The notes under the pieces are model-generated. The model had not been told where the DNA came from. It ran no database searches and worked only from the letters and a program-made list of their open reading frames with translations. The translations under genes and the position numbers were made by a program. A DNA stretch of 64,000 bases from an uncultured Woeseiaceae bacterium (lineage in GTDB: Bacteria; Pseudomonadota; Gammaproteobacteria; Steroidobacterales; Woeseiaceae): assembly GCA_964615665.1 (NCBI GenBank), contig CAZTQL010000001.1, positions 7,977-71,976 on the forward strand, written 5' to 3'. This document shows, piece by piece, positions 1 to 64,000 of this stretch. The stretch's first letter is position 1. Each line of letters opens with the position of its first letter.

Positions 1-169
1 ACTCGACGATACCGATGTCGAGCAGCAATGCCTCATCGACCGGCGTCTGCGCTACGACCAGCTCGGTCTCCTCGGCGACAATGACCTCATTTACCGAGCA
101 GCCGCTCCCGACCAGGCACAGCAAACCCAGTAACAATGAATTCCTGACGAAACTTCCCATCAACTCCAT
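1..169 (-). CDS. lipoprotein, N-terminal fragment (gene runs off the window start)
   Basis: Too short for the ORF track. A reverse-strand ATG at 169-167 is preceded by GAGGG. Translation is MELMGSFVRNSLLLGLLCLVGSGCSVNEV..., a signal peptide plus lipobox (LVGSGC), and the frame stays open to position 1. Confidence 0.45.
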   Translation of the reverse strand, partial: MELMGSFVRNSLLLGLLCLVGSGCSVNEVIVAEETELVVAQTPVDEALLLDIGIVE

Positions 170-178
170 GCAGCCCTC

Positions 179-1129
179 TTACATGCCTTTGTACTTACGG
201 TATTCTTCCCAAAGACGATCACGCAATTCGGGATCGTCTTCAGCCAAAGCGGCCTCGCGCAACTGTTTGGCGACAATATCGTCGTCCATCATTACCTCGA
301 TGTCATCGGGGGTTCGCTGTTCGATCTCGCCTTCGCTCATACCCGCGAGCGGATCGCTGCTCCCGCTACCGCCACCGCCGCCACCGCCGCCACCGCTGGC
401 GCCGCCACTGGCACCACCCGACATAGCGCCAGCCGACTGTTCGCCCAGGCTCACACGGCTGCCCCCGCTACCGCCGGAGCCGGTGCCATATCCTTCTGTA
501 TTGCGCCCGACGGTTTCGATCTCGCGCTGCTCTTCCATCAGCACTTCGTCGAAATCTCCGACCGACTCTTCAAGTTCTTTACCCAGCTGCTCGGCTTGCT
601 CAGCGTCGCCGCCGGGAAACTGCCCCACATCGCCGGCCTGGTCAGCCTGGTCACCCTCGCAGCCCATGCCACCGCCGATACCGCCGCCGCTGACGCCACC
701 ATCATCGCAGCTACCTTGTCCCGCAGCACCGTCGCCCGGAATCTCGACACTGTCCATCGGCCCGGTGCTGCCGGCACTGCCGCCCGAGGAGCCGCCGCCC
801 GTACTGCCTGACGAACCACCCGACGAGCCGCCTGACGAGCCGCCCTCCATGCCACCTTCCATACCGCCGGATGAACCGCCCGACGAACCGCCCGACGAGC
901 CGCCTTCCGAGCCGCCTTCCGAGCCGCCTTCCGAACCGCCCGACGAACCACCGCCAGGCATACTCACGCCACCGGGCATACTGGCGCCGCCACCGGGCAT
1001 ACCGGAGCCGCTACTGCCACCACTCATTTCCATCGAGGAACAGCCGGTGACCAAAAACACCGCAGCGACAACGACAATCATCGGGCTGGCAAATTGCGCG
1101 TTTGTTGAAATTGGCGGTGGTTGCTTCAT
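179..1129 (-). CDS. Gly/Ser-rich acidic lipoprotein of unknown function
   Basis: ORF 179..1180(-). The internal ATG at 1129 has GAGG upstream and gives MKQPPPISTNAQFASPMIVVVAAVFLVTGCSS, a signal peptide plus lipobox. About 200 aa of GGSS/GGSE/GGME low-complexity repeats and a poly-Gly run follow. The C-terminus is an acidic helical tail, DDDIVAKQLREAALAEDDPELRDRLWEEYRKYKG. Confidence 0.6.
   Translation of the reverse strand: MKQPPPISTNAQFASPMIVVVAAVFLVTGCSSMEMSGGSSGSGMPGGGASMPGGVSMPGGGSSGGSEGGSEGGSEGGSSGGSSGGSSGGMEGGMEGGSSGGSSGGSSGSTGGGSSGGSAGSTGPMDSVEIPGDGAAGQGSCDDGGVSGGGIGGGMGCEGDQADQAGDVGQFPGGDAEQAEQLGKELEESVGDFDEVLMEEQREIETVGRNTEGYGTGSGGSGGSRVSLGEQSAGAMSGGASGGASGGGGGGGGGSGSSDPLAGMSEGEIEQRTPDDIEVMMDDDIVAKQLREAALAEDDPELRDRLWEEYRKYKGM
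808..951. repeat. imperfect 12-bp tandem repeat (about 12 units) encoding the GGS(S/E) repeats
   Basis: + strand reads ctgacgaaccac / ccgacgagccgc / ctgacgagccgc / ... / cttccgagccgc x2 / cttccgaaccgc / ccgacgaaccac. The period is 12 and the repeat lies inside the lipoprotein CDS. Confidence 0.75.
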
Positions 1130-1277
1130 GTTCTTCGCCTCAGGGGACAGCATGGCAGTGAAATCAATGGGTTTCGTCAAGGTTGTCTTCGTTTGAGGCC
1201 GATTTGGCCCTTATGTTCCGTAACATCCACGATAATACGCGCCAACACGGCGATCAACACTTAAACCCTTGAAATTG

Positions 1278-2108
1278 TTAAATGTCGCGACGGTACGGTT
1301 TGCGGAAAACAATGACCGACAGGTCGTCAGGCTTGCTGGGCTCGCCCTGCTGCGCATTTAGCATACGCTGATCGGCCAGGTTGACGGCGCCCGTGGCAGC
1401 GCCCTGCAACGGCCCCTTGCGGATACATTCCACGATCTCCGCAATGTGCACATTGTCCATCAGACCGTCACTCGCGACGATGACCGTATCGCGTGGCCGC
1501 AGTTCGACGGAGGCCCCCACGTCAATCCGCATGTCGCTGGTCCCCAGGAAGTTGGACACGAGGTGTCGTTCCTTATGGTGAAGCGCCTCGCGTTCGTCGA
1601 GGAAGCCGGCCTCAACCGCAAATCCCGTCGGGGAGTGCGCCGTCGTCTGCAGCTTGATCCGACCGCGCTGACCGACAATCATCGCCTCTGAATCGCCCAC
1701 CTGGTAAGACCGCGCCTGCAGACCTTCAACCGTGATCACGGTCATGGTGGTCGCAGAACCATTGGCAAGACCCAGGACCGCGTCGTTGGCCGCCTCAATG
1801 CCGTTGAGAATCGCGGTGCGCAGCAACGTTGTTTTGTCGATGGCGGCGTGCAGCGATGCGGCGAGTGTCTCGACGGCCGTCAGCGACGCACGCTTGCCCG
1901 CCGGCAGGCCGCCCGCACCATCGGCGACCACGAGCACTCCGGCAGCGGGACCGTAGGCGATGATCGCCACCGTATCTTCATTCTCGGTCTCTTTACCCGG
2001 CGCTCTGCAAGTGTAGGCAATGGCCTGGCCGCCACCAACGTCACAGTGGATGGTCTCGGGGCCTTCGGCGCCGTCGAGCAACAGCATGTCGTCAGTTCGT
2101 TTCGTCAT
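1278..2108 (-). CDS. PP2C-family Ser/Thr protein phosphatase
   Basis: 276 aa with PP2C-like motifs: ENEDT..., VVADGAGG, VIVASDGLMDNV. It lies directly downstream of the kinase gene on the same strand. Confidence 0.85.
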   Translation of the reverse strand: MTKRTDDMLLLDGAEGPETIHCDVGGGQAIAYTCRAPGKETENEDTVAIIAYGPAAGVLVVADGAGGLPAGKRASLTAVETLAASLHAAIDKTTLLRTAILNGIEAANDAVLGLANGSATTMTVITVEGLQARSYQVGDSEAMIVGQRGRIKLQTTAHSPTGFAVEAGFLDEREALHHKERHLVSNFLGTSDMRIDVGASVELRPRDTVIVASDGLMDNVHIAEIVECIRKGPLQGAATGAVNLADQRMLNAQQGEPSKPDDLSVIVFRKPYRRDI

Positions 2109-2129
2109 CGGCAGCGCTCGGTTGGTTGG

Positions 2130-3416
2130 TTATTCACGACGCACGGGTTCCCGACACCACGCGCAGAAGTTCCAGAAGTCGTGCGCAATACCCCATCCAC
2201 AGGCCGTACAGGATTTTCTGCTGCCTGCCAGCTTCCAGGGCCGCCTGACTTTGCTTCGACACCACGGACAATATCGCATGAACGGCATCAACGGGCCCCG
2301 ACAACGCGACTTGGCGCAACGCGCCGTATAGCGTTTGTCTGGATAATGGCGACTGCTTTCCTCGACAAAACCCGGGCCATAACACCACGAACAGTAATTC
2401 CAGTCGTTCTTCACGCCGCGCTCACAACGCGGACAGCTCGATGGCATGCGAGATTCCGAACCGCGCGCCGGATTGTCAAATCCGCACCACGGGCAGGCCT
2501 GCATCGTCTCCGCCACCGGCCCTTCACATTGCCGACAATGGTGGTGCGTTTGCAGAGGTTTCTTGAATTGTCGTTGAAACTCACGCCACCGTAATTGTCG
2601 CCAGGCGCTGCCGCGTCGTTGGGTAGCTTTCGTTCGGATACGCTTCTGTCGCCGCGCATGAGTCTGGGCACGCGCGAAGTCCGCGTGCATTTGTACGGCA
2701 TCCCTGTAACGTTTACCCGGATCCAGTCGAATCGACTTTTTGAGGACCTCGATAACCTCGGGACGCACGCGCGCCCGCAGTTGATCGTCACCGGTCAGTG
2801 GCCACTCGAAGGGCCACTCGGGAAGCTTGCCGGAGAACAGGCGGTACAGCACCAGCCCCATCGAGAAGACGTCAGATTGAAATTTCGGCCGCCCCATCGC
2901 CTGCTCCGGAGCGATGTAATCGATCGTGCCGGATCCCGAAGCCTTCAGCGTTCGATACCCAAGCTTGGCGAACCCGAAATCTGCGAGCTTGAGGTGTCCG
3001 TCGGCAAACAAGATGAAATTTTCAGGCTTGATATCGCAATGAATGATTTTGTTTTCATGCGCATAAGCAAGAGCGGCGAGACCTTGCGAAGCAAGATCCA
3101 GTGCGCGCGCCGTGGAGATGCGCCGCTCAACGCGATCTGCGAGTGACTCCTCGCCAAGCTCCATTGCGATAACGAAATGATCATCGATGTAGCTGGCATT
3201 CAAGACCGACAGGATATTCGGATGCTTGAGCTTCGTCGCGACACGAACTTCGTGCAAAATCTCATCGTGATTGACGTTATCTCCGACCTTGGGGAGCTTC
3301 AACGCAACCTTGATATTTTGAATGGTATCGGCCGCCCGATAGACATCGGCCAGCGGACCCGACGCGATGCGGCCGAGAATACGGTACTTGCCGAGTTTCT
3401 GTCGTGCCCTTAACAA
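2130..3416 (-). CDS. Hanks-type Ser/Thr protein kinase with four C-terminal zinc-ribbon repeats
   Basis: Kinase motifs are VALK, HCDIKPEN, DFGFAK and GTIDYIAPEQ. The C-terminal 135 aa (about 2133-2537) holds four Cys4 units, three CxxC-x10-CxWC and one Cx4C-x10-CxWC. Confidence 0.9.
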   Translation of the reverse strand: MLRARQKLGKYRILGRIASGPLADVYRAADTIQNIKVALKLPKVGDNVNHDEILHEVRVATKLKHPNILSVLNASYIDDHFVIAMELGEESLADRVERRISTARALDLASQGLAALAYAHENKIIHCDIKPENFILFADGHLKLADFGFAKLGYRTLKASGSGTIDYIAPEQAMGRPKFQSDVFSMGLVLYRLFSGKLPEWPFEWPLTGDDQLRARVRPEVIEVLKKSIRLDPGKRYRDAVQMHADFARAQTHARRQKRIRTKATQRRGSAWRQLRWREFQRQFKKPLQTHHHCRQCEGPVAETMQACPWCGFDNPARGSESRMPSSCPRCERGVKNDWNYCSWCYGPGFVEESSRHYPDKRYTARCAKSRCRGPLMPFMRYCPWCRSKVRRPWKLAGSRKSCTACGWGIAHDFWNFCAWCREPVRRE

Positions 3417-3420
3417 CTGA

Positions 3421-4908
3421 TCATTCCTTCGTCTTTACCAAGCTCACGGCGTGCTGCCAACCGTCAAGCAACCGCCCACGCAGGGTCTCGTTCATCACCG
3501 GTTCAAATAGTGCGTCGCGCTGCCACAGGCGCGCCGCCGCTGCGGCTGAAGTCACAATACCTGTCTGCCAGGCGGCCAAATAAGCCGCGCCCAGTACCGT
3601 GGACTCAACGTTCTTTGGACGCTCCACCGGGATATCGAGAATGTCAGCAAGAAACTGCAGAAACCAGTCATTGGCAACCATGCCACCATCGACACGGATG
3701 ACGCTGGGACGGATGCCGTCTTCGGCCATCGCGTCGATCAGGTCGCGCGTCTGGTACGCCACCGACTGTAACGTCGCCGTCACGATCTGGTCGCGGCCAC
3801 TGCCGCGAGTCAGGCCCAGGATTGCGCCGCGCGCGTCAGGATCCCAGTAGGGAGCGCCGAGGCCAGCAAAGGCCGGCACGACGTGCACATCGTCAACAAC
3901 CCCGGTCGCCGCTGCAATTGCCTCAGATTCGGGCGCCGCGGCAATAATTCCAAGCTCATCGCGCAACCACTGAATCGCTGAGCCGGCAACGAACACACTG
4001 CCCTCCAGACCGTAGGTAACCTCGCCAGCCAGCCGCATCGCAACGGTTGTCAACAAGTGGTTGGCCGAAGCCAGCGCCGTGCTGCCCGTGTTGGCGATTA
4101 CGAAACAGCCTGTGCCATAGGTACTCTTGGTCATGCCGTCTTCGAACCCGGCCTGACCGATTAACGCAGCCTGCTGATCGCCGGCAATGCCGCAGACCGG
4201 AATTTCGCCGCCCAACGCCGCATCGCTCGCCATTCCGAAGTCGGCGGCACAGTCGTGAACCTCGGGGAGCAGCTGCCGCGGGATTGAGAACAGCGTCAGC
4301 AGTTCATCGTCCCACTGCTGCGTGTGAATATTGAAAAGCAACGTGCGCGATGCATTCGTCGCATCGGTTGCATGCACGCGCCCGCCCGTCAATCGCCACA
4401 ACAAGAAACTATCGATGGTCCCGAACGCCAGTTTGCCGGCGGCGGCACGCTCCCGCACACCATCAACATTCTCCAGTATCCAGCGCACTTTGGTTGCCGA
4501 AAAATACGGATCAAGCCGTAGACCGGTTTTACCGGTCACCATTGGCTCGATCCCGTCGCGCTGCAGCAACTGGCAAAATTCGGCTGTGCGGCGATCCTGC
4601 CAGACGATGGCGTTGTAGACGCACTCGCCGGTGTCACGATCCCAGATCAATGTAGTTTCGCGTTGATTCGTGATGCCGATGGCGGAAATGTCGGCAGCCG
4701 GCGCCGATGCTTTTTCAATGGCGCCGGCTGTAACCGCCGTCACCGATGCCCAGATGGCTTCCGGATCGTGCTCAACCCAGCCGGGTTGCGGATAGATTTG
4801 CGGAAACTCCTGCTGCGCGCTGCTTACGACACGCGTGTCGTGATCGTAAATCACGGTCCTGCTGCTACTGGTTCCCTGGTCGATCGCCAGCAAATATTTT
4901 CCGCTCAT
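3421..4908 (-). CDS. glpK: glycerol kinase
   Basis: 495 aa. The N-terminus YLLAIDQGTSSSR and full-length FGGY kinase similarity (ETTLIWDRDTG, GDQQAAL, YGTGCF) support the call. Confidence 0.95.
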   Translation of the reverse strand: MSGKYLLAIDQGTSSSRTVIYDHDTRVVSSAQQEFPQIYPQPGWVEHDPEAIWASVTAVTAGAIEKASAPAADISAIGITNQRETTLIWDRDTGECVYNAIVWQDRRTAEFCQLLQRDGIEPMVTGKTGLRLDPYFSATKVRWILENVDGVRERAAAGKLAFGTIDSFLLWRLTGGRVHATDATNASRTLLFNIHTQQWDDELLTLFSIPRQLLPEVHDCAADFGMASDAALGGEIPVCGIAGDQQAALIGQAGFEDGMTKSTYGTGCFVIANTGSTALASANHLLTTVAMRLAGEVTYGLEGSVFVAGSAIQWLRDELGIIAAAPESEAIAAATGVVDDVHVVPAFAGLGAPYWDPDARGAILGLTRGSGRDQIVTATLQSVAYQTRDLIDAMAEDGIRPSVIRVDGGMVANDWFLQFLADILDIPVERPKNVESTVLGAAYLAAWQTGIVTSAAAAARLWQRDALFEPVMNETLRGRLLDGWQHAVSLVKTKE

Positions 4909-4941
4909 GGATGTGGTGTCCTTTCAGTCGCCGGCATCAGC

Positions 4942-6879
4942 TTAACCTGCGCTCAGCTCGGGCACATCCCGAAAGTACTCCAGCGCCTCCGGGTTCGCGA
5001 GCGACGCCGTGTTCTTAACCGCCTCGCCGTGCACCGCGGAACGAACCGCCAGCTCGACGATCTTACCGCTGCGAGTCCGGGGAATCTCCGGCACTGCAAT
5101 AATCTTGGCGGGCACGTGACGTGGCGTCGTGTTTTTTCTGATCACGGTGCGAATCCGTTGTTGTATCTCTTCATCGAGGTGTGCGCCTGCGCGCAAAACG
5201 ACAAACAGAATGACGCGCACGTCATCGTCCCAGTCCTGCCCGATCGCGATGCTCTCAACGACCTCGTCGAGTTTCTCGACCTGCCGATAAATCTCCGCGG
5301 TGCCAATACGCACGCCGCCCGGATTCAGCACGGCGTCCGAGCGGCCGTGAATAATTACACCGCCGAGTTCAGTGAGTTCCGCAAAATCGCCATGCGCCCA
5401 GACGCCATCGAACCGTTCAAAGTAGGCCGCGCGATAACGCGCATCGCCCGCATCATTCCAGAAACCGAGCGGCGCGGATGGGAACGGCCGCGTGCAAACC
5501 AACTCGCCGTGCTCGCCGACAACCGTGTTGCCCTGCTCGTCGAAAATCTCCGTTGCCATACCGAGACCGCGACACTGCAGTTCGCCGCGCCGAACCGGCA
5601 AGATCGGATTGCCAAGTGCAAAACAGCTCAGGATGTCGGTACCACCGGAGATCGAGGCCAGCAGCAGATCACTGCCGATCGCCTCGTAAACGAAGTCGAA
5701 ACTTTCGGGCGCAAGCGGTGAACCCGTTGACAGCACTGTCCGCAGATTTGGCAGCGAGAATTCGTCGCCCGGGCGCACCGCCGCTTTCTCCAATGCGGAG
5801 AGGTACTTGGCGCTCGTGCCAAACACGGTCACACCTTCCGCTTCGGCCATCTGCCAGAGCACGCGCCCGTCGTCGAAGAACGGCGAGCCGTCGAAAAGTA
5901 CGAGCGTCGCACCGCTGGCAAGACCGCTGGCCAGCCAGTTCCACATCATCCAGCCGCAAGTCGTAAAGTAAAACAGTCGATCGGAAGGTCCAATGTCGGT
6001 GTGCAGGATGTGTTCTTTCTTGTGCTGCAACAACGTCCCGCCGTGCCCGTGAATAATGCACTTCGGAGCACCGGTGGTGCCCGACGAATACATGATGAAG
6101 AGCGGGTGGCCAAACGGCACCGGCGTGAACTCAAGACCCGCGCCGCCAACCTTGAAGTCGTCCCAGGCAAGGGCAATCGCGAGCCCGGTTGTCGGCGGCA
6201 AAGAAACTGCAAACGGCACGACGACGACGCGTTCTATGGCTGGAATTGCCGTGACAACCGTGGCAATCGTCTCGCGCGTATCGCAGACCTTGCCGTTGTA
6301 CACATAGCCGTTACACGCAAATAGCACTTTTGGCCGGATCTGGCCGAAGCGATCGATAATACCGTTACTGCCGAAATCCGGCGAGCAGGAGGACCAGACG
6401 GCACCGATACTGACCGTGGCAAGCATGCCAATGATGGCTTCCGGGCAGTTCGGAAGATAACCGGCAACGCGATCACCCTTAACAACGCCAGCCAACCTCA
6501 GGCCCGCCGCCACGGCGGCGACCTCTGCACGCAGTTGCCGACGACTGAGTTCCCGACGACTGCCGTCCTCGCCGGTGAAGACCAGCGCCGCCTGCTCGCC
6601 GTCGTGCTGCAACAGATTGGCGGCGTAATTCAGCTCCGCTCCAACGAACCAGCCAGCGCCCATGATGCTGTTCGGGCTGGTCAGTATCGTGTCAGCTTGA
6701 CGATCAAGCCGAACATCGCAGTAACCGGCGACGCTCTGCCAGAAGCCCTCCAGTTCCTCGACCGACCACCGGTACAGCGCATCATAATCATCGAATCCAC
6801 TCTGCCGCATGAATTCGAACATGGCGCTGGCCTGCGCACGCTCGAGGCTCGGTGACCAGATGATCGGATTGCTGCTCAT
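4942..6879 (-). CDS. acetoacetyl-CoA synthetase (acetoacetate-CoA ligase)
   Basis: 645 aa. The N-terminus (IWSPS...F...YDALYRWSVEELEGFWQSV) is typical of the family. The AMP-binding motif YSSGTTGAPKCI and the C-terminal SGKIVE are present. Confidence 0.88.
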   Translation of the reverse strand: MSSNPIIWSPSLERAQASAMFEFMRQSGFDDYDALYRWSVEELEGFWQSVAGYCDVRLDRQADTILTSPNSIMGAGWFVGAELNYAANLLQHDGEQAALVFTGEDGSRRELSRRQLRAEVAAVAAGLRLAGVVKGDRVAGYLPNCPEAIIGMLATVSIGAVWSSCSPDFGSNGIIDRFGQIRPKVLFACNGYVYNGKVCDTRETIATVVTAIPAIERVVVVPFAVSLPPTTGLAIALAWDDFKVGGAGLEFTPVPFGHPLFIMYSSGTTGAPKCIIHGHGGTLLQHKKEHILHTDIGPSDRLFYFTTCGWMMWNWLASGLASGATLVLFDGSPFFDDGRVLWQMAEAEGVTVFGTSAKYLSALEKAAVRPGDEFSLPNLRTVLSTGSPLAPESFDFVYEAIGSDLLLASISGGTDILSCFALGNPILPVRRGELQCRGLGMATEIFDEQGNTVVGEHGELVCTRPFPSAPLGFWNDAGDARYRAAYFERFDGVWAHGDFAELTELGGVIIHGRSDAVLNPGGVRIGTAEIYRQVEKLDEVVESIAIGQDWDDDVRVILFVVLRAGAHLDEEIQQRIRTVIRKNTTPRHVPAKIIAVPEIPRTRSGKIVELAVRSAVHGEAVKNTASLANPEALEYFRDVPELSAG

Positions 6880-6968
6880 TGCTTGTTATTGGTGTCGCAC
6901 ACTAGAGGCAGTCAGTATCCATAAATCGAACCTTGTGTCCATGCCATGGAGCAAGCGATACTCACCGC

Positions 6969-7559
6969 ATGCTTTCGACTCTCAGCATCGTCGTCATCGC
7001 CACGGCCATCGTACTTGCGGCCGGCTGGTTCTGGCTCAAGAAACGGGGCCTGCGCCGGATGCCGGCCATTCTCAAGCCTGGTTCTCCGTTGCCGGACTTT
7101 CAAGCCTGTGACGAACAGGGCAATCCGTTACGTTCCGCCGCGCTCCACGGCACACCAGCCGTTATTCTTTTCGTACGCGGCAACTGGTGCCCGTTCTGCA
7201 GCGCGCAGGTCAAGGACCTGACGAAACACTACAAGGACATCATCGACCTGGGAGCGCGGCTGCTTCTGATTACGCCAAAGCCGCTCGAAACCACCCGGCG
7301 CGTTGCGAGTTTTTTTGAAGTGGAGTTCGAGTTCTGGCTCGATGAGGATCTGGAAGTCGCTAAACGCCTCGGCCTGCTGCACGTTGCCGGTGTACCAAAA
7401 TCCTATGACAAGGAGTACGGGCGCGACACCGTCTGGCCGACGTCGCTCGTCGTCGACGCGGCGGGCATCATTCGCTACACCGAACTCTCAAAACACATTT
7501 CCGATCGCCCGGATCCCGAACTGTTGTTACGAGAGCTCCAGAGAGCGCTCAAAATCTGA
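6969..7559 (+). CDS. membrane-anchored AhpC/TSA (redoxin) family thiol peroxidase/oxidoreductase
   Basis: ATG at 6969 gives MLSTLSIVVIATAIVLAAGWFWL, a TM anchor. The redoxin motif GNWCPFCSAQ is present. The ORF's upstream TTG extension was rejected. Confidence 0.75.
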   Translation: MLSTLSIVVIATAIVLAAGWFWLKKRGLRRMPAILKPGSPLPDFQACDEQGNPLRSAALHGTPAVILFVRGNWCPFCSAQVKDLTKHYKDIIDLGARLLLITPKPLETTRRVASFFEVEFEFWLDEDLEVAKRLGLLHVAGVPKSYDKEYGRDTVWPTSLVVDAAGIIRYTELSKHISDRPDPELLLRELQRALKI

Positions 7560-8241
7560 CGCCGACAGATTTGCACAGAAAACGCATGAACGGCTCAGCC
7601 ATCCTGAACGAACTCTCGACCGTGCGTTGAAACTGCGGCTTCAGGCACGTTGCGGGATCCAGATCGCGAACAGCCATGAAGCTTTTGCGCTTGATATCGT
7701 CGATGCAAGCCTGGTCCTTGCTGAAACCTCGTGGTGGTCGCGACAGCGAGTCGCCACCCAATGCGAAATTGCGCTGAAACCGCGGGTCGCGCAGCGCCCG
7801 CTGCCATTCGGCGGGGCGTGCGGCGATACGCTCGCGGATACCGCGCAATGGCTCTGCCTCTGGTCGCCACATGCCGGCGCCGAGGAATACGCGTTGCGGT
7901 TCGATATGCAGGTAGTAACCCGGCGAATGCACATCCTTCGCCTGTTCGTGTCGAAACTGTATGCCGATGTTGGTTTTGTAAGGAGTTTTGTTTTTCGAAA
8001 AGCGCGTGTCGCGGTAAACACGCATTAGCGAGCCACCAACGCGCGTCGGCATTGCGACAAAGTGCGGGGCGATCTCGGCGAGCGGTTCCTGCATCGACTG
8101 GATGAAACGGAGCGCGACGTCCAGAACCTCTTCCTCATAGCGACTTTTGTTCTCGCCAAACCAGTCGCGATTGTTATTGGCGACCAGCTCTTCGAGAAAG
8201 CGCAGCGTCGACGGAAAAAACCTGGCGTACCGCGATGACAC
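7549..8241 (-). CDS. DUF2461 (TIGR02453) family protein
   Basis: 230 aa. LRFLEELVANNNRDWFGENKSRYE and YRDTRFSKNKTPYKT are hallmark stretches of this family. Confidence 0.75.
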   Translation of the reverse strand: MSSRYARFFPSTLRFLEELVANNNRDWFGENKSRYEEEVLDVALRFIQSMQEPLAEIAPHFVAMPTRVGGSLMRVYRDTRFSKNKTPYKTNIGIQFRHEQAKDVHSPGYYLHIEPQRVFLGAGMWRPEAEPLRGIRERIAARPAEWQRALRDPRFQRNFALGGDSLSRPPRGFSKDQACIDDIKRKSFMAVRDLDPATCLKPQFQRTVESSFRMAEPFMRFLCKSVGVRF

Positions 8242-8243
8242 GA

Positions 8244-8702
8244 CTAGCAGCTTATCTTGTCGGCTTCCGGATGCGGATACATGTCAGACTCGTCCTCGCC
8301 TTCGCGCGAGGTCAGGCAAACGAAGTCCTTTTCCACCAGAATCTGCAAGCTCTCGCCATCGTCCAGTGTCTGCTCATCCTGCATCGAAACCTGATCGGTC
8401 GTCGCCCAGGCGACAACGTCGGCTTCAGGCAGGCGAACCGTCAATGTATTGTCAGAAAATAACGCGGCCGCCCGGACGCTGGCCGGGCTGCTCTCAACCC
8501 GGTAGAGGAGCTTGCGTGAGCCCGGAAAGCTGGTGCTCGCAAAGACCTCGCCGCGCTCTCGCAGCGCGTCGACTTCGCGACGCGTCAGGCGCAACCGAAC
8601 GGAGTTATCTCTGATTCTGAGCTTCACAGTCGTCGTTGCATTGTAATTTGCTCTCGGAAATCGCTCTCGGAAATCGCTCTCGGAGGTTGCTCGGCGGCTC
8701 AT
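8244..8702 (-). CDS. hypothetical protein (possibly DUF7009-like); start uncertain
   Basis: 152-aa ORF. The conserved-looking core begins VKLRIRDNSVRLRLTRREVDAL, so a GTG at 8627 is an alternative start. The N-terminal extension overlaps a 13-bp tandem repeat. Confidence 0.5.
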   Translation of the reverse strand: MSRRATSESDFRERFPRANYNATTTVKLRIRDNSVRLRLTRREVDALRERGEVFASTSFPGSRKLLYRVESSPASVRAAALFSDNTLTVRLPEADVVAWATTDQVSMQDEQTLDDGESLQILVEKDFVCLTSREGEDESDMYPHPEADKISC

Positions 8703-8725
8703 CCGAAGAGCACGGCCCCAGCGAC

Positions 8726-8938
8726 TTAATCGGCGATGACGTTTTCAGCCTGCGGGCCCTTTTCTCCCTGGGTCACTTCCATCGTGACTTTCTGGCCTTC
8801 CTTCAGAGTCTTGAAACCTTCCATCTGAACAGTGGTGTGATGAACAAAAACATCGTCTCCACCTTCACGTTCAATAAAACCAAAACCCTTGTCATCGTTG
8901 AACCATTTGACGGTTCCTGCTACTCGTTCACCTGACAT
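8726..8938 (-). CDS. cold-shock protein (CspA family)
   Basis: 70 aa with [15 protein letters not shown] and DVFVHH, the RNP1 and RNP2 motifs. Confidence 0.95.
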
Positions 8939-9132
8939 ATCTACCTCTTAACATGCTACCCGCCGTAATGGCGGCTTATCTACCGCACCGTGGTGGCGAC
9001 GGCTACAGAAATGGTACCCGCTATTGCGATTCGCGGCAATAGCAATCGGCCGTCAACTGGCGCCTGATAGACCTCTGTATTTTCAGGCTTTTTTTGAACG
9101 ATCAGGAATCTGGCGACCGGTATACAAAGACG
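8939..9132 (-). promoter_or_regulatory. promoter plus long structured 5' leader of the cold-shock gene (putative)
   Basis: 194-bp non-coding gap upstream of csp. It contains inverted repeats ctattgc/gcaatag (9021-9042) and ccgcc/ggcgg (8960-8974). CspA-family genes classically carry long regulatory leaders. Confidence 0.3.
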
Positions 9133-10281
9133 TTAACGGCGGTGCCTGACGTAAGTTTTGTCCAATTTATTCACTGCGTCGCAGCCCAGCAATGCCATCG
9201 TGCGCTCCACTTCGATTCGCAGCAGTTGCAGCCCGCGCTCCACGCCCGCCTGGCCTCCGGCTGCCAATGGGTAGAGGTAACCACGGCCTATGCTGCAGGC
9301 GTTTGCGCCTAATGCCAGCGCTTTGACGACGTGCGTGCCACGACGGATGCCGCCGTCACAGATAATTTCGAGTCGATCGTGCAACGCGTCGGCCACGCTC
9401 GCTATGCAGTCGACCGGTGCCGGCGCCGATTCCAGCTGGCGGCCTCCATGATTCGACAACATCACGGCCGTCGCGCCTGAATTCGCGGCTCGGCGGCAGT
9501 CCTCAACCGTTTGCACACCCTTGATAACCAGCGGACCATCCCATTGGGTCGCCAGCCACTCGACATCTTTCCAGGTCAGCGAACGATCAAACTGACTATT
9601 GATGTATTCGACGACTCCGCTGTCAATTTTCGCGGCGGCCTGACTGCTGGTGATATTGACCAGATCCAGGTCCTTGCGAATAAGAGCCCGATAGAGCCAG
9701 CCCGGATGGCGCGCGTAACTGAACGCGCTGCGCCACTTGAACTTTGGCGGTGCCGACATGCCGTAGACAATGTCCCGCTCGCGGTTGCCCGCCAGCGGGG
9801 TATCGACTGTAAGACAGAGCGCTTTGTAATGTTGCTGTTTGCACCGCGCGAGAAAATCGTTGGTTAAACCGCGGTCTTTGAAAACGTAAAGCTGGAACAG
9901 CTTCGGACCATCGCTGGCCGTCGCCGCGTCCTCGATAGTCGTGGTGCCGAGAGTCGACAAGCTGTAGACCATGCCGAACTTCTCGGCGGCTCTCGCGACA
10001 GCGGGTTCACCGGCGCGGTGGAACAGTTTGGAGGCGCCGGTTGGTGCGATCATCACTGGCCAATCCACCGGTTCGCCGAATAGCGTCGACTTGAGATTGA
10101 TGTTACTGACGTCGGCCAACTGCGTCGGAAGCAATTCGTAGTCGTTAAACGCATCGGTATTGCGCCCGAGCGTCCATTCATCGTCGGCACCGCCGTCCAT
10201 ATAATGAAACACCGGAGCCGGGAGTTTGCGCCGCGCGATGCGGCGAAAATCCATAATATTATTGCAGTTCGAGATGCCCAT
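9133..10281 (-). CDS. lldD: FMN-dependent alpha-hydroxy-acid dehydrogenase (L-lactate dehydrogenase-like)
   Basis: 382 aa. Supporting stretches are IMDFRRIARRKLPAPVFHYMDGGADDE and SNHGGRQL, with a C-terminal GGIRRG. The substrate is not determinable from sequence. Confidence 0.85.
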   Translation of the reverse strand: MGISNCNNIMDFRRIARRKLPAPVFHYMDGGADDEWTLGRNTDAFNDYELLPTQLADVSNINLKSTLFGEPVDWPVMIAPTGASKLFHRAGEPAVARAAEKFGMVYSLSTLGTTTIEDAATASDGPKLFQLYVFKDRGLTNDFLARCKQQHYKALCLTVDTPLAGNRERDIVYGMSAPPKFKWRSAFSYARHPGWLYRALIRKDLDLVNITSSQAAAKIDSGVVEYINSQFDRSLTWKDVEWLATQWDGPLVIKGVQTVEDCRRAANSGATAVMLSNHGGRQLESAPAPVDCIASVADALHDRLEIICDGGIRRGTHVVKALALGANACSIGRGYLYPLAAGGQAGVERGLQLLRIEVERTMALLGCDAVNKLDKTYVRHRR

Positions 10282-10383
10282 TGAGCGAGATTAGCACGAC
10301 CGCATGGGTTGTTAAGAGCAGCCACCCCTGGTACTCCGAGCCTGTTACAATTGCGCGCCAGAATCCTGGCACCGAGGAAGCTA

Positions 10384-11439
10384 ATGCAAAACGCGTCTAC
10401 AGTCGCTGATCCCGCAGGAAACCATGCCGTCGCCCGATGGTTGTTGCTGTGCTGCGGGCTGGTATTTGCGATGGTGGTTCTTGGTGGCTTCACGCGTCTG
10501 ACCGGCTCGGGCCTGTCGATGGTGGACTGGCGCCCGATCATGGGGGTATTGCCACCACTGGGTGAGGCCGAATGGCAACGCGTCTTTGAGCTTTACCAAC
10601 AGTCGCCCGAGTTTCAAAAAGTCAATTCGCACATGGACGTCCACGCGTTCAAGAATATTTTCTGGCTCGAGTACGTGCACCGCGTGCTTGGACGCTTGAT
10701 CGGTGTTGTCTTCCTACTGCCGTTTGTTTTCTTTGTTGTGAAAGGCACTATCAAAAAACGCGAATGGCCGAAATACCTGTTGATGTTCGCTCTTGGCGGC
10801 CTGCAGGGCTTGCTCGGCTGGTACATGGTGAAAAGTGGCCTGATCGATCGGCCACACGTTAGTCAGTATCGGCTGACGGCACACCTCGTGGCCGCGCTCC
10901 TCATTTATTCCTATATGTTCTGGGTGGCACTATCACTGCTTTATCCCGCGACTACGGGCGCCGAACGACAGCCATGGTTCCGCAGAACCGTTGCTTTAAC
11001 AGGATTGATCGCCGTGACCGTCATTTCGGGCGGCTTCGTCGCAGGCCTCAAGGCCGGCAAGATCTACAACACGTTCCCGATGATGGGCGATAGCTTCGTG
11101 CCACCGGGATTGATGTCGCTGGAGCCTGGCTGGAAGAACCTGTTCGACAATGCGGTTACGGCGCAGTTCGATCACCGCTTGCTCGCACTGACGACCTTGC
11201 TGGTGGTGGTGATCTACTGGATTAAGGCCCGTAAGACCCAATTACCGCGGCGGGCCGGCGTGGGTGCTAATGCCCTATTGCATACGACCATACTGCAGGT
11301 CTTGCTCGGTATCTCGACCCTGCTACTGGCTGTACCCATGTACCTTGGCGTTGCACACCAGGCGGTCGCCATGCTGTTACTCACGATCGCCATCTTCACG
11401 ACGCATGCCCTGCGTCGGGCCGAGCAACCGCATACGTAG
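10384..11439 (+). CDS. ctaA: heme A synthase (COX15/CtaA family)
   Basis: ATG at 10384 is preceded by GAGGAAG. The product is polytopic, with GGFTRLTGSGLSMVDW and conserved His residues. The TTG start at 10309 in the ORF track is less likely. Confidence 0.85.
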   Translation: MQNASTVADPAGNHAVARWLLLCCGLVFAMVVLGGFTRLTGSGLSMVDWRPIMGVLPPLGEAEWQRVFELYQQSPEFQKVNSHMDVHAFKNIFWLEYVHRVLGRLIGVVFLLPFVFFVVKGTIKKREWPKYLLMFALGGLQGLLGWYMVKSGLIDRPHVSQYRLTAHLVAALLIYSYMFWVALSLLYPATTGAERQPWFRRTVALTGLIAVTVISGGFVAGLKAGKIYNTFPMMGDSFVPPGLMSLEPGWKNLFDNAVTAQFDHRLLALTTLLVVVIYWIKARKTQLPRRAGVGANALLHTTILQVLLGISTLLLAVPMYLGVAHQAVAMLLLTIAIFTTHALRRAEQPHT

Positions 11440-11495
11440 CGATTTCGGCAAATACCCATGGGCTCACGCACACTATTCAGAGAAAATTGCCAACT

Positions 11496-12908
11496 ATGAA
11501 AGCAGTTTCAAACAATGCAAGTGACCTGACGACCGTCTGTTTTGATACGGATCTGATCGTTCGTTACGGCGGCCGCGGGCCGCGTTATACATCCTATCCG
11601 ACAGCGCTGCAGTTCAGCGACGCTGTGACGGCAGCGGACTACAAAACCAATGCCATCGCCAGTAATGACAGCGATGTGCCGCTGTCACTGTATGTGCATA
11701 TCCCCTTTTGCCACTCGCTTTGTTATTACTGCGGCTGCAACAAGATCGTCACGCGCAACGAAGCACGCGTCGAGCGTTACATCGAGATGCTGTACCGCGA
11801 AATCGAGATGCAGTCCGAGCTTTTTGACCGCGGCCGCAAGATCGAACAGTTGCATTTCGGCGGCGGCACGCCGACCTACCTGGATAACGCACAACTCAGT
11901 GAACTGCTGGATAAGCTGCGGGGTGCATTTAATTTTGACAACAGCGATAACCGCGAATTTTCGATCGAGGTAGACCCGCGGACCGTGGACGCCGACGGCA
12001 TCCGTCATCTGTATGCGCTCGGTTTCAATCGGCTCAGCCTGGGCATCCAGGACTTCGATCCGGCTGTGCAGGACGCGGTCAATCGGCGACAAACGCCCGA
12101 AGAGGTGCGGCTGCTGATGACAAGCGCAATTGATGCCGGGTTTGGCTCGATCAGTTTCGACCTGATTTATGGCCTGCCGCACCAGACTGTCGAGAGTTTC
12201 AATCAGACGCTCGACATCGCCATCGACATGAAGCCTGACAGGCTTGCTGTTTACAATTACGCCCACCTGCCGCAACGCTTCAAGGGCCAGCGCATGATCA
12301 ACGACGGCGACATCCCGTTGCCCGAAGTCAAACTGGAGCTCCTGCACCATACAATCGACAAGCTGTGTGCGGCCGGGTACATCTACATCGGCATGGACCA
12401 TTTCGCCCTGCCCGAAGACGAGCTGGTCCGCGCTCGCCAGAACGGCACCCTGCAGCGCAACTTCCAGGGTTACTCGACACATCGCCAGTGCGACCTCGTA
12501 TCGCTCGGCGTCAGTGGTATCAGCAACATCGGCAACATGTTTGCCCAGAACTCGATCACAACGTTGGAGTACGAAACGATTATTGAAAGCGGCGAATTGC
12601 CGATTCGCAAAGGTCTGCTCGTCGACGAGGACGACCAGCTGCGCGAGGGCGTCATCCAGGCGCTAATGTGCTACGACAGCCTTTCCTTTGATGAGTATGG
12701 CGCGGAACACGGCATCGACTTTCGCGACTATTTTGCCGCTGAAATCGCGCGTCTCGAACCGCTCGCCGCGGACGATCTGATCGAACTCGACGACGCCGGT
12801 GTGTCAATCACGCAGAAAGGTCGATTGCTGCTGAGAAGTATCGCGATGATTTTCGATCGCTATATCGACCAGGCCGAAAACGACAATCGCTTCTCGAAAG
12901 CAATTTAA
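11496..12908 (+). CDS. hemN: oxygen-independent coproporphyrinogen III oxidase (radical SAM)
   Basis: Supporting motifs are GPRYTSYPTA, the radical-SAM CxxxCxxC (PFCHSLCYYCGC) and GGGTP. ATG at 11496 is preferred over TTG at 11487. Confidence 0.93.
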   Translation: MKAVSNNASDLTTVCFDTDLIVRYGGRGPRYTSYPTALQFSDAVTAADYKTNAIASNDSDVPLSLYVHIPFCHSLCYYCGCNKIVTRNEARVERYIEMLYREIEMQSELFDRGRKIEQLHFGGGTPTYLDNAQLSELLDKLRGAFNFDNSDNREFSIEVDPRTVDADGIRHLYALGFNRLSLGIQDFDPAVQDAVNRRQTPEEVRLLMTSAIDAGFGSISFDLIYGLPHQTVESFNQTLDIAIDMKPDRLAVYNYAHLPQRFKGQRMINDGDIPLPEVKLELLHHTIDKLCAAGYIYIGMDHFALPEDELVRARQNGTLQRNFQGYSTHRQCDLVSLGVSGISNIGNMFAQNSITTLEYETIIESGELPIRKGLLVDEDDQLREGVIQALMCYDSLSFDEYGAEHGIDFRDYFAAEIARLEPLAADDLIELDDAGVSITQKGRLLLRSIAMIFDRYIDQAENDNRFSKAI

Positions 12909-12912
12909 AGCG

Positions 12913-13911
12913 TTATTTTCCCCTGATTACGGTCAGCCAGCCGTGCGTGTCTTCCGCTAAACCGAACTGGATATCCTGCAGCGCTTTTTGCAGTCGCGCC
13001 GAATTGGGTCCCGGCTTGCCGTCACGAACCGGAATTTCCTCGCCGTTATAAACAAGCGCGCCAACCGGCGACATGCATGCCGCCGTGCCGGACAACACCG
13101 CCTCGAACTTCGACACACCTTCCAGCAGTTCCTGAACGGTGAAATTTCGTTCGTTAACCGTGTAACCCAGCTCTGCGCCGAGCTTCAGTATCGAATCACG
13201 TGTCATGCCGTGCAGGAACGAAGTATCGAGCGGTTTCGTAATAATCTCGTCGTCACTGATCAGCAGGAAGTTTGCCGCACCCGTTTCCTGGACATCACCG
13301 CCTGGACAGAATAGCACCTGATCGGCGCCGTACTTTGCTTTGGCCTCGAGCGTCGGTCCCAATGCCGCCGCGTAATTGCCACCCGTCTTGGTGCTGCCCA
13401 GTTGCTCCGTGGTTCGTGCTCGCTGATCATCGACCAGCAGCTTCAGTGTCGCTTTGCCACCGGCGAAATAATCGCCAACCGGTGATGCGATAACAAACAA
13501 TGTGGCTTCGTTCGACGGTGCGGCGGCGGCGCCGATGTTTTCCAGCGTTCCGATCAATGTTGGCCGCAGATACAGTGAACTCGGCGGCTCTGGAATGTCC
13601 GCGAGCTGATGCGACACCAGGTCGATCACCATACCGGCCAGCAAATCCTCTTCCGGAACCGGCAAACACATCGACCGCGCACTTTTTTGCATGCGCGCAA
13701 CGTGATCGTCAAGTCTGAAGATGCGGCCGTGACCGTCTTGCCAACGGTACGCTTTAAAGCCCTCGAAGCAGGTACTGGCATAATGAAAGACATGCGCGGC
13801 CGGGTGCATCGGCAATGGCGCAAGTGGCTCCAGCGACGGTGCCTGCCAGGCGCCGTCAACGTAACGGGTGATCACGAGGTGATCACAGAATTCTGTGCCG
13901 AACTGGCTCAT
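12913..13911 (-). CDS. ilvE: branched-chain amino acid aminotransferase (fold type IV)
   Basis: Motifs include CFEGFKAYR, YLRP, TKTGGNYA and GMTR. ATG at 13911 (MSQFG...) is preferred to the TTG at 13971. Confidence 0.85.
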   Translation of the reverse strand: MSQFGTEFCDHLVITRYVDGAWQAPSLEPLAPLPMHPAAHVFHYASTCFEGFKAYRWQDGHGRIFRLDDHVARMQKSARSMCLPVPEEDLLAGMVIDLVSHQLADIPEPPSSLYLRPTLIGTLENIGAAAAPSNEATLFVIASPVGDYFAGGKATLKLLVDDQRARTTEQLGSTKTGGNYAAALGPTLEAKAKYGADQVLFCPGGDVQETGAANFLLISDDEIITKPLDTSFLHGMTRDSILKLGAELGYTVNERNFTVQELLEGVSKFEAVLSGTAACMSPVGALVYNGEEIPVRDGKPGPNSARLQKALQDIQFGLAEDTHGWLTVIRGK

Positions 13912-13998
13912 CGGGTGTCTGCTTTTTGCGGTTCTTTCAGAGGTCCACACTTTGCCATCATTCGTTGGCAATTTGCCATACCTGAAAGCCGTTATACG

Positions 13999-14547
13999 TC
14001 AAAATGTTGGTGGTGTGCACGCGGTAATCAGCTCACACGGCTCGTTGCCGATATTGCGAAACTGGTGTGGGCGACTGCTCTTGAAGTAATACGCATCACC
14101 CTTCGCAAGCACTGCCACCTCGTCGCCAACGGTGACCTCCAATCGGCCGCTCAAGATGATGCCGCACTCCTCACCCTCGTGAGTGATTGCGTGTTTGCCG
14201 GTCCCGGCTCCAGGCTGATAGCACTCCTGGATGAGCTGAATGCTGCGATTACCGAGATTCTTGCCTACCTGGCGAAACGACACGCCGCCATCGGCAATCT
14301 CGGTCAGCTCGGAGGCCCGAAAGAACACGCGGTCCAGCGTCTCGAACTCATCACCAAAAAAGTCGCCGAGGCTGATCGGAATGCCATCGAGCACTTTCTT
14401 CAGCATACTGACCGTCGGATTCAGTTTGCCGGCCTCGATCTGTGAAATCGTCGCGTTAGCCACACCCGACTGCCGCGCCAGCTGGCGTTGTGACAGCGCC
14501 AGCCGCAGGCGAATCTGTTTCAAACGCTTGCCGATCTCACGGTCCAT
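13999..14547 (-). CDS. XRE-family HTH plus cupin transcriptional regulator
   Basis: The N-terminal HTH is LSQRQLARQSGVANATISQIEAG. The C-terminal cupin region is GKHAITHEGEECGIILSGRLEV. The gene is divergent from the aminotransferase/mmsA pair. Confidence 0.85.
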   Translation of the reverse strand: MDREIGKRLKQIRLRLALSQRQLARQSGVANATISQIEAGKLNPTVSMLKKVLDGIPISLGDFFGDEFETLDRVFFRASELTEIADGGVSFRQVGKNLGNRSIQLIQECYQPGAGTGKHAITHEGEECGIILSGRLEVTVGDEVAVLAKGDAYYFKSSRPHQFRNIGNEPCELITACTPPTF

Positions 14548-14704
14548 TGTTATCCCCGTTGGTAGTGTTCACTATTCACTAACATTCTGACTGCTCGTTC
14601 TAATAAATTCAATAGCTTAGGAATCTGCACATAACTCGTTGTTTAACAATGCTGCGCAGGCGTACACTGCGAGGACGACTGGATTATCGAGCAGAGAGAC
14701 CCTC
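14548..14704. promoter_or_regulatory. divergent promoter/operator region (putative)
   Basis: 157-bp relatively AT-rich gap between the regulator and the transaminase. It contains a direct repeat ttcact-a-ttcact and the palindrome TTGTTTAACAA (14639-14649). Confidence 0.3.
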
Positions 14705-16027
14705 ATGAGCGCCACACCTGACAAACTTGATGCCTACTGGATGCCATTTACCGCGAACCGTGATTTCAAGAAGAAACCGCGGGTCATCAATGGCGCCGCC
14801 GGTCACTACTACACCACGGCAGACGGTCGCAAACTGTACGACATGTTCTCCGGTCTGTGGACCAGCGGCGTCGGTCACTGCCATCCGAAAATTGTCGCTG
14901 CCGTGCAAAAACAGGTCGCGGAGCTCGACTATTGCATGGGGTTCCAGGTCACGAACGATAAAGCGCTCGAGCTGGCAGAACGGGTTGTCAATATGGCCCC
15001 CGAGGGGATGACGCGCTGCTTCTTTACCAACTCAGGATCCGAATCGGTCGACACCGCGCTGAAGATCGCACTGGGCTATCATCGTGCACGCGGCGAAGGC
15101 CATCGCACGCGCCTGATAGGCCGCGAACGCGGCTACCATGGTGTCAACTTCGGTGGCATGTCGGTGGGCGGCATGGTACCGAATCGTAAAGCATTCAGTG
15201 CGAACCTGATTCCGGGCGTCGATCACATCCGGCATACACTCGATCTAGAGCACAATGCATTCTGCCGCGGCCTGCCGCAGTGGGGCGCGCACCTCGCGGA
15301 TGACCTCGAGCGGCTTTGCGCCCTGCACGATGCCAGCAATATCGCAGCCGTGATCGTCGAACCGGTTGCCGGATCCACCGGCGTGTTACCGCCGCCAATC
15401 GGTTATCTCGAACGTCTGAGAGAGATCTGCGACAAGCATGGCATCCTGCTGATTTTTGACGAAGTCATTGCTGCTTTCGGGCGCCTGGCGCGGCCTTTCG
15501 GCGCGCAGCGCTTTGGTGTCACACCGGACATCATCACGACCGCCAAGGGCCTCACCAACGGTGTTATTCCAATGGGCGCAGTGTTGGTGCGCGACTCGGT
15601 CTACGATGCCTTCATGCACGGCCCCGAAAATATGATCGAACTGTTCCACGGCTACACCTATTCGGGCCACCCGGTCGCTGCGGCTGCCGGACTGGCGACG
15701 ATGAACGTGTACGATGAGGAAGGCACCTTCGAGCAGTCCGCCGCGCTCGAGCAACATTTCGAGGACCTGCTACATTCGTTCGCCGATCACAAACACGTCG
15801 TCGACGTGCGCAACATTGGCCTCATGGGTGCCATCGAGATGGCGCCGCGCGAAAGCGCGCCGGGTGCGCGCGGCGGTGAGGCGCACAAGAAGTGTTTCTG
15901 GGACGAGAATATTGTTATTCGCAATGGCATGGATATCCTGCAATTCTCACCGTTCCTCAACTCGAAGCCCGACGAGATGCAGCAGTCGTTCGAGGCACTG
16001 CGCCGCGTACTCGATAGCATCGACTAA
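14705..16027 (+). CDS. class-III (omega) aminotransferase, beta-alanine:pyruvate transaminase-like
   Basis: ATG at 14705 gives MSATPDKLDAYWMPFTANRDFKKKPR, the typical N-terminus of omega-amino-acid:pyruvate transaminases. DEVIAAFGR and the TTAKG PLP-lysine region are present. Confidence 0.85.
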   Translation: MSATPDKLDAYWMPFTANRDFKKKPRVINGAAGHYYTTADGRKLYDMFSGLWTSGVGHCHPKIVAAVQKQVAELDYCMGFQVTNDKALELAERVVNMAPEGMTRCFFTNSGSESVDTALKIALGYHRARGEGHRTRLIGRERGYHGVNFGGMSVGGMVPNRKAFSANLIPGVDHIRHTLDLEHNAFCRGLPQWGAHLADDLERLCALHDASNIAAVIVEPVAGSTGVLPPPIGYLERLREICDKHGILLIFDEVIAAFGRLARPFGAQRFGVTPDIITTAKGLTNGVIPMGAVLVRDSVYDAFMHGPENMIELFHGYTYSGHPVAAAAGLATMNVYDEEGTFEQSAALEQHFEDLLHSFADHKHVVDVRNIGLMGAIEMAPRESAPGARGGEAHKKCFWDENIVIRNGMDILQFSPFLNSKPDEMQQSFEALRRVLDSID

Positions 16028-16051
16028 GCGCTGACCACACCTGGAGAAATC

Positions 16052-17581
16052 ATGAACGCAACACCGGCCAGCAAGATCGACGCCGCCAACATCGTCGGCC
16101 ATTTCATCAATGGGGACGAAGTCAGCGACGACAATCGCCCCGAACCCATCACGAACCCCGCGACCGGCAAGGTAACGCGACACGTAGCCATGGCGTCGAA
16201 AGCCACGGTCGAAGATGCGATCGCCGCTGCAGAGGCGGCTTTCCCGGCCTGGCGAAATACGCCGCCGGCGAAACGTGCTCGCATCATGTTCCGTTTCAAA
16301 CAGCTGCTGGAAGAACATGCGGATGAAATCGCGGCAGCGATTACCGACGAGCATGGCAAGGTGCTCGATGATGCAATGGGCGAGTTCGGCCGCGGCGTCG
16401 AAGTTGTCGACTACGCCTGCGGAATTCCCGAACTGCTCAAGGGCGAGTACTCGCGCAATGTCGGCCCCGGCATCGATAGCTGGTCCGATCACCAGCCCCT
16501 GGGCGTCGTTGCCGGCATTACGCCGTTCAATTTTCCCGCGATGGTACCAATGTGGATGTACCCGATGGCCATTGCTTGCGGCAACACGTTTGTACTGAAA
16601 CCGTCTGAAAAGGATCCGTCGGCGCCGATGCTTGTTGCCCGCCTCCTTAAGCAGGCGGGACTGCCAGACGGAGTTTTCAACCTGGTCAATGGCGACAAGG
16701 AAGCCGTGGATACTTTACTTCATGACGAGCGGGTGCAGGCAATCAGCTTCGTTGGCTCGACGCCGATCGCTGAATATATCTACACAACCGGTACCAGGAA
16801 CGGCAAGCGCGTGCAGGCACTCGGCGGCGCCAAGAACCATGCAATCGTTATGCCCGATGCCGACCTGGACAACGCGGTCAGCGCCCTGATGGGCGCAGCC
16901 TTTGGCTCCTGCGGCGAACGCTGCATGGCGATCGCGGTCGCTGTGTGTGTCGGTGACGACACCGCCGACACGATAGTCGGCAAGCTCACAGAGCAAATCG
17001 CCAGTCTGAAAGTCGGCGCCGGCACCGACAACGCCAACAACATGGGGCCGCTCGTGACACAGGCGCATTTTGAAAAGGTGCGCGGGTACGTAGACCTCGG
17101 CGTGGAGGAAGGCGCAGACCTGGTTGTCGACGGCCGCGGACTGGTCGTGGCGGATCACGAGGACGGTTTCTTTCTTGGCCCCTGCCTGTTCGACAAGGTC
17201 ACCGCCGACATGCGCATTTACCAGGACGAGATATTCGGCCCGGTGCTGTGCGTCGTGCGCGCCGAATCCGAGGAACAGGCCATGCAATTGATCGACAACC
17301 ACGAGTATGGCAATGGCACCTGTATCTTCACGCGCGACGGTGAGGCGGCGCGCTATTTCGCGGACAACATCAAGGTCGGCATGGTCGGTATTAACGTGCC
17401 GCTGCCGGTACCGGTTGCCTATCACAGCTTTGGCGGCTGGAAGCGCTCACTATTTGGCGACCTGTACGCCTACGGGCCCGACAGCGTGCGTTTTTACACA
17501 CGCCGCAAGACCATCACACAACGCTGGCCCTCCGGCGGCGTTCGCGAAACGGCGCAGTTTTCCTTTCCCGGACGGCAGTAG
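16052..17581 (+). CDS. mmsA: CoA-acylating methylmalonate/malonate-semialdehyde dehydrogenase
   Basis: 509-aa aldehyde dehydrogenase family protein. Motifs include FPAMVPMWM, VLKPSEKDP and GERCMA. The tail (FYTRRKTITQRWP) is typical of MmsA. Confidence 0.9.
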   Translation: MNATPASKIDAANIVGHFINGDEVSDDNRPEPITNPATGKVTRHVAMASKATVEDAIAAAEAAFPAWRNTPPAKRARIMFRFKQLLEEHADEIAAAITDEHGKVLDDAMGEFGRGVEVVDYACGIPELLKGEYSRNVGPGIDSWSDHQPLGVVAGITPFNFPAMVPMWMYPMAIACGNTFVLKPSEKDPSAPMLVARLLKQAGLPDGVFNLVNGDKEAVDTLLHDERVQAISFVGSTPIAEYIYTTGTRNGKRVQALGGAKNHAIVMPDADLDNAVSALMGAAFGSCGERCMAIAVAVCVGDDTADTIVGKLTEQIASLKVGAGTDNANNMGPLVTQAHFEKVRGYVDLGVEEGADLVVDGRGLVVADHEDGFFLGPCLFDKVTADMRIYQDEIFGPVLCVVRAESEEQAMQLIDNHEYGNGTCIFTRDGEAARYFADNIKVGMVGINVPLPVPVAYHSFGGWKRSLFGDLYAYGPDSVRFYTRRKTITQRWPSGGVRETAQFSFPGRQ

Positions 17582-17652
17582 TCCTACAGGCGACGGGCAC
17601 GATCGCCTCATCGAAGGTACAATCGCCGGCTTAAGCTGACCGGAGACTTTTG

Positions 17653-18519
17653 ATGAAAAGACTTGCCCTGCTATTACTTGCGCTGGCCCCAGCGGCCCCG
17701 GCGCAGGACTTTGCCATATCGTTCAAGTCCACTGAGGTTACGGACGGCTTCTATATGCTCGACGGTGTGGAAGGCTTCGGCGGCGGCAACGTCGGCCTGT
17801 TGGTCGGCGATGAATATATCGTACTGATCGACGACGCGATGGTCCCGACCGCGCCTGCGCTGCTCAACGCCGCCTTGGAGCTTGCGGGCCGACCGATTGA
17901 CTTCGTGATCAATACGCATGTGCACGCCGACCATGTCGGTGGCAACGAACTGATGGCGAAAGATGGCGCGATCATTGTCGCGCACGACAATATCCGCAAG
18001 CGCATGCAGGGTGATCCGAAACTCGAGACGGGCCCCGGCGCACTGCCGGTGCTGACCTTCTCGGATGCGGTGACGTTTCACGTAAACGGCAACGAAGCAT
18101 ATGTCTTTCACATTGAGAGCGCGCACACCGATGGCGACGCGGCCATCCAGTTCCGCAACGTCAACGTCATCTTTGCCGGTGATGTCATGTTCAATGGTCT
18201 GTTCCCGTTTATTGATCTGGACAACGGCGGCTCCGTTGACGGTTATATCGCCGGGCAGCAGCAGTTGTTGGCAATGGCCGATGACGCGACAAAAATCGTC
18301 CCCGGCCACGGCCCCGTCGCGAACAAGGCCGACCTGCAGCGCAACCTTGATGTTTTGATCGCCGCGCAGGCGCTGGTGGAGCCGTTGGTCGAAAAAGGCA
18401 TGAGCACCGACGACATCGTCGCCGCGAACCCGCTTGAGCCTTACGAGAGTTACAGCTGGGAATTCATCACCACGGAGCGCATGACGCGCACGCTCGTACG
18501 TTCACTGACACCGGAATAA
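17653..18519 (+). CDS. secreted MBL-fold metallo-hydrolase
   Basis: Signal peptide MKRLALLLLALAPAAPAQ. The HxHxDH motif is NTHVHADHVGGN. GGAG lies upstream of the ATG at 17653. Confidence 0.8.
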   Translation: MKRLALLLLALAPAAPAQDFAISFKSTEVTDGFYMLDGVEGFGGGNVGLLVGDEYIVLIDDAMVPTAPALLNAALELAGRPIDFVINTHVHADHVGGNELMAKDGAIIVAHDNIRKRMQGDPKLETGPGALPVLTFSDAVTFHVNGNEAYVFHIESAHTDGDAAIQFRNVNVIFAGDVMFNGLFPFIDLDNGGSVDGYIAGQQQLLAMADDATKIVPGHGPVANKADLQRNLDVLIAAQALVEPLVEKGMSTDDIVAANPLEPYESYSWEFITTERMTRTLVRSLTPE

Positions 18520-18527
18520 GCAAGCCT

Positions 18528-19934
18528 ATGAACACGCAAAAAAGCGCGGATTTTGTAAACGCCATGTGGGACGACTCGATCATCCCGGAAATCGCCGAGT
18601 ACATTAAGGTCCCGAACAAGTCGCCACATTTCGATCCCGACTGGGAGCAGAACGGGCACATGGAAGAGGCGGTCGAGATGCTCGAAACCTGGTGCCGGAA
18701 ACAGCCGATCAAGGATATACAGGTCGAGGTTGTGCGGCTTCCAGGCCGCACACCGGTGCTCTTTATTGAAATTCCCGGACAGTCCGACGATGTCGTCCTG
18801 CTGTATGGCCACTATGACAAGCAGCCCGAGTTCAGCGGATGGGATGAAGACCTGGATCCATGGACCCCGGTCATCAAGGACGGCAAACTTTACGGGCGAG
18901 GTGGTGCCGACGACGGCTACGCGACCTTTGGATCGCTGACCGCCATTCGCGCCCTGCAGGAACAAGGTATTCCCCACGCAAACTGCGTGGTCATCGTTGA
19001 AGGCTGTGAAGAGAGCGGCAGCTTCGACCTGCCGTTTTACATTGACCTGCTCGAAGACCGTATTGGCTCTCCGGACCTGGTCGTTTGTCTCGACGCCGAG
19101 TGTGGCAACTACGATCAGCTTTGGTGTACGACGTCGCTACGCGGCAATCTGACAGGCACTTTGCGAGTCGACGTTCTAACCGAGGGCGTGCATTCCGGCA
19201 CCGCAAGCGGAGTCGTACCGTCGAGTTTTCGAATCGCACGGCAGTTAATCAGTCGCATCGAGGACGAGTCAAACGGACAGATCTTGCTTGATGACCTGCA
19301 CGTCGACATTCCGGAGCAGCGACTGCAGCAGGCGAGTCTCGCGGCCGAGACTCTTCAGGCTTCCGTTTACGAGAAGTTCCCATGGGCCGTCGATGCGCCC
19401 TCGCCGGGTGAGTCCCACACGGAGCTCTTGCTGAATAACACCTGGCGGCCCACGCTGGCGGTAACCGGTGCCGATGGTATGCCGGCGCTCGTCGATGCCG
19501 GCAATGTCCTGCTGCCATACACAACGTTAAAGCTGTCCTTCCGATTGCCGCCAACTTGCGATGCTGACAAAGCGGCGGACGCGGTGAAGCAGGTGATCGA
19601 AGCGGATACTCCGCCGTTGACCAGCGTTTCTTTCGACGTGGAATCCACGATGGCTGGCTGGAACGCGCCGGCCGTCGCCGAGTGGCTCGAGGCGTCAATG
19701 CACAAAGCGTCCAATCAGTTCTTCGGCGAACCTTCGATGTACATGGGTACCGGCGGCACGATCCCGTTCATGGGAATGCTCGGAGAGCGCTTCCCGGAGG
19801 CACAGTTTCTTATTACCGGATTACTGGGACCGAAATCGAACGCGCACGGGCCGAATGAATTCCTGCACATCGAAACCGGGAAGCGTCTGACGGCCTGCGT
19901 GGCGCAGGTCCTTGAGGATCACTACACTCGCTGA
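18528..19934 (+). CDS. M20-family dipeptidase/metallopeptidase
   Basis: 468 aa with LLYGHYDKQP and GRGGADDGY, plus M20 catalytic and dimerisation domain layout. Confidence 0.8.
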   Translation: MNTQKSADFVNAMWDDSIIPEIAEYIKVPNKSPHFDPDWEQNGHMEEAVEMLETWCRKQPIKDIQVEVVRLPGRTPVLFIEIPGQSDDVVLLYGHYDKQPEFSGWDEDLDPWTPVIKDGKLYGRGGADDGYATFGSLTAIRALQEQGIPHANCVVIVEGCEESGSFDLPFYIDLLEDRIGSPDLVVCLDAECGNYDQLWCTTSLRGNLTGTLRVDVLTEGVHSGTASGVVPSSFRIARQLISRIEDESNGQILLDDLHVDIPEQRLQQASLAAETLQASVYEKFPWAVDAPSPGESHTELLLNNTWRPTLAVTGADGMPALVDAGNVLLPYTTLKLSFRLPPTCDADKAADAVKQVIEADTPPLTSVSFDVESTMAGWNAPAVAEWLEASMHKASNQFFGEPSMYMGTGGTIPFMGMLGERFPEAQFLITGLLGPKSNAHGPNEFLHIETGKRLTACVAQVLEDHYTR

Positions 19935-20003
19935 GCACGCGGCGCCTCGGCAACAATGTGGCTTCAGCAAAGCATCCCGTTAACGACCATGCACTCGCGC
20001 CTA

Positions 20004-20852
20004 TCAGGACTTGCTATAGGTCAGCGCAGTAATTTGCTCGGAGATCAGGCCGATGAGGAAGACAATGACCGACGCGCTGAACAGCAGCATGCTCATGTTG
20101 GTGAAGCGCCCTATCGTCGCAAACGTGTACGCATACCAGCCCGCGCCACTTAAGAAAAACGCTGCAGCGACCGGCAGGAATATCTTTAGCGGCGAATACA
20201 AGGTCGCGATCTTGAAAATAATCGCCAGAAAACGCGTTCCATCCCGCAACGGACGGATATGACTCTTGCCGATGCGTCTGGACGCGGTAATTGGCTCAAA
20301 GATAATCGGGTAACCATTCCGCAGGAATGCCATCGTGATCGTCGTCGGATATGAGAACCCATTAGGTAGCAGGTACAGGAACTGCCTGAACTTGTCTGCA
20401 CGAACCACGCGGAAACCCGACGTAAGATCCGGAATTTTGCGACCGCTGAGTACAGATGCGATAGCGTTGTACAGCCCATTAGCGAATAACCGCCCGACGT
20501 TGGCGTGCGACCCGGTATCGCGCGCGCCGATGACCATGTCGTAGCCGTTCTCAAGTCGTTCCAGCAGCGGCGCAAGCTCTTTCGCATCATGCTGTCCGTC
20601 GCCATCCATCAATGCAATGATGTCGCCCGTGGTCGCGCGCGCACCCGTCTTCACTGCCGCACCGTTCCCCAGGCTCTCCGGGTGCGTGATAACTGTGGCG
20701 CCCGCGCCTGCCGCGACTGCCGCAGTGTCGTCAGTCGAGCCGTCATTCACGACGATGATCTCTGCATCGGGATAGCAATCGCGTGCCGCGCTCACGACAG
20801 CACCGATCGCGTTACTCTCGTTTTTGGCAGGGATTACTATGGATAATTGCAT
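20004..20852 (-). CDS. GT2 polyprenyl-phosphate glycosyltransferase (GtrB/ArnC/Dpm1-like)
   Basis: The N-terminus is LSIVIPAKNES..VVNDGSTDDT, followed by a DGDGQHD motif and two C-terminal TM helices. The ATG at 20852 overlaps the upstream gene's TGA (ATGA). Confidence 0.85.
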   Translation of the reverse strand: MQLSIVIPAKNESNAIGAVVSAARDCYPDAEIIVVNDGSTDDTAAVAAGAGATVITHPESLGNGAAVKTGARATTGDIIALMDGDGQHDAKELAPLLERLENGYDMVIGARDTGSHANVGRLFANGLYNAIASVLSGRKIPDLTSGFRVVRADKFRQFLYLLPNGFSYPTTITMAFLRNGYPIIFEPITASRRIGKSHIRPLRDGTRFLAIIFKIATLYSPLKIFLPVAAAFFLSGAGWYAYTFATIGRFTNMSMLLFSASVIVFLIGLISEQITALTYSKS

Positions 20853-22756
20853 CAATGGCTTTCCGATATTTCCATCTCAGTTGAATCAACGTAATCATAC
20901 AGCCTGTTTATTAACCGTCGCCAGCGTATCGCTTTGATTGGGTTTACAGGCTCGTCGCTCGCTGCCCTATCAAGAAACTCCCGTGCGCCAGCTATATCGC
21001 CGGACGGTGCGAGCGTCACCGTTATCATTAGTACTACGTCCTCGCTCGGGAGGAACTCGTACGCTTTGCGCAAATGCGCTACCGCCGCCACTTCGTCGTC
21101 AAGCCGTTGCTGCATCGATGCCAGCAGCATGTAATGGACCATGTTGTACCTTGGGTGCCCCGCATATTTCGGATTATTGCGTAATTCCTCGGCCATCTGC
21201 ATGACAGTTCCTGGCGAAACAGCGGGGCATTTTACTTCGCTTGCCGTTGAATACAGCTCCATCAACATTTGCAAAGCCACGAAAAAGAGATGGCTCTCGG
21301 CCAGTTGTGCACGTACATTGTCGACCCTGCCCGGCTGCAGCTCTTCAGGCCGGGTCATGCACATGAGATTCAACTCCTGAATACGCAGCGTCGCGTATTC
21401 CGGATGGCGGCGCGTAAAATCCCTGATCGTTTCTATGGCTCGATCAGTACTCTCTTCGGTCAACTGATACTTCAGCAGGTTAGTGACAGCACGGACCGAA
21501 TCAGGGTACTTGATGACCCAGTAGCGTGCGGCCAGCTGTGGTTCGCCCTGCAACGATGCGAAACTGTACAGGAACCCGGCATTGACAAGGACAACCAGTG
21601 GGATCACTCGGAGCGCAATCGTCCTCACCCGATCGGAATGCAGGATTAAGAGCGCTGCCAAAGCCATGATCGGCCCGACGATCGGCAAGTAATTCCTGTG
21701 TTCGAAATATAGCTCCAGCGGCACAACCGTTGACTCCAGCGAATGGCCCGCCAGGTACCAAAGCACGGCCAACGCGAACAGCGGGTATCGGCGCCTCCAT
21801 GCGACAGCACCGAGCGCGAGAACAAGCCAGCCCGTCACGGCAAGCAGCACCAAAGGAGACCAAAGGCTGCGGACAACCTCGACGTCACCTTGGTAAACCC
21901 CAAGGCGGCCGGACAAGCCAACCAGCGCTTTCGACAGATACACCCACAAGAGCTGCGCTTCGGTCAGCAGCCGCTCCACCGCGTCGAATCCGCGAAACTG
22001 GATCATGTAATCGGGATAGTTGAATATGCTGACCAGATAAGCGATCACAATCAGCGCGGGCAGCCACAGAACAACGACCGTCCAGTTGCGCCAGGTCGTA
22101 CGGGAAACACTGTCCGGTCTTTGTAGCAACGTTGACTCAATAACCAGAACATATACTGGCAGCAATATGCCGGATTCTTTCGCGAGCGTTGCCAGTATGG
22201 ATGCAGCGGTCAGGCTGACTGCCATGAGCAACAGCCCCTTGCGCGGAGCGCGCACGACCAGCGCACGCGCAACAACATAGGCCGCGAGCCCGGCCAACAT
22301 GAAGAAAGCGCTCAATGTGGTCATACGCTGAACGACCAGCATCGTCGCCGTTGCAATCAGGGGCAACGTCACCCAAATGCTGGCAGCAGCTGTGCCTATC
22401 AGCATGGCCGATCGCCGCCCGTCGCCGCGAATGATGAATAAATGACGCACGACGAAGGCCAGCAGCAGCGCATTCAACAGGTGAATCGCGATATTGACGC
22501 GCAGGAATGCATCCGGACCCTGCCGCCATTGGTCGGCCTGCAATGCGAACGTCAGCAGCGATAACGGACGGCCCAAAGGCCCGGCCGTTCCGCCCAGAAT
22601 GAAATCGATGGTCGAGGTGCGATCGGAAACCGTCTCCAGGCTACCGAGATTCGCCTCATCGTCGAGCTGGAAGTCCGAGCCTAGAGAGGCGCTGTAGCCA
22701 ATCCCCGCCAGTATCAGAGCCGCCGCAAGCGCTAGCAGAGGCAGCCTCTTTGTCAC
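20852..22756 (-). CDS. GT-C-fold membrane glycosyltransferase-like protein with C-terminal TPR-like domain (TMTC/PMT_2-like)
   Basis: 634 aa. There are about 11 or more TM segments, and the first periplasmic loop carries FQLDDEANL, a DD motif typical of GT-C enzymes. The soluble C-terminal third is helical-repeat. The GTG start overlaps the oadB stop (GTGA). Confidence 0.6.
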
Positions 22757-23889
22757 GACGCGAACATAATCATGATTCCGGCGGCGACCGCAGAGCCGAT
22801 CACGCCGGCAACATTCGGGCCCATGGCATGCATCAGCAAAATGTTCTGCGGATTGGCTTCCAGCCCTACCTTATTCGCGACGCGCGACGCCATCGGGACG
22901 GCCGAAACGCCAGCAGCACCGATCAAAGGATTGATCGGCTGGCTGGATATCTTGTTAAGTGCCTTGCCCATCAACACTCCGCTGGCCGTGCCAATCGCGA
23001 AGGCGACCATGCCGAGGACCAGAATTCCGAGCGTGCTTGGAACGAGAAACTGCTCGGCGCTTAATTTCGAGCCGACCGCGAGCCCAAGAAAAATCGTCAC
23101 GATATTGATGAGCGCGTTCTGCGTCGTGTGCGACAGCCGCTCGACCACACCGCATTCGCGCATCAGATTACCGAACGCCAGCATGCCGAGCAGCGGCGCC
23201 GCGGACGGCAGCAACAGTGCCACCAGCAGAAGCAGCAGCAACGGAAAAATAATGCGCTCCGCCTTCGACACTTCACGAAGTTGCACCATCTCGATACGCC
23301 GTTCCGCTTTCGTCGTCAGCAACCTCATGATCGGCGGTTGAATCAAAGGCACCAGCGCCATGTATGAGTACGCGGCAACGGCAATTGGTCCCAGCAGATC
23401 GGGAGCGAGCTGACCGGCCACATAGATAGCAGTAGGACCGTCCGCACCGCCAATGATGCCGATCGCTGCGGCCTCGCGCAGCGTGAAATCCATCCAGCCG
23501 AGCGACGTCAGCCCGAGCGCGCCCAGCAGCGTTGCGAAAATGCCGAATTGCGCCGCGGCACCGAGAAACAGGGTGCGTGGATTCGCCAACAGCGGACCAA
23601 AGTCGGTCAGCGCACCGACGCCCATAAAAATAATCAATGGAAAGGCACCGGTCTCGATACCGACCACGTAAGAGAGATGCAGCAAGCCGTCGCCGGTCGC
23701 AATTTCGACGCCGGGTATGTTGCTGAGAAGACCTCCAAAACCGATGGTCACGAGCAGCAGCGGCTCGAATTTGCGCACGATGCCGAGGTACAGCAACGCT
23801 AAGCAAACGACGAGCATGATAATTTGCCCGCCAGTGATCTGGTAAAGACCGGACCCCGTCCAGATTTGCTCAATCAGATCCATCAACAC
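22753..23889 (-). CDS. oadB: Na+-translocating oxaloacetate decarboxylase beta subunit
   Basis: The polytopic protein contains [21 protein letters not shown] and the family's C-terminal half. An ATG at 23883 is an alternative to the GTG at 23889. Confidence 0.9.
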
Positions 23890-23897
23890 CGCCGTAA

Positions 23898-25673
23898 TCA
23901 GCCAATCGCCACGAGGGCGTCGCCAACAGCAACGTTGTCACCCTCATTGACGTAGACATCAGTGATCGTGCCCGAGCGCGGCGCGCTTACGACGGTCTCC
24001 ATCTTCATGGCCTCTACGACGAGTAAGGGATCTCCCTCGCTGACCGTCGCGCCCACGGTCGCATGCACTTTGAAAATATTTCCGGCTAGCACCGCCTTCA
24101 CTGCCTCTCCTGAGGCCGGCGCCGCCGCAGCGGGCTGAGACGCAGCACCGACGTCGGCCAGCTGGCCGCTCTCCGCCACTTCTACGGTGAATGCCTTCCC
24201 GTTAACTCGCACGGAATAGACGCCGGTGCCAGAACTCGGTGCCGCAGGCGCCGGCGGCGCCGGCGGCGCCACGATCTCACCGGTCGGGACCGGCTCGAAT
24301 GCGTCCGGGTTATCGCGGTTCTCCAGAAACTTGGTGCCGATTTGCGGAAACAGTGCATACGTCAGTACATCATCGACAACGGCGTCCGCCAGGCGGATGC
24401 CACGTTCCCTGGCAAGGCTCGTGAGCTCGCCAGTCTGATTTTCCAACTCGGGTTCCAGCAGGTCAGCTGGGCGACAGGTTATGGGCTCCGCGCCGTCGAG
24501 AACCTGCGCCTGCAGCTCGGCATTCATCGGTGCCGGTGTCGCCCCGTACTCGCCTTTGAGAATACCGGCAGTCTCTTTCGTGATATTCGAATAACGCGCA
24601 CCAGACATCGCATTGATGACGGCTTGCGTACCAACGATCTGTGATGTCGGTGTCACCAACGGCAGCATGCCAAGGTCCTTGCGGACCCGTGGGATTTCCT
24701 CCAGCACTTCGTCGAGTTTGTCCGTTGCGTTCTGCTCGCGCAGCTGACTCTCCAGGTTGGTCAGCATGCCGCCCGGTACCTGAGCGACCAGGATGCGCGA
24801 GTCGACGCCTTTGAGCGAGCCTTCGAATTTCGCGTACTTCTTGCGCACCTCGCGAAAATACGTGGCGATTTCCTCGAGCAGGTTGATATCAAGGCCGGTG
24901 TCGCGATCGGTTCCCTCGAGAATCGCCACCAGCGATTCTGTCGGCGAATGGCCGTAAGTCATGCTCATCGACGACACGGCTGTGTCGATATTGTCGATCC
25001 CGGCTTCGACAGCTTTCACGCAGGTTGCGGTAGAGAGACCGGTGGTCGCATGACACTGCATGTGAATCGGAATATCGACCGCTTGCTTCAGACGGCTGAC
25101 AAGCTCGAAAGCAACGTACGGCCGCAGCAGGCCTGCCATGTCCTTAATGCAGATCGAATGCGCACCCATGTCTTCAATGCGGCGACCCAGATCAACCCAC
25201 AGATCAACAGTATGTACTTCACTAACCGTGTAAGAAATCGTCCCTTGCGCGTGCTTGCCAACGGCGAGCGTCGCTTTCACCGCTGTCTCAAGATTTCTGA
25301 GGTCGTTCAGGGCATCGAAAATACGAAACACATCGACGCCATTTACAGCACAGCGCTCGACGAATTTCTCAACGAGGTCGTCAGCGTAATGTCGATAGCC
25401 CAGTATGTTCTGACCGCGAAACAACATTTGCTGCGGCGTATTCGGCATGGCTGCTTTCAAGCGTCGAATGCGCTCCCAGGGATCCTCACCCAGGTAGCGA
25501 ATACACGCATCGAAGGTTGCACCGCCCCACGACTCGATTGACCAGAAGCCAACCTGATCCAGCTTGCTCGCGATCGGCAGCATATCGTCGATTCGCATGC
25601 GGGTTGCCAACAAGCTTTGGTGCGCGTCTCGCAGCGCCAGTTCGGTAATACCGAGAGGATTCTTATTGCTCAT
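23898..25673 (-). CDS. oadA: oxaloacetate decarboxylase alpha subunit (carboxyltransferase plus biotin carrier)
   Basis: 591 aa. The N-terminal carboxyltransferase region is [14 protein letters not shown] Pro/Ala linker follows. The C-terminal biotinyl domain carries EAMKMET. Confidence 0.95.
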
Positions 25674-25699
25674 CGTTGCTTGTCTTTTGGTTGCAGAAA

Positions 25700-25921
25700 T
25701 TAGTGCGTTGAAGTTCGCGCCTTGCGGTGCTGGTTGATGGCCGCCGTGATCGCAGCAACCTCTTCATCCGTGGCGCCGGCAGTCTCGGCAGCCGGAGTCA
25801 GCTGCTTCACGACCAGCGCCATGAGGGATATCGCTGCAACCAGAATGGTCAGGAATAAGAACACGGTTCCCATGCCAACGAGCATGAGTGTTAGTCCCTG
25901 ATCAAGCAGAGTGGGTTGCAT
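25700..25921 (-). CDS. oadG: oxaloacetate decarboxylase gamma subunit
   Basis: ATG at 25921 gives [28 protein letters not shown], a single TM helix typical of OadG. The gene sits directly upstream of oadA. Confidence 0.7.
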
Positions 25922-26011
25922 CGAGGCTCCAGAGGAAAGCTGAGAGCGCTTGATTATACTGAAACTGCCGTTCCAACATAGCGTCCTCGGCAATTGAGAT
26001 CGCGGCAGGCC

Positions 26012-26719
26012 CTAAAGCCCGATCAATGTTATTGCCAGGCCACACGCCGCAACAGACGCGCCGGCAACCGCGTGCTCCCAGCGCCCGATTGCTGGCAGCT
26101 TCAGCTTGTCGAGGCCAATGCGGGTAACGGCGACAGCCGCCAGCATGGTGGCGAGCGTCACGACACTAAACACCAGCGCAACCCACAAGACCAGCGCACC
26201 GCTCTGCCGGGCCGCCGGATACATGAAAAGCGGTATCAGCGCCTCGCAGGGGCCAAGCACGAAAATGATAAAAATCGCCCATGGAGTAAGCGAGCCTCGC
26301 TTATTAAGGTCGTGCACGTGAGTGTGCTCGTCGTGGTGATCATGCTGATGTTCGTGGACAACATCGTCATGGACATGGACGTGCGAGTGCGTGTGTGCAC
26401 GACCCGCTTTGCGCAGTCCCCAAGCGAAATACATCAAACCGAACGCCAGCAAGGCCCAGCCCGCCAGCCCGCCGCGCAGGCTGTCTAATGCGACCATTGA
26501 CGCAAGCTCCGCCCCGAGCAGCAAGCCCAATACTCCCAGGACCAGCGAACCCAGCACGTGTCCGACGCCGCAGAAAAACGTGATTCTCAGCGTCTTTGCA
26601 AGGCTCCAGCGGCGCGCCTTCCCCATTACCGTAAATACGACGTAATGATCCGGCCCAAACACGGTGTGCAGGAACCCGACGGCCGCCGCGGTAAGCAGCA
26701 GAATCTGCGCTTCAGTCAT
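26012..26719 (-). CDS. His-rich-loop metal (Ni/Co-type) transporter-like membrane protein
   Basis: 235 aa with about 6 TM segments. It has an HTVFGPDH motif in TM1, which resembles NicO/UreH-like transporters. The central loop is GRAHTHSHVHVHDDVVHEHQHDHHDEHTHVHD. Confidence 0.55.
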   Translation of the reverse strand: MTEAQILLLTAAAVGFLHTVFGPDHYVVFTVMGKARRWSLAKTLRITFFCGVGHVLGSLVLGVLGLLLGAELASMVALDSLRGGLAGWALLAFGLMYFAWGLRKAGRAHTHSHVHVHDDVVHEHQHDHHDEHTHVHDLNKRGSLTPWAIFIIFVLGPCEALIPLFMYPAARQSGALVLWVALVFSVVTLATMLAAVAVTRIGLDKLKLPAIGRWEHAVAGASVAACGLAITLIGL

Positions 26720-26860
26720 CGTGTCAGAGTAGCCCGGGCGATGACCGGGACGCGATACGTACTTACCTTTAGCGCGAATCCCTGTAAATCAACAGCTTAT
26801 TCGGATAATTAAGGGCAAATCGCTGTTTGAGCAGCCTGCAATCAGGCAAGATGGTCCCTT

Positions 26861-27637
26861 ATGAAAGGCTTCGACACACGACCTGCCCTGCTCGCGGTGC
26901 TCTGCACGAGCTTGATGGCGGCGTGCGCCAGCGCGCCACGGACGCAGCTAGTAACGGTCGCCGAAAGCCGCGACTGCGTTGTGCTGCTGCACGGCCTGAA
27001 TCGCAGCTGGCGTGCGATGCGGCCGATGGCCGATGCTCTGCAGGCGTCCGGATTCACGACGGCGAACGTGGATTACCCGTCACAAGCCGGCCCGATTGAG
27101 GAGATCGCGCCACTCGCCGTTAGCACCGGATTAGCCGAGTGTCGGGCTGCCAACGCGGAACGCATTCACTTCGTTACACATTCGATCGGCGGCATCTTGT
27201 TGCGATTCGAGAACGAACGTGAGCCGATCACTGATCTGGGACGCGTTGTGATGCTCGGCCCGCCCAATCAGGGCAGTGAAATAGTCGACAAGACCCGGAA
27301 CTGGCCGGGCGCCGAGACGATCAGCGGCGCCGCCGGCCTGCAGCTGGGCACGACCGGCACGGACAGTATTCCGTCGCGGCTCGGCCCCGTTGATTTCGAA
27401 CTGGGTGTCATCGCGGGCACCGGCACCATCAATATTCTGACGTCGGCGATGCTACCAAACCCCGATGACGGCAAAGTGTCAGTCGCGGCCACCCGGGTCG
27501 ACGGGATGGATGATTTTCTCGTCGTCGGGAATTCGCACCGCTACATCACGAGCAGCGATATTGTCCTGCGAAATGTGGTGTCGTTTCTGCGTGATGGGCA
27601 CTTCATCTACGAGGATAAGGCGTCGCACGATCTTTGA
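26861..27637 (+). CDS. alpha/beta-hydrolase lipoprotein (lipase/esterase-like)
   Basis: Lipobox LMAAC, HG oxyanion motif LLHGL and nucleophile elbow THSIGG. Confidence 0.7.
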   Translation: MKGFDTRPALLAVLCTSLMAACASAPRTQLVTVAESRDCVVLLHGLNRSWRAMRPMADALQASGFTTANVDYPSQAGPIEEIAPLAVSTGLAECRAANAERIHFVTHSIGGILLRFENEREPITDLGRVVMLGPPNQGSEIVDKTRNWPGAETISGAAGLQLGTTGTDSIPSRLGPVDFELGVIAGTGTINILTSAMLPNPDDGKVSVAATRVDGMDDFLVVGNSHRYITSSDIVLRNVVSFLRDGHFIYEDKASHDL

Positions 27638-28808
27638 GTGCGTCTTCCACCGCGCGATAAAGCGCACTTTGCAGTTCCCGGTCGCTGTCGACACTGGCCT
27701 GGGCTCGCGCACTGTGGATCGCGATCACCAGGTTATTGGCCGGGCTGATATAAATACCCTGGCCGAAAATACCGGACGCCGCGTACGCCCCGTCGCCTTG
27801 CAGCCACCATAAGTAACCGTAATTCTCGTAGCCCTTTGACGGAGCCGTCGATGCCTGCATCCAACCATCGGGAAGCACCTTGTCGCCGTTTTTCAACACA
27901 CCTTCGCGCAGCGCGAATAAACCAATGCGTGCGTAGTCGCGCAGCGTCGCGTTCAAACTGCTGCCGCCGAACTCGCCACCGCCAGGCTCGCTCAGTACCC
28001 AGTAGGCGTCATGCTCCATGCCGAATGGACGCCAGATTTTCTCACTGAGATAGGTCGAGAGATTATTGCCGATCGCCGAACGCAACAACGTGCCAACCAG
28101 GTTCGTCTCGGCAGTGTTGTAGTTAAAGACCTCGCCCGGAGCTGCCGATCTCGGCTTGTTTCGCAAGTATTCGTACAAGCTCACGGTCGGCCAGGTCACC
28201 TGATTGATATCGGATTCCGGGTCCGCATAGTCTTCGTCCCACTCCACGCCGGACGCCATTTGCAGGAGATCGCGAATGGATGACTCCGCATAGGATGAGT
28301 TCTTGAGCCGTGGCAGATAATCGGTCACTGCCTCGTCAACACTCTGAATGTAGCCGTCATTTAGCGCCGCACCGACCAGCAGCGACGTCACCGACTTGGC
28401 CACTGAATAGGACAGCCAGCGGGACTCCGCAGTGTTGCCGAGCTCATAACGCTCGTAGACTATCGTGTCATTCTTGACGACGATCAGTCCCGTCACGTTC
28501 TGTTTTTCGACGTACTCATCGACCGTCATTGCGACATCGTCGGTCGCAATCTCAACGACACCCAGATCGATTTCCTCGGTGGCCAATGGATATGGATTAC
28601 CACCAGCAACAACACGTCGCGTCGGGCTGATCTTGTCCATGTTGCGGTAGCCGGCAAGCTGCTCTCGCGGCGTCCAGAACAGTTCTCGCTCGGGATCACC
28701 GAAGTACCTGGCGTCGTCGGCAGGATCATTGCGCGGTGCTTCCGCCGACACAGCGCACGCGGTGGTCAGCAACGTCAAAGCAAGGCAAGTCAGGTTTGCG
28801 ATTTTCAC
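27603..28808 (-). CDS. serine hydrolase (class C beta-lactamase / PBP-like family)
   Basis: Signal peptide present. The SxxK motif is SVAK within YSVAKSVTSLLVG. The length (401 aa) is typical. The 3' end overlaps the convergent hydrolase gene by 35 bp. Confidence 0.8.
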   Translation of the reverse strand: MKIANLTCLALTLLTTACAVSAEAPRNDPADDARYFGDPERELFWTPREQLAGYRNMDKISPTRRVVAGGNPYPLATEEIDLGVVEIATDDVAMTVDEYVEKQNVTGLIVVKNDTIVYERYELGNTAESRWLSYSVAKSVTSLLVGAALNDGYIQSVDEAVTDYLPRLKNSSYAESSIRDLLQMASGVEWDEDYADPESDINQVTWPTVSLYEYLRNKPRSAAPGEVFNYNTAETNLVGTLLRSAIGNNLSTYLSEKIWRPFGMEHDAYWVLSEPGGGEFGGSSLNATLRDYARIGLFALREGVLKNGDKVLPDGWMQASTAPSKGYENYGYLWWLQGDGAYAASGIFGQGIYISPANNLVIAIHSARAQASVDSDRELQSALYRAVEDALKDRATPYPRR

Positions 28809-28821
28809 AGGGTTATAACTC

Positions 28822-30714
28822 TCATTCGCTGTCCGGGTAGAGGGTGCTCGTCAGCCAGTTGGTCACCTGTGGATGGTAGTTACCACGCACCTTTTCGAAG
28901 ATGGCTTGTGCTCGCTCGAGATCGACACCGTTTTTGGCTAGCGCCGAATACACCGGGGTAATCAGGCGGCCGCGGCCATGGCGCGCAACGTGCGCCTCAA
29001 GCTGCGAATACGCGGGCGTATAGCGCCGCTCCGCAACTTGTATGAACCAGGTTCGCGCAATCTCTGCATTGTTCGTGTCGCTTAACCCGAAGGCGGCGTC
29101 CAGTTCGCTCAGGCGATCGTTACTGAGGTCGGGGGGCAGATTGTTTATGAAGTGAATGAGCGCCTGCGGACTCCAGTCAGCGACCGGAACTTCCCCGATG
29201 GCAACCTCACCGACGGCCCAGCCACCAGCCAGACGCGCGGCGGCATCGAGGGTCGCCGAACTCGGCACCGGTGCGTCGTCCGGGAGCCCCGGCTGGTATA
29301 TCCACTGCTCGACCTGCTCGCGACTGACCTTCGCATTCGCTCCACTTAGCAGGTTTGCGTCAAGGTAATCGAGAAAGTGCTCGGTTGTGATTGTCTTAAA
29401 AGTGAAGTGCTTGAAGTAACCGAATAGAAACTCATCAAACGTGTCACGGCCGAATGCGTTCTCGAGGTACTGTAGAAACAGCTGGCCTTTGTGATAGTGA
29501 ATGGTGCCCTGAAAATCGTCCGGGTCGCCGCTGTCGAGCCGCGGCGCCAGCGCCTGCATCGGTAACGGCACATTCTCAAAGTCGAGGAGCAACTCCTCGT
29601 ACGATATAACGCGCTCTTCGTCGGCGCGGTCTTTATCGTAAATAACCTCCATCAGCCGCGATTCGAGGTAGCTTGTAACGCCTTCGTTCAGCCAACCGTC
29701 ACGCCAGGTAGCGTTGGTCACGAGGTTTCCGGACCACGAGTGCGCCAGTTCGTGGGCGATCACCGCAACAAGACTGCGATCCCCTGCAAGCAAACTCGGC
29801 GTAATAAACGACAGCCGCGGGTTCTCCATGCCGCCGTAGGGGAAACTGGGTGGTAACACGAGCAAGTCGTAGCGACCCCACTCATACGGCCCGAATAACT
29901 CTTCCGCCTGCTCGAGCATGTCTTGAGTGTCGGCGAATTCGTAGACCGAGGCTTCCAGGAGCTCGGGCTCGGCATAGACGCCGGTTTGCGCACCTAACGG
30001 TGCGAAATAGATATTGCCAACAGCAATAGCCAACAGGTAGGAAGGAATCGGTTGCGGCATCTCGAACAGGTAGCTGCCATCACGGGGCGCCAGCGGATCG
30101 TTATCGGCACTCATCACAGCCAGCAAGTTCTCAGCTGTCGTTATCGTGGCCTCGTAAGTCATTCTGACCGCCGGCGTATCCTGCAGGGGCACCCAGCTGC
30201 GCGCATGAATGGCCTGTGACTGCGAGAACATCATTGGGTGATTGCCACCGGCCGTTAGCTCGGGCGGCAACCATTGCAACGCAGTGGATTGCGGGCTGGT
30301 CGCGTAGGCGATCTCGAGACTAAACGCATCGGCACTCGCCATGTTATCCGGCAACTGGATGACAAGCGGCGTGCCAATTATCGTGTCGGCGTTGCCAAAT
30401 CGATACTTCGCAGGCAGCGGTGAGTTTTCCGACGAAAATGCCAGGACGCTCGTGATGCTGAGATCACGTGTGTCCAGAATAACTTCCGTAGCGTCCGGAT
30501 CTAGCCTGCGTAGATCCAGACGCGCCTTGCCCAGCAGCCGTCGCGACTCGAAATCAACCACCAAATCGAGTACCAGGTGATCGGTGACAAACTGCCCCGT
30601 GTTCGCAAACGAGAAATAGTCACGCGCCGGATCGTAGCCATCGCTGGTCGGCTCATCGCGTGCGCAGGCCGACGTCAGCAACAGTGTGGCAATCAATAGT
30701 CCGAAACGACTCAA
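28822..30714 (-). CDS. M1-family zinc aminopeptidase (leukotriene A4 hydrolase-like), lipoprotein
   Basis: Lipobox LLTSAC, GGMEN exopeptidase motif, and HELAHSWSGN...WLNEG (HExxH-x18-E). Confidence 0.88.
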   Translation of the reverse strand: MSRFGLLIATLLLTSACARDEPTSDGYDPARDYFSFANTGQFVTDHLVLDLVVDFESRRLLGKARLDLRRLDPDATEVILDTRDLSITSVLAFSSENSPLPAKYRFGNADTIIGTPLVIQLPDNMASADAFSLEIAYATSPQSTALQWLPPELTAGGNHPMMFSQSQAIHARSWVPLQDTPAVRMTYEATITTAENLLAVMSADNDPLAPRDGSYLFEMPQPIPSYLLAIAVGNIYFAPLGAQTGVYAEPELLEASVYEFADTQDMLEQAEELFGPYEWGRYDLLVLPPSFPYGGMENPRLSFITPSLLAGDRSLVAVIAHELAHSWSGNLVTNATWRDGWLNEGVTSYLESRLMEVIYDKDRADEERVISYEELLLDFENVPLPMQALAPRLDSGDPDDFQGTIHYHKGQLFLQYLENAFGRDTFDEFLFGYFKHFTFKTITTEHFLDYLDANLLSGANAKVSREQVEQWIYQPGLPDDAPVPSSATLDAAARLAGGWAVGEVAIGEVPVADWSPQALIHFINNLPPDLSNDRLSELDAAFGLSDTNNAEIARTWFIQVAERRYTPAYSQLEAHVARHGRGRLITPVYSALAKNGVDLERAQAIFEKVRGNYHPQVTNWLTSTLYPDSE

Positions 30715-30716
30715 TC

Positions 30717-32891
30717 TCAGGTCGTCCCGTCATCCTCGGTAACCGCGAACCCCCGGCCCTCAAGCAGTGGCTCGATGCTGGGATCCCGGCCGCGGAAATT
30801 GCGATACAGCTCATCAGCTTCAAGCGATGCGCCTGCTTCATAGACCCATTTCCTCAGCCGCGCCGCTGTCTCCGGATCGAATATGTCCTCCGCCTGTTTG
30901 AAAGCGGCAAATCCGTCCGAATCCAGGATTTCAGACCACAGGTAGGCGTAGTAGCCAGCCGAGTAGCCGCCGGCAAAAATGTGGCTGAAGTACTGTGACC
31001 GATAGCGAGGCTCGATCTCGTCGATCAGGCCGTATTCACTCAGTACTTCTTGCTCGAAGGCACGTGCATCGGTGAGTTCAGCCGCTTCAGCCGATGTGAG
31101 CATGTGCCAGCGCAGATCGAGCAACGATGCCGCAATGTATTCGGTAGTCTTGAAGCCCTGGTTGAAGTTCGCTGCAACTCGCATACGCTCGACAAGTGCC
31201 GTCGGGATCACGTCGCCGGTCGCGTAATGTCGTGCATAGATTGCAAGCATCTCCGGCTCGGCCGTCCAATGCTCCATTATCTGCGACGGAAACTCTATGT
31301 AATCACGCGGACCGCCGCTGGTACCGGCGAACATCGAGTAATCAGCCTGAGTCATGAGACCGTGCAGACCGTGCCCGAACTCGTGGAACAGCGTCTCCAC
31401 TTCTGAGAAACGCATCAACGTCGGATCGCCTTCCGGAGGCGTGGGCAGATTCAGGTTGTTAGTCACGATGGGCCGGATGTTCTCGTCATTGACATTCGAT
31501 GCATTGCGATAGCTGCTCATCCATGCACCGCCGCGTTTCGAATCACGGGCGTACATATCTGCCATGAAAAGGCCGAGGTGCTCGCCATCGGCGTCTTTCA
31601 CCTCGTACGATGTAACGACCGGATTCCAACCCTGCACATCGACCGGTTCGAACGTCAGGCCGAACAAGCGGTTCGCAACCTCAAAAGCACCGGCACGCAC
31701 GGCCTCGAGAGCGAAATACGGCTTGGTCGCATTTTCGTCCAGATCGAAACGCGCTTTCCTGACCATTTCCGCGTAATGCCACCAATCGTGGCCCGCGATT
31801 TTGAATTCGTCACCGACCAGGTCCTGCATATCGGCCAGCTCTTCATTGGCTCGCGCCAATCCCGGGCGCCAAACACGCAGCAGGAAGTCTTCAGCCGCCT
31901 GGGGCGTTTTCGCCATGCGTGTTTCGAGTTGGTAGTGCGCGTGCGACTTATAGCCCATGAGCTCGGCGCGCTTCGCCCGCAGCTGGGCAAGCTTGATCGC
32001 GATCGCACCGTTATCGTAGTCGCCGGACGACGCACGCAAGCGATAACCGTCGAACAGCTGCTGCCGCAGTTCCCGCACTTCCGATTGCGTCATGAACGTC
32101 TCGTACGAGGATCGGCTCAAACCGACAACCCACGCCCCCTCTTCCCCGTTCCAGACTGCCGCTTTGAAATCATCGCTCAGGCCAGCCGTCTGCGCCTCGT
32201 CCGTAATTTTGAGTTTGAAGGCGTTCGTCGCGGCGAGGAGATTCTGGCCAAACTCTGTGGTTAGTACGGAAATTTCTGAGTTGATGTTCGCGATCTGTGC
32301 TTTGACCTCAGGATCGAGCGCGGCGCCGGCACGCACGAAACTGCGATGCTGAAGCTCGAGCAAGCGCGCGTCCTGCTCATTCAGGTCGAGGCTGTCCCGC
32401 TGCTCGTAGACGCTTCGAATCCGCTCAAACAACGTCGCATTCAGTGTGATCGCGTCATATTCACGGGTCAGCAGCGGATAAATTTCGGTTTCCAGTGCGC
32501 GCAATTCATCATCGAGCTCGGTGCCAGTGATATTGCCAAAAGTCGTCGAAACCCGTTCCAGCGTTTTGCCGGCAAGCTCCTGCGCGACGATCGTGTTCTC
32601 GAAAGTTGGCGGCTCGGGATTCTCCGCAATCGCCTTAATTTCCTCTCGAAGCTCAAGAATGCCCTTTTTGATAGCCGGCATGTAATGGGTATTTTCGATT
32701 TCGCTAAACGGCGGAACCCCGTACGGTGTATCCCACTCCATCATGAACGGATTGCCGCTCAGCTCCGCATCGGTCACCACAATTACATCATCCGCCACGG
32801 TCGCCTCGCCGGTCTTTTCGCTCTCATTACTGCCGCAAGCGCCAAGCGCCGCGAACACGAGTGAGAGCCAGAACAACTTGCTGATTTTCAT
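30717..32891 (-). CDS. dcp: M3-family peptidyl-dipeptidase (Dcp-like), lipoprotein
   Basis: 724 aa. Lipobox ALGAC and an HEFGH zinc motif, with full-length M3A similarity. Confidence 0.88.
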   Translation of the reverse strand: MKISKLFWLSLVFAALGACGSNESEKTGEATVADDVIVVTDAELSGNPFMMEWDTPYGVPPFSEIENTHYMPAIKKGILELREEIKAIAENPEPPTFENTIVAQELAGKTLERVSTTFGNITGTELDDELRALETEIYPLLTREYDAITLNATLFERIRSVYEQRDSLDLNEQDARLLELQHRSFVRAGAALDPEVKAQIANINSEISVLTTEFGQNLLAATNAFKLKITDEAQTAGLSDDFKAAVWNGEEGAWVVGLSRSSYETFMTQSEVRELRQQLFDGYRLRASSGDYDNGAIAIKLAQLRAKRAELMGYKSHAHYQLETRMAKTPQAAEDFLLRVWRPGLARANEELADMQDLVGDEFKIAGHDWWHYAEMVRKARFDLDENATKPYFALEAVRAGAFEVANRLFGLTFEPVDVQGWNPVVTSYEVKDADGEHLGLFMADMYARDSKRGGAWMSSYRNASNVNDENIRPIVTNNLNLPTPPEGDPTLMRFSEVETLFHEFGHGLHGLMTQADYSMFAGTSGGPRDYIEFPSQIMEHWTAEPEMLAIYARHYATGDVIPTALVERMRVAANFNQGFKTTEYIAASLLDLRWHMLTSAEAAELTDARAFEQEVLSEYGLIDEIEPRYRSQYFSHIFAGGYSAGYYAYLWSEILDSDGFAAFKQAEDIFDPETAARLRKWVYEAGASLEADELYRNFRGRDPSIEPLLEGRGFAVTEDDGTT

Positions 32892-33108
32892 AGCCCTACA
32901 TCCTCAATCAAGAATAGCGGCCAGAGCGCTTCTACCGCGCCCGCATCCGCACACAGCAGCCAATTGTACAAGGTCTCGAGGGGTGAAACCTAGTCACACA
33001 CTCTTATCGGAAAGCGCGTATGTAACTCTGGGTTTTTTCCGGTATAACTGGGCCCCGGTAACGAACCTGCGGCTGCCGTCCAGCCGCCAATTAACGCAGG
33101 AATGCACG

Positions 33109-34089
33109 ATGGCTCAAGATACGACCCGACCGATGGATCCGGTAGCGGAGGATTTCGCCGGCGAATCGTTGTCGAAAGCCTTGAAGCGTTCTTTCCACGC
33201 GACCCGCCCAAAATTCTTCCCGGCCTCTGTTTTGCCCGTTCTGGCCGGGACCGCCTGGGGTGTCATGGTCACGGGCCGCATCGATATTCTCGTTTTTTTG
33301 CTGGCGCTGCTGGCAACCGTCTGTGTGCATGCCGCGAGTAATGTCCTGAATGACGTCGGTGATGAAATCATCGGCACCGACCGGCGTAATGACAAGCGGA
33401 TTTATCCCTATACGGGCGGCTCGCGGTTCATTCAGACCGGCATCCTGTCGCAGTCGCGGATGGCACGCCTCGGCACGGCACTGCTTGTTGTCGCATCGCT
33501 GGCGGGCATCGCCCTGTTCGTCCAAAAAGGTCCGGTCGTATTGCTATTCGGTCTCGCCGGTATCGCGCTTGCCGTGTTGTATTCCCTTGGACCGGTAAAA
33601 TTAAGCGCGCTGGGTCTTGGTGAGATGTCTATTGTTGTCGCCTTCGGCGTTTTGCCGGTCAGTGGCGCAGCGTGGCTGCAGGGCGCGACTATCGACACCG
33701 CGCTGCTGTTATTTTCGTTGCCGGTCGGCATCTGGGTATCCGCCATTCTCCTGATCAACGAGGTACCGGATATAGAAGCTGACGGTGCTTGCGGCAAGAA
33801 CACGTTGCCGGTGCGGATGGGCTTGGCCAAGACGGCGAATCTGTACTTATTTATGCATATTGCCGCGGCGGCCATCGTCGTCTGGTTGGCAATACGAGGG
33901 TTCTTGCCGATGTTCACGCCGGTCGTGCCGATCCTGTTATTGGTCCTGGCCTGGCGCGCGTCGGCGGGTATTCGTGTCGGCGTTGAGAATCGCGAGTCCA
34001 TGACTCAGGCGATCGAATCGACACTAGCCATTCAAACGGTGGGCTGCCTTTGGCTCGTCGGTTGTTCCCTTTTTGCCTTGTGGTGGTAA
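33109..34089 (+). CDS. menA: 1,4-dihydroxy-2-naphthoate polyprenyltransferase (menaquinone biosynthesis)
   Basis: ATG at 33109. Three stretches parallel E. coli MenA motifs as I recall them: NVLNDVGDEIIGTD (NLANDYGDAVKGSD), GLGEMSIVVAFG (GLGDISVLVFFG) and DIEADGACGKNTLPVRMG (DINSDRENGKNTLVVRLG). The upstream 122 codons of the ORF overlap dcp and were rejected. Confidence 0.8.
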   Translation: MAQDTTRPMDPVAEDFAGESLSKALKRSFHATRPKFFPASVLPVLAGTAWGVMVTGRIDILVFLLALLATVCVHAASNVLNDVGDEIIGTDRRNDKRIYPYTGGSRFIQTGILSQSRMARLGTALLVVASLAGIALFVQKGPVVLLFGLAGIALAVLYSLGPVKLSALGLGEMSIVVAFGVLPVSGAAWLQGATIDTALLLFSLPVGIWVSAILLINEVPDIEADGACGKNTLPVRMGLAKTANLYLFMHIAAAAIVVWLAIRGFLPMFTPVVPILLLVLAWRASAGIRVGVENRESMTQAIESTLAIQTVGCLWLVGCSLFALWW

Positions 34090-34109
34090 GCAACCAGTAG
34101 CGATTTCCT

Positions 34110-35456
34110 ATGCTGTTCAAAATAAAGAAAGGCCTGAATATTCCCCTGGCCGGGGCGCCCGAACAGAGCATCAGCGAGGGGGCAACAATCGGCTCCGTTG
34201 CCTTGCTCGGTCCAAGTACCAACGACCTCAAGCCGGGCATGCTGGTGCGCGAGGGAGACCACGTCAAACTCGGCCAGCCCCTGTTTCATGACAAACAGAA
34301 TCCGGGCGTACGATTCACATCGCCTGGCAGCGGTGTAGTCGCGGCGATCAATCGCGGTGAGCGCCGCGTACTGCAGTCTGTCGTGGTTCGACTGGAAGGT
34401 GACGACGAAGAGGTCTTTGACCGTTACGAGAGTTCGAAACTCGAGTCTCTGAGCGACGCCGACGTCCGCAAGAATCTGCTTGAATCGGGCTTGTGGACCG
34501 CGCTTCGGACGCGACCATACACCAAGATCCCGGCGCCCGATGCGGTTGCTGCTGCCGTGTTCGTCACTGCAATAGACACGCGACCGCTGGCGGCCGACCC
34601 GGCAGTGATCATCGAGTTCGACAAGGATGCTTTTGCACAGGGCTTGACAATCCTGTCGAAACTGACGGAGGGGTCTGTGTACGTCTGCACGGCTCCGAAC
34701 TCCGGAATAGAGTGCCCATCCAGCGAACCGTTCAAACACGCCGAGTTCGCCGGGCCGCACCCGGCAGGGCTGGCCGGCACACATATTCATCTGCTGGAAC
34801 CGGTCAGCGAATCAAAATCTGTCTGGCACATCGGCTACCAGGAAGTCATCGCGGTCGGCAAGTTGTTCGCGACCGGCCGGCTGCCGGTAGAGCGTGTGAT
34901 CGCGTTATGCGGGCCAAAGATCCTGAAGCCAAGGTTGATAACGACACGCCTCGGCGCGAGCACCAGCGACATTATTCGCGGCGAAACCGCCAGCGGCAAC
35001 GTGCGTGTTGTGGGCGGTTCGGTACTCGGTGGACATCGCGCCGCCGGCTGGGCAGGCTACCTGGGCCGGTACGAATACCAGGTATCGGTTCTACAGGAAG
35101 GCAATCCGCGTGAATTCCTGTCATTCATGCGACCGGGTATCGGTAAGTTTTCGCTGTCGCGCGCGTTCTTCGGCAAAGTTTTCAGCAAAGGCGGCTACCG
35201 CATCACTACGTCACAGAACGGCAGCCCCCGCGCCATGGTATCGACCGGCAGCTTCGAGCAGGTCATGCCGCTCGACATCCTGCCCACTCCACTACTGAAA
35301 GCACTGCTGGTACGCGATACGGATGGCGCGCGTGACCTTGGCTGCCTGGAACTTGACGAAGAAGATCTCTCACTATGCTCTTTTGTTTGCAACGGCAAGT
35401 ACCAGTATGGCACGCACTTGCGCAAGACTCTGCATGAGATCGAGGTGAACGGCTGA
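34110..35456 (+). CDS. nqrA: Na+-translocating NADH:quinone oxidoreductase subunit A
   Basis: The N-terminus MLFKIKKGLNIPLAGAP is canonical NqrA. It is the first gene of a six-gene nqr operon. Confidence 0.95.
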   Translation: MLFKIKKGLNIPLAGAPEQSISEGATIGSVALLGPSTNDLKPGMLVREGDHVKLGQPLFHDKQNPGVRFTSPGSGVVAAINRGERRVLQSVVVRLEGDDEEVFDRYESSKLESLSDADVRKNLLESGLWTALRTRPYTKIPAPDAVAAAVFVTAIDTRPLAADPAVIIEFDKDAFAQGLTILSKLTEGSVYVCTAPNSGIECPSSEPFKHAEFAGPHPAGLAGTHIHLLEPVSESKSVWHIGYQEVIAVGKLFATGRLPVERVIALCGPKILKPRLITTRLGASTSDIIRGETASGNVRVVGGSVLGGHRAAGWAGYLGRYEYQVSVLQEGNPREFLSFMRPGIGKFSLSRAFFGKVFSKGGYRITTSQNGSPRAMVSTGSFEQVMPLDILPTPLLKALLVRDTDGARDLGCLELDEEDLSLCSFVCNGKYQYGTHLRKTLHEIEVNG

Positions 35457-36664
35457 TGAAAAGACTGCGCTCATTCCTCGACCGACTTGAACCTCTGTTT
35501 ACGAAGGGCGGCCGATTCGAACAACTGCACGCGCTCTTCGAGGCGGTCGATACTTTCTTCTACTCACCACCGGACCTGGCTCGTGGTGCGCCGCACGTGC
35601 GCGACGCAATCGACCTGAAGCGCGTCATGATCCTCGTCGTGATCGCATCGGCACCGGCAGCACTGATCGGCATGTGGAACGTCGGCTTCCAGGCAAATAC
35701 GGCGCTGCAGGGAATGGGACTCATCAGCATCGACGGCTGGCGCGGCATGCTGTTGCCGCTGCTGGGCGCCGGTTACGACCCGGCGAGTGTCTACGACTGT
35801 TTCGTGCACGGCCTGCTGTACTTCCTGCCCATTTACGTCGTGACGATGGTCGTGGGCCTGTCCTGGGAAGTTCTGTTCGCAGGTGTGCGCAACCATGAAG
35901 TCAACGAGGGTTTCTTCGTAACAGGCTGGCTGTTCGCGCTGATCGTGCCGGCGACGATTCCTTTGTGGCAGGTCGCGGTGGGTATCAGCTTCGGCGTCAT
36001 CCTCGGTAAAGAAGTCTTCGGCGGTACTGGCAAGAACTTCCTTAATCCGGCGCTGGTCGCGCGCGCATTTCTGTATTTTGCCTACCCGGCGCAGCTGTCG
36101 GGCGATGCGGTCTGGACCGCAGTCGACGGTTTTAGCGGCGCAACCGCGCTTGGCATCAGTGCCATCGACGGTATGGCCGGCATCGCCGGCATCGGCCTCA
36201 CCTGGACGCAGGCGTTTGTCGGTCAGATGCAAGGCTCGCTCGGCGAAACGTCAGCGCTGGCCTGTTTGTTGGGTGCGGTGTTCCTGATTTACACGCGCAT
36301 CGCATCATGGCGGATCATTGTCGCTGTGTTCGCGGGCCTGATCATTCCGACGCTGTTATTCAGCAATCCTGACAGCGGCAATCCGATGATGTCGATGCCC
36401 TGGCACTGGCACATAGTGCTTGGCGGCTTTGCATTCGGTGCGGTATTTATGGCCACTGACCCGGTCAGCGCGGCACAGACGAATGCCGGCAAGTGGGCGT
36501 TCGGCCTGCTCATTGGATTCATGACCTGGCTCATTCGGGTGGTCAACCCGGCCTTTCCCGAAGGCATCATGCTCGCCATTCTCTTCGCCAATATTTTCGC
36601 GCCCGTTATCGATCACTTTGTGATTCGGGCGAACGTCAAACGGAGGCTGAAACGCAGTGTCTGA
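35456..36664 (+). CDS. nqrB: Na+-NQR subunit B
   Basis: Polytopic protein with the FMN-attachment region GFSGATALG and operon position. Confidence 0.95.
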   Translation: MKRLRSFLDRLEPLFTKGGRFEQLHALFEAVDTFFYSPPDLARGAPHVRDAIDLKRVMILVVIASAPAALIGMWNVGFQANTALQGMGLISIDGWRGMLLPLLGAGYDPASVYDCFVHGLLYFLPIYVVTMVVGLSWEVLFAGVRNHEVNEGFFVTGWLFALIVPATIPLWQVAVGISFGVILGKEVFGGTGKNFLNPALVARAFLYFAYPAQLSGDAVWTAVDGFSGATALGISAIDGMAGIAGIGLTWTQAFVGQMQGSLGETSALACLLGAVFLIYTRIASWRIIVAVFAGLIIPTLLFSNPDSGNPMMSMPWHWHIVLGGFAFGAVFMATDPVSAAQTNAGKWAFGLLIGFMTWLIRVVNPAFPEGIMLAILFANIFAPVIDHFVIRANVKRRLKRSV

Positions 36665-37448
36665 AGAACGTCAGTTTGATCGCGACAGCATTTCAAACAC
36701 GCTGATCGTCGCTATTGGATTAAGTCTCGTTTGTTCGATTATTGTGGCGAGCGCGGCCGTTGTGTTGAAGCCCATACAGGTCAAGAACGAAGAGGAGTTC
36801 CGGCAAAAGATCATCCTCGAAGTTGCTGGACTGATGCAACCTGGCGGCGACATCAATGAACTGTTCGGTGCCATTGAAACGCGCATGGTTGAACTCGAGA
36901 GCGGCACCTATACCGAAGCGATTGATGCCGGCAGTTTCGATGCACTGATGGCGGCCAGTGATCCTGCCCTGGGGCTGTCCATACCAGAGGAACTGGATAT
37001 CGCCGGCATTCGAAAACGAGCAAAATATGCGCCGGTATACCTGGTGCGTAACAACGGCGATCTCGAGCAAATCATTCTGCCGGTCTACGGCAAGGGCTTA
37101 TGGTCGACCATGCTCGGCTACCTGTCGCTCGCCAGCGACGGCACGACGATCAAAGGCTTGCGCTTTTACGCACACGCCGAAACACCGGGCCTTGGCGACC
37201 AGATCGACAAACCCGAGTGGCGCGATCAATGGATCGGCAAGCAGGTCTTTGAGCTCGGCGACATGCCGAAGATCGAGGTGATCCGGGGTCCCGTACCAGC
37301 TGATTCGCCGGACATCGACTACCAGATTGATGGCCTCTCGGGCGCGACGCTGACCGGCCGCGGAGTTACCTACCTGGTGCAGTACTGGACGGGGCCGCAT
37401 GGCTTCGGACCCTACCTGAAAACGTATCGTGAAGCAGAGGCCGGCTGA
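36657..37448 (+). CDS. nqrC: Na+-NQR subunit C
   Basis: GTG start with GGAGG upstream, a single TM helix and the FMN-attachment motif [12 protein letters not shown]. Confidence 0.93.
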
Positions 37449-37450
37449 CC

Positions 37451-38110
37451 ATGAGTGAAGTACGCAAAGTCATCATCGACCCGCTCGTCGACAACAACCC
37501 CGTAACGTTGCAGATGCTTGGCATCTGCTCGGCTCTCGCCGTCACAACGTCGTTGCTGCCGGCACTGCTGATGTGCATCGCGCTGACCAGCGTCGCCGCG
37601 TTATCAGGTGCGGCCATCAGCGCCCTGCGTCACCGTATCCCGAACAATATTCGCATCATCGTGCACATGACGATCATCGCTTCGCTCGTCATCCTGACCG
37701 ACCAGTTGCTCAAAGCGTATGCGTTCGAGACCAGCAAGCAGCTGTCCGTATTCGTCGGCCTGATTATCACGAACTGTATCGTGCTGGGCCGCGCGGAAGC
37801 CTTTGCCATGAAGAACGGCGTCGTCATGAGTTTCCTGGACGGGCTCGGTAACGGCCTCGGCTACAGTGTGATACTGATCGCTGTCGCTACGATTCGCGAA
37901 TTGCTGGGCGCCGGCACCTTGCTCGGCTACCCGATACTGCCACTGACATCGAACGGCGGCTGGTACGAAGCGAACGGCATGATGCTGCTACCGCCGAGTG
38001 CGTTTTTTGTCATCGGCGTATTGATCTGGGTCATTCGTACCTGGCGTAAGCAGCAGGTCGAGAAACCAGATTATCAAATTCACGAAGTACATCGAACGGA
38101 CGTTTACTGA
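37451..38110 (+). CDS. nqrD: Na+-NQR subunit D
   Basis: [18 protein letters not shown] is typical of the NqrD/RnfE family; operon position agrees. Confidence 0.95.
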
Positions 38111-38718
38111 TGGAAGCCTACGTCAATCTATTTATCACAGCGGCCTTCGTCGAGAACCTGGCACTCGCCTTCTTCCTCGGCATGTGCACGTTCCTCGCCA
38201 TCTCGAAACGCGTGGAAACCGCCGTGGGTCTGGGTGTCGCGGTCGTGGCCGTGCAAACGATCACGGTTCCCGTCAATCACCTGATCTTCAAATACCTGCT
38301 CGCTGACGGCGCGCTTGCCTGGGCAGGGTTGCCCGATGTCGACCTGAGTTTCTTAGGATTAGTCAGTTACATCGGCGTTATCGCCGCGCTGGTGCAAATC
38401 CTCGAGATGACGCTCGACCGATACGTCCCCAAACTCTACAACGCGCTGGGTATTTTCCTGCCGCTGATCACCGTCAACTGCGCCATCCTCGGCGGCACGC
38501 TGTTCATGGTGGAGCGGCAGTACGACTTGGGACAGAGCGTCGTCTATGGCATCGGCAGCGGCGCCGGCTGGGCCATCGCGTTGATCGCGCTTGCCGGCAT
38601 TCGCGAGAAACTGAAGTACAGCGACGTGCCGGACGGGCTGCAGGGACTCGGTATTACTTTCATCATCGTCGGCCTCATGTCGCTCGGCTTCATGGGCTTC
38701 TCGGGTATTCAGTTGTGA
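38110..38718 (+). CDS. nqrE: Na+-NQR subunit E
   Basis: [16 protein letters not shown] is typical of the NqrE/RnfA family; operon position agrees. Confidence 0.95.
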
Positions 38719-39959
38719 ACATAGATTCTGCAGTTATCACCCAGGTCTTGCTTGGCGTTGGTCTGTTTACGACCATCGTCCTTGTACTGGTGTTCGTCAT
38801 CCTGGCTGCACGCAGCAAACTCGTTGCGGTTGGCGACGTCACGGTAACGGTCAATGATGAGCTGAAGCTTGGCATTCCGGTCGGCTCAAAACTGATGCAG
38901 GGCCTCGCTGACGCCGACCTGTTCGTGCCCTCCGCCTGTGGCGGCGGCGGTTCCTGTGGGCAGTGCCGCGTACGCGTCCTGTCGGGCGGCGGTGCGATCC
39001 TGCCGACGGAACTCTCCGTCATTAACAAGCGCGATGCCGCGGACCACTACCGCCTGTCGTGCCAGGTCGCGGTCAAACAGGACATGGAAGTGCAAGTGCC
39101 GGACGAGGTTTTCGGCGTCAAACGTTACGACTGCACGGTTGTTTCCAACGGTAACGTCGCGAGCTTCATCAAGGAGCTGGTGGTCGCGCTGCCCGAGGGT
39201 GAAGAGCTTGAGTTTCGGGCCGGCGGTTACATCCAGATCGAATGCCCGCCGCACCACCTCAAATACAGTGACTTCGACATTGATGAGCAGTTTCGCGACG
39301 AATGGGATCGTTACAACCTGTGGCGCTTCGAGTCGCACGTGAAGAAACCCGAAATACGCGCGTACTCAATGGCGAGTTATCCGGAAGAAAAAACCGTCAT
39401 AAAACTCAACGTGCGTATCGCGACACCTCCGCCTGGTGCAGACGACTCGATTCCGCCCGGCGTCATGTCATCGTACATTTTCAACCTGAAGCCTGGCGAT
39501 CACACGGTTATTTCGGGCCCTTATGGCGAGTTCTTTGCCAAGGAAACGGACAACGAGATGGTCTTCATCGGCGGTGGCGCCGGCATGGCGCCGATGCGGG
39601 CACATATCTTCGACCAGCTGAAGCGACGCCACAGCAAGCGCAAGATGACTTTCTGGTATGGCGCACGCAGTCTCAAGGAGATGTTCTACAAAGAAGAGTT
39701 CGACGAACTCGACGAACTCAACGACAACTTCAAGTGGCACCTGGCCCTGTCTGAGCCGCAGCCTGAAGATAACTGGGACGGGCTCACCGGTTTCATCCAT
39801 CAGGTACTGCTCGACGAGTACCTCAGCGAGCACTCGGCACCCGAGGACTGCGAATACTATCTCTGCGGACCGCCGATGATGAACAGCGCCGTCGTCAAAA
39901 TGCTGGACAGCCTGGGCGTGCCGAAGGAAAACATTCTGCTCGACGACTTTGGCGGATAG
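38715..39959 (+). CDS. nqrF: Na+-NQR subunit F (2Fe-2S, FAD, NADH-binding)
   Basis: N-terminal TM helix, ferredoxin motif [12 protein letters not shown], the RAYSMAS FAD motif and a [11 protein letters not shown]-binding site. Confidence 0.95.
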
Positions 39960-39965
39960 CCTCGC

Positions 39966-40985
39966 GTGAGCTCGACGCTTCGTTATTGCGTGCCGTTGCT
40001 CACATTGTTGCTGGCTGCCTGCGGCGGCGAGGAGCGTCTGCCCGAGTACCGGTTAACCGGCAGCACGATGGGCACGACGTACAGCGTGAAGCTAATAGCG
40101 CCGGGCGACAGCATCGACAAAGACGACCTGCAATCACGCATTACTGAGACGCTGGCGGCTGTCGACAAGCTGACGTCAACGTGGCGCGACGATTCAGAGC
40201 TCTCGCAGTTCAATGCCAATCAGAGTACCGGTTGGATCGATGTCTCTGCCGGGTTCTGCATCGCAATCGAAAGTGCCCTCGCCATCAGCCGCGCGAGCGA
40301 CGGCGCATTCGATATCACGGTCGGGCCGCTGGTTAACCTCTGGGGTTTCGGGCCGGACGGCGAACGTCAGGAACCACCGGACACCGACGTCCTTGAGGGC
40401 GTGATGGCTGATGTCGGCTTTGAAGGTATAGAACCGGGCTGCGACCGGCCCGCCGTCCGTAAGCGTAGCGGCGGCATGTACATCGACCTGTCCGGCTGGG
40501 CGAAGGGCTACGGCGTTGATCAGGTCGCCGCGGTACTCGACGACTACGCGCTAAAGGACTATCTTGTTGAAATCGGCGGTGAATTGCGGATGCGCGGCCA
40601 AAATGCCGAAGGCAGAAAATGGGCCATCGCGATCGAAACGCCGTCAACAACGACGCGCCAACCGCAGTCAGTGCTGCGCCTGACCGATACGAGCGTGGCG
40701 ACATCCGGTGATTACAGGAACTACTTTGAGCATGACGGCAAGCATTATTCCCACACGATCGACGCGCGCACCGGGCGCCCCGTCACTCACGACCTGGCGG
40801 CAGTCACGGTGATTAGCGAAACGGCCGCTTACGCCGACGCAATGGCCACCGCGCTGCTGGTGCTTGGCCCGGACAACGGACTGACGCTTGCAGAAGATCT
40901 TGGCATCGCCGGGTATTTTCTGGTACGCAACAAAACTGGCATTAAAGAAATAACAACTTCGAGCTTTGACCTTATGGGAAACTGA
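39966..40985 (+). CDS. apbE: FAD:protein FMN transferase (flavin-trafficking lipoprotein)
   Basis: Lipobox LLAAC. ApbE family motifs include MGTTYSVK, GAFDITVGPLVNLWGFG, WAKGY and SGDY. Confidence 0.92.
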   Translation: MSSTLRYCVPLLTLLLAACGGEERLPEYRLTGSTMGTTYSVKLIAPGDSIDKDDLQSRITETLAAVDKLTSTWRDDSELSQFNANQSTGWIDVSAGFCIAIESALAISRASDGAFDITVGPLVNLWGFGPDGERQEPPDTDVLEGVMADVGFEGIEPGCDRPAVRKRSGGMYIDLSGWAKGYGVDQVAAVLDDYALKDYLVEIGGELRMRGQNAEGRKWAIAIETPSTTTRQPQSVLRLTDTSVATSGDYRNYFEHDGKHYSHTIDARTGRPVTHDLAAVTVISETAAYADAMATALLVLGPDNGLTLAEDLGIAGYFLVRNKTGIKEITTSSFDLMGN

Positions 40986-41197
40986 TGACCACTGTTGTAA
41001 CCACTTTGATATTGAGTTTCCTGGTAATCCTGCTGGTCATTACCGGCATGAGCATCGGAGTTATGAACGGTCGCCGCGCCATCAGCGGTAGCTGTGGCGG
41101 CTTGAATAACGGCCGTTGCGAGCTGTGTAGCGGCGATGGTAACTGCCGCAAGAAACGCGCGCAGTCGCGCGAACAATCGGACGGAGAATCCGCATGA
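40985..41197 (+). CDS. nqrM: (Na+)-NQR maturation factor NqrM
   Basis: 70 aa with a single TM helix and the Cys-rich motif SGSCGGLNNGRCELCSGDGNC. The ATG overlaps the apbE stop. Confidence 0.85.
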   Translation: MTTVVTTLILSFLVILLVITGMSIGVMNGRRAISGSCGGLNNGRCELCSGDGNCRKKRAQSREQSDGESA

Positions 41198-41598
41198 TTA
41201 TGAAATCCTGTGTGGTTAAGGACTACATGGCGCGAACGCTTGTGACCTTCAAACCGGAAACTGAAGTACTGGACGCAATACACGAGTTGGTCAAACACCG
41301 TATTGCCGGTGCACCGGTTGTTGATGACGAAGGCAACCTCCTCGGCATGCTATCGGAACTCGACTGCATGAAGGTCGCGTTGAATGCCGGCTATCACGGC
41401 AACTCGGGCGGACCCGTGCGTGACTTCATGAGCGATGGTGTCAAAACCGTGGACGCGGAGATGAGCATCATCGACCTCGCGCAGCTGTTCATTAACTCTC
41501 GGTTTCGGCGTTTTCCGGTCATTCAGAAAACCCGGCTGGTCGGGCAGATCAGTCGCCGCGATGTGTTACGCGCGCTGGAGTCCCTGACGCAGAGTTAG
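41194..41598 (+). CDS. CBS-domain pair protein
   Basis: 134 aa with two CBS repeats (HRIAGAPVVDDEGNLLGMLSE and RFRRFPVIQKTRLVGQISRRDV). Confidence 0.85.
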   Translation: MIMKSCVVKDYMARTLVTFKPETEVLDAIHELVKHRIAGAPVVDDEGNLLGMLSELDCMKVALNAGYHGNSGGPVRDFMSDGVKTVDAEMSIIDLAQLFINSRFRRFPVIQKTRLVGQISRRDVLRALESLTQS

Positions 41599-41606
41599 CC
41601 TGATCG

Positions 41607-42362
41607 CTAGCTACTCTTGGCCAGAAAACGGGCACCCAGCGTACGTCGCCTGAGGTAGGCATAAACTTCCAGGAGCGGTAGTTCCTTCGGGCAAACGTCG
41701 GCGCAGGCCATCATGCCGAGACACCCAAACACGCCCTGCTCGCCGGCAACCACATCAAACCACTCGGCATCGGAACGCTGATCTCTCGGGTCCATCATGA
41801 AACGTGCAACCCGGTTCATGCCGGCGCCGGCCAGGAATTCGTCGTCAAGGTTCGCGACGCCGCAGGAGGCGACGCAGCAGCCACATTCGATGCAGCGGTC
41901 GCCTTCGTAGATCGCCTCGGCAATGTCGTCGCTCATGCGCTCCTCGGTCGCCTCAGGATCGAATGGCAGCTGTTCATGAATCCAGGCTTCGGTGCGCTCG
42001 GCCATCTCACGGAACCAGGTCCCGGTATCGACGGACAGGTCACCGATCAGCTTGAACGCCGGTAGCGGATACAGCTGGATGTTCTCCGGCAGGTCCGAGG
42101 TCAGCGTGCGGCACGCCAGCGCCGGCCGACCGTTCACCATCATGCCGCAAGATCCGCAAATGGCCGAGCGGCAGGCGAAGTCGAACTGCAACCCCGGGTC
42201 CAGCGTTTCACGGATCTTGCTGAGCGCGATATACAGCGACATGGACGGTGTTTCGTCGATCTCGAAAATGTCCGTGTGCGGTTCGGAATTTTCGTCTTCG
42301 GGGTTGTACCGAAAAATCTCGAACTTCAGTCGACGCGACGCTGTGCTGTGTTCCTGGGTCAT
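41607..42362 (-). CDS. sdhB: succinate dehydrogenase/fumarate reductase iron-sulfur subunit
   Basis: Three Fe-S cluster motifs: CRSAICGSCGMMVNG, CIECGCCVASC and CADVCP. Confidence 0.92.
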   Translation of the reverse strand: MTQEHSTASRRLKFEIFRYNPEDENSEPHTDIFEIDETPSMSLYIALSKIRETLDPGLQFDFACRSAICGSCGMMVNGRPALACRTLTSDLPENIQLYPLPAFKLIGDLSVDTGTWFREMAERTEAWIHEQLPFDPEATEERMSDDIAEAIYEGDRCIECGCCVASCGVANLDDEFLAGAGMNRVARFMMDPRDQRSDAEWFDVVAGEQGVFGCLGMMACADVCPKELPLLEVYAYLRRRTLGARFLAKSS

Positions 42363-42387
42363 TCCCTAAATCCTTTATTGCTGTCCC

Positions 42388-44340
42388 TTACTGCGAATAC
42401 GCTTGCCAGGCACCGCGTTTGAGTCGACTACCCATTTCTTCGCTGCTCGGCAGGCGACCATGCTGCGTCTGTTCGTGCACCACCGTCTCGTTGTAACTAT
42501 CGATCGACTGCTGCATTTCGATGCGCTCGTCGCTGCCGTAACCACGATGCCCCGGCGGCAGATCGATGAGACCGGTTGGCTCGTAGCTGAACGACGGTTC
42601 GCTTTCGTCCATGGCCCAACGGACCAGCGTGCGATTCAGCCACTCTTCGTCGTTTCGCAGCGGAAAGTCGCTGCGAAAATGTGCGCCCCGACTCTCTGTT
42701 CGAGCCCGCGCACCCATCGCAACGGTCATCGCCAATCGCAACATGCCTTTCAGGCGCAACGCAAAACCGAGCTCCGGATTCACTCCGGGATCCTTGCAAC
42801 GGAGCGCAGCGTTGTCGCAATCATCGAGCAAATGACCGATCTCGGCCACGGCTTCATTCAGTTCGTCGCCCGTTCGAAAGATCCCGACCTTGCCCATCAT
42901 GATTTCGCCGAGCGCGTCACGAATCTCGTACACGTTGCGGCCGCTGCCGCCGCCGCTGCGCGCCAACCAGTTCGCCGCCCGATCTTCAGCCGCTTTCAGT
43001 GCGTCAAACGCGATACCGGTATCGGCACGGAGTGACACCCCTGCGGCATGCTCAGCCACACGTCGGCCGACGATCCGCCCTGATACGAGTGTTTCAGCCA
43101 GGCTGTTGCCACCCAGCCGGTTGAAGCCGTGCATATCCCAGCAGGCCGCTTCGCCAACGGCGAACAGCCCGGCGAGCCCGTAAGCTTCGCCATCTTTATT
43201 CACGCGAATGCCGCCCATCGAATAATGCTGTGTCGGGCGTACCGGAATGAGTGCCTTGGCCGGGTTCAGTCCCGCGAAGTCACGGCAAATGTCCCAGACT
43301 TCCAGCAGCTTGGTACGCAGGTGTTTTTCACCCAGGTGGCGGATATCAAGCCACAGGTGCGGGCCATACGGCGAATCCGCGCCGTTGCCGTCACGCATCG
43401 TCTGCTGCATATGCCGCGACACGACGTCACGACTGGCGAGTTCCTGCTTGGCGGGCTCTTTCTCCACCATGAATCGATGCATGTTCTTGTCGAGCAGATA
43501 ACCGCCGTCACCGCGACAACCTTCGGTAACCAGGATGCCGCTCGGCGAAAGCGTGGTGGGATGGAACTGTACGGCTTCCATGTTGCCCATTGGCACAACG
43601 CCAGTATCAAGCGCAATCGACGCACCGGTACCTTCATTGATTGTTGCGTTGCTCGTGTACTGCCCGTAAATGCGCCCGTAGCCACCTGTCGCAATCACCG
43701 TGGCTTTGGCCAGCACAGCGAAGTGCTTGCCGGTGCGCAGGCAGCGCACCACGGCGCCGAGGCAGCGGCCGCCGTCGTGAATCAGCGCCACAGCTTCCGT
43801 GCGGTCGCGTACCGTGATACCGAGACGAACCACCTCGCTGTCAACGGCATAGAGTGCGGCGTGCCCCGTGCCTGCAGCCGCGTAACACGCGCGCCATTTG
43901 GCCGTGCCGCCAAAGTCTCGCTGCCCGATCAGCCCATCGTTCTCGAGGGCCTCATCGATCTCGACATGCTCGCCCTTGATAAAATACTGGTTCTTGCCGC
44001 CCTGCACGCGGCTCCAGGGCACGCCGAAATGAGCGAGCTCGCGCACTGCGATCGGCGCCTCGTCGGCGAAGATATTCGCGACTTCCTGGTCCGCACCCCA
44101 GTCCGAACCGCGAACGGTATCGAGGAAGTGCACCGTGGGATCATCACCTTCGGCCTTGGCGCAATTGCCGAGCGATGCCTGCATACCGCCCTGAGCAGCA
44201 CAGCTGTGGCTGCGTCGCGGTGGCACCAGGGACAGGATCAATGCTTCGTGTCCGGCGGCCGCCGCTTCGATGGCACAGCGCTCGCCGGCAAGACCCCCGC
44301 CGATGACCAGAACGTCGGTAGTAACCAGGGGACCCGTCAT
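42388..44340 (-). CDS. sdhA: succinate dehydrogenase/fumarate reductase flavoprotein subunit
   Basis: 650 aa. The FAD-binding N-terminus is DVLVIGGGLAGERCA. The covalent-FAD His context RSHSCAAQGGM is present, along with a HPT...GCRGDGG catalytic region. It is a long-form FrdA, as in type-B enzymes. Confidence 0.93.
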   Translation of the reverse strand: MTGPLVTTDVLVIGGGLAGERCAIEAAAAGHEALILSLVPPRRSHSCAAQGGMQASLGNCAKAEGDDPTVHFLDTVRGSDWGADQEVANIFADEAPIAVRELAHFGVPWSRVQGGKNQYFIKGEHVEIDEALENDGLIGQRDFGGTAKWRACYAAAGTGHAALYAVDSEVVRLGITVRDRTEAVALIHDGGRCLGAVVRCLRTGKHFAVLAKATVIATGGYGRIYGQYTSNATINEGTGASIALDTGVVPMGNMEAVQFHPTTLSPSGILVTEGCRGDGGYLLDKNMHRFMVEKEPAKQELASRDVVSRHMQQTMRDGNGADSPYGPHLWLDIRHLGEKHLRTKLLEVWDICRDFAGLNPAKALIPVRPTQHYSMGGIRVNKDGEAYGLAGLFAVGEAACWDMHGFNRLGGNSLAETLVSGRIVGRRVAEHAAGVSLRADTGIAFDALKAAEDRAANWLARSGGGSGRNVYEIRDALGEIMMGKVGIFRTGDELNEAVAEIGHLLDDCDNAALRCKDPGVNPELGFALRLKGMLRLAMTVAMGARARTESRGAHFRSDFPLRNDEEWLNRTLVRWAMDESEPSFSYEPTGLIDLPPGHRGYGSDERIEMQQSIDSYNETVVHEQTQHGRLPSSEEMGSRLKRGAWQAYSQ

Positions 44341-45119
44341 GACGCACCGCCTTCGAGCAAGAATGCCAGCGGCGGATCCATCCAGCCTGCCAGCACGATC
44401 AGCGTGACTCCGCCGAGCACGAGAACCAGCCAGAAAATGACCTGCTCAATGCGATGCATGGTCTGGCGCGACAACCAAAGGTCGGCGCCCCATTTGATCG
44501 CCAGCCGGTACAGGCCGACGCTTGCATGAAACTCGACACACAACAGCAGCACAGCGTACGGCAGCCAGAGGCCGGCGCTGACTCTTGCCGTTGATGTCGA
44601 TGACTCGATGCCGGCAATATCACCATACAGCGGCGTGAATATATCCATGCCCAGCAACACCAGGTGAAAGCTGCCAAGTACGAGCATGATCATTCCGGTG
44701 CGCACCTGCCAAATCCACAACAGCGACTCAACATGCGGCCGGAACGGCGAGTACTCGGTTCGAGTCGCTACCTTCTCGCGGCCGGACTGACTAAGCCCTT
44801 TGGCAAGCTGCAGAATCTGTTTGCGTTGGCGTAACTGCGACGGGATCTTGCGTGCAGCAAACACCGCATGTACCAGGAACAACGTAAAGATAGCAAACAC
44901 GGTCGGCTGGGCGATGTAGTAGTCCTCCAGCATCGTCGCCATCCAGTCGAAGCCACGCTCACCGGTCAGGATGGAGCCAACCAGGACAACGTGTCCCCAC
45001 ATGAACAGCGCCAGCAGTAAGCCACTACCGCCGCTGACTACCTCATAGGCCAGTTCGCGACGCGCGGCCGTCGTCGCAGTGGAGTGTGCATTTCGAACCG
45101 ACGATGCCTTGGTGTTCAT
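44337..45119 (-). CDS. sdhC: type-B single-subunit diheme cytochrome b membrane anchor of SQR/QFR
   Basis: The ATG at 45119 abuts the upstream stop at 45122. About 260 aa with five TM helices and four candidate heme-ligand His (WGHVV, LVHAV, SFHLV, EFHAS). The layout resembles the Wolinella/Bacillus/Geobacter FrdC/SdhC class. Confidence 0.8.
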   Translation of the reverse strand: MNTKASSVRNAHSTATTAARRELAYEVVSGGSGLLLALFMWGHVVLVGSILTGERGFDWMATMLEDYYIAQPTVFAIFTLFLVHAVFAARKIPSQLRQRKQILQLAKGLSQSGREKVATRTEYSPFRPHVESLLWIWQVRTGMIMLVLGSFHLVLLGMDIFTPLYGDIAGIESSTSTARVSAGLWLPYAVLLLCVEFHASVGLYRLAIKWGADLWLSRQTMHRIEQVIFWLVLVLGGVTLIVLAGWMDPPLAFLLEGGAS

Positions 45120-45121
45120 CT

Positions 45122-46525
45122 CTAGGGATTCAACTGTGTCAGGATTTCTGGATTCTCCTCGCGCTCGGCGAGGATCGAGTGGCAGGTATCGCAATCACGG
45201 GAAATCGTCTCTCTTTCCTTGGTCCGCAGTCGCTTGCCGTGGCAGCGATAACAACCGTCGGATCGTTCATGACCGATATGTTCGGGATAGGTGTTCCACC
45301 ACACTTTCATTTGCGGGAAGACGTTGACCGAATAAATATCTCCGAGTGTCACGGCGGCGGCCGATATATCGTCGGCCCTTGCGTTTGCAACGTCGGGGTA
45401 ATTTTCCTGGTAATACTGATTCAGCTCGGCCGTGATGACCTCGCGAGCTTCCTCGTGCGAGGCATATTCGGCATCGATAATTCGCAACGCTTCACGTCTC
45501 ACATAAGGCAGCGTTCTGTCGATCAGCCCATCACGAATTGCGACATCAATTTCTGAATCCGGCGCCTGATAATTATGGCTGGGCCGATTGTGACAATCGA
45601 CACAATCCATTTGCCGCCACACGCCGCCGTCTTCCGGAGCCTTTCTATCAGCATACAGCTTGACCTCGCCCTCTTCGTTGGCGTATTCGACTTCGTAAAT
45701 CTCTTCTCGCGTGTCATCTGATCGGTAGCGAATGCTGACGCCAGGATCGACATGCCAGTGTATTCCCGACGACTTCTTACCGGCCTCGCCGCCGACTCTC
45801 AACAACAGAGCCGTCGTCAACTCCGTGTTGGCCTCGTCTTCTTCGTAATGTTTCTTGATCTTCAGCTTGTCGCCCACAAAGCGAGTTGGCCAATGGCACT
45901 GCTCGCAAGTATCGCGCGCCGGGCGCAAATCATGCAGTGGTGTTGGGATCGGTCGCGGATAGAGGTCGAACGCCACTGACACCAGCTGCCAGGCACCATC
46001 CAGTTTCGACTTCACAAACCAGTCCGCACCAGGACCGATATGGCAATCGGCACACAACAACCGCGAGTGCGACGAACGTTGGAACGCCGTGTGTTCAGGT
46101 TCCATCACAGAATGGCAGGCAAGCCCACAAAACTCGACCGACTCCATTACCTCGACGCCTTTGTAGGTTGCACCGGCCACGATGACTACGTTGACCATCG
46201 TTGCACCGAGCAGTATCAGCATCCAGTTACGTGTCTTCGGCTTGTTGAGGTCGAAGATCGGCAACAACGGCATCGACTCGCCACCTGGCGACCGGCGAAT
46301 CCTGCGCCGGTATAACAACGTTCCCAGAGGAATCAGTATCAGCCCGACGACAAAGATCATCGGCAATATCAGAAACGTGATAATGCCGAGATAGGGCCCG
46401 CCCTCGAAGCCAACCTGTGTCATAAAAATCAGGCTGAAGATAAGCACCAGGGCCGCGATTGCAAGCCCGGTGCCGAACAGACTCAGACCGTTCCGGGTAA
46501 TCGACGCTAGAAAACTCTTAAACAC
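45122..46525 (-). CDS. membrane-anchored NapC/NirT-type multiheme cytochrome c (ImcH-like), 5 CXXCH plus 1 CX3CH
   Basis: 467 aa with three N-terminal TM helices. The heme sites are CGLACH (CX3CH, verified on DNA at 46112-46129), CADCH, CEQCH, CVDCH, CYRCH and CDTCH. Confidence 0.8.
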   Translation of the reverse strand: MFKSFLASITRNGLSLFGTGLAIAALVLIFSLIFMTQVGFEGGPYLGIITFLILPMIFVVGLILIPLGTLLYRRRIRRSPGGESMPLLPIFDLNKPKTRNWMLILLGATMVNVVIVAGATYKGVEVMESVEFCGLACHSVMEPEHTAFQRSSHSRLLCADCHIGPGADWFVKSKLDGAWQLVSVAFDLYPRPIPTPLHDLRPARDTCEQCHWPTRFVGDKLKIKKHYEEDEANTELTTALLLRVGGEAGKKSSGIHWHVDPGVSIRYRSDDTREEIYEVEYANEEGEVKLYADRKAPEDGGVWRQMDCVDCHNRPSHNYQAPDSEIDVAIRDGLIDRTLPYVRREALRIIDAEYASHEEAREVITAELNQYYQENYPDVANARADDISAAAVTLGDIYSVNVFPQMKVWWNTYPEHIGHERSDGCYRCHGKRLRTKERETISRDCDTCHSILAEREENPEILTQLNP

Positions 46526-46556
46526 AAATTACCCTCTGATGAGTACCTGCCCGTTT

Positions 46557-48428
46557 TCAGGGCCGGTTTTCCTGTTGCTCGGTTGGTTCATCATAAACGA
46601 CCTCGCCGCGTTCTTCTGCCCTTGAGAACGGCGGTTTACCGGTCCGCCAGGTCGTATCCATCGGATACACCGCTGGATCGAAGATGACAAAGTAGAAGTG
46701 CCAGATGAGGATAGCGAGGGTAGCCAGGATCGCCTCCAGGAAATGCAGCACGGTGGCAGCCTCGGGCACCCAGCCCGGCAGCCAGGTCAGCGTGAAGTTC
46801 TCGAACCACAACACCAGCCCCGTGAGTGCCGTGACGAAGGTACCCCATAGCGCGGCCCAGTATTCGACCTTCTCCACATAGCCGACGCGCACGGGCGCGG
46901 GTGGCTCGGGACGGCGCCCGAGGTTGTAGCCTATCCGGTGGATAAACTCCTTGAAATCGACAAGACCAGGAAGGAACGCCGCGATCTGGTGCCGAGCACT
47001 GGCACTGATTGCAAGATGGCCGAAGTGGAAGAAGCAGGCGCCCATCAGACCGACGGCCGCTATGCGATGAATCAGGCCGCGGAATTCGCCACTGCCAATC
47101 TGCACGAGCTCTGCCCACCAGCTCTCGGGGTATTTCAAAGCAAAACCGCTGACTACCAGTACCATAAAGCTCACAGCCGCTATAACGTGCGCGATCCGAA
47201 ATGGCTTCGACATGCGTTCTTTGATCATGCAGTTTTCCGGGGGCCTGCGCAGGCGCGGCGCCGGATCACGTGCCTTCTTGTTCAGATCGAGCAGGTTGTG
47301 CAACAGCATGCCGATGACCGTGACCCAGATCAGCGGGATATAAATGAGCCGGATCCAGTACGCGACAATGTTGGGTGGCTGGTCGGCCAACATGTGCACG
47401 GGGCCGAGCTCGAAACGGCTGCCCGCTCCCAGGTGACATTGGCCGCAGGTCTCCGCCAGGTTGTCCGGATGAATGTGAGAGCCGGGGTCGCTGGAAGGCA
47501 GGATGTAATGTACACCGTGACAGCTCGCACAATTCGCGACCTTTTGCACGCCTCCGCGTGCAGCAAGCCCATGGAAGCTGTCCTCATAGGAAGGGACCTG
47601 CTCAGCATCCAGTCCGTATTTCTCGCCCAGGCGCAAATCCGAATGGCAGGGGCCACAGACACGGATCGGAATGTTGGTCGCCGATACCGGTGAGCCCTCC
47701 GCGGCCACGGCCAGAATTCGATGCTCGCCATGACAATCCGTGCAGACGGGCGAGTCATCGATGCCGTTGGCGGCGGCCAGGCCATGAATACTCTGCTCGA
47801 ACTTGGCAGTGATCTCAGCATGACAGGTACCGCAGGTGCCTGGCACATTTGAACGGTGGATCGAAGAAGCAGGGTCTGCGGCCGGAAGCGGCGAGTGAGC
47901 GGAATGGCAATCGCTGCAGCCCGCGCCATGCTCGCCATTGATCACTGCGGCGGCATGCACACTGGCGGTATAGGCTTCTATCGGGCGAATCGTGCGAACG
48001 CCCGCGGGTGCCGGCTGCCCGGAGCCATGGCAGGCCCCGCAGGTCTCTCCCTGACGGCTGGCGTGTACGGGAGAGGATCGCTCAGTCGCTAGCGTCATGG
48101 CATGTATTTCGCCATGACAACTCGAACATGAGGGAAGCTCCAGGTCAGACATGCGTTGCCGGCCCTCCGATCCATGCACGCTCACACTCTGTTCGTCGAC
48201 AGCCTCCGCATGACAACCCGCACAGCCGACCGGATCGAGCCCGCGCCTGTGCCGACGTTCCCCGCCAACATGGCAATCAAGGCATTCCGTGGCGCCGTGC
48301 GGGGTGCTCTCAAAGAGCGCCACATCGACTTCGTGGCAATCGTTGCAGGGATGTTCATCCTCCTCGGCGTCGACCGTCTGAAACACGAACAGCAGGCAGG
48401 GAACCAGGATGGTTAGCAGTTTGCGCAT
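46557..48428 (-). CDS. fusion protein: periplasmic 11-heme cytochrome c plus C-terminal membrane diheme cytochrome b domain (CbcL-like)
   Basis: 623 aa with a signal peptide. The 11 CXXCH sites are CNDCH, CLDCH, CAGCH, CSSCH, CGACH, CSDCH, CGTCH, CTDCH, CGPCH, CASCH and CGQCH. About 5 TM helices follow, with conserved His (IAHVI, LIHRIAAV, LHFLEA...IWHFYF). Confidence 0.85.
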   Translation of the reverse strand: MRKLLTILVPCLLFVFQTVDAEEDEHPCNDCHEVDVALFESTPHGATECLDCHVGGERRHRRGLDPVGCAGCHAEAVDEQSVSVHGSEGRQRMSDLELPSCSSCHGEIHAMTLATERSSPVHASRQGETCGACHGSGQPAPAGVRTIRPIEAYTASVHAAAVINGEHGAGCSDCHSAHSPLPAADPASSIHRSNVPGTCGTCHAEITAKFEQSIHGLAAANGIDDSPVCTDCHGEHRILAVAAEGSPVSATNIPIRVCGPCHSDLRLGEKYGLDAEQVPSYEDSFHGLAARGGVQKVANCASCHGVHYILPSSDPGSHIHPDNLAETCGQCHLGAGSRFELGPVHMLADQPPNIVAYWIRLIYIPLIWVTVIGMLLHNLLDLNKKARDPAPRLRRPPENCMIKERMSKPFRIAHVIAAVSFMVLVVSGFALKYPESWWAELVQIGSGEFRGLIHRIAAVGLMGACFFHFGHLAISASARHQIAAFLPGLVDFKEFIHRIGYNLGRRPEPPAPVRVGYVEKVEYWAALWGTFVTALTGLVLWFENFTLTWLPGWVPEAATVLHFLEAILATLAILIWHFYFVIFDPAVYPMDTTWRTGKPPFSRAEERGEVVYDEPTEQQENRP

Positions 48429-48462
48429 TGGAATAATCTCAGGTCTTCGTTTAGCCCGACCT

Positions 48463-51318
48463 CTAACGGTAACCGAACAGCATCGTGTAAATGATCAGGC
48501 TCAGCAGAACCAGCCCGAAGGCGAGTGCCGCGAAGCCGAATATCCTCACGCCGCGTTCTTTACCCTCTGGGAAGGCTTTCACGAGATGATTCTCCAGCTC
48601 ACCGGATTTCACCATCGCTTCGTACTCGCCAGGCTTATCGTATTTCAGCTCTTCCACGGATATCCGCCCACTGAATATCACGGGATCCATGGGGAACTTG
48701 TCGGGCCGGAAGTGTGTGTTGAAGAAATGAATCGTAAATATGAAACCGACCGCGAGCAGCGCCTCGTCACTGTGGATGATCGTCGCCACGTTGACGGCCC
48801 AGCCAGGAACGATGTAGGTGAACGTTTCGGGGAACCACAGGACCAACCCTGTCGTACCAATTATGGCCACACCCCAGGCAACCGCGAAGTAGTCGAACTT
48901 CTCCCAATACGTGTAACGACCGTAACTGGGGCGGGGGCCCATGCCGAAGAACCACTTGATGGACTGGATGAACTCCTTGAGGTCGCGGCCGTTGAAAATG
49001 ATGGAATCCGGTCCGGTAATGATCTGCAACCAGGTGTGCCCCGTGGTCTTCTTGTGACGAAGCACATCGATCACGTGCGCAATGAAGACGCCGATCAACA
49101 CAACCGCACCGACGCGATGCAGGAATCCCATACTATCGAACCCGCCGAGGACCCTGGAGGTCAACTGTGCCCAGAACATATACGAAAATTTCAATGCCAT
49201 GCCCGTCAACGCCAGCGTGAAGAAGCTGAGCATCATTACGACATGCATGGTGCGCTGGTAGCGACTGAATCGACGGTAGAATTTCTGGTCTTTGTTGCGG
49301 GCAATAGCCTTATGCGCCTTCCACTCTTCGCGGTTCAGCAATAGGCGTACAACCCAGGCCAGCGTATGCAGCAGCGCAAACGACAGCGTACCGACCAGCA
49401 ACGCGGTCATGCCCCAGAAGGACCAGAACAACCACGGGTAGGTCGCGCGATCGTGGTGCGTCGCGTGTGTCAGGTAGCCGGCAAAACGCCGGTGCGATCC
49501 TTCGTGACACTGGCCACAAGTCTCAACCACGTTGTCGCGGCTAAGCCGCGAGGCAGGGTCGGCGGGACTGAGAATATCGTGCGTGCCATGACAGTCGTAA
49601 CACTTGGCAACGCCCTCTGCGCCGAGGCGCGAGACCTTGCCGTGAAACGTGTCAAAGTAGGTCTCAGTCTGGTCTTCGTGACAGCGGCCGCACTGCTCCA
49701 TCATCTCTGTGCGGAATCCCACATCTTCGGTGCGAGAGATCGTGTGCGAAGCGTGACAGTCCTCGCAGGTGGGATACTCTTTGTCGGGATCCGGGTCGTC
49801 AGACCAGTGGACGCTGGCGCGGAACGTCTCCTCTACCCCGTGGTGGCAGGTACCGCAGGTGCCAGCGATATTTTGTGGACTCACGGGGGACTCCGGATCC
49901 TCCGGAGGACGCTCGGAGTGTGCGCCATGACAATCGGCGCAGGTTGCCGACACGATGAGGCCGGCATTCAAGGCTCGACCATGAACGCTGTCTTCATAGC
50001 TGCCCACGATATCGTCCACTTTGGCGTGGATCCGGGTCGCGGCCTGTTCACCGACGCGATGACACTCTCCGCATAGCGCGGGGACGTTACGCGGATAGGT
50101 AGGCGACACGGGAAGTTCACTGCCGAGTGTGGCGTGTTTGGCATGGCAGTCCCGGCAGATCGGTGCATCCGGATCGTCTTGCGCATGCAGGGTTCCGTGC
50201 GCACTGCCCTGGTACTCGGTGACCTGTTCGGCATGGCAGATGCTGCAATCCACGGGTGACTGCACAGTTTCGCAGGCGCGTTCCTGGGCGACCGTCACAT
50301 CCGTGTGACATTGAGCGCAGGCGGTGTCTGCATGCATCGAGCCCTCGTAGGCCTGCTCGTCAACGTACAGACTGACGGTTTCTCCATCGCGAGTCATCGC
50401 CAGATCCGTCTGGCTATGGCAGGTCAGGCAATCCTTGTCGGCCAGACCGTCAGGGTAGAAAACGGCGCGAATCTTGTGTGGGGCATGGCAGTCGACGCAG
50501 GCCGGAATCTTGCCCGGATTTTCCTCCCACAGATTGCCTTCGATCACCTTGCGATGAACGCGCTCAATCTGCCCATGGCAGGTAGTGCACATCGTAGCGA
50601 CATTGTCCGGGTGGATGCTCGACCGAGGATCGGTATGCGGAAGGATGTCATGAGACGTGTGACAGGAAGTACAGACGGCTGTGACGGTGAGGCCTTGCTG
50701 GAACAGGCCCTCGCCGTGAATACTCATCGAGTAATTCTCGATGATGTTGTCCTGGGAGATCTCGTGAGTTCGCGATACGGGAGCGCCCTCGCGGTGACAA
50801 CTGCCGCAGAGCAGCGGCACGTTCATTATCGCTGTCGACGCGTCCGGATCCGAGGCTGACAGGACTTCGTGCTTGCCGTGGCAGTCGGCACAATTCGGTG
50901 CCATCGGATCGCCGTTTTTTGCGGCCGTGCCATGCAGGCTGCCGCCATGCGCTCTCGCCTGGGACTTGTGGCAATCACCACAATCGACAGGCTCCAGGTC
51001 CTCAGCGTGCCGCCGACGTTTTGACCCGGCAAGGTCCTTGTGACAATCCACACAGGCAGTACCGGCGTGCACGGAAGTGGCGCCCGCTTTCGCGGCAACA
51101 TAGACCGAAATCTCCTCATCTCCGCGGTAACCGGTAAGCTCCGGGTCGTCATGACACTTGAGGCATCTGCTGTCCTCCTGCGCCAATGCGGGCGTTCCTG
51201 CGAACCAGAGAATCGCGGTCGCCGCGACGAACCAAAAGGTTCGGCGACTACTTGGGAGGAGTCGGTGGCCGGGCGAGCGGCCACGCGAAAGACGCGCGAG
51301 GAGAGCGACCTTTGTCAT
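48463..51318 (-). CDS. fusion protein: periplasmic 19-heme cytochrome c plus C-terminal membrane diheme cytochrome b domain (CbcL-like, expanded)
   Basis: 951 aa with a signal peptide ending ALAQE and 19 CXXCH motifs. About 6 TM helices follow, with His positions matching the paralog (TMHVV, FLHRVGAV, IIHSDEA...TIHFF). Confidence 0.85.
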   Translation of the reverse strand: MTKVALLARLSRGRSPGHRLLPSSRRTFWFVAATAILWFAGTPALAQEDSRCLKCHDDPELTGYRGDEEISVYVAAKAGATSVHAGTACVDCHKDLAGSKRRRHAEDLEPVDCGDCHKSQARAHGGSLHGTAAKNGDPMAPNCADCHGKHEVLSASDPDASTAIMNVPLLCGSCHREGAPVSRTHEISQDNIIENYSMSIHGEGLFQQGLTVTAVCTSCHTSHDILPHTDPRSSIHPDNVATMCTTCHGQIERVHRKVIEGNLWEENPGKIPACVDCHAPHKIRAVFYPDGLADKDCLTCHSQTDLAMTRDGETVSLYVDEQAYEGSMHADTACAQCHTDVTVAQERACETVQSPVDCSICHAEQVTEYQGSAHGTLHAQDDPDAPICRDCHAKHATLGSELPVSPTYPRNVPALCGECHRVGEQAATRIHAKVDDIVGSYEDSVHGRALNAGLIVSATCADCHGAHSERPPEDPESPVSPQNIAGTCGTCHHGVEETFRASVHWSDDPDPDKEYPTCEDCHASHTISRTEDVGFRTEMMEQCGRCHEDQTETYFDTFHGKVSRLGAEGVAKCYDCHGTHDILSPADPASRLSRDNVVETCGQCHEGSHRRFAGYLTHATHHDRATYPWLFWSFWGMTALLVGTLSFALLHTLAWVVRLLLNREEWKAHKAIARNKDQKFYRRFSRYQRTMHVVMMLSFFTLALTGMALKFSYMFWAQLTSRVLGGFDSMGFLHRVGAVVLIGVFIAHVIDVLRHKKTTGHTWLQIITGPDSIIFNGRDLKEFIQSIKWFFGMGPRPSYGRYTYWEKFDYFAVAWGVAIIGTTGLVLWFPETFTYIVPGWAVNVATIIHSDEALLAVGFIFTIHFFNTHFRPDKFPMDPVIFSGRISVEELKYDKPGEYEAMVKSGELENHLVKAFPEGKERGVRIFGFAALAFGLVLLSLIIYTMLFGYR

Positions 51319-51330
51319 CTTTTTGTTTTT

Positions 51331-51383
51331 CCCTGATGCCAGAGTCCCTAGTTAAGGTAATAAGACACTGTTTGGTATCAGGG
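51331..51383 (-). promoter_or_regulatory. imperfect inverted repeat (11-nt arms, about 31-nt loop) in the leader of the 19-heme gene
   Basis: ccctgatgcca (51331-51341) pairs with tggtatcaggg (51373-51383) with one mismatch. On the minus-strand RNA the 3' arm overlaps the AGGGA Shine-Dalgarno-like element about 13 nt before the ATG at 51318. Confidence 0.3.
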
Positions 51384-51420
51384 ATTTCCGAGGGCGGCCT
51401 TTCGTTACCGCGCGGCGGCG

Positions 51421-51795
51421 TCAGGCGGCATACAGCGGACTGATGTCCATGTAGATCTTGTAGTGCGCGATCAATTCGCCGTCGACCTCAAAAATGTCGG
51501 TAAACGGCAGCGTAATCTCGGTACCGTCCGACCGGGTATAAGTCACCTCACCCTCGATGAGTTGCGTCGACCCATCCACGACGACCTTCGCAATAGCATG
51601 AGATAAGCCGGCGATTGTGCCGAAGAACCCGTCGACGGCCGCCGCAACGGCGTCACGTCCCTGCACAGGCGGAGCAGAACCAAAACGAAACACGGCGTCG
51701 TCGCTCAGGAAGCCGACGAACGCCGTGGTGTCTTGCCGATCAATGGCGGCAAAAACGCCGCCAGTATCAAAACTGGCGGCGGGTGCCTCTGTCAT
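51421..51795 (-). CDS. NTF2/SnoaL-like fold protein
   Basis: 124 aa with no signal peptide. The pattern (FLSDDAVFRFG...GRDAV...F..I....H, C-terminal IAHYKIYMD) is typical of SnoaL-like small proteins. The ATG overlaps the upstream stop (ATGA). Confidence 0.6.
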   Translation of the reverse strand: MTEAPAASFDTGGVFAAIDRQDTTAFVGFLSDDAVFRFGSAPPVQGRDAVAAAVDGFFGTIAGLSHAIAKVVVDGSTQLIEGEVTYTRSDGTEITLPFTDIFEVDGELIAHYKIYMDISPLYAA

Positions 51796-52403
51796 TGAAC
51801 GCTGCCGTAGTAATGAACCAAAGCTGTTACGTCATCTGCGGACAACATAGCCACTTTTTCTTTCATTTTCTTCGGTTGATCGCGCGAGCCGTCAACGAAC
51901 TGCGCCATGGTGGTTTCCAGATAGCCCATCATCTGTCCACCCATCATGCCGGCTTCGTCTTCGGCATTGGTGCCAGCATCTGAATGACACTTGTCGCAGT
52001 GCTCGTCGTGCAGAGCCTTGCCTGCGTCAACCAGACCGGCATCAAAGTCCTGTTTTACTTTCACATAGTCGAGCTCGGCGTACGCTAAAGCGATCGCGTC
52101 GATATCGTCCTCGCTCAACTCTGCCGCTATCGCGCACATCGTCGTGGCAGGTTTGCCCGTATCGCCATGCCGATATTCAGATTCCGCACAGGGCCGGCCT
52201 TCTTCCTGGTAAACATACAGCGCATCGACGTGCACGAACTCGGGAAAACCGGCTAGCGTCGGTACGTCGCTCGATTCACTGACGCCACCGGGGCCATGGC
52301 AGCTATTACAGTCAGCCATCATCGACTCTACGTCGCCTGCATTGGCGGAAGTGGCAGCGAGCGCCAGCAAGGCTGCTGCTGTGGAAAAAATTAGTCGTTT
52401 CAT
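51792..52403 (-). CDS. periplasmic diheme class-I cytochrome c (c4-like)
   Basis: The ATG at 52403 is preceded by GGAG and gives signal peptide MKRLIFSTAAALLALAATSANA. Two CXXCH motifs (CNSCH, CDKCH) sit in two domains of about 90 aa each. The upstream 36 codons of the ORF were rejected. Confidence 0.8.
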   Translation of the reverse strand: MKRLIFSTAAALLALAATSANAGDVESMMADCNSCHGPGGVSESSDVPTLAGFPEFVHVDALYVYQEEGRPCAESEYRHGDTGKPATTMCAIAAELSEDDIDAIALAYAELDYVKVKQDFDAGLVDAGKALHDEHCDKCHSDAGTNAEDEAGMMGGQMMGYLETTMAQFVDGSRDQPKKMKEKVAMLSADDVTALVHYYGSVQ

Positions 52404-52670
52404 GTCGTCTCCTCGGAGTTCCGATCTCTTGCGGGTTATTACCACGATTATCGTTGCTGCAATCTGAATACACCCTGAACGAGGGCGCGTTTCGACTGCG
52501 GGGTTTAGCATATTATCAGGCCGCCTCCAAGCGACAACCAGTAGGTAGATGCCGTGATATCATCTACAGACGTATTTGTTACAACACATACCTTGAATTT
52601 ATAACGATTCTAAACGGGGCAACTGGTTAAGAATCAATCACTTACAACATCGACCTTCTGAGGGAACGAC
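52404..52670. promoter_or_regulatory. divergent promoter/control region between the two cytochrome operons
   Basis: 267-bp, visibly AT-richer non-coding gap. A candidate sigma70-like element for mtrC is TTGTTA (52576-52581), 17 nt, TTATAA (52599-52604). The palindrome TGATATCA lies at 52555-52562. Confidence 0.4.
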
Positions 52671-54926
52671 ATGAGCCGTCCATTCGACCCCCGATCTAAA
52701 ATTTTGAGCCTTCTATGCGCATCCGCATTACTGTTCGCATGCAGTGGAGATACGGGCCCGACGGGCCCGGCCGGAGCGTCTGGTTCAACCGGTTCGACCG
52801 GACCCGGCGGATCCACCGGCTCGACAGGCGGCACCGTGTCCGCTTTGGTACCGATCCAGTCGGTGGAAAAAATCAACGTGTCGTACGACAGCGTAGCGAT
52901 TGAGGCCGGCGGCCAGGCTCCCGACATCTTAATGCGCCTGACGGACGATTTCGGCTTCGGGATCACCGGTCTGCCGGCGGCAAGCGTGGGCTTTACGTTG
53001 GCACAGCTTTCGCCAGGCCAGGACGGTGGTTCGAGCGAATGGCAGTCATACGTGACGCGCAACAGCGCCGGAATTGAGAACGCGCAGGCAACAACGGAAT
53101 CGGCCGGCGCAGGCAGCTTCACGGATAACGGCGACGGCACCTATACCTATGTCTTCGCACAGAACCTGCCCGACTATGCGGGCGGCCCCACATTCGACGC
53201 CAACAAGATTCACCGTCTCGGCGTGGAGATTCGCACCGATCGCGGCGGCTTCCTGCCCGAGAACATCCCGGCGAACAACGCACCGTTTGATTTTGTGCCG
53301 GCCGGCGGCAGCCCCGCCGATCTGGAGCAGCGACTTATTGTCAACAACGACGCCTGCAATGCCTGTCATGACAACCTCGAACTGCACGGTGAAGCGCGCT
53401 TCGATGTCGAGTATTGCGTGACCTGCCATAACCCCTACTCCGTCGATGGCGATACCGCCGACGAGCCGTGGGGCGGCTCGGTTGATATGACAGTGATGAT
53501 CCACAAGATTCACTTTGGCGTGAATCTGACCAACGGTTACCGAGTTGTTGGGTACGGTGGCTTTGAGCACGACTACTCCGACGTCGAATTTCCGCAGGAC
53601 GTACGCAACTGCACAACCTGCCACCAGGAATCGAACGACGCGGTACCGCAAGCCAGCAACTGGCGCACCGTGCAGAACCGCGCCGCCTGTGGCACCTGCC
53701 ATGACGACATCGACTGGGAAGGCGGCACGCATCCGGGTGGCTTTGTCTTCACAGACGACCTGCAATGTCAGGATTGTCACGATGACACCGCTCCGGCGAC
53801 TGAGGCTAAACTCCGGGTCTCCGAAGCGCATGCCCAGCCCAATCGCGAGGCTAGCGAACGATTCGCTTACAACATCCTGGATATCAGTGAGACCGACGTC
53901 GGAGACTTCCCGGTGATCCAGTACTCGGTCACCGACCCAACCAACGGCGACGCGCCTTACGATCTTCTAGGCGATCCGGAATGGACCGTTTGTGGCCCGG
54001 CCCGACTGGCTGTAGGCATTGCCTGGGATACGGCCGACTATCACAATAACGATAGCGGCAACGCCCCGGGCCTGGGCGTATCGATGAACGCGATCAACTG
54101 TTTCGGTGGTTCTCCTGCCGACCTCGGTGCCGGTGTGTTTAGCGTCACTTCACCGGTTGCCGTACCTGCCACCGCCGGTGGGTCGCTCGCGGTAACCATT
54201 GACGGGCATCCCGCGGTCGATATCGGCGGCACGCTCGAGCGGATCGCCGTGACCAATGCCGTGGCCTATGCGGCAATAACGGACGCCACAGCCAAGCCAC
54301 GCCGCAACGCGGTCGCCATTGAAAAGTGCGACGACTGCCATAGTCAGCTGGCGATACATGGCAATAACCGCACGGACAACATCGAGGTTTGTGTGACCTG
54401 TCATGCGCCGAATGCCACCGATGTCAACCAACGTGGCGGCGACTGCGAAACTGACCTTGGTCTCGATGATTCGTCGATTGACATGAAGTACATGATCCAT
54501 GCGATCCACGCGTCTGGGACCATTGAAGTTCCTTACGAGGTTTGCGGATTCGGCAACTCAACCCACGTGTATGACTTTGTTTACCCGGGCAAGCTGAACA
54601 ATTGCGAAGGCTGCCATGTCCCGGGCGGCTATTACCCGGTTGATCCGAGCAATGTACTTGGCACGACCGTCGATACTGGCCCGGACAAGACCACGCCAAT
54701 GGATGACAAGGTCGTATCGCCGAACTCGTCTGTCTGCTCGTCCTGTCATACGAGCACGCTTGCGGCGAATCACATGACCCAGAACGGTGGTGACTTCGAT
54801 GCGAGAAAATCCGCGGACAGCACGCTGATATCGTCCGGCGCAGAGACCTGCGAACTCTGCCACGGAGAAGGCCGTCAGTCGGATGTCAAGGTAGTGCACG
54901 GTATCGAAGCGTTCGAGTTCAACTAA
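52671..54926 (+). CDS. mtrC: OmcA/MtrC-family outer-surface decaheme cytochrome c lipoprotein
   Basis: 751 aa with lipobox LLFACSG and 10 CXXCH motifs in a 5+5 arrangement split by a heme-free region of about 180 aa. The overall layout (heme-free N-terminal domain, pentaheme, heme-free, pentaheme) matches MtrC. It is followed by mtrA and mtrB. Confidence 0.88.
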   Translation: MSRPFDPRSKILSLLCASALLFACSGDTGPTGPAGASGSTGSTGPGGSTGSTGGTVSALVPIQSVEKINVSYDSVAIEAGGQAPDILMRLTDDFGFGITGLPAASVGFTLAQLSPGQDGGSSEWQSYVTRNSAGIENAQATTESAGAGSFTDNGDGTYTYVFAQNLPDYAGGPTFDANKIHRLGVEIRTDRGGFLPENIPANNAPFDFVPAGGSPADLEQRLIVNNDACNACHDNLELHGEARFDVEYCVTCHNPYSVDGDTADEPWGGSVDMTVMIHKIHFGVNLTNGYRVVGYGGFEHDYSDVEFPQDVRNCTTCHQESNDAVPQASNWRTVQNRAACGTCHDDIDWEGGTHPGGFVFTDDLQCQDCHDDTAPATEAKLRVSEAHAQPNREASERFAYNILDISETDVGDFPVIQYSVTDPTNGDAPYDLLGDPEWTVCGPARLAVGIAWDTADYHNNDSGNAPGLGVSMNAINCFGGSPADLGAGVFSVTSPVAVPATAGGSLAVTIDGHPAVDIGGTLERIAVTNAVAYAAITDATAKPRRNAVAIEKCDDCHSQLAIHGNNRTDNIEVCVTCHAPNATDVNQRGGDCETDLGLDDSSIDMKYMIHAIHASGTIEVPYEVCGFGNSTHVYDFVYPGKLNNCEGCHVPGGYYPVDPSNVLGTTVDTGPDKTTPMDDKVVSPNSSVCSSCHTSTLAANHMTQNGGDFDARKSADSTLISSGAETCELCHGEGRQSDVKVVHGIEAFEFN

Positions 54927-55879
54927 TGGCGACATTAGTTACTCGTCGCGGCTGGCTTAGCCTGCCCGTGCTGATGATGGCTCTCGTGGCCATCGCAGCG
55001 CCGGCCACGTCGTTGGCCCAGGATGACGAAGCGCCAAGCTATAGTAAGGAAGGCGCGGACACCTGCTTCAAATGCCATGACGATCAAGTCGTGTTGGGCG
55101 TATTTCGCACCAAGCATGCGGTACCGACGGATCCAAACTCCCCGTTTGGGCACGGCCAGTTGCAGTGCGAAGCGTGCCACGGTCCTGGCGGCGACCACTC
55201 CGGGCGCGTGCGCCGCGGTAAGGAACGGCCGGTTATGGTGCGCTTTGGCTCCGATAGCGGCACGCCGGTGCCCGAGCAGAACTCATACTGCCTGGACTGT
55301 CATTTGCCCGATGCCGGGTTCGCCTGGCACGGGAGCGCTCACGACGACAACACGGTCGCCTGCGCCGACTGCCATGACAGCCACGTCGAACGTGACCCGG
55401 TCCTCGCAACAACGACTCAGGCCGAGGTTTGCTTCGACTGCCATCAGCAGCAACGCACCGCGTCGATGAAACCGTACGCGCACCCACTGCGTGACGGCAA
55501 AATGACATGCACCGGCTGCCACAACACGCATGGCGATACGACCGAGCTGCTGCTGGCCCGCACAACCACCAATCAGACCTGCTTCGACTGTCACGCAGAA
55601 AAACGCGGGCCCTACCTCTGGGAACATGCGCCTGCTGCCGAGGACTGCGGCAACTGTCACGATCCGCACGGCTCCAACCATCCGGGCATGCTGTCGAAGC
55701 GCGCTCCGCTACTCTGCCAGAGCTGCCATTCACAGGACGGCCATCCGAGCCTGCCGCAGGATGAACGTGGCCTGCCATCCGGCACGGCCTCTCGATTCCT
55801 GCTGGGTCAGAGCTGTCTCAACTGCCATGAACAGGTGCACGGATCGAACCATCCGTCCGGCACCAAGCTAATGCGCTAG
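54926..55879 (+). CDS. mtrA: MtrA/DmsE-family periplasmic decaheme cytochrome c
   Basis: 317 aa with a signal peptide and 10 CXXCH motifs at high density (CFKCH, CEACH, CLDCH, CADCH, CFDCH, CTGCH, CFDCH, CGNCH, CQSCH, CLNCH). The ATG overlaps the mtrC stop (TAATG). Confidence 0.92.
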   Translation: MATLVTRRGWLSLPVLMMALVAIAAPATSLAQDDEAPSYSKEGADTCFKCHDDQVVLGVFRTKHAVPTDPNSPFGHGQLQCEACHGPGGDHSGRVRRGKERPVMVRFGSDSGTPVPEQNSYCLDCHLPDAGFAWHGSAHDDNTVACADCHDSHVERDPVLATTTQAEVCFDCHQQQRTASMKPYAHPLRDGKMTCTGCHNTHGDTTELLLARTTTNQTCFDCHAEKRGPYLWEHAPAAEDCGNCHDPHGSNHPGMLSKRAPLLCQSCHSQDGHPSLPQDERGLPSGTASRFLLGQSCLNCHEQVHGSNHPSGTKLMR

Positions 55880-55891
55880 GAGCGTCGTGCG

Positions 55892-58012
55892 ATGTTGAAT
55901 AGAACGAACCGATTCACTCCTGCTCTCTTCGCGCTGTTGCCGCTTCTGGCGCCGGGCATTGGCATCGCCGAAGTCGACACCAGCGACTGGAAGTGTGAGT
56001 CGTGCCCGTTTGATGACGGCTACCGGGCCAATGTCAGCGCGGGCGCTACCTACGTCGGCGAGGATGGCGCTATTCGCTTCGGCAGCGCCACCGGGTATGA
56101 CGACAAGGGCGGCTACGCCAATGTCGACGGCCAGGGACGCTACGTCAGCGACGGCTACCGGCTCGACTGGACCCTCGAAGATCTTGGCCTCGACTCGCGC
56201 GTCTTCACTCTGGACGCCGGTCGTCAAGGTAGCTTCGGCGTGCACGTGGGTTATCGAGAGCTGCCCTACTGGCAATTCGATTCGACGCGGACTGTTTTCA
56301 ATTCCTCCACGTCCGACACGCTCACATTACCCTCCGACTGGGTGCCGGCAGGCCTGACCTCGGACATGACGCGGCTGTCATCGTCGCTGCGTCGACAAAA
56401 CATTGGCAGCGACCGGCAGATCATGGACATTGGGGGGGACTGGCAGCCGGCTGAGGCCTTCCGACTGTACGCCGACTTCCAACGCCAGAATCGGGATGGC
56501 ATCGACATTACCGCCGGCTCGAGCTACACGCAGGCGTCTCTGCTGCCGCGCTGGATCGATTACGAGACCGACCAGATCGACGCTGGCATCCGGTATGGCA
56601 CAGCTCGCTCAAGTCTGACGCTGGCGTATTTCGGCTCGTCTTTTACGAACCAGAACCCATCGATCACCTGGGACACGCCGTTTACCTCCGGCCCCGGCAC
56701 TGAGCAGCTGCGGGCAGCAACAGCGCCGGAAAACGAGTTCCAGCAGATCTCGCTGTCGGGTGCGTACCGCGCAACGATGTGGGACACCGTCCTTGCCTTC
56801 TCACTGGCGTCCGGCACCGGCAAACAAAACGAGACTTTCCTGCCTTACACGATCAACCCGAACGTGGGCGCGGGCGCGCTGCCGAAGAACTCTCTCGACG
56901 GCAAAGTCGACACGAGCAACTATGCGCTGACCGTAACGTCACGACCGTTTCCGAAGGCCCGGGTAAAACTCTCTTACCGCTATGACGACCGCGACAACAA
57001 GACGCCGCAGTCCGAATGGAACCGTGTCGTCGTCGACGTTTTCCAGGTCACAGATACCGAGCAGAATATACCTTACAGTTTCGAACGCTCGGCATTCTCG
57101 CTGAGTGGCGAGCTGTTGGTCTGGAAAGGCATTCGCGTTTCTGGTGGCTGGGATCGCAAAGAACTGAATCGCGATTATCAGGAGGTAGCGGAACAGACGA
57201 CTGACGCCGGCTGGGGACAGGCGAGCTGGAAACCGCTGGCGTGGCTCGACCTGCGCATTAAAGGCGGCGCGTCAGAACGTGACATTGATCGCTATAACGA
57301 AACACTTGCCGTCAGCTTCGGCCAGAACCCGCTGATGCGGAAATACAATCTGGCGTATCGCTACCGCAGCTACGGAGAGTTGAACGCGTCCATCACACCG
57401 GTTGAATCGCCGATCTCCCTCAGCACAACGGTTCTGTATGCCGACGATCGCTACAACCGATCCCAGCTGGGCATGACTGACAGCGAAGAGGTACGAGCAA
57501 CGGCTGACTTGAACTGGGCCGTCACTGACAACACCAGTTTTTTCCTGATGTACGGCTATGAAGACATCGATGCGCTGCAGCTTGGTTCCGAGCAAAACGG
57601 CTACTGGGATTGGAGCGCAAAACATGAAGACAGCTTCGACCATGTGGGCGGTGGTTTTCGCTGGCGCCAGGCCGAAGGCAAGCTCGATCTGCGCGTCGAC
57701 TTCAACCGCGGCAGTGGCAAGACGACGGTCGATCTCTTTAGTGTGAGTGGTGGAGAAAGCCGCCTGCCAGACCTGGAATCGACGCTCGACTCAGCGCGCG
57801 TCGAAGCGCGCTATCGCTGGAGCGAGCGTGTCGACGCTACGTTCGACTTGCGCTACGAGAGCTTTGAGGTTGACGACTACGCGCTGGTATCGCCCTCGAC
57901 AGTATCAACCGTGCTGACTCTGGGCGCCGAGCCCTACGACTACAAGGTATGGGCGGTGGGTTTCGGGATACGCTACAGCTTTGGCGGCGGTGAGATTACG
58001 TTAGCCGAATAG
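55892..58012 (+). CDS. mtrB: MtrB/PioB-family outer-membrane beta-barrel porin
   Basis: 706 aa with a signal peptide and the N-terminal CxxC motif (DWKCESCPF) known from Shewanella MtrB. The rest has an alternating beta-strand pattern rich in Y/W/D/R, with a C-terminal aromatic residue four positions from the end (...YSFGGGEITLAE). Confidence 0.88.
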   Translation: MLNRTNRFTPALFALLPLLAPGIGIAEVDTSDWKCESCPFDDGYRANVSAGATYVGEDGAIRFGSATGYDDKGGYANVDGQGRYVSDGYRLDWTLEDLGLDSRVFTLDAGRQGSFGVHVGYRELPYWQFDSTRTVFNSSTSDTLTLPSDWVPAGLTSDMTRLSSSLRRQNIGSDRQIMDIGGDWQPAEAFRLYADFQRQNRDGIDITAGSSYTQASLLPRWIDYETDQIDAGIRYGTARSSLTLAYFGSSFTNQNPSITWDTPFTSGPGTEQLRAATAPENEFQQISLSGAYRATMWDTVLAFSLASGTGKQNETFLPYTINPNVGAGALPKNSLDGKVDTSNYALTVTSRPFPKARVKLSYRYDDRDNKTPQSEWNRVVVDVFQVTDTEQNIPYSFERSAFSLSGELLVWKGIRVSGGWDRKELNRDYQEVAEQTTDAGWGQASWKPLAWLDLRIKGGASERDIDRYNETLAVSFGQNPLMRKYNLAYRYRSYGELNASITPVESPISLSTTVLYADDRYNRSQLGMTDSEEVRATADLNWAVTDNTSFFLMYGYEDIDALQLGSEQNGYWDWSAKHEDSFDHVGGGFRWRQAEGKLDLRVDFNRGSGKTTVDLFSVSGGESRLPDLESTLDSARVEARYRWSERVDATFDLRYESFEVDDYALVSPSTVSTVLTLGAEPYDYKVWAVGFGIRYSFGGGEITLAE

Positions 58013-58136
58013 GCCGGGCTTCGAACCCCGCACCTGAATCTACCGGGCCCCTTTCCTTTCAATATCTTGCGACGGCGGCGATTGGTGGAGTTTTACGGAA
58101 GATCAGTCCTTTCACTAACAGCATTCGGAGAAACAA

Positions 58137-58424
58137 ATGGCGAACGAGGGCTATCACGAACCAATTCAAGAACTCTCAGATGAGACGCGAGACATGCACC
58201 GAGCCATCACTTCTCTGATGGAGGAGCTGGAGGCCGTCGATTGGTATAACCAGAGAGTTGAAGCCTGTAAGGACAAGAACCTTAAAGCCATCCTTGCTCA
58301 CAATCGCGATGAAGAAAAGGAACACGCGGCCATGGTGTTGGAATGGATTCGCCGCAGTGACCCAACGTTTGACAAGGAATTGAAGGATTATCTTTTTACG
58401 GATAAACCTATCGTTCACGTGTAG
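58137..58424 (+). CDS. encapsulated-ferritin-fold (EncFtn-like) protein lacking a cargo-targeting tail
   Basis: 95 aa. HEPIQELSDETRDMHRAITSLMEELEAVDWYNQRV...ILAHNRDEEKEHAAMVLEWIRR closely parallels the EncFtn core. That core is recalled from the Rhodospirillum rubrum protein, with ferroxidase ligands in the EELEA and EEKEH motifs. The protein ends right after the core. Confidence 0.8.
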   Translation: MANEGYHEPIQELSDETRDMHRAITSLMEELEAVDWYNQRVEACKDKNLKAILAHNRDEEKEHAAMVLEWIRRSDPTFDKELKDYLFTDKPIVHV

Positions 58425-58592
58425 CTTAGAAAATGGCCGCTTATGGCTGCCTATCAAAGCGATGAATATTGCGGCACGTGAACGGCCGCTCTTGGTGAGA
58501 GCAGACGTTAGCCTTTTGCTCGATGGCTTAGCGAAAACGTAGCGATTGTACAAAGCTTGGCGGGTTTGGGTCGAATTTCTACTGTTACTTCT

Positions 58593-59636
58593 TCAAGCCT
58601 GCATGGCATCGCCGGGTGCCCGCCGGGCGATGTTCAGTTTCTTCTCCAGGAATTTCCTGAATGCCGGTTTCGCTGTGGGATCAATGATGTTGATGCCGCG
58701 CAGACCGGTGAGCTTCCAGACCAATTCAACGGCTGCCGACGTCGTGGTCGCAGGGCCGGTCACCAGATCCGGCGTCAGACCAAAGGCTCTTTGTACGCCA
58801 ACGACAGCATACGGATCAGACGCGCAAAGGATCGTACACACGACGTTATCGCCAAGCTCGTCCATCAGCGCCGCGCCATTGTACGGCTCAAGTGGTGACG
58901 CGCCCGCTTCGACAACGAGCAGGTCCGGCGCGCGTTCGTTAATGTGGTTTAACAGTGGCCGAATGGCGCGACGAAACTCCTCCTCCGGCACGATCGTTGA
59001 CGGTAACCCGGCGTCGACAAAATCGTAGATTTCTCTGGCGCCGGTTTTTGAATAACTGAGAATATCCCGGTAGCGGCCGGCGCCAGTAAGTTTGGTACCG
59101 ATGACAAACAACCCCGCACGATCCAGCTCTTTACAAACCCGTCGGCCGGCGGTTGTCTTGCCCGCCGACATCGATGTACCCACAAGCAGCAACGTGGGTA
59201 CGGCAAACTCGTGCGACGTTGCCGTTATCGCGAAGTCGCGCATACGAATCTTGGCGCCCTGCCGACACAGATGCCCTCGGTAGATCAATCCCAGGGGTTC
59301 CGGATACAATGTCGAATATGACGTGAAGCGCGCCATCAGTCCGGCGCTGGTCAGCGCGTGCATCTGGCCATCGTCACCGATCTTGCGCCAACTGCCGACT
59401 CCCTCGAGGGTTGCCGCGCGATCACCAAGAGCACCGACGACCCAATCGCCAGGTTCCACCTTGACCATATGACCCTGCCGATCCTCGATTTTGTAGAGGT
59501 CGGTCGGAATTCCCGCGACTTCTCCTTCCACATAGTCGCCCGTTGCCCATTTCGACCGATCAAGCTTTACAATGTCGAAGTTGCTGTTCGCAAAGTCCGC
59601 AATTCTCGACAGCGATCCGTAAACGCGGCTACTCAT
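58593..59636 (-). CDS. P-loop (Walker A) protein of unknown function, possibly DUF1611-like
   Basis: 347 aa with a central Walker A motif LLVGTSMSAGKTTAG. The N-terminal 150 aa are not recognisable. The stop overlaps the start of nothing, and its start overlaps the upstream M20 gene stop by 4 bp. Confidence 0.45.
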   Translation of the reverse strand: MSSRVYGSLSRIADFANSNFDIVKLDRSKWATGDYVEGEVAGIPTDLYKIEDRQGHMVKVEPGDWVVGALGDRAATLEGVGSWRKIGDDGQMHALTSAGLMARFTSYSTLYPEPLGLIYRGHLCRQGAKIRMRDFAITATSHEFAVPTLLLVGTSMSAGKTTAGRRVCKELDRAGLFVIGTKLTGAGRYRDILSYSKTGAREIYDFVDAGLPSTIVPEEEFRRAIRPLLNHINERAPDLLVVEAGASPLEPYNGAALMDELGDNVVCTILCASDPYAVVGVQRAFGLTPDLVTGPATTTSAAVELVWKLTGLRGINIIDPTAKPAFRKFLEKKLNIARRAPGDAMQA

Positions 59637-60811
59637 GACTGGCCTCCGTGATTGCCAAGCGGCGGCTCGATTAACAACATCGTCAACAATGCAGCACGCT
59701 CGAGTGTCTTACCGATCAGCAGGTGTTCGTGCGCGGCATGCGCGCCATCGCCAACCGGCCCGAGACCATCGAGTGTTGCGGTGTACTGGCTCGTTGTGTT
59801 GCCGTCGGAACCACCCCCGGTACGGACCTCGGTCAGGTCGAGCCCGAGTGCGGCGCCGCTCTCTTTCGCGATCTCCCAAAGCCGGCGATTGCGCGGCGTT
59901 GCTTCCATCGACGGACGGCCGATTGCACCGTCGATGTGGAGGCGTACGTTGGGCGTTGCCGGCTTCAGGCTATGGATACGACGTTCGATTTCTGCGCCGG
60001 CAGCAAGCGTCGGCACCCTGACGTCGACCACGGCTTTGCTGTGCGGTGCAATCACGTTCGGCTGAATGCCACCATCAATGGTGCCCACGTTTACCGTGAC
60101 CCCTTTTTTCACATCGTTCATGGTAAATAGCGCCTGAATGACGTGCGCCAGTTCGAGAATGGCGCTGGCTCCGGCTTCGGGATCCAGTCCGGCATGGGCC
60201 GCCTTGCCATGCACCGTGATGGTGAAACGACCGATGCCTTTGCGCTCCGTTTTCAATGCACCCTGTGCGCCGAGCGCCGGCTCCATAACCAGCGCCCGAT
60301 CAGCGCGTGAGGCGAGTCGTCGAATGTAGCGCGTTGAGCTGCGACTACCGATCTCCTCGTCGCAATTAACAAACACGACGGGCACGACCGGCGTTGCGAG
60401 CTCGAGATCGCGAATCGTGCGCAGCGCAAGAACTATCTGCGCAAGTCCGCCCTTCATATCGAAGGACCCCGGTCCATGAATAATGTCACCGTCGACAGTG
60501 AACGGCCGCGTGGCCAAAGTTCCAACCGGCCAGACCGTGTCGTAGTGGCCAATCAATAGCTGCAACGGTTGGCCTCGGGTCCTTTCAGCGGGCCGGGCAA
60601 ACACGTGGCGAGCTGTGTCCGCAAAACCCGTTTCGCGCGACTCATAGCCAGCCGCTGCCAGCGCCAGCCGCAGGATACGACGCGCTTCGTCGTGCGTCTC
60701 GGGATGCGCTGAAGGTGATTCCGCTTCGACGAGGTCCTTGATCAGACCAATCAGCGACGCTCTTTGCCCGTGGACGTACTCGAGAACCCTGGTCGCGGTG
60801 TTTGTAAGCAT
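59633..60811 (-). CDS. M20-family metallopeptidase (carboxypeptidase G2 / glutamate carboxypeptidase-like)
   Basis: 392 aa. Motifs LLIGHYDTVWP, GPGSFDMKGG and NCDEEIGS are M20 metal-ligand and catalytic motifs. Confidence 0.82.
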   Translation of the reverse strand: MLTNTATRVLEYVHGQRASLIGLIKDLVEAESPSAHPETHDEARRILRLALAAAGYESRETGFADTARHVFARPAERTRGQPLQLLIGHYDTVWPVGTLATRPFTVDGDIIHGPGSFDMKGGLAQIVLALRTIRDLELATPVVPVVFVNCDEEIGSRSSTRYIRRLASRADRALVMEPALGAQGALKTERKGIGRFTITVHGKAAHAGLDPEAGASAILELAHVIQALFTMNDVKKGVTVNVGTIDGGIQPNVIAPHSKAVVDVRVPTLAAGAEIERRIHSLKPATPNVRLHIDGAIGRPSMEATPRNRRLWEIAKESGAALGLDLTEVRTGGGSDGNTTSQYTATLDGLGPVGDGAHAAHEHLLIGKTLERAALLTMLLIEPPLGNHGGQS

Positions 60812-60818
60812 GCCGACA

Positions 60819-61451
60819 CTACTTCTTCATCGACTCCGGAAATGGGAAGGAATTCGAACGACTGATCTCAGCAAAGCGGCCCGGCGCCAGGTAGGCGATG
60901 AGTGGCGATGCATGGATGGTCTCCTGATCATCACCCTCGGCATGGCGCAGGAATTTATCATCGCCGTAGGCCGCAACGATCTCTCCGGTGATCAGGCAGT
61001 TTTCGCCAAAGCCATCGATCGTGCGGAAGTGTCGGCACTCAAAGTACAGGTAGCCGTCTTCGATGAACTGGCCGTCGATCTTACGCGCCGGGAAGGTCTT
61101 GAAATAATCGATGACCGGCTTGTCGCCGTGCGCCTGTCTCGGCGACGCCGCGAGACTGGTCATCAGAAGCTGCGAGGGCTTCGGGTAACTGACCGTAAAA
61201 ACACCGTCGCGCTCGATATTCTGGCAGGTGCTATGCCGCGGCGTACAGACGAAGCCGAAATAGTTCTGCCACCCCATTGGCGTCACCATATGCTTGGGCG
61301 CCAGATCGAGTGAACCATCCTCGTCGTAGGTGCCAATCAAGACCAGCGGCGCTACCGTAAAGAACTGTTCCCATACGGGCACACTGGTATCGATCTCGAC
61401 GATGTTCCTGCCCGTTGAAGATCCGTGCATGGCAATACCTGCTGCAATCAC
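60819..61451 (-). CDS. flavin reductase-like (FMN-binding split-barrel) protein
   Basis: 210 aa. The stretch FTVAPLVLIGTYDEDGSLDLAPKHMVTPMG...FGFVCTPRHSTCQNIERDGVFTVS is typical of the flavin-reductase domain. The start may be the internal MHGSS. Confidence 0.65.
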   Translation of the reverse strand: MIAAGIAMHGSSTGRNIVEIDTSVPVWEQFFTVAPLVLIGTYDEDGSLDLAPKHMVTPMGWQNYFGFVCTPRHSTCQNIERDGVFTVSYPKPSQLLMTSLAASPRQAHGDKPVIDYFKTFPARKIDGQFIEDGYLYFECRHFRTIDGFGENCLITGEIVAAYGDDKFLRHAEGDDQETIHASPLIAYLAPGRFAEISRSNSFPFPESMKK

Positions 61452-61551
61452 ACGCCTGACTTCACGCTAGTCCCCGTAAGCATTGATGCAAATAGGTAAT
61501 TGTCCTACTCTGCGTCGCTCTAGACGCAGCAAATCATTTTCAGGAGTAACA

Positions 61552-61980
61552 ATGGGTCAGGCGAAATCAGGCGACACAGTACGAATTCATTACACCGGTA
61601 CGTTGGACGACGGCACACAATTTGACAGCTCCAGCGGCCGTGATCCGCTCGAGTTTGCGCTCGGCGGGGGCCAGGTCATTCCGGGTTTTGACGCTGCCGT
61701 CAGCGGCATGAGCGTTGGTGAAAGCAAGTCGGTCACGATTGCGCCGGGGGATGCTTACGGCGAACGTCACGAAAAGCTCGTGCAGCAGGTTCCGCGCGAC
61801 ATCCTCCCAGAAGATATGGATCCCGCCGTGGGCATGCAGTTGCAAAGCCAGTCACCAGACGGCCAGGTCATGAATCTCGTGATTGCCGAGGTCGCCGACG
61901 ATACGATTACCGTGGATGCCAACCATCCGCTGGCGGGCTTCGCCCTGACCTTCGCGATCGAGCTCGTCGAAATTGTCTGA
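61552..61980 (+). CDS. slyD: SlyD-type FKBP peptidyl-prolyl cis-trans isomerase (no His-rich tail)
   Basis: The ATG at 61552 is preceded by AGGAG. VRIHYTGTLDDGTQFDSS...LEFALGGGQVIPGFD...ANHPLAG marks an FKBP domain with an IF-chaperone insertion. Confidence 0.85.
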   Translation: MGQAKSGDTVRIHYTGTLDDGTQFDSSSGRDPLEFALGGGQVIPGFDAAVSGMSVGESKSVTIAPGDAYGERHEKLVQQVPRDILPEDMDPAVGMQLQSQSPDGQVMNLVIAEVADDTITVDANHPLAGFALTFAIELVEIV

Positions 61981-62037
61981 GAGGGAAATCGTCTGACAGG
62001 CTGGCGCACCGTTAAGTCGCTGCCGAGGGATATCAGG

Positions 62038-63039
62038 TCAGCAGATTCGCGGCAGTGGATCGTCTTCGAGTTCTTCCAGAAAACGCTCGCCACCGAGCGG
62101 GGTTTCCAGAATGACGCGCTGCATCGCCGAGGTTATTCGACCCATGCGTGCTGCGTCTTTGCCCGCCGGAATGGCGCGCCAGATGGACAACGCCTCGTCG
62201 ACCTGATCTTCGGCGATGACCGCGACGACACGCCCTTCGCAAGCCAGGTAGTAGGGATCGTAGCCGAGCATCTCGCAGACCGACTGCACCTGCTCGCGGA
62301 CGGGAATGGTCGCTTCAAAGCGCACGCCGAGCCCCGTGGCTTTGACAATCTCGTGACCGATCGAGGCAATGCCACCGCGTGTCGGGTCGCGCATAAAACG
62401 CAATCCGTCGAGTGCCAGCAACGGCTCGGTCAACTCCATCACCGAGGCAGCGTCCGACACCAGGTCACCACGCAGGCCGAATTCTTCACGCGCCAGCATC
62501 ACGGCTGTGCCGTGATCGCCGACCGGACCGCTTACGATCATGGCATCGCCGTCCTGAATATGGCGCATCGCCGGGCGAACGCCCGGCAAGCGCACACCGA
62601 CACCGGTCGTTGCCAGGTAAATGCCGCCGCCCTCGCCGCGAGGCAACACCTTGGTGTCGCCCGCACTGATCCTTACGCCTGCCGCCTCGGCGGCTGCGGC
62701 AAGACTCCCAACGATACGTACCAGGCGCTCCATCTCGAAACCCTCCTCGATAAAGGCGTTCAGGGTCAGGTACATGGGCCGCGCGCCGGCCACCGCAAGA
62801 TCGTTGGTCGTGCCATGCACGGCAAGCGAACCAATATTGCCGCCAGGGAATTCCAATGGCTGAACGGTGAAGCCATCCGTGGTGATCATGACTTCCCCAC
62901 CGGCAAGATCGATCGGCACCGCATCGGCCTGCACATCGAGCTCACTCGCCGCCAGCTGGTGAGCGAAAACTTCCTCGATGAGCTCGCGCATGAAGCGCCC
63001 GCCGTTGCCGTGAGCCAGAGAAATACGGTCATCTTCCAT
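62038..63039 (-). CDS. hypE: [NiFe]-hydrogenase maturation protein HypE
   Basis: The ATG at 63039 (GGGAG upstream) gives MEDDRISLAHGNGGRFMRELI. The AIR-synthase-like fold and the invariant C-terminal PRIC support the call. Confidence 0.92.
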   Translation of the reverse strand: MEDDRISLAHGNGGRFMRELIEEVFAHQLAASELDVQADAVPIDLAGGEVMITTDGFTVQPLEFPGGNIGSLAVHGTTNDLAVAGARPMYLTLNAFIEEGFEMERLVRIVGSLAAAAEAAGVRISAGDTKVLPRGEGGGIYLATTGVGVRLPGVRPAMRHIQDGDAMIVSGPVGDHGTAVMLAREEFGLRGDLVSDAASVMELTEPLLALDGLRFMRDPTRGGIASIGHEIVKATGLGVRFEATIPVREQVQSVCEMLGYDPYYLACEGRVVAVIAEDQVDEALSIWRAIPAGKDAARMGRITSAMQRVILETPLGGERFLEELEDDPLPRIC

Positions 63040-63043
63040 TACG

Positions 63044-64000
63044 TCATGCTCCCACCGAACGAGCGGCAATTTCTGCCGCCTGACCAAAACTGAGTGCAGC
63101 ATCGTTGCAGGGTAACTGCTCCGGAATACAGACATGAAAACCCGCGTTCGTAAGCCGCTGCAGCGCCTGCTCGGTCAGCACGCGATTCTGAAACACGCCG
63201 CCGCACAAGCCAATCTGCTTGAAGTCGTATTGCTCACGCACAACGAGTGCTTGCCGACAGATCGCATCAGCAACGCTGCTGTGAAAAATCTCGGCGCGCT
63301 CGGCCGGACTGACGCTTTCGTCGGTCAGCAGTTCCAGCAACGGCTGCCAGTCACAGCGAAGCACGCCGGCGTCGTCAGGTTGAATGGGTAATTCAATAGG
63401 AGTTCTCACCTGGCGACATAAGGACTCGAGAACCATCGGCCCCTGTGCCTCAAAACTGGTCTGCGACAGATCACAAACCAGCGCTGCCGCTGCGTCAAAC
63501 AGCCGGCCAGCGGCGCTCGTCATGGGTGCGTTAATCTGCTGGCGCCACGCCGCTTCGGCCAGTCCATCACTATCCGGGGCCGCCTTCCAGGGTAATCCAG
63601 CCTCCCAATGCAGTGCCGCAGCGCTACGCCACGGTTCGCGGCCGGCCCGTTCGCCACCGGGCAAGCGAAACGTCCTCAAGCTCGCGACCCGATTCCAGCA
63701 ACCTGCGACTCCGTGCAACGCTTCACCGCCCCAGAGCGTGCCGTCATCCCCAAGCCCGACACCATCCCAGGCGAACATCAGCCAGTTTCCCGGCCGCTCG
63801 TATTCGGCGGCGACGGCACTGGCGTGCGCCGCGTGATGCCAGACTTCGTCGACCGGCAAATCCGCTTGCTGCCGCGCCCACTTGCTGGTCGTGTAGCCGG
63901 CATGCGCGTCGCAGACAATACGCTCAGCGCGCACGCCGTAGAGCGACTGCAGATCGCGGGCTAGCTGCTCGAAAACGGTCAGGCTTCTCGGGCTATCCAT
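63044..64000 (-). CDS. hypF: carbamoyltransferase HypF, C-terminal part (5' end beyond the window)
   Basis: 318 aa open to the window edge. It shows a Kae1/YrdC-like C-terminal region of HypF (GLCGGVFQNRVL..., NDAALSFGQA) and lies immediately upstream of hypE. Confidence 0.85.
   Translation of the reverse strand: MDSPRSLTVFEQLARDLQSLYGVRAERIVCDAHAGYTTSKWARQQADLPVDEVWHHAAHASAVAAEYERPGNWLMFAWDGVGLGDDGTLWGGEALHGVAGCWNRVASLRTFRLPGGERAGREPWRSAAALHWEAGLPWKAAPDSDGLAEAAWRQQINAPMTSAAGRLFDAAAALVCDLSQTSFEAQGPMVLESLCRQVRTPIELPIQPDDAGVLRCDWQPLLELLTDESVSPAERAEIFHSSVADAICRQALVVREQYDFKQIGLCGGVFQNRVLTEQALQRLTNAGFHVCIPEQLPCNDAALSFGQAAEIAARSVGA

Follow-up and report, generated by a model that had tools for sequence, protein, structure and literature searches.

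When an EncFtn-fold ferritin is encapsulated, published work has found that the protein ring oxidises Fe(II) and that the shell is needed to keep the mineral soluble. An EncFtn-fold gene that lies directly downstream of mtrB, with no shell gene beside it, raises the question of what such a protein does on its own and whether its position has any bearing on that. We examined such a gene in a stretch of 64,000 nucleotides (here, the window) from the genome of an uncultured Woeseiaceae bacterium. The first-pass annotation of this DNA had proposed a shell-independent ferroxidase or iron buffer, placed beside an iron-respiring or iron-oxidising apparatus and perhaps acquired horizontally. We consider it highly probable that the product is a cytoplasmic, shell-independent ferroxidase ring, that it belongs to a clade descended from one loss of the targeting peptide (TP) and that its Mtr neighbourhood is incidental.

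The gene occupies positions 58137–58424 of the forward strand, an open reading frame of 95 codons with an ATG start and a Shine–Dalgarno sequence, GGAG (58127–58130, +), 6 nt 5' of the ATG. Its identification as an EncFtn-fold protein held up well: the product matched the EncFtn-like profile PF22277 at 152.7 bits (cutoff 27; profile positions 2–85 of 85) and TIGR04535 at 140.3 bits (cutoff 125), while the profile for Ftn, Bfr and Dps cages (PF00210) gave no match at E ≤ 0.01. The TIGR04535 match covered only positions 1–88 of 114, so the linker and targeting-peptide section of that model has no counterpart in the window protein. A signal peptide was likewise absent. The best structural match in the PDB was 3K6C (E = 4e-51; 81 of 94 residues identical), the ‘uncharacterized protein NE0167’ of Nitrosomonas europaea, which is also 95 amino acids long and has ten chains in the entry. 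What the first-pass annotation had described at the locus was right on all points, its hand count of GC included; the motifs that it named are present as residues 28–37 (MEELEAVDWY) and 57–63 (RDEEKEH), and the product does end in LFTDKPIVHV.

Proteins of this kind have been named before. The review of Eren et al. 2024 (PMC11202242) calls them s-FLPs, short encapsulated-ferritin-like proteins in which a targeting peptide is not apparent, gives 3K6C as their type structure and lists the tail consensus LFTD(E/N)KPIAHE (its Table 2). The window gene is an ordinary member of this class, by its profile and structure matches and by its place in the tree described below. NE0167 shares with it the length, a start of the form MAN-GY-EP, an end of the form LFT-KPI-H-, the ExxH and EELEAVD motifs, the absence of a targeting peptide and a gene that stands alone; the window protein differs in having W36 and M28, as in canonical EncFtn, where NE0167 has L and R, and V93 and V95 in the tail, where NE0167 has A and a charged residue. 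The term ‘orphan’, used earlier for this gene, overstates the protein's singularity because the s-FLP class was already in the literature. Our literature search found no paper with functional data on an s-FLP, and 3K6C is an unpublished apo structure.

We compared the metal-site residues with the encapsulated EncFtn of Rhodospirillum rubrum (Rru_A0973; 5DA5), to which the window protein aligns with an offset of two residues. Within the codons for E29, E30, E32, W36 and Y37 (58221–58247, +), E29, E32 and W36 match the entry-site residues E31, E34 and W38 of the R. rubrum protein, and E30 and Y37 match its ferroxidase-centre residues E32 and Y39. The ExxH motif E60-K61-E62-H63 (58314–58325, +) supplies E60 and H63, which match E62 and H65 of the same centre. 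These seven residues (E29, E30, E32, W36, Y37, E60 and H63) were invariant in all 98 homologues of our conservation set, the sequences of which were taken from their loci via tblastn coordinates. The cores of Rru_A0973 and of the Haliangium ochraceum EncFtn (5N5F/7OE2), members of the same fold family with the same ferroxidase-centre and entry-site residues, are collinear with the window protein over approximately 90 residues (E ~1e-33). Both differ from it in carrying a linker of 20–45 residues and a targeting peptide of the ...SLGIGSLK type, neither of which the window protein has, and in being encoded directly beside the Family 1 shell that they need for iron storage.

The absence of a targeting peptide, claimed at the outset from the abrupt C-terminus, was confirmed by the TIGR04535 match and by comparison of tails. 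The tail LFTDKPIVHV (codons 58392–58421, +) corresponds to a family consensus across the 98 homologues, LFTDKPIAH-x, that marks the end of the conserved core, and the window protein stops three residues past ...KPI. Nine genomes in a sample described below hold both forms, a short copy distant from any shell and a separate shell-adjacent paralog, and short and long copies were compared in five of them. The five short copies, all away from shells, are 95–100 amino acids long and end in ...KPIAH-x or similar, whereas all 15 shell-adjacent paralogs examined are 118–144 amino acids long, with an acidic or Gly-rich linker and a ...(L/F)T(V/I)GSLK... motif (peptide types LTVGSLKE-, LGIGSLK- and FTIGSLKK-). 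The targeting-peptide motif ...(L/F)x(V/I)GSL(K/R)... is missing from the window protein and from all five distant short copies.

A shell elsewhere in the genome could still make the protein a cargo. We searched the genome for one, as had been proposed before the analysis began, and neither PF04454 (Family 1 shell) nor PF05065 (HK97 capsid) was found in the window's metagenome-assembled genome (MAG; 2.75 Mb, 205 contigs, 84% complete). Nor was a shell protein found beside the gene, the neighbours of which are mtrB and a convergent P-loop gene. At 84% completeness this MAG alone is indecisive on the shell, and we therefore examined the whole clade. PF04454 was absent from 13 of 14 relatives carrying the gene, five of the 13 being at least 96% complete, and from 49 of 50 named carrier genomes, among them the complete genomes of Halioglobus sp. 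Uisw_031 and Methylotuvimicrobium sp. KM1, two closed MAG chromosomes and several isolates.

For an even sample of the window's class we took 399 genomes, all at least 90% complete, scoring a match of at least 75% identity as a short-form copy and a position within 1.5 kb of PF04454 as shell-adjacent. The short form was present as 76 copies in 75 of the 399 genomes (19%); no copy of the 76 was shell-adjacent, and 66 of the 75 carriers (88%) had no shell anywhere. Matches at 45–69% identity gave a different result, 23 of 29 adjoining a shell. Every shell-bearing genome (23/23) had a separate, longer, TP-bearing EncFtn of lower identity beside its shell, and the search method therefore works. 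A search with PF19307 (Family 2 encapsulin) matched in no genome, control included. The proposed shell independence is thus borne out, and it belongs to the whole clade, not to the window locus specifically.

The s-FLP might nevertheless be an encapsulin cargo whose shell lies in the unassembled 16% of the MAG or belongs to an unrecognised family, with the KPI-A/V-H tail serving as a cryptic docking motif. The incompleteness of the MAG, the uninformative PF19307 search and the presence of a shell somewhere in nine of the 75 carriers speak for this, as does the speculation in PMC11202242 that KPIAH, conserved at the C-terminus, might act as a binding motif or targeting peptide. We regard it as very improbable, given the carriers without PF04454 at 90% completeness or more and in closed genomes, the provision of every shell with its own TP-bearing copy, the lack of any conserved neighbour of the short copy in 72 loci and the absence of an HK97-fold gene from what is assembled of the window's genome; moreover, TP-bearing forms have the tail up to ...LFTxxPI as well, where it closes the core domain. 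PMC11202242 leaves the encapsulation of s-FLPs open, and the absence of shell-adjacent copies together with the 88% of carriers lacking a shell argues for truly shell-free proteins.

Two observations concern genomes in which a shell does occur. Shells were commoner in short-form carriers (9/75) than in non-carriers (14/324; Fisher p = 0.02, relatedness not corrected), and in all nine of these carriers the shell has its own TP-bearing copy; there is room for some interplay between short form and shell where both exist. Separately, a shell-adjacent, TP-bearing EncFtn of 130 amino acids (G163:C86:23717-24876; L147) shares 74% identity with the window protein and, over its N-terminal half, closely resembles an s-FLP. 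Among encapsulated forms it is therefore a candidate for the nearest relative that the short clade has.

The short form is common and highly conserved. A protein search with the window sequence returned at least 8,000 matches, the best 120 of which were 73–93% identical and mostly exactly 95 amino acids long, and relatives are encoded in at least 592 species-level genomes. The best 80 carriers include Hahella, Psychromonas, Halioglobus, Chromatiaceae, Nitrotoga, Methylotuvimicrobium and two Woeseiaceae MAGs, as well as MAGs labelled Zetaproteobacteria, Acidobacteria, Cyanobacteria and Actinobacteria. Among the 98 homologues, 86 are exactly 95 amino acids long and all start with ATG, with a mean pairwise identity of 87% (minimum 71%). 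The median difference from the window gene was 55% at third codon positions and 8.5% at positions 1 and 2; third positions so near saturation, set against so little change at the other two, indicate strong purifying selection on an old gene that has not recently spread.

In a maximum-likelihood tree, 52 short sequences, including the window protein, 3K6C and the copies far from shells, fell on one side of a branch with support 94/91, and midpoint rooting places them nested within the TP-bearing forms. The terminal branches measure approximately 0.1 in the short clade and 0.3–0.8 in the others, so that the window protein's clade evolves several times more slowly than TP-bearing EncFtn. The simplest reading of this tree is that the short clade may have lost the peptide a single time and then come under tighter constraint. 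An s-FLP could instead be the decaying remnant of an encapsulin operon, a cargo truncated after loss of its shell, since canonical cargo is longer and a fragmented shell beside a partial EncFtn does occur in the same order. From the conservation pattern we would call this effectively refuted: the length, the start codon and the ligands are intact across the homologues, non-synonymous change is very low, and a single clade with short branches persists in nearly a fifth of the sampled genomes. In the genome with the fragmented shell (G025:C72:12013-12649; L031, L033, L034), a Family 1 shell lies in two pieces (profile positions 1–52 and 154–230) adjoining a partial EncFtn match (residues 1–41); a different contig of this genome, C98, still has a short copy that is intact. 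The split shell and partial EncFtn look like a decaying encapsulin operon.

Having assigned the protein to a shell-free clade, we turn to its neighbours. Profile matches (TIGR03507, TIGR03508 and TIGR03509/PF11854 for mtrC, mtrA and mtrB) place an OmcA/MtrC-family decaheme cytochrome gene (mtrC, 52671–54926), a DmsE/MtrA-family decaheme cytochrome gene (mtrA, 54926–55879) and a gene for an MtrB/PioB porin (mtrB, 55892–58012, +; PF11854 433.8 bits, TIGR03509 377 bits) 5' of the s-FLP gene. The mtrB stop at 58012, the left boundary of the locus, is followed after 124 nt by the s-FLP ATG. The right boundary is a convergent gene for a 347-amino-acid P-loop protein (58593–59636, −), which has a weak DUF1611 match only and is not a shell protein; beyond it, likewise convergent to the s-FLP gene, is an M20 peptidase gene. 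The surroundings are thus as first described, with mtrB upstream and a convergent non-shell gene downstream. A segment of 580 bp (58013–58592; GC 0.497) separates the mtrB stop from that of the 347-amino-acid gene. It consists of the s-FLP gene with 124 nt on its 5' side and 168 nt on its 3' side; these flanks are unique in the genome.

The s-FLP might be an accessory of MtrCAB, co-transcribed with it and acting as an iron buffer or ferroxidase for the Fe(II) that extracellular electron transfer produces or consumes. The gene is on the same strand as mtrB, the + strand of the 58013–58592 segment showed neither a promoter nor a terminator consensus, and the iron chemistry of the two systems is thematically related. 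With accessory genes of mtr/mto clusters (for example mtoD, cymA and the mtrH/cbcL types) the s-FLP gene has in common its place directly 3' of mtrB on the same strand; it differs from them in lacking heme motifs and a signal peptide and in a linkage that is not conserved in relatives. MtrCAB, by contrast with a protein that has no signal peptide, acts in the periplasm and outer membrane.

The linkage itself proved peculiar to one genome. At none of the loci of the 14 relatives does mtrB, the 347-amino-acid gene or the M20 gene come within 1.5 kb of the EncFtn gene; ~180 kb separate EncFtn from mtrB in G017, and in G002, G012 and G018 the two do not share a contig. No Mtr homologue lies within 10 kb of the EncFtn gene at any of 91 further loci. 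Two genomes of the same genus, G021 and G002, have mtrB tail-to-tail with the same 347-amino-acid and M20 genes, and the EncFtn gene is not between them: the mtrB/347-amino-acid junction is an overlap of ~50 bp in G021 and a gap of 53 bp in G002, as against 580 bp in the window, and the EncFtn gene of G002 sits on another contig. At the level of whole genomes, MtrB is also present in seven of the ten EncFtn carriers of the genus, but this co-occurrence is not significant (7/3/6/8, p = 0.24). We therefore judge a role as an Mtr accessory to be highly unlikely, and the functional placement suggested by the first-pass annotation did not survive the comparison; the mtrB adjacency is incidental. 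Since the neighbourhood carries no functional message, the mtrCAB island is better interpreted without the s-FLP gene.

Part of the genus does show a stable neighbour of the mtr cluster, but a different one. The 347-amino-acid P-loop and M20 genes (window 58593–60811, −; L119 and L122 in the relatives) are kept together, at 75–78% identity, next to mtrB in G002 and G021, and it is this pair, not EncFtn, that accompanies the cluster. The 53-bp gap of G002 (L119:1445-1497) contains an A-run and, after it, a GC-rich hairpin, GCCCGGTGCGCACGCGCACCGGGC, which is likely to be a bidirectional terminator; no terminator-like element corresponding to it was found at the window junction, 58013–58592. Because no terminator is predicted after mtrB, read-through transcription from mtrCAB into the s-FLP gene is possible, and in the window's genome it might tie cytoplasmic Fe(II) detoxification to metal respiration.

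How the gene came to lie here is answered in part by synteny. The EncFtn gene is present in 10 of 24 members of the genus, at a site that differs in nearly every species, and the sites that it occupies in G012 and G036 are present but empty in the window's genome, just as the window's site is empty in G021 and G002. The comparison shows a lineage-specific arrival of the s-FLP gene at the window site, so that this part of the earlier suggestion of horizontal acquisition stands. Across 72 loci no conserved neighbour of the short EncFtn gene was found, the best reaching 7/72; the gene is a stand-alone cistron.

The other part of that suggestion, a foreign origin read from low GC, fared less well. 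The first 180 nt of the open reading frame have a GC content of exactly 0.500, in agreement with the approximately 50% counted by hand, and the whole frame (0.486) is distinct from the neighbouring genes (~0.60) and from the genome (0.578; z = −3.5), only 1% of the genome's own 95-codon gene windows being as low. The deficit sits mainly at the second codon position: GC1 (0.60) is unremarkable, GC2 is 0.295, with only 0.5% of windows lower, and GC3 (0.568 against a mean of 0.675) is only marginally low, near the 5th percentile. The protein has 22 Asp and Glu and 13 Lys and Arg among its 95 residues, and GC2 at 71 loci is 0.31 ± 0.02 irrespective of host. At these loci the EncFtn gene averages 4.2 points under the GC of its flanks, and its GC3 follows host GC (r = 0.91), the window copy lying 1.6 residual SD under the regression. 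Because GC2 depends on the amino acids encoded and does not change with the host, the low GC is a family trait, mostly compositional, with at most a weak extra signal in the window.

These values bear on the idea of a recent transfer from a donor of lower GC, with which the residual GC3 shift, the GC of the entire extra segment, the patchy presence in the genus and the variable, elsewhere empty sites are all consistent. We think it unlikely. The best DNA match to any sampled copy is 81%, covering the open reading frame and ~10 nt of ribosome-binding site (homology to other loci starts at 58126/58127), and the difference at third positions is never below 48%. No phage record matches the gene, plasmids gave only seven weak or partial matches, and neither mobile-element genes nor significant flanking repeats were found around it. 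One candidate target-site duplication was rejected: GGTGAGA..ACGTTAGCC at 57989–58006 and 58494–58513 brackets the gene, but equally high scores arise in 15% of shuffles and in 36% of real-sequence controls, which is within chance.

Upstream of 96 non-redundant loci, the only enriched motif was AGGAGA, the Shine–Dalgarno sequence. Boxes for Fur, PerR, Irr, OxyR, IscR and Zur scored no better there than in shuffled sequence, and the same was true of RpoH, RpoE and RpoS promoter motifs. No Rfam family exceeded threshold within 57900–58700 (a sub-threshold CRISPR-DR match had E = 0.51), and RNA structure downstream of the s-FLP gene was not significant (z = −0.39).

Homology to the encapsulated proteins suggests how the s-FLP would work. 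Each 95-residue subunit would form a two-helix hairpin; two chains would pair so that E30, Y37, E60 and H63 of both build a di-iron ferroxidase centre, and five such dimers would close into a ring-shaped decamer. The ten chains of 3K6C, 86% identical to the window protein, are a clue to this assembly, and PMC11202242 calls that structure a decamer. Such a ring would be expected to oxidise Fe(II) with O2 or H2O2. With neither a cavity nor a shell, it could not mineralise or store iron, and since the encapsulated ring needs its shell to keep the mineral soluble, a shell-free one is best seen as a catalytic ferroxidase or antioxidant, not a store. Most likely, then, the s-FLP would act as a soluble detoxifier of Fe(II) and peroxide, with the Fe(III) released or handed to other acceptors.

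We infer a corresponding history. An encapsulin cargo with a targeting peptide would have given rise to the s-FLP clade once, by loss of linker and peptide, and the clade would then have come under unusually strong purifying selection. It would have moved from one intergenic site to another, unrelated one, each time as a single cistron that brings a strong ribosome-binding site along, and in this Woeseiaceae genome appears to have landed between the convergent mtrB and 347-amino-acid P-loop genes. The abundance of s-FLPs (approximately 19% of sampled class genomes) and their 87% mean identity among widely differing bacteria, in proteins that would not store iron, point to another role, probably in the handling of iron or oxidative stress and one that is easy to assay. 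Rather more doubtful is a distinct shell-free job for the short clade, as a soluble ring scavenging Fe(II) and H2O2 or as a partner in iron hand-off; if true, it would explain the several-fold slower evolution, the coexistence with encapsulated paralogs and the retention of s-FLPs by about one-fifth of the class genomes.

The Ftn, Bfr and Dps cages (PF00210) share with s-FLPs the di-iron carboxylate ferroxidase chemistry and the ferritin-like superfamily. They differ in architecture: the s-FLP subunit is a two-helix hairpin that would complete a four-helix bundle only across the dimer, and the assembly would be a ring with no storage cavity. Bfr, Ftn and Dps were not found in the window's 84%-complete MAG, whereas 19 of 24 relatives of the same genus have one of them. 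Substitution of s-FLPs for these cages was considered, as cages were missing from 6 of 15 carriers among the relatives against 2 of 26 others (p = 0.035), but the difference was gone in the even class sample (23/75 carriers against 91/324 non-carriers, p = 0.67). The short gene's presence is thus independent of the cages, and we therefore do not claim substitution. The sole PF00210-like match in the window's genome (G000:C4:30522-30698; L136:1285-1704, minus strand) is a rubrerythrin-family protein of 139 amino acids (PF02915, 101 bits).

Three Burkholderiales MAG contigs (L013:4281-5877, L014 and L015) have a PNPOx/CREG-like flavin-binding gene 19 bp upstream of the short EncFtn gene and an Arg/Ala-rich gene of 269 amino acids (MRILGVDFTS...) 10 bp downstream. 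The 269-amino-acid gene was rejected as a conserved partner, being absent from other loci, and as a shell, since it has no Pfam, NCBIfam or PDB match and is not shell-like; the three genes may form a lineage-specific operon. Lastly, an antisense open reading frame of 125 amino acids (window 58176–58553, −) overlaps the EncFtn gene. Of 72 homologous loci, 16 have an equivalent antisense frame that is open. The most likely explanation is a shadow ORF, produced by constraint on the sense frame where the host is GC-rich.
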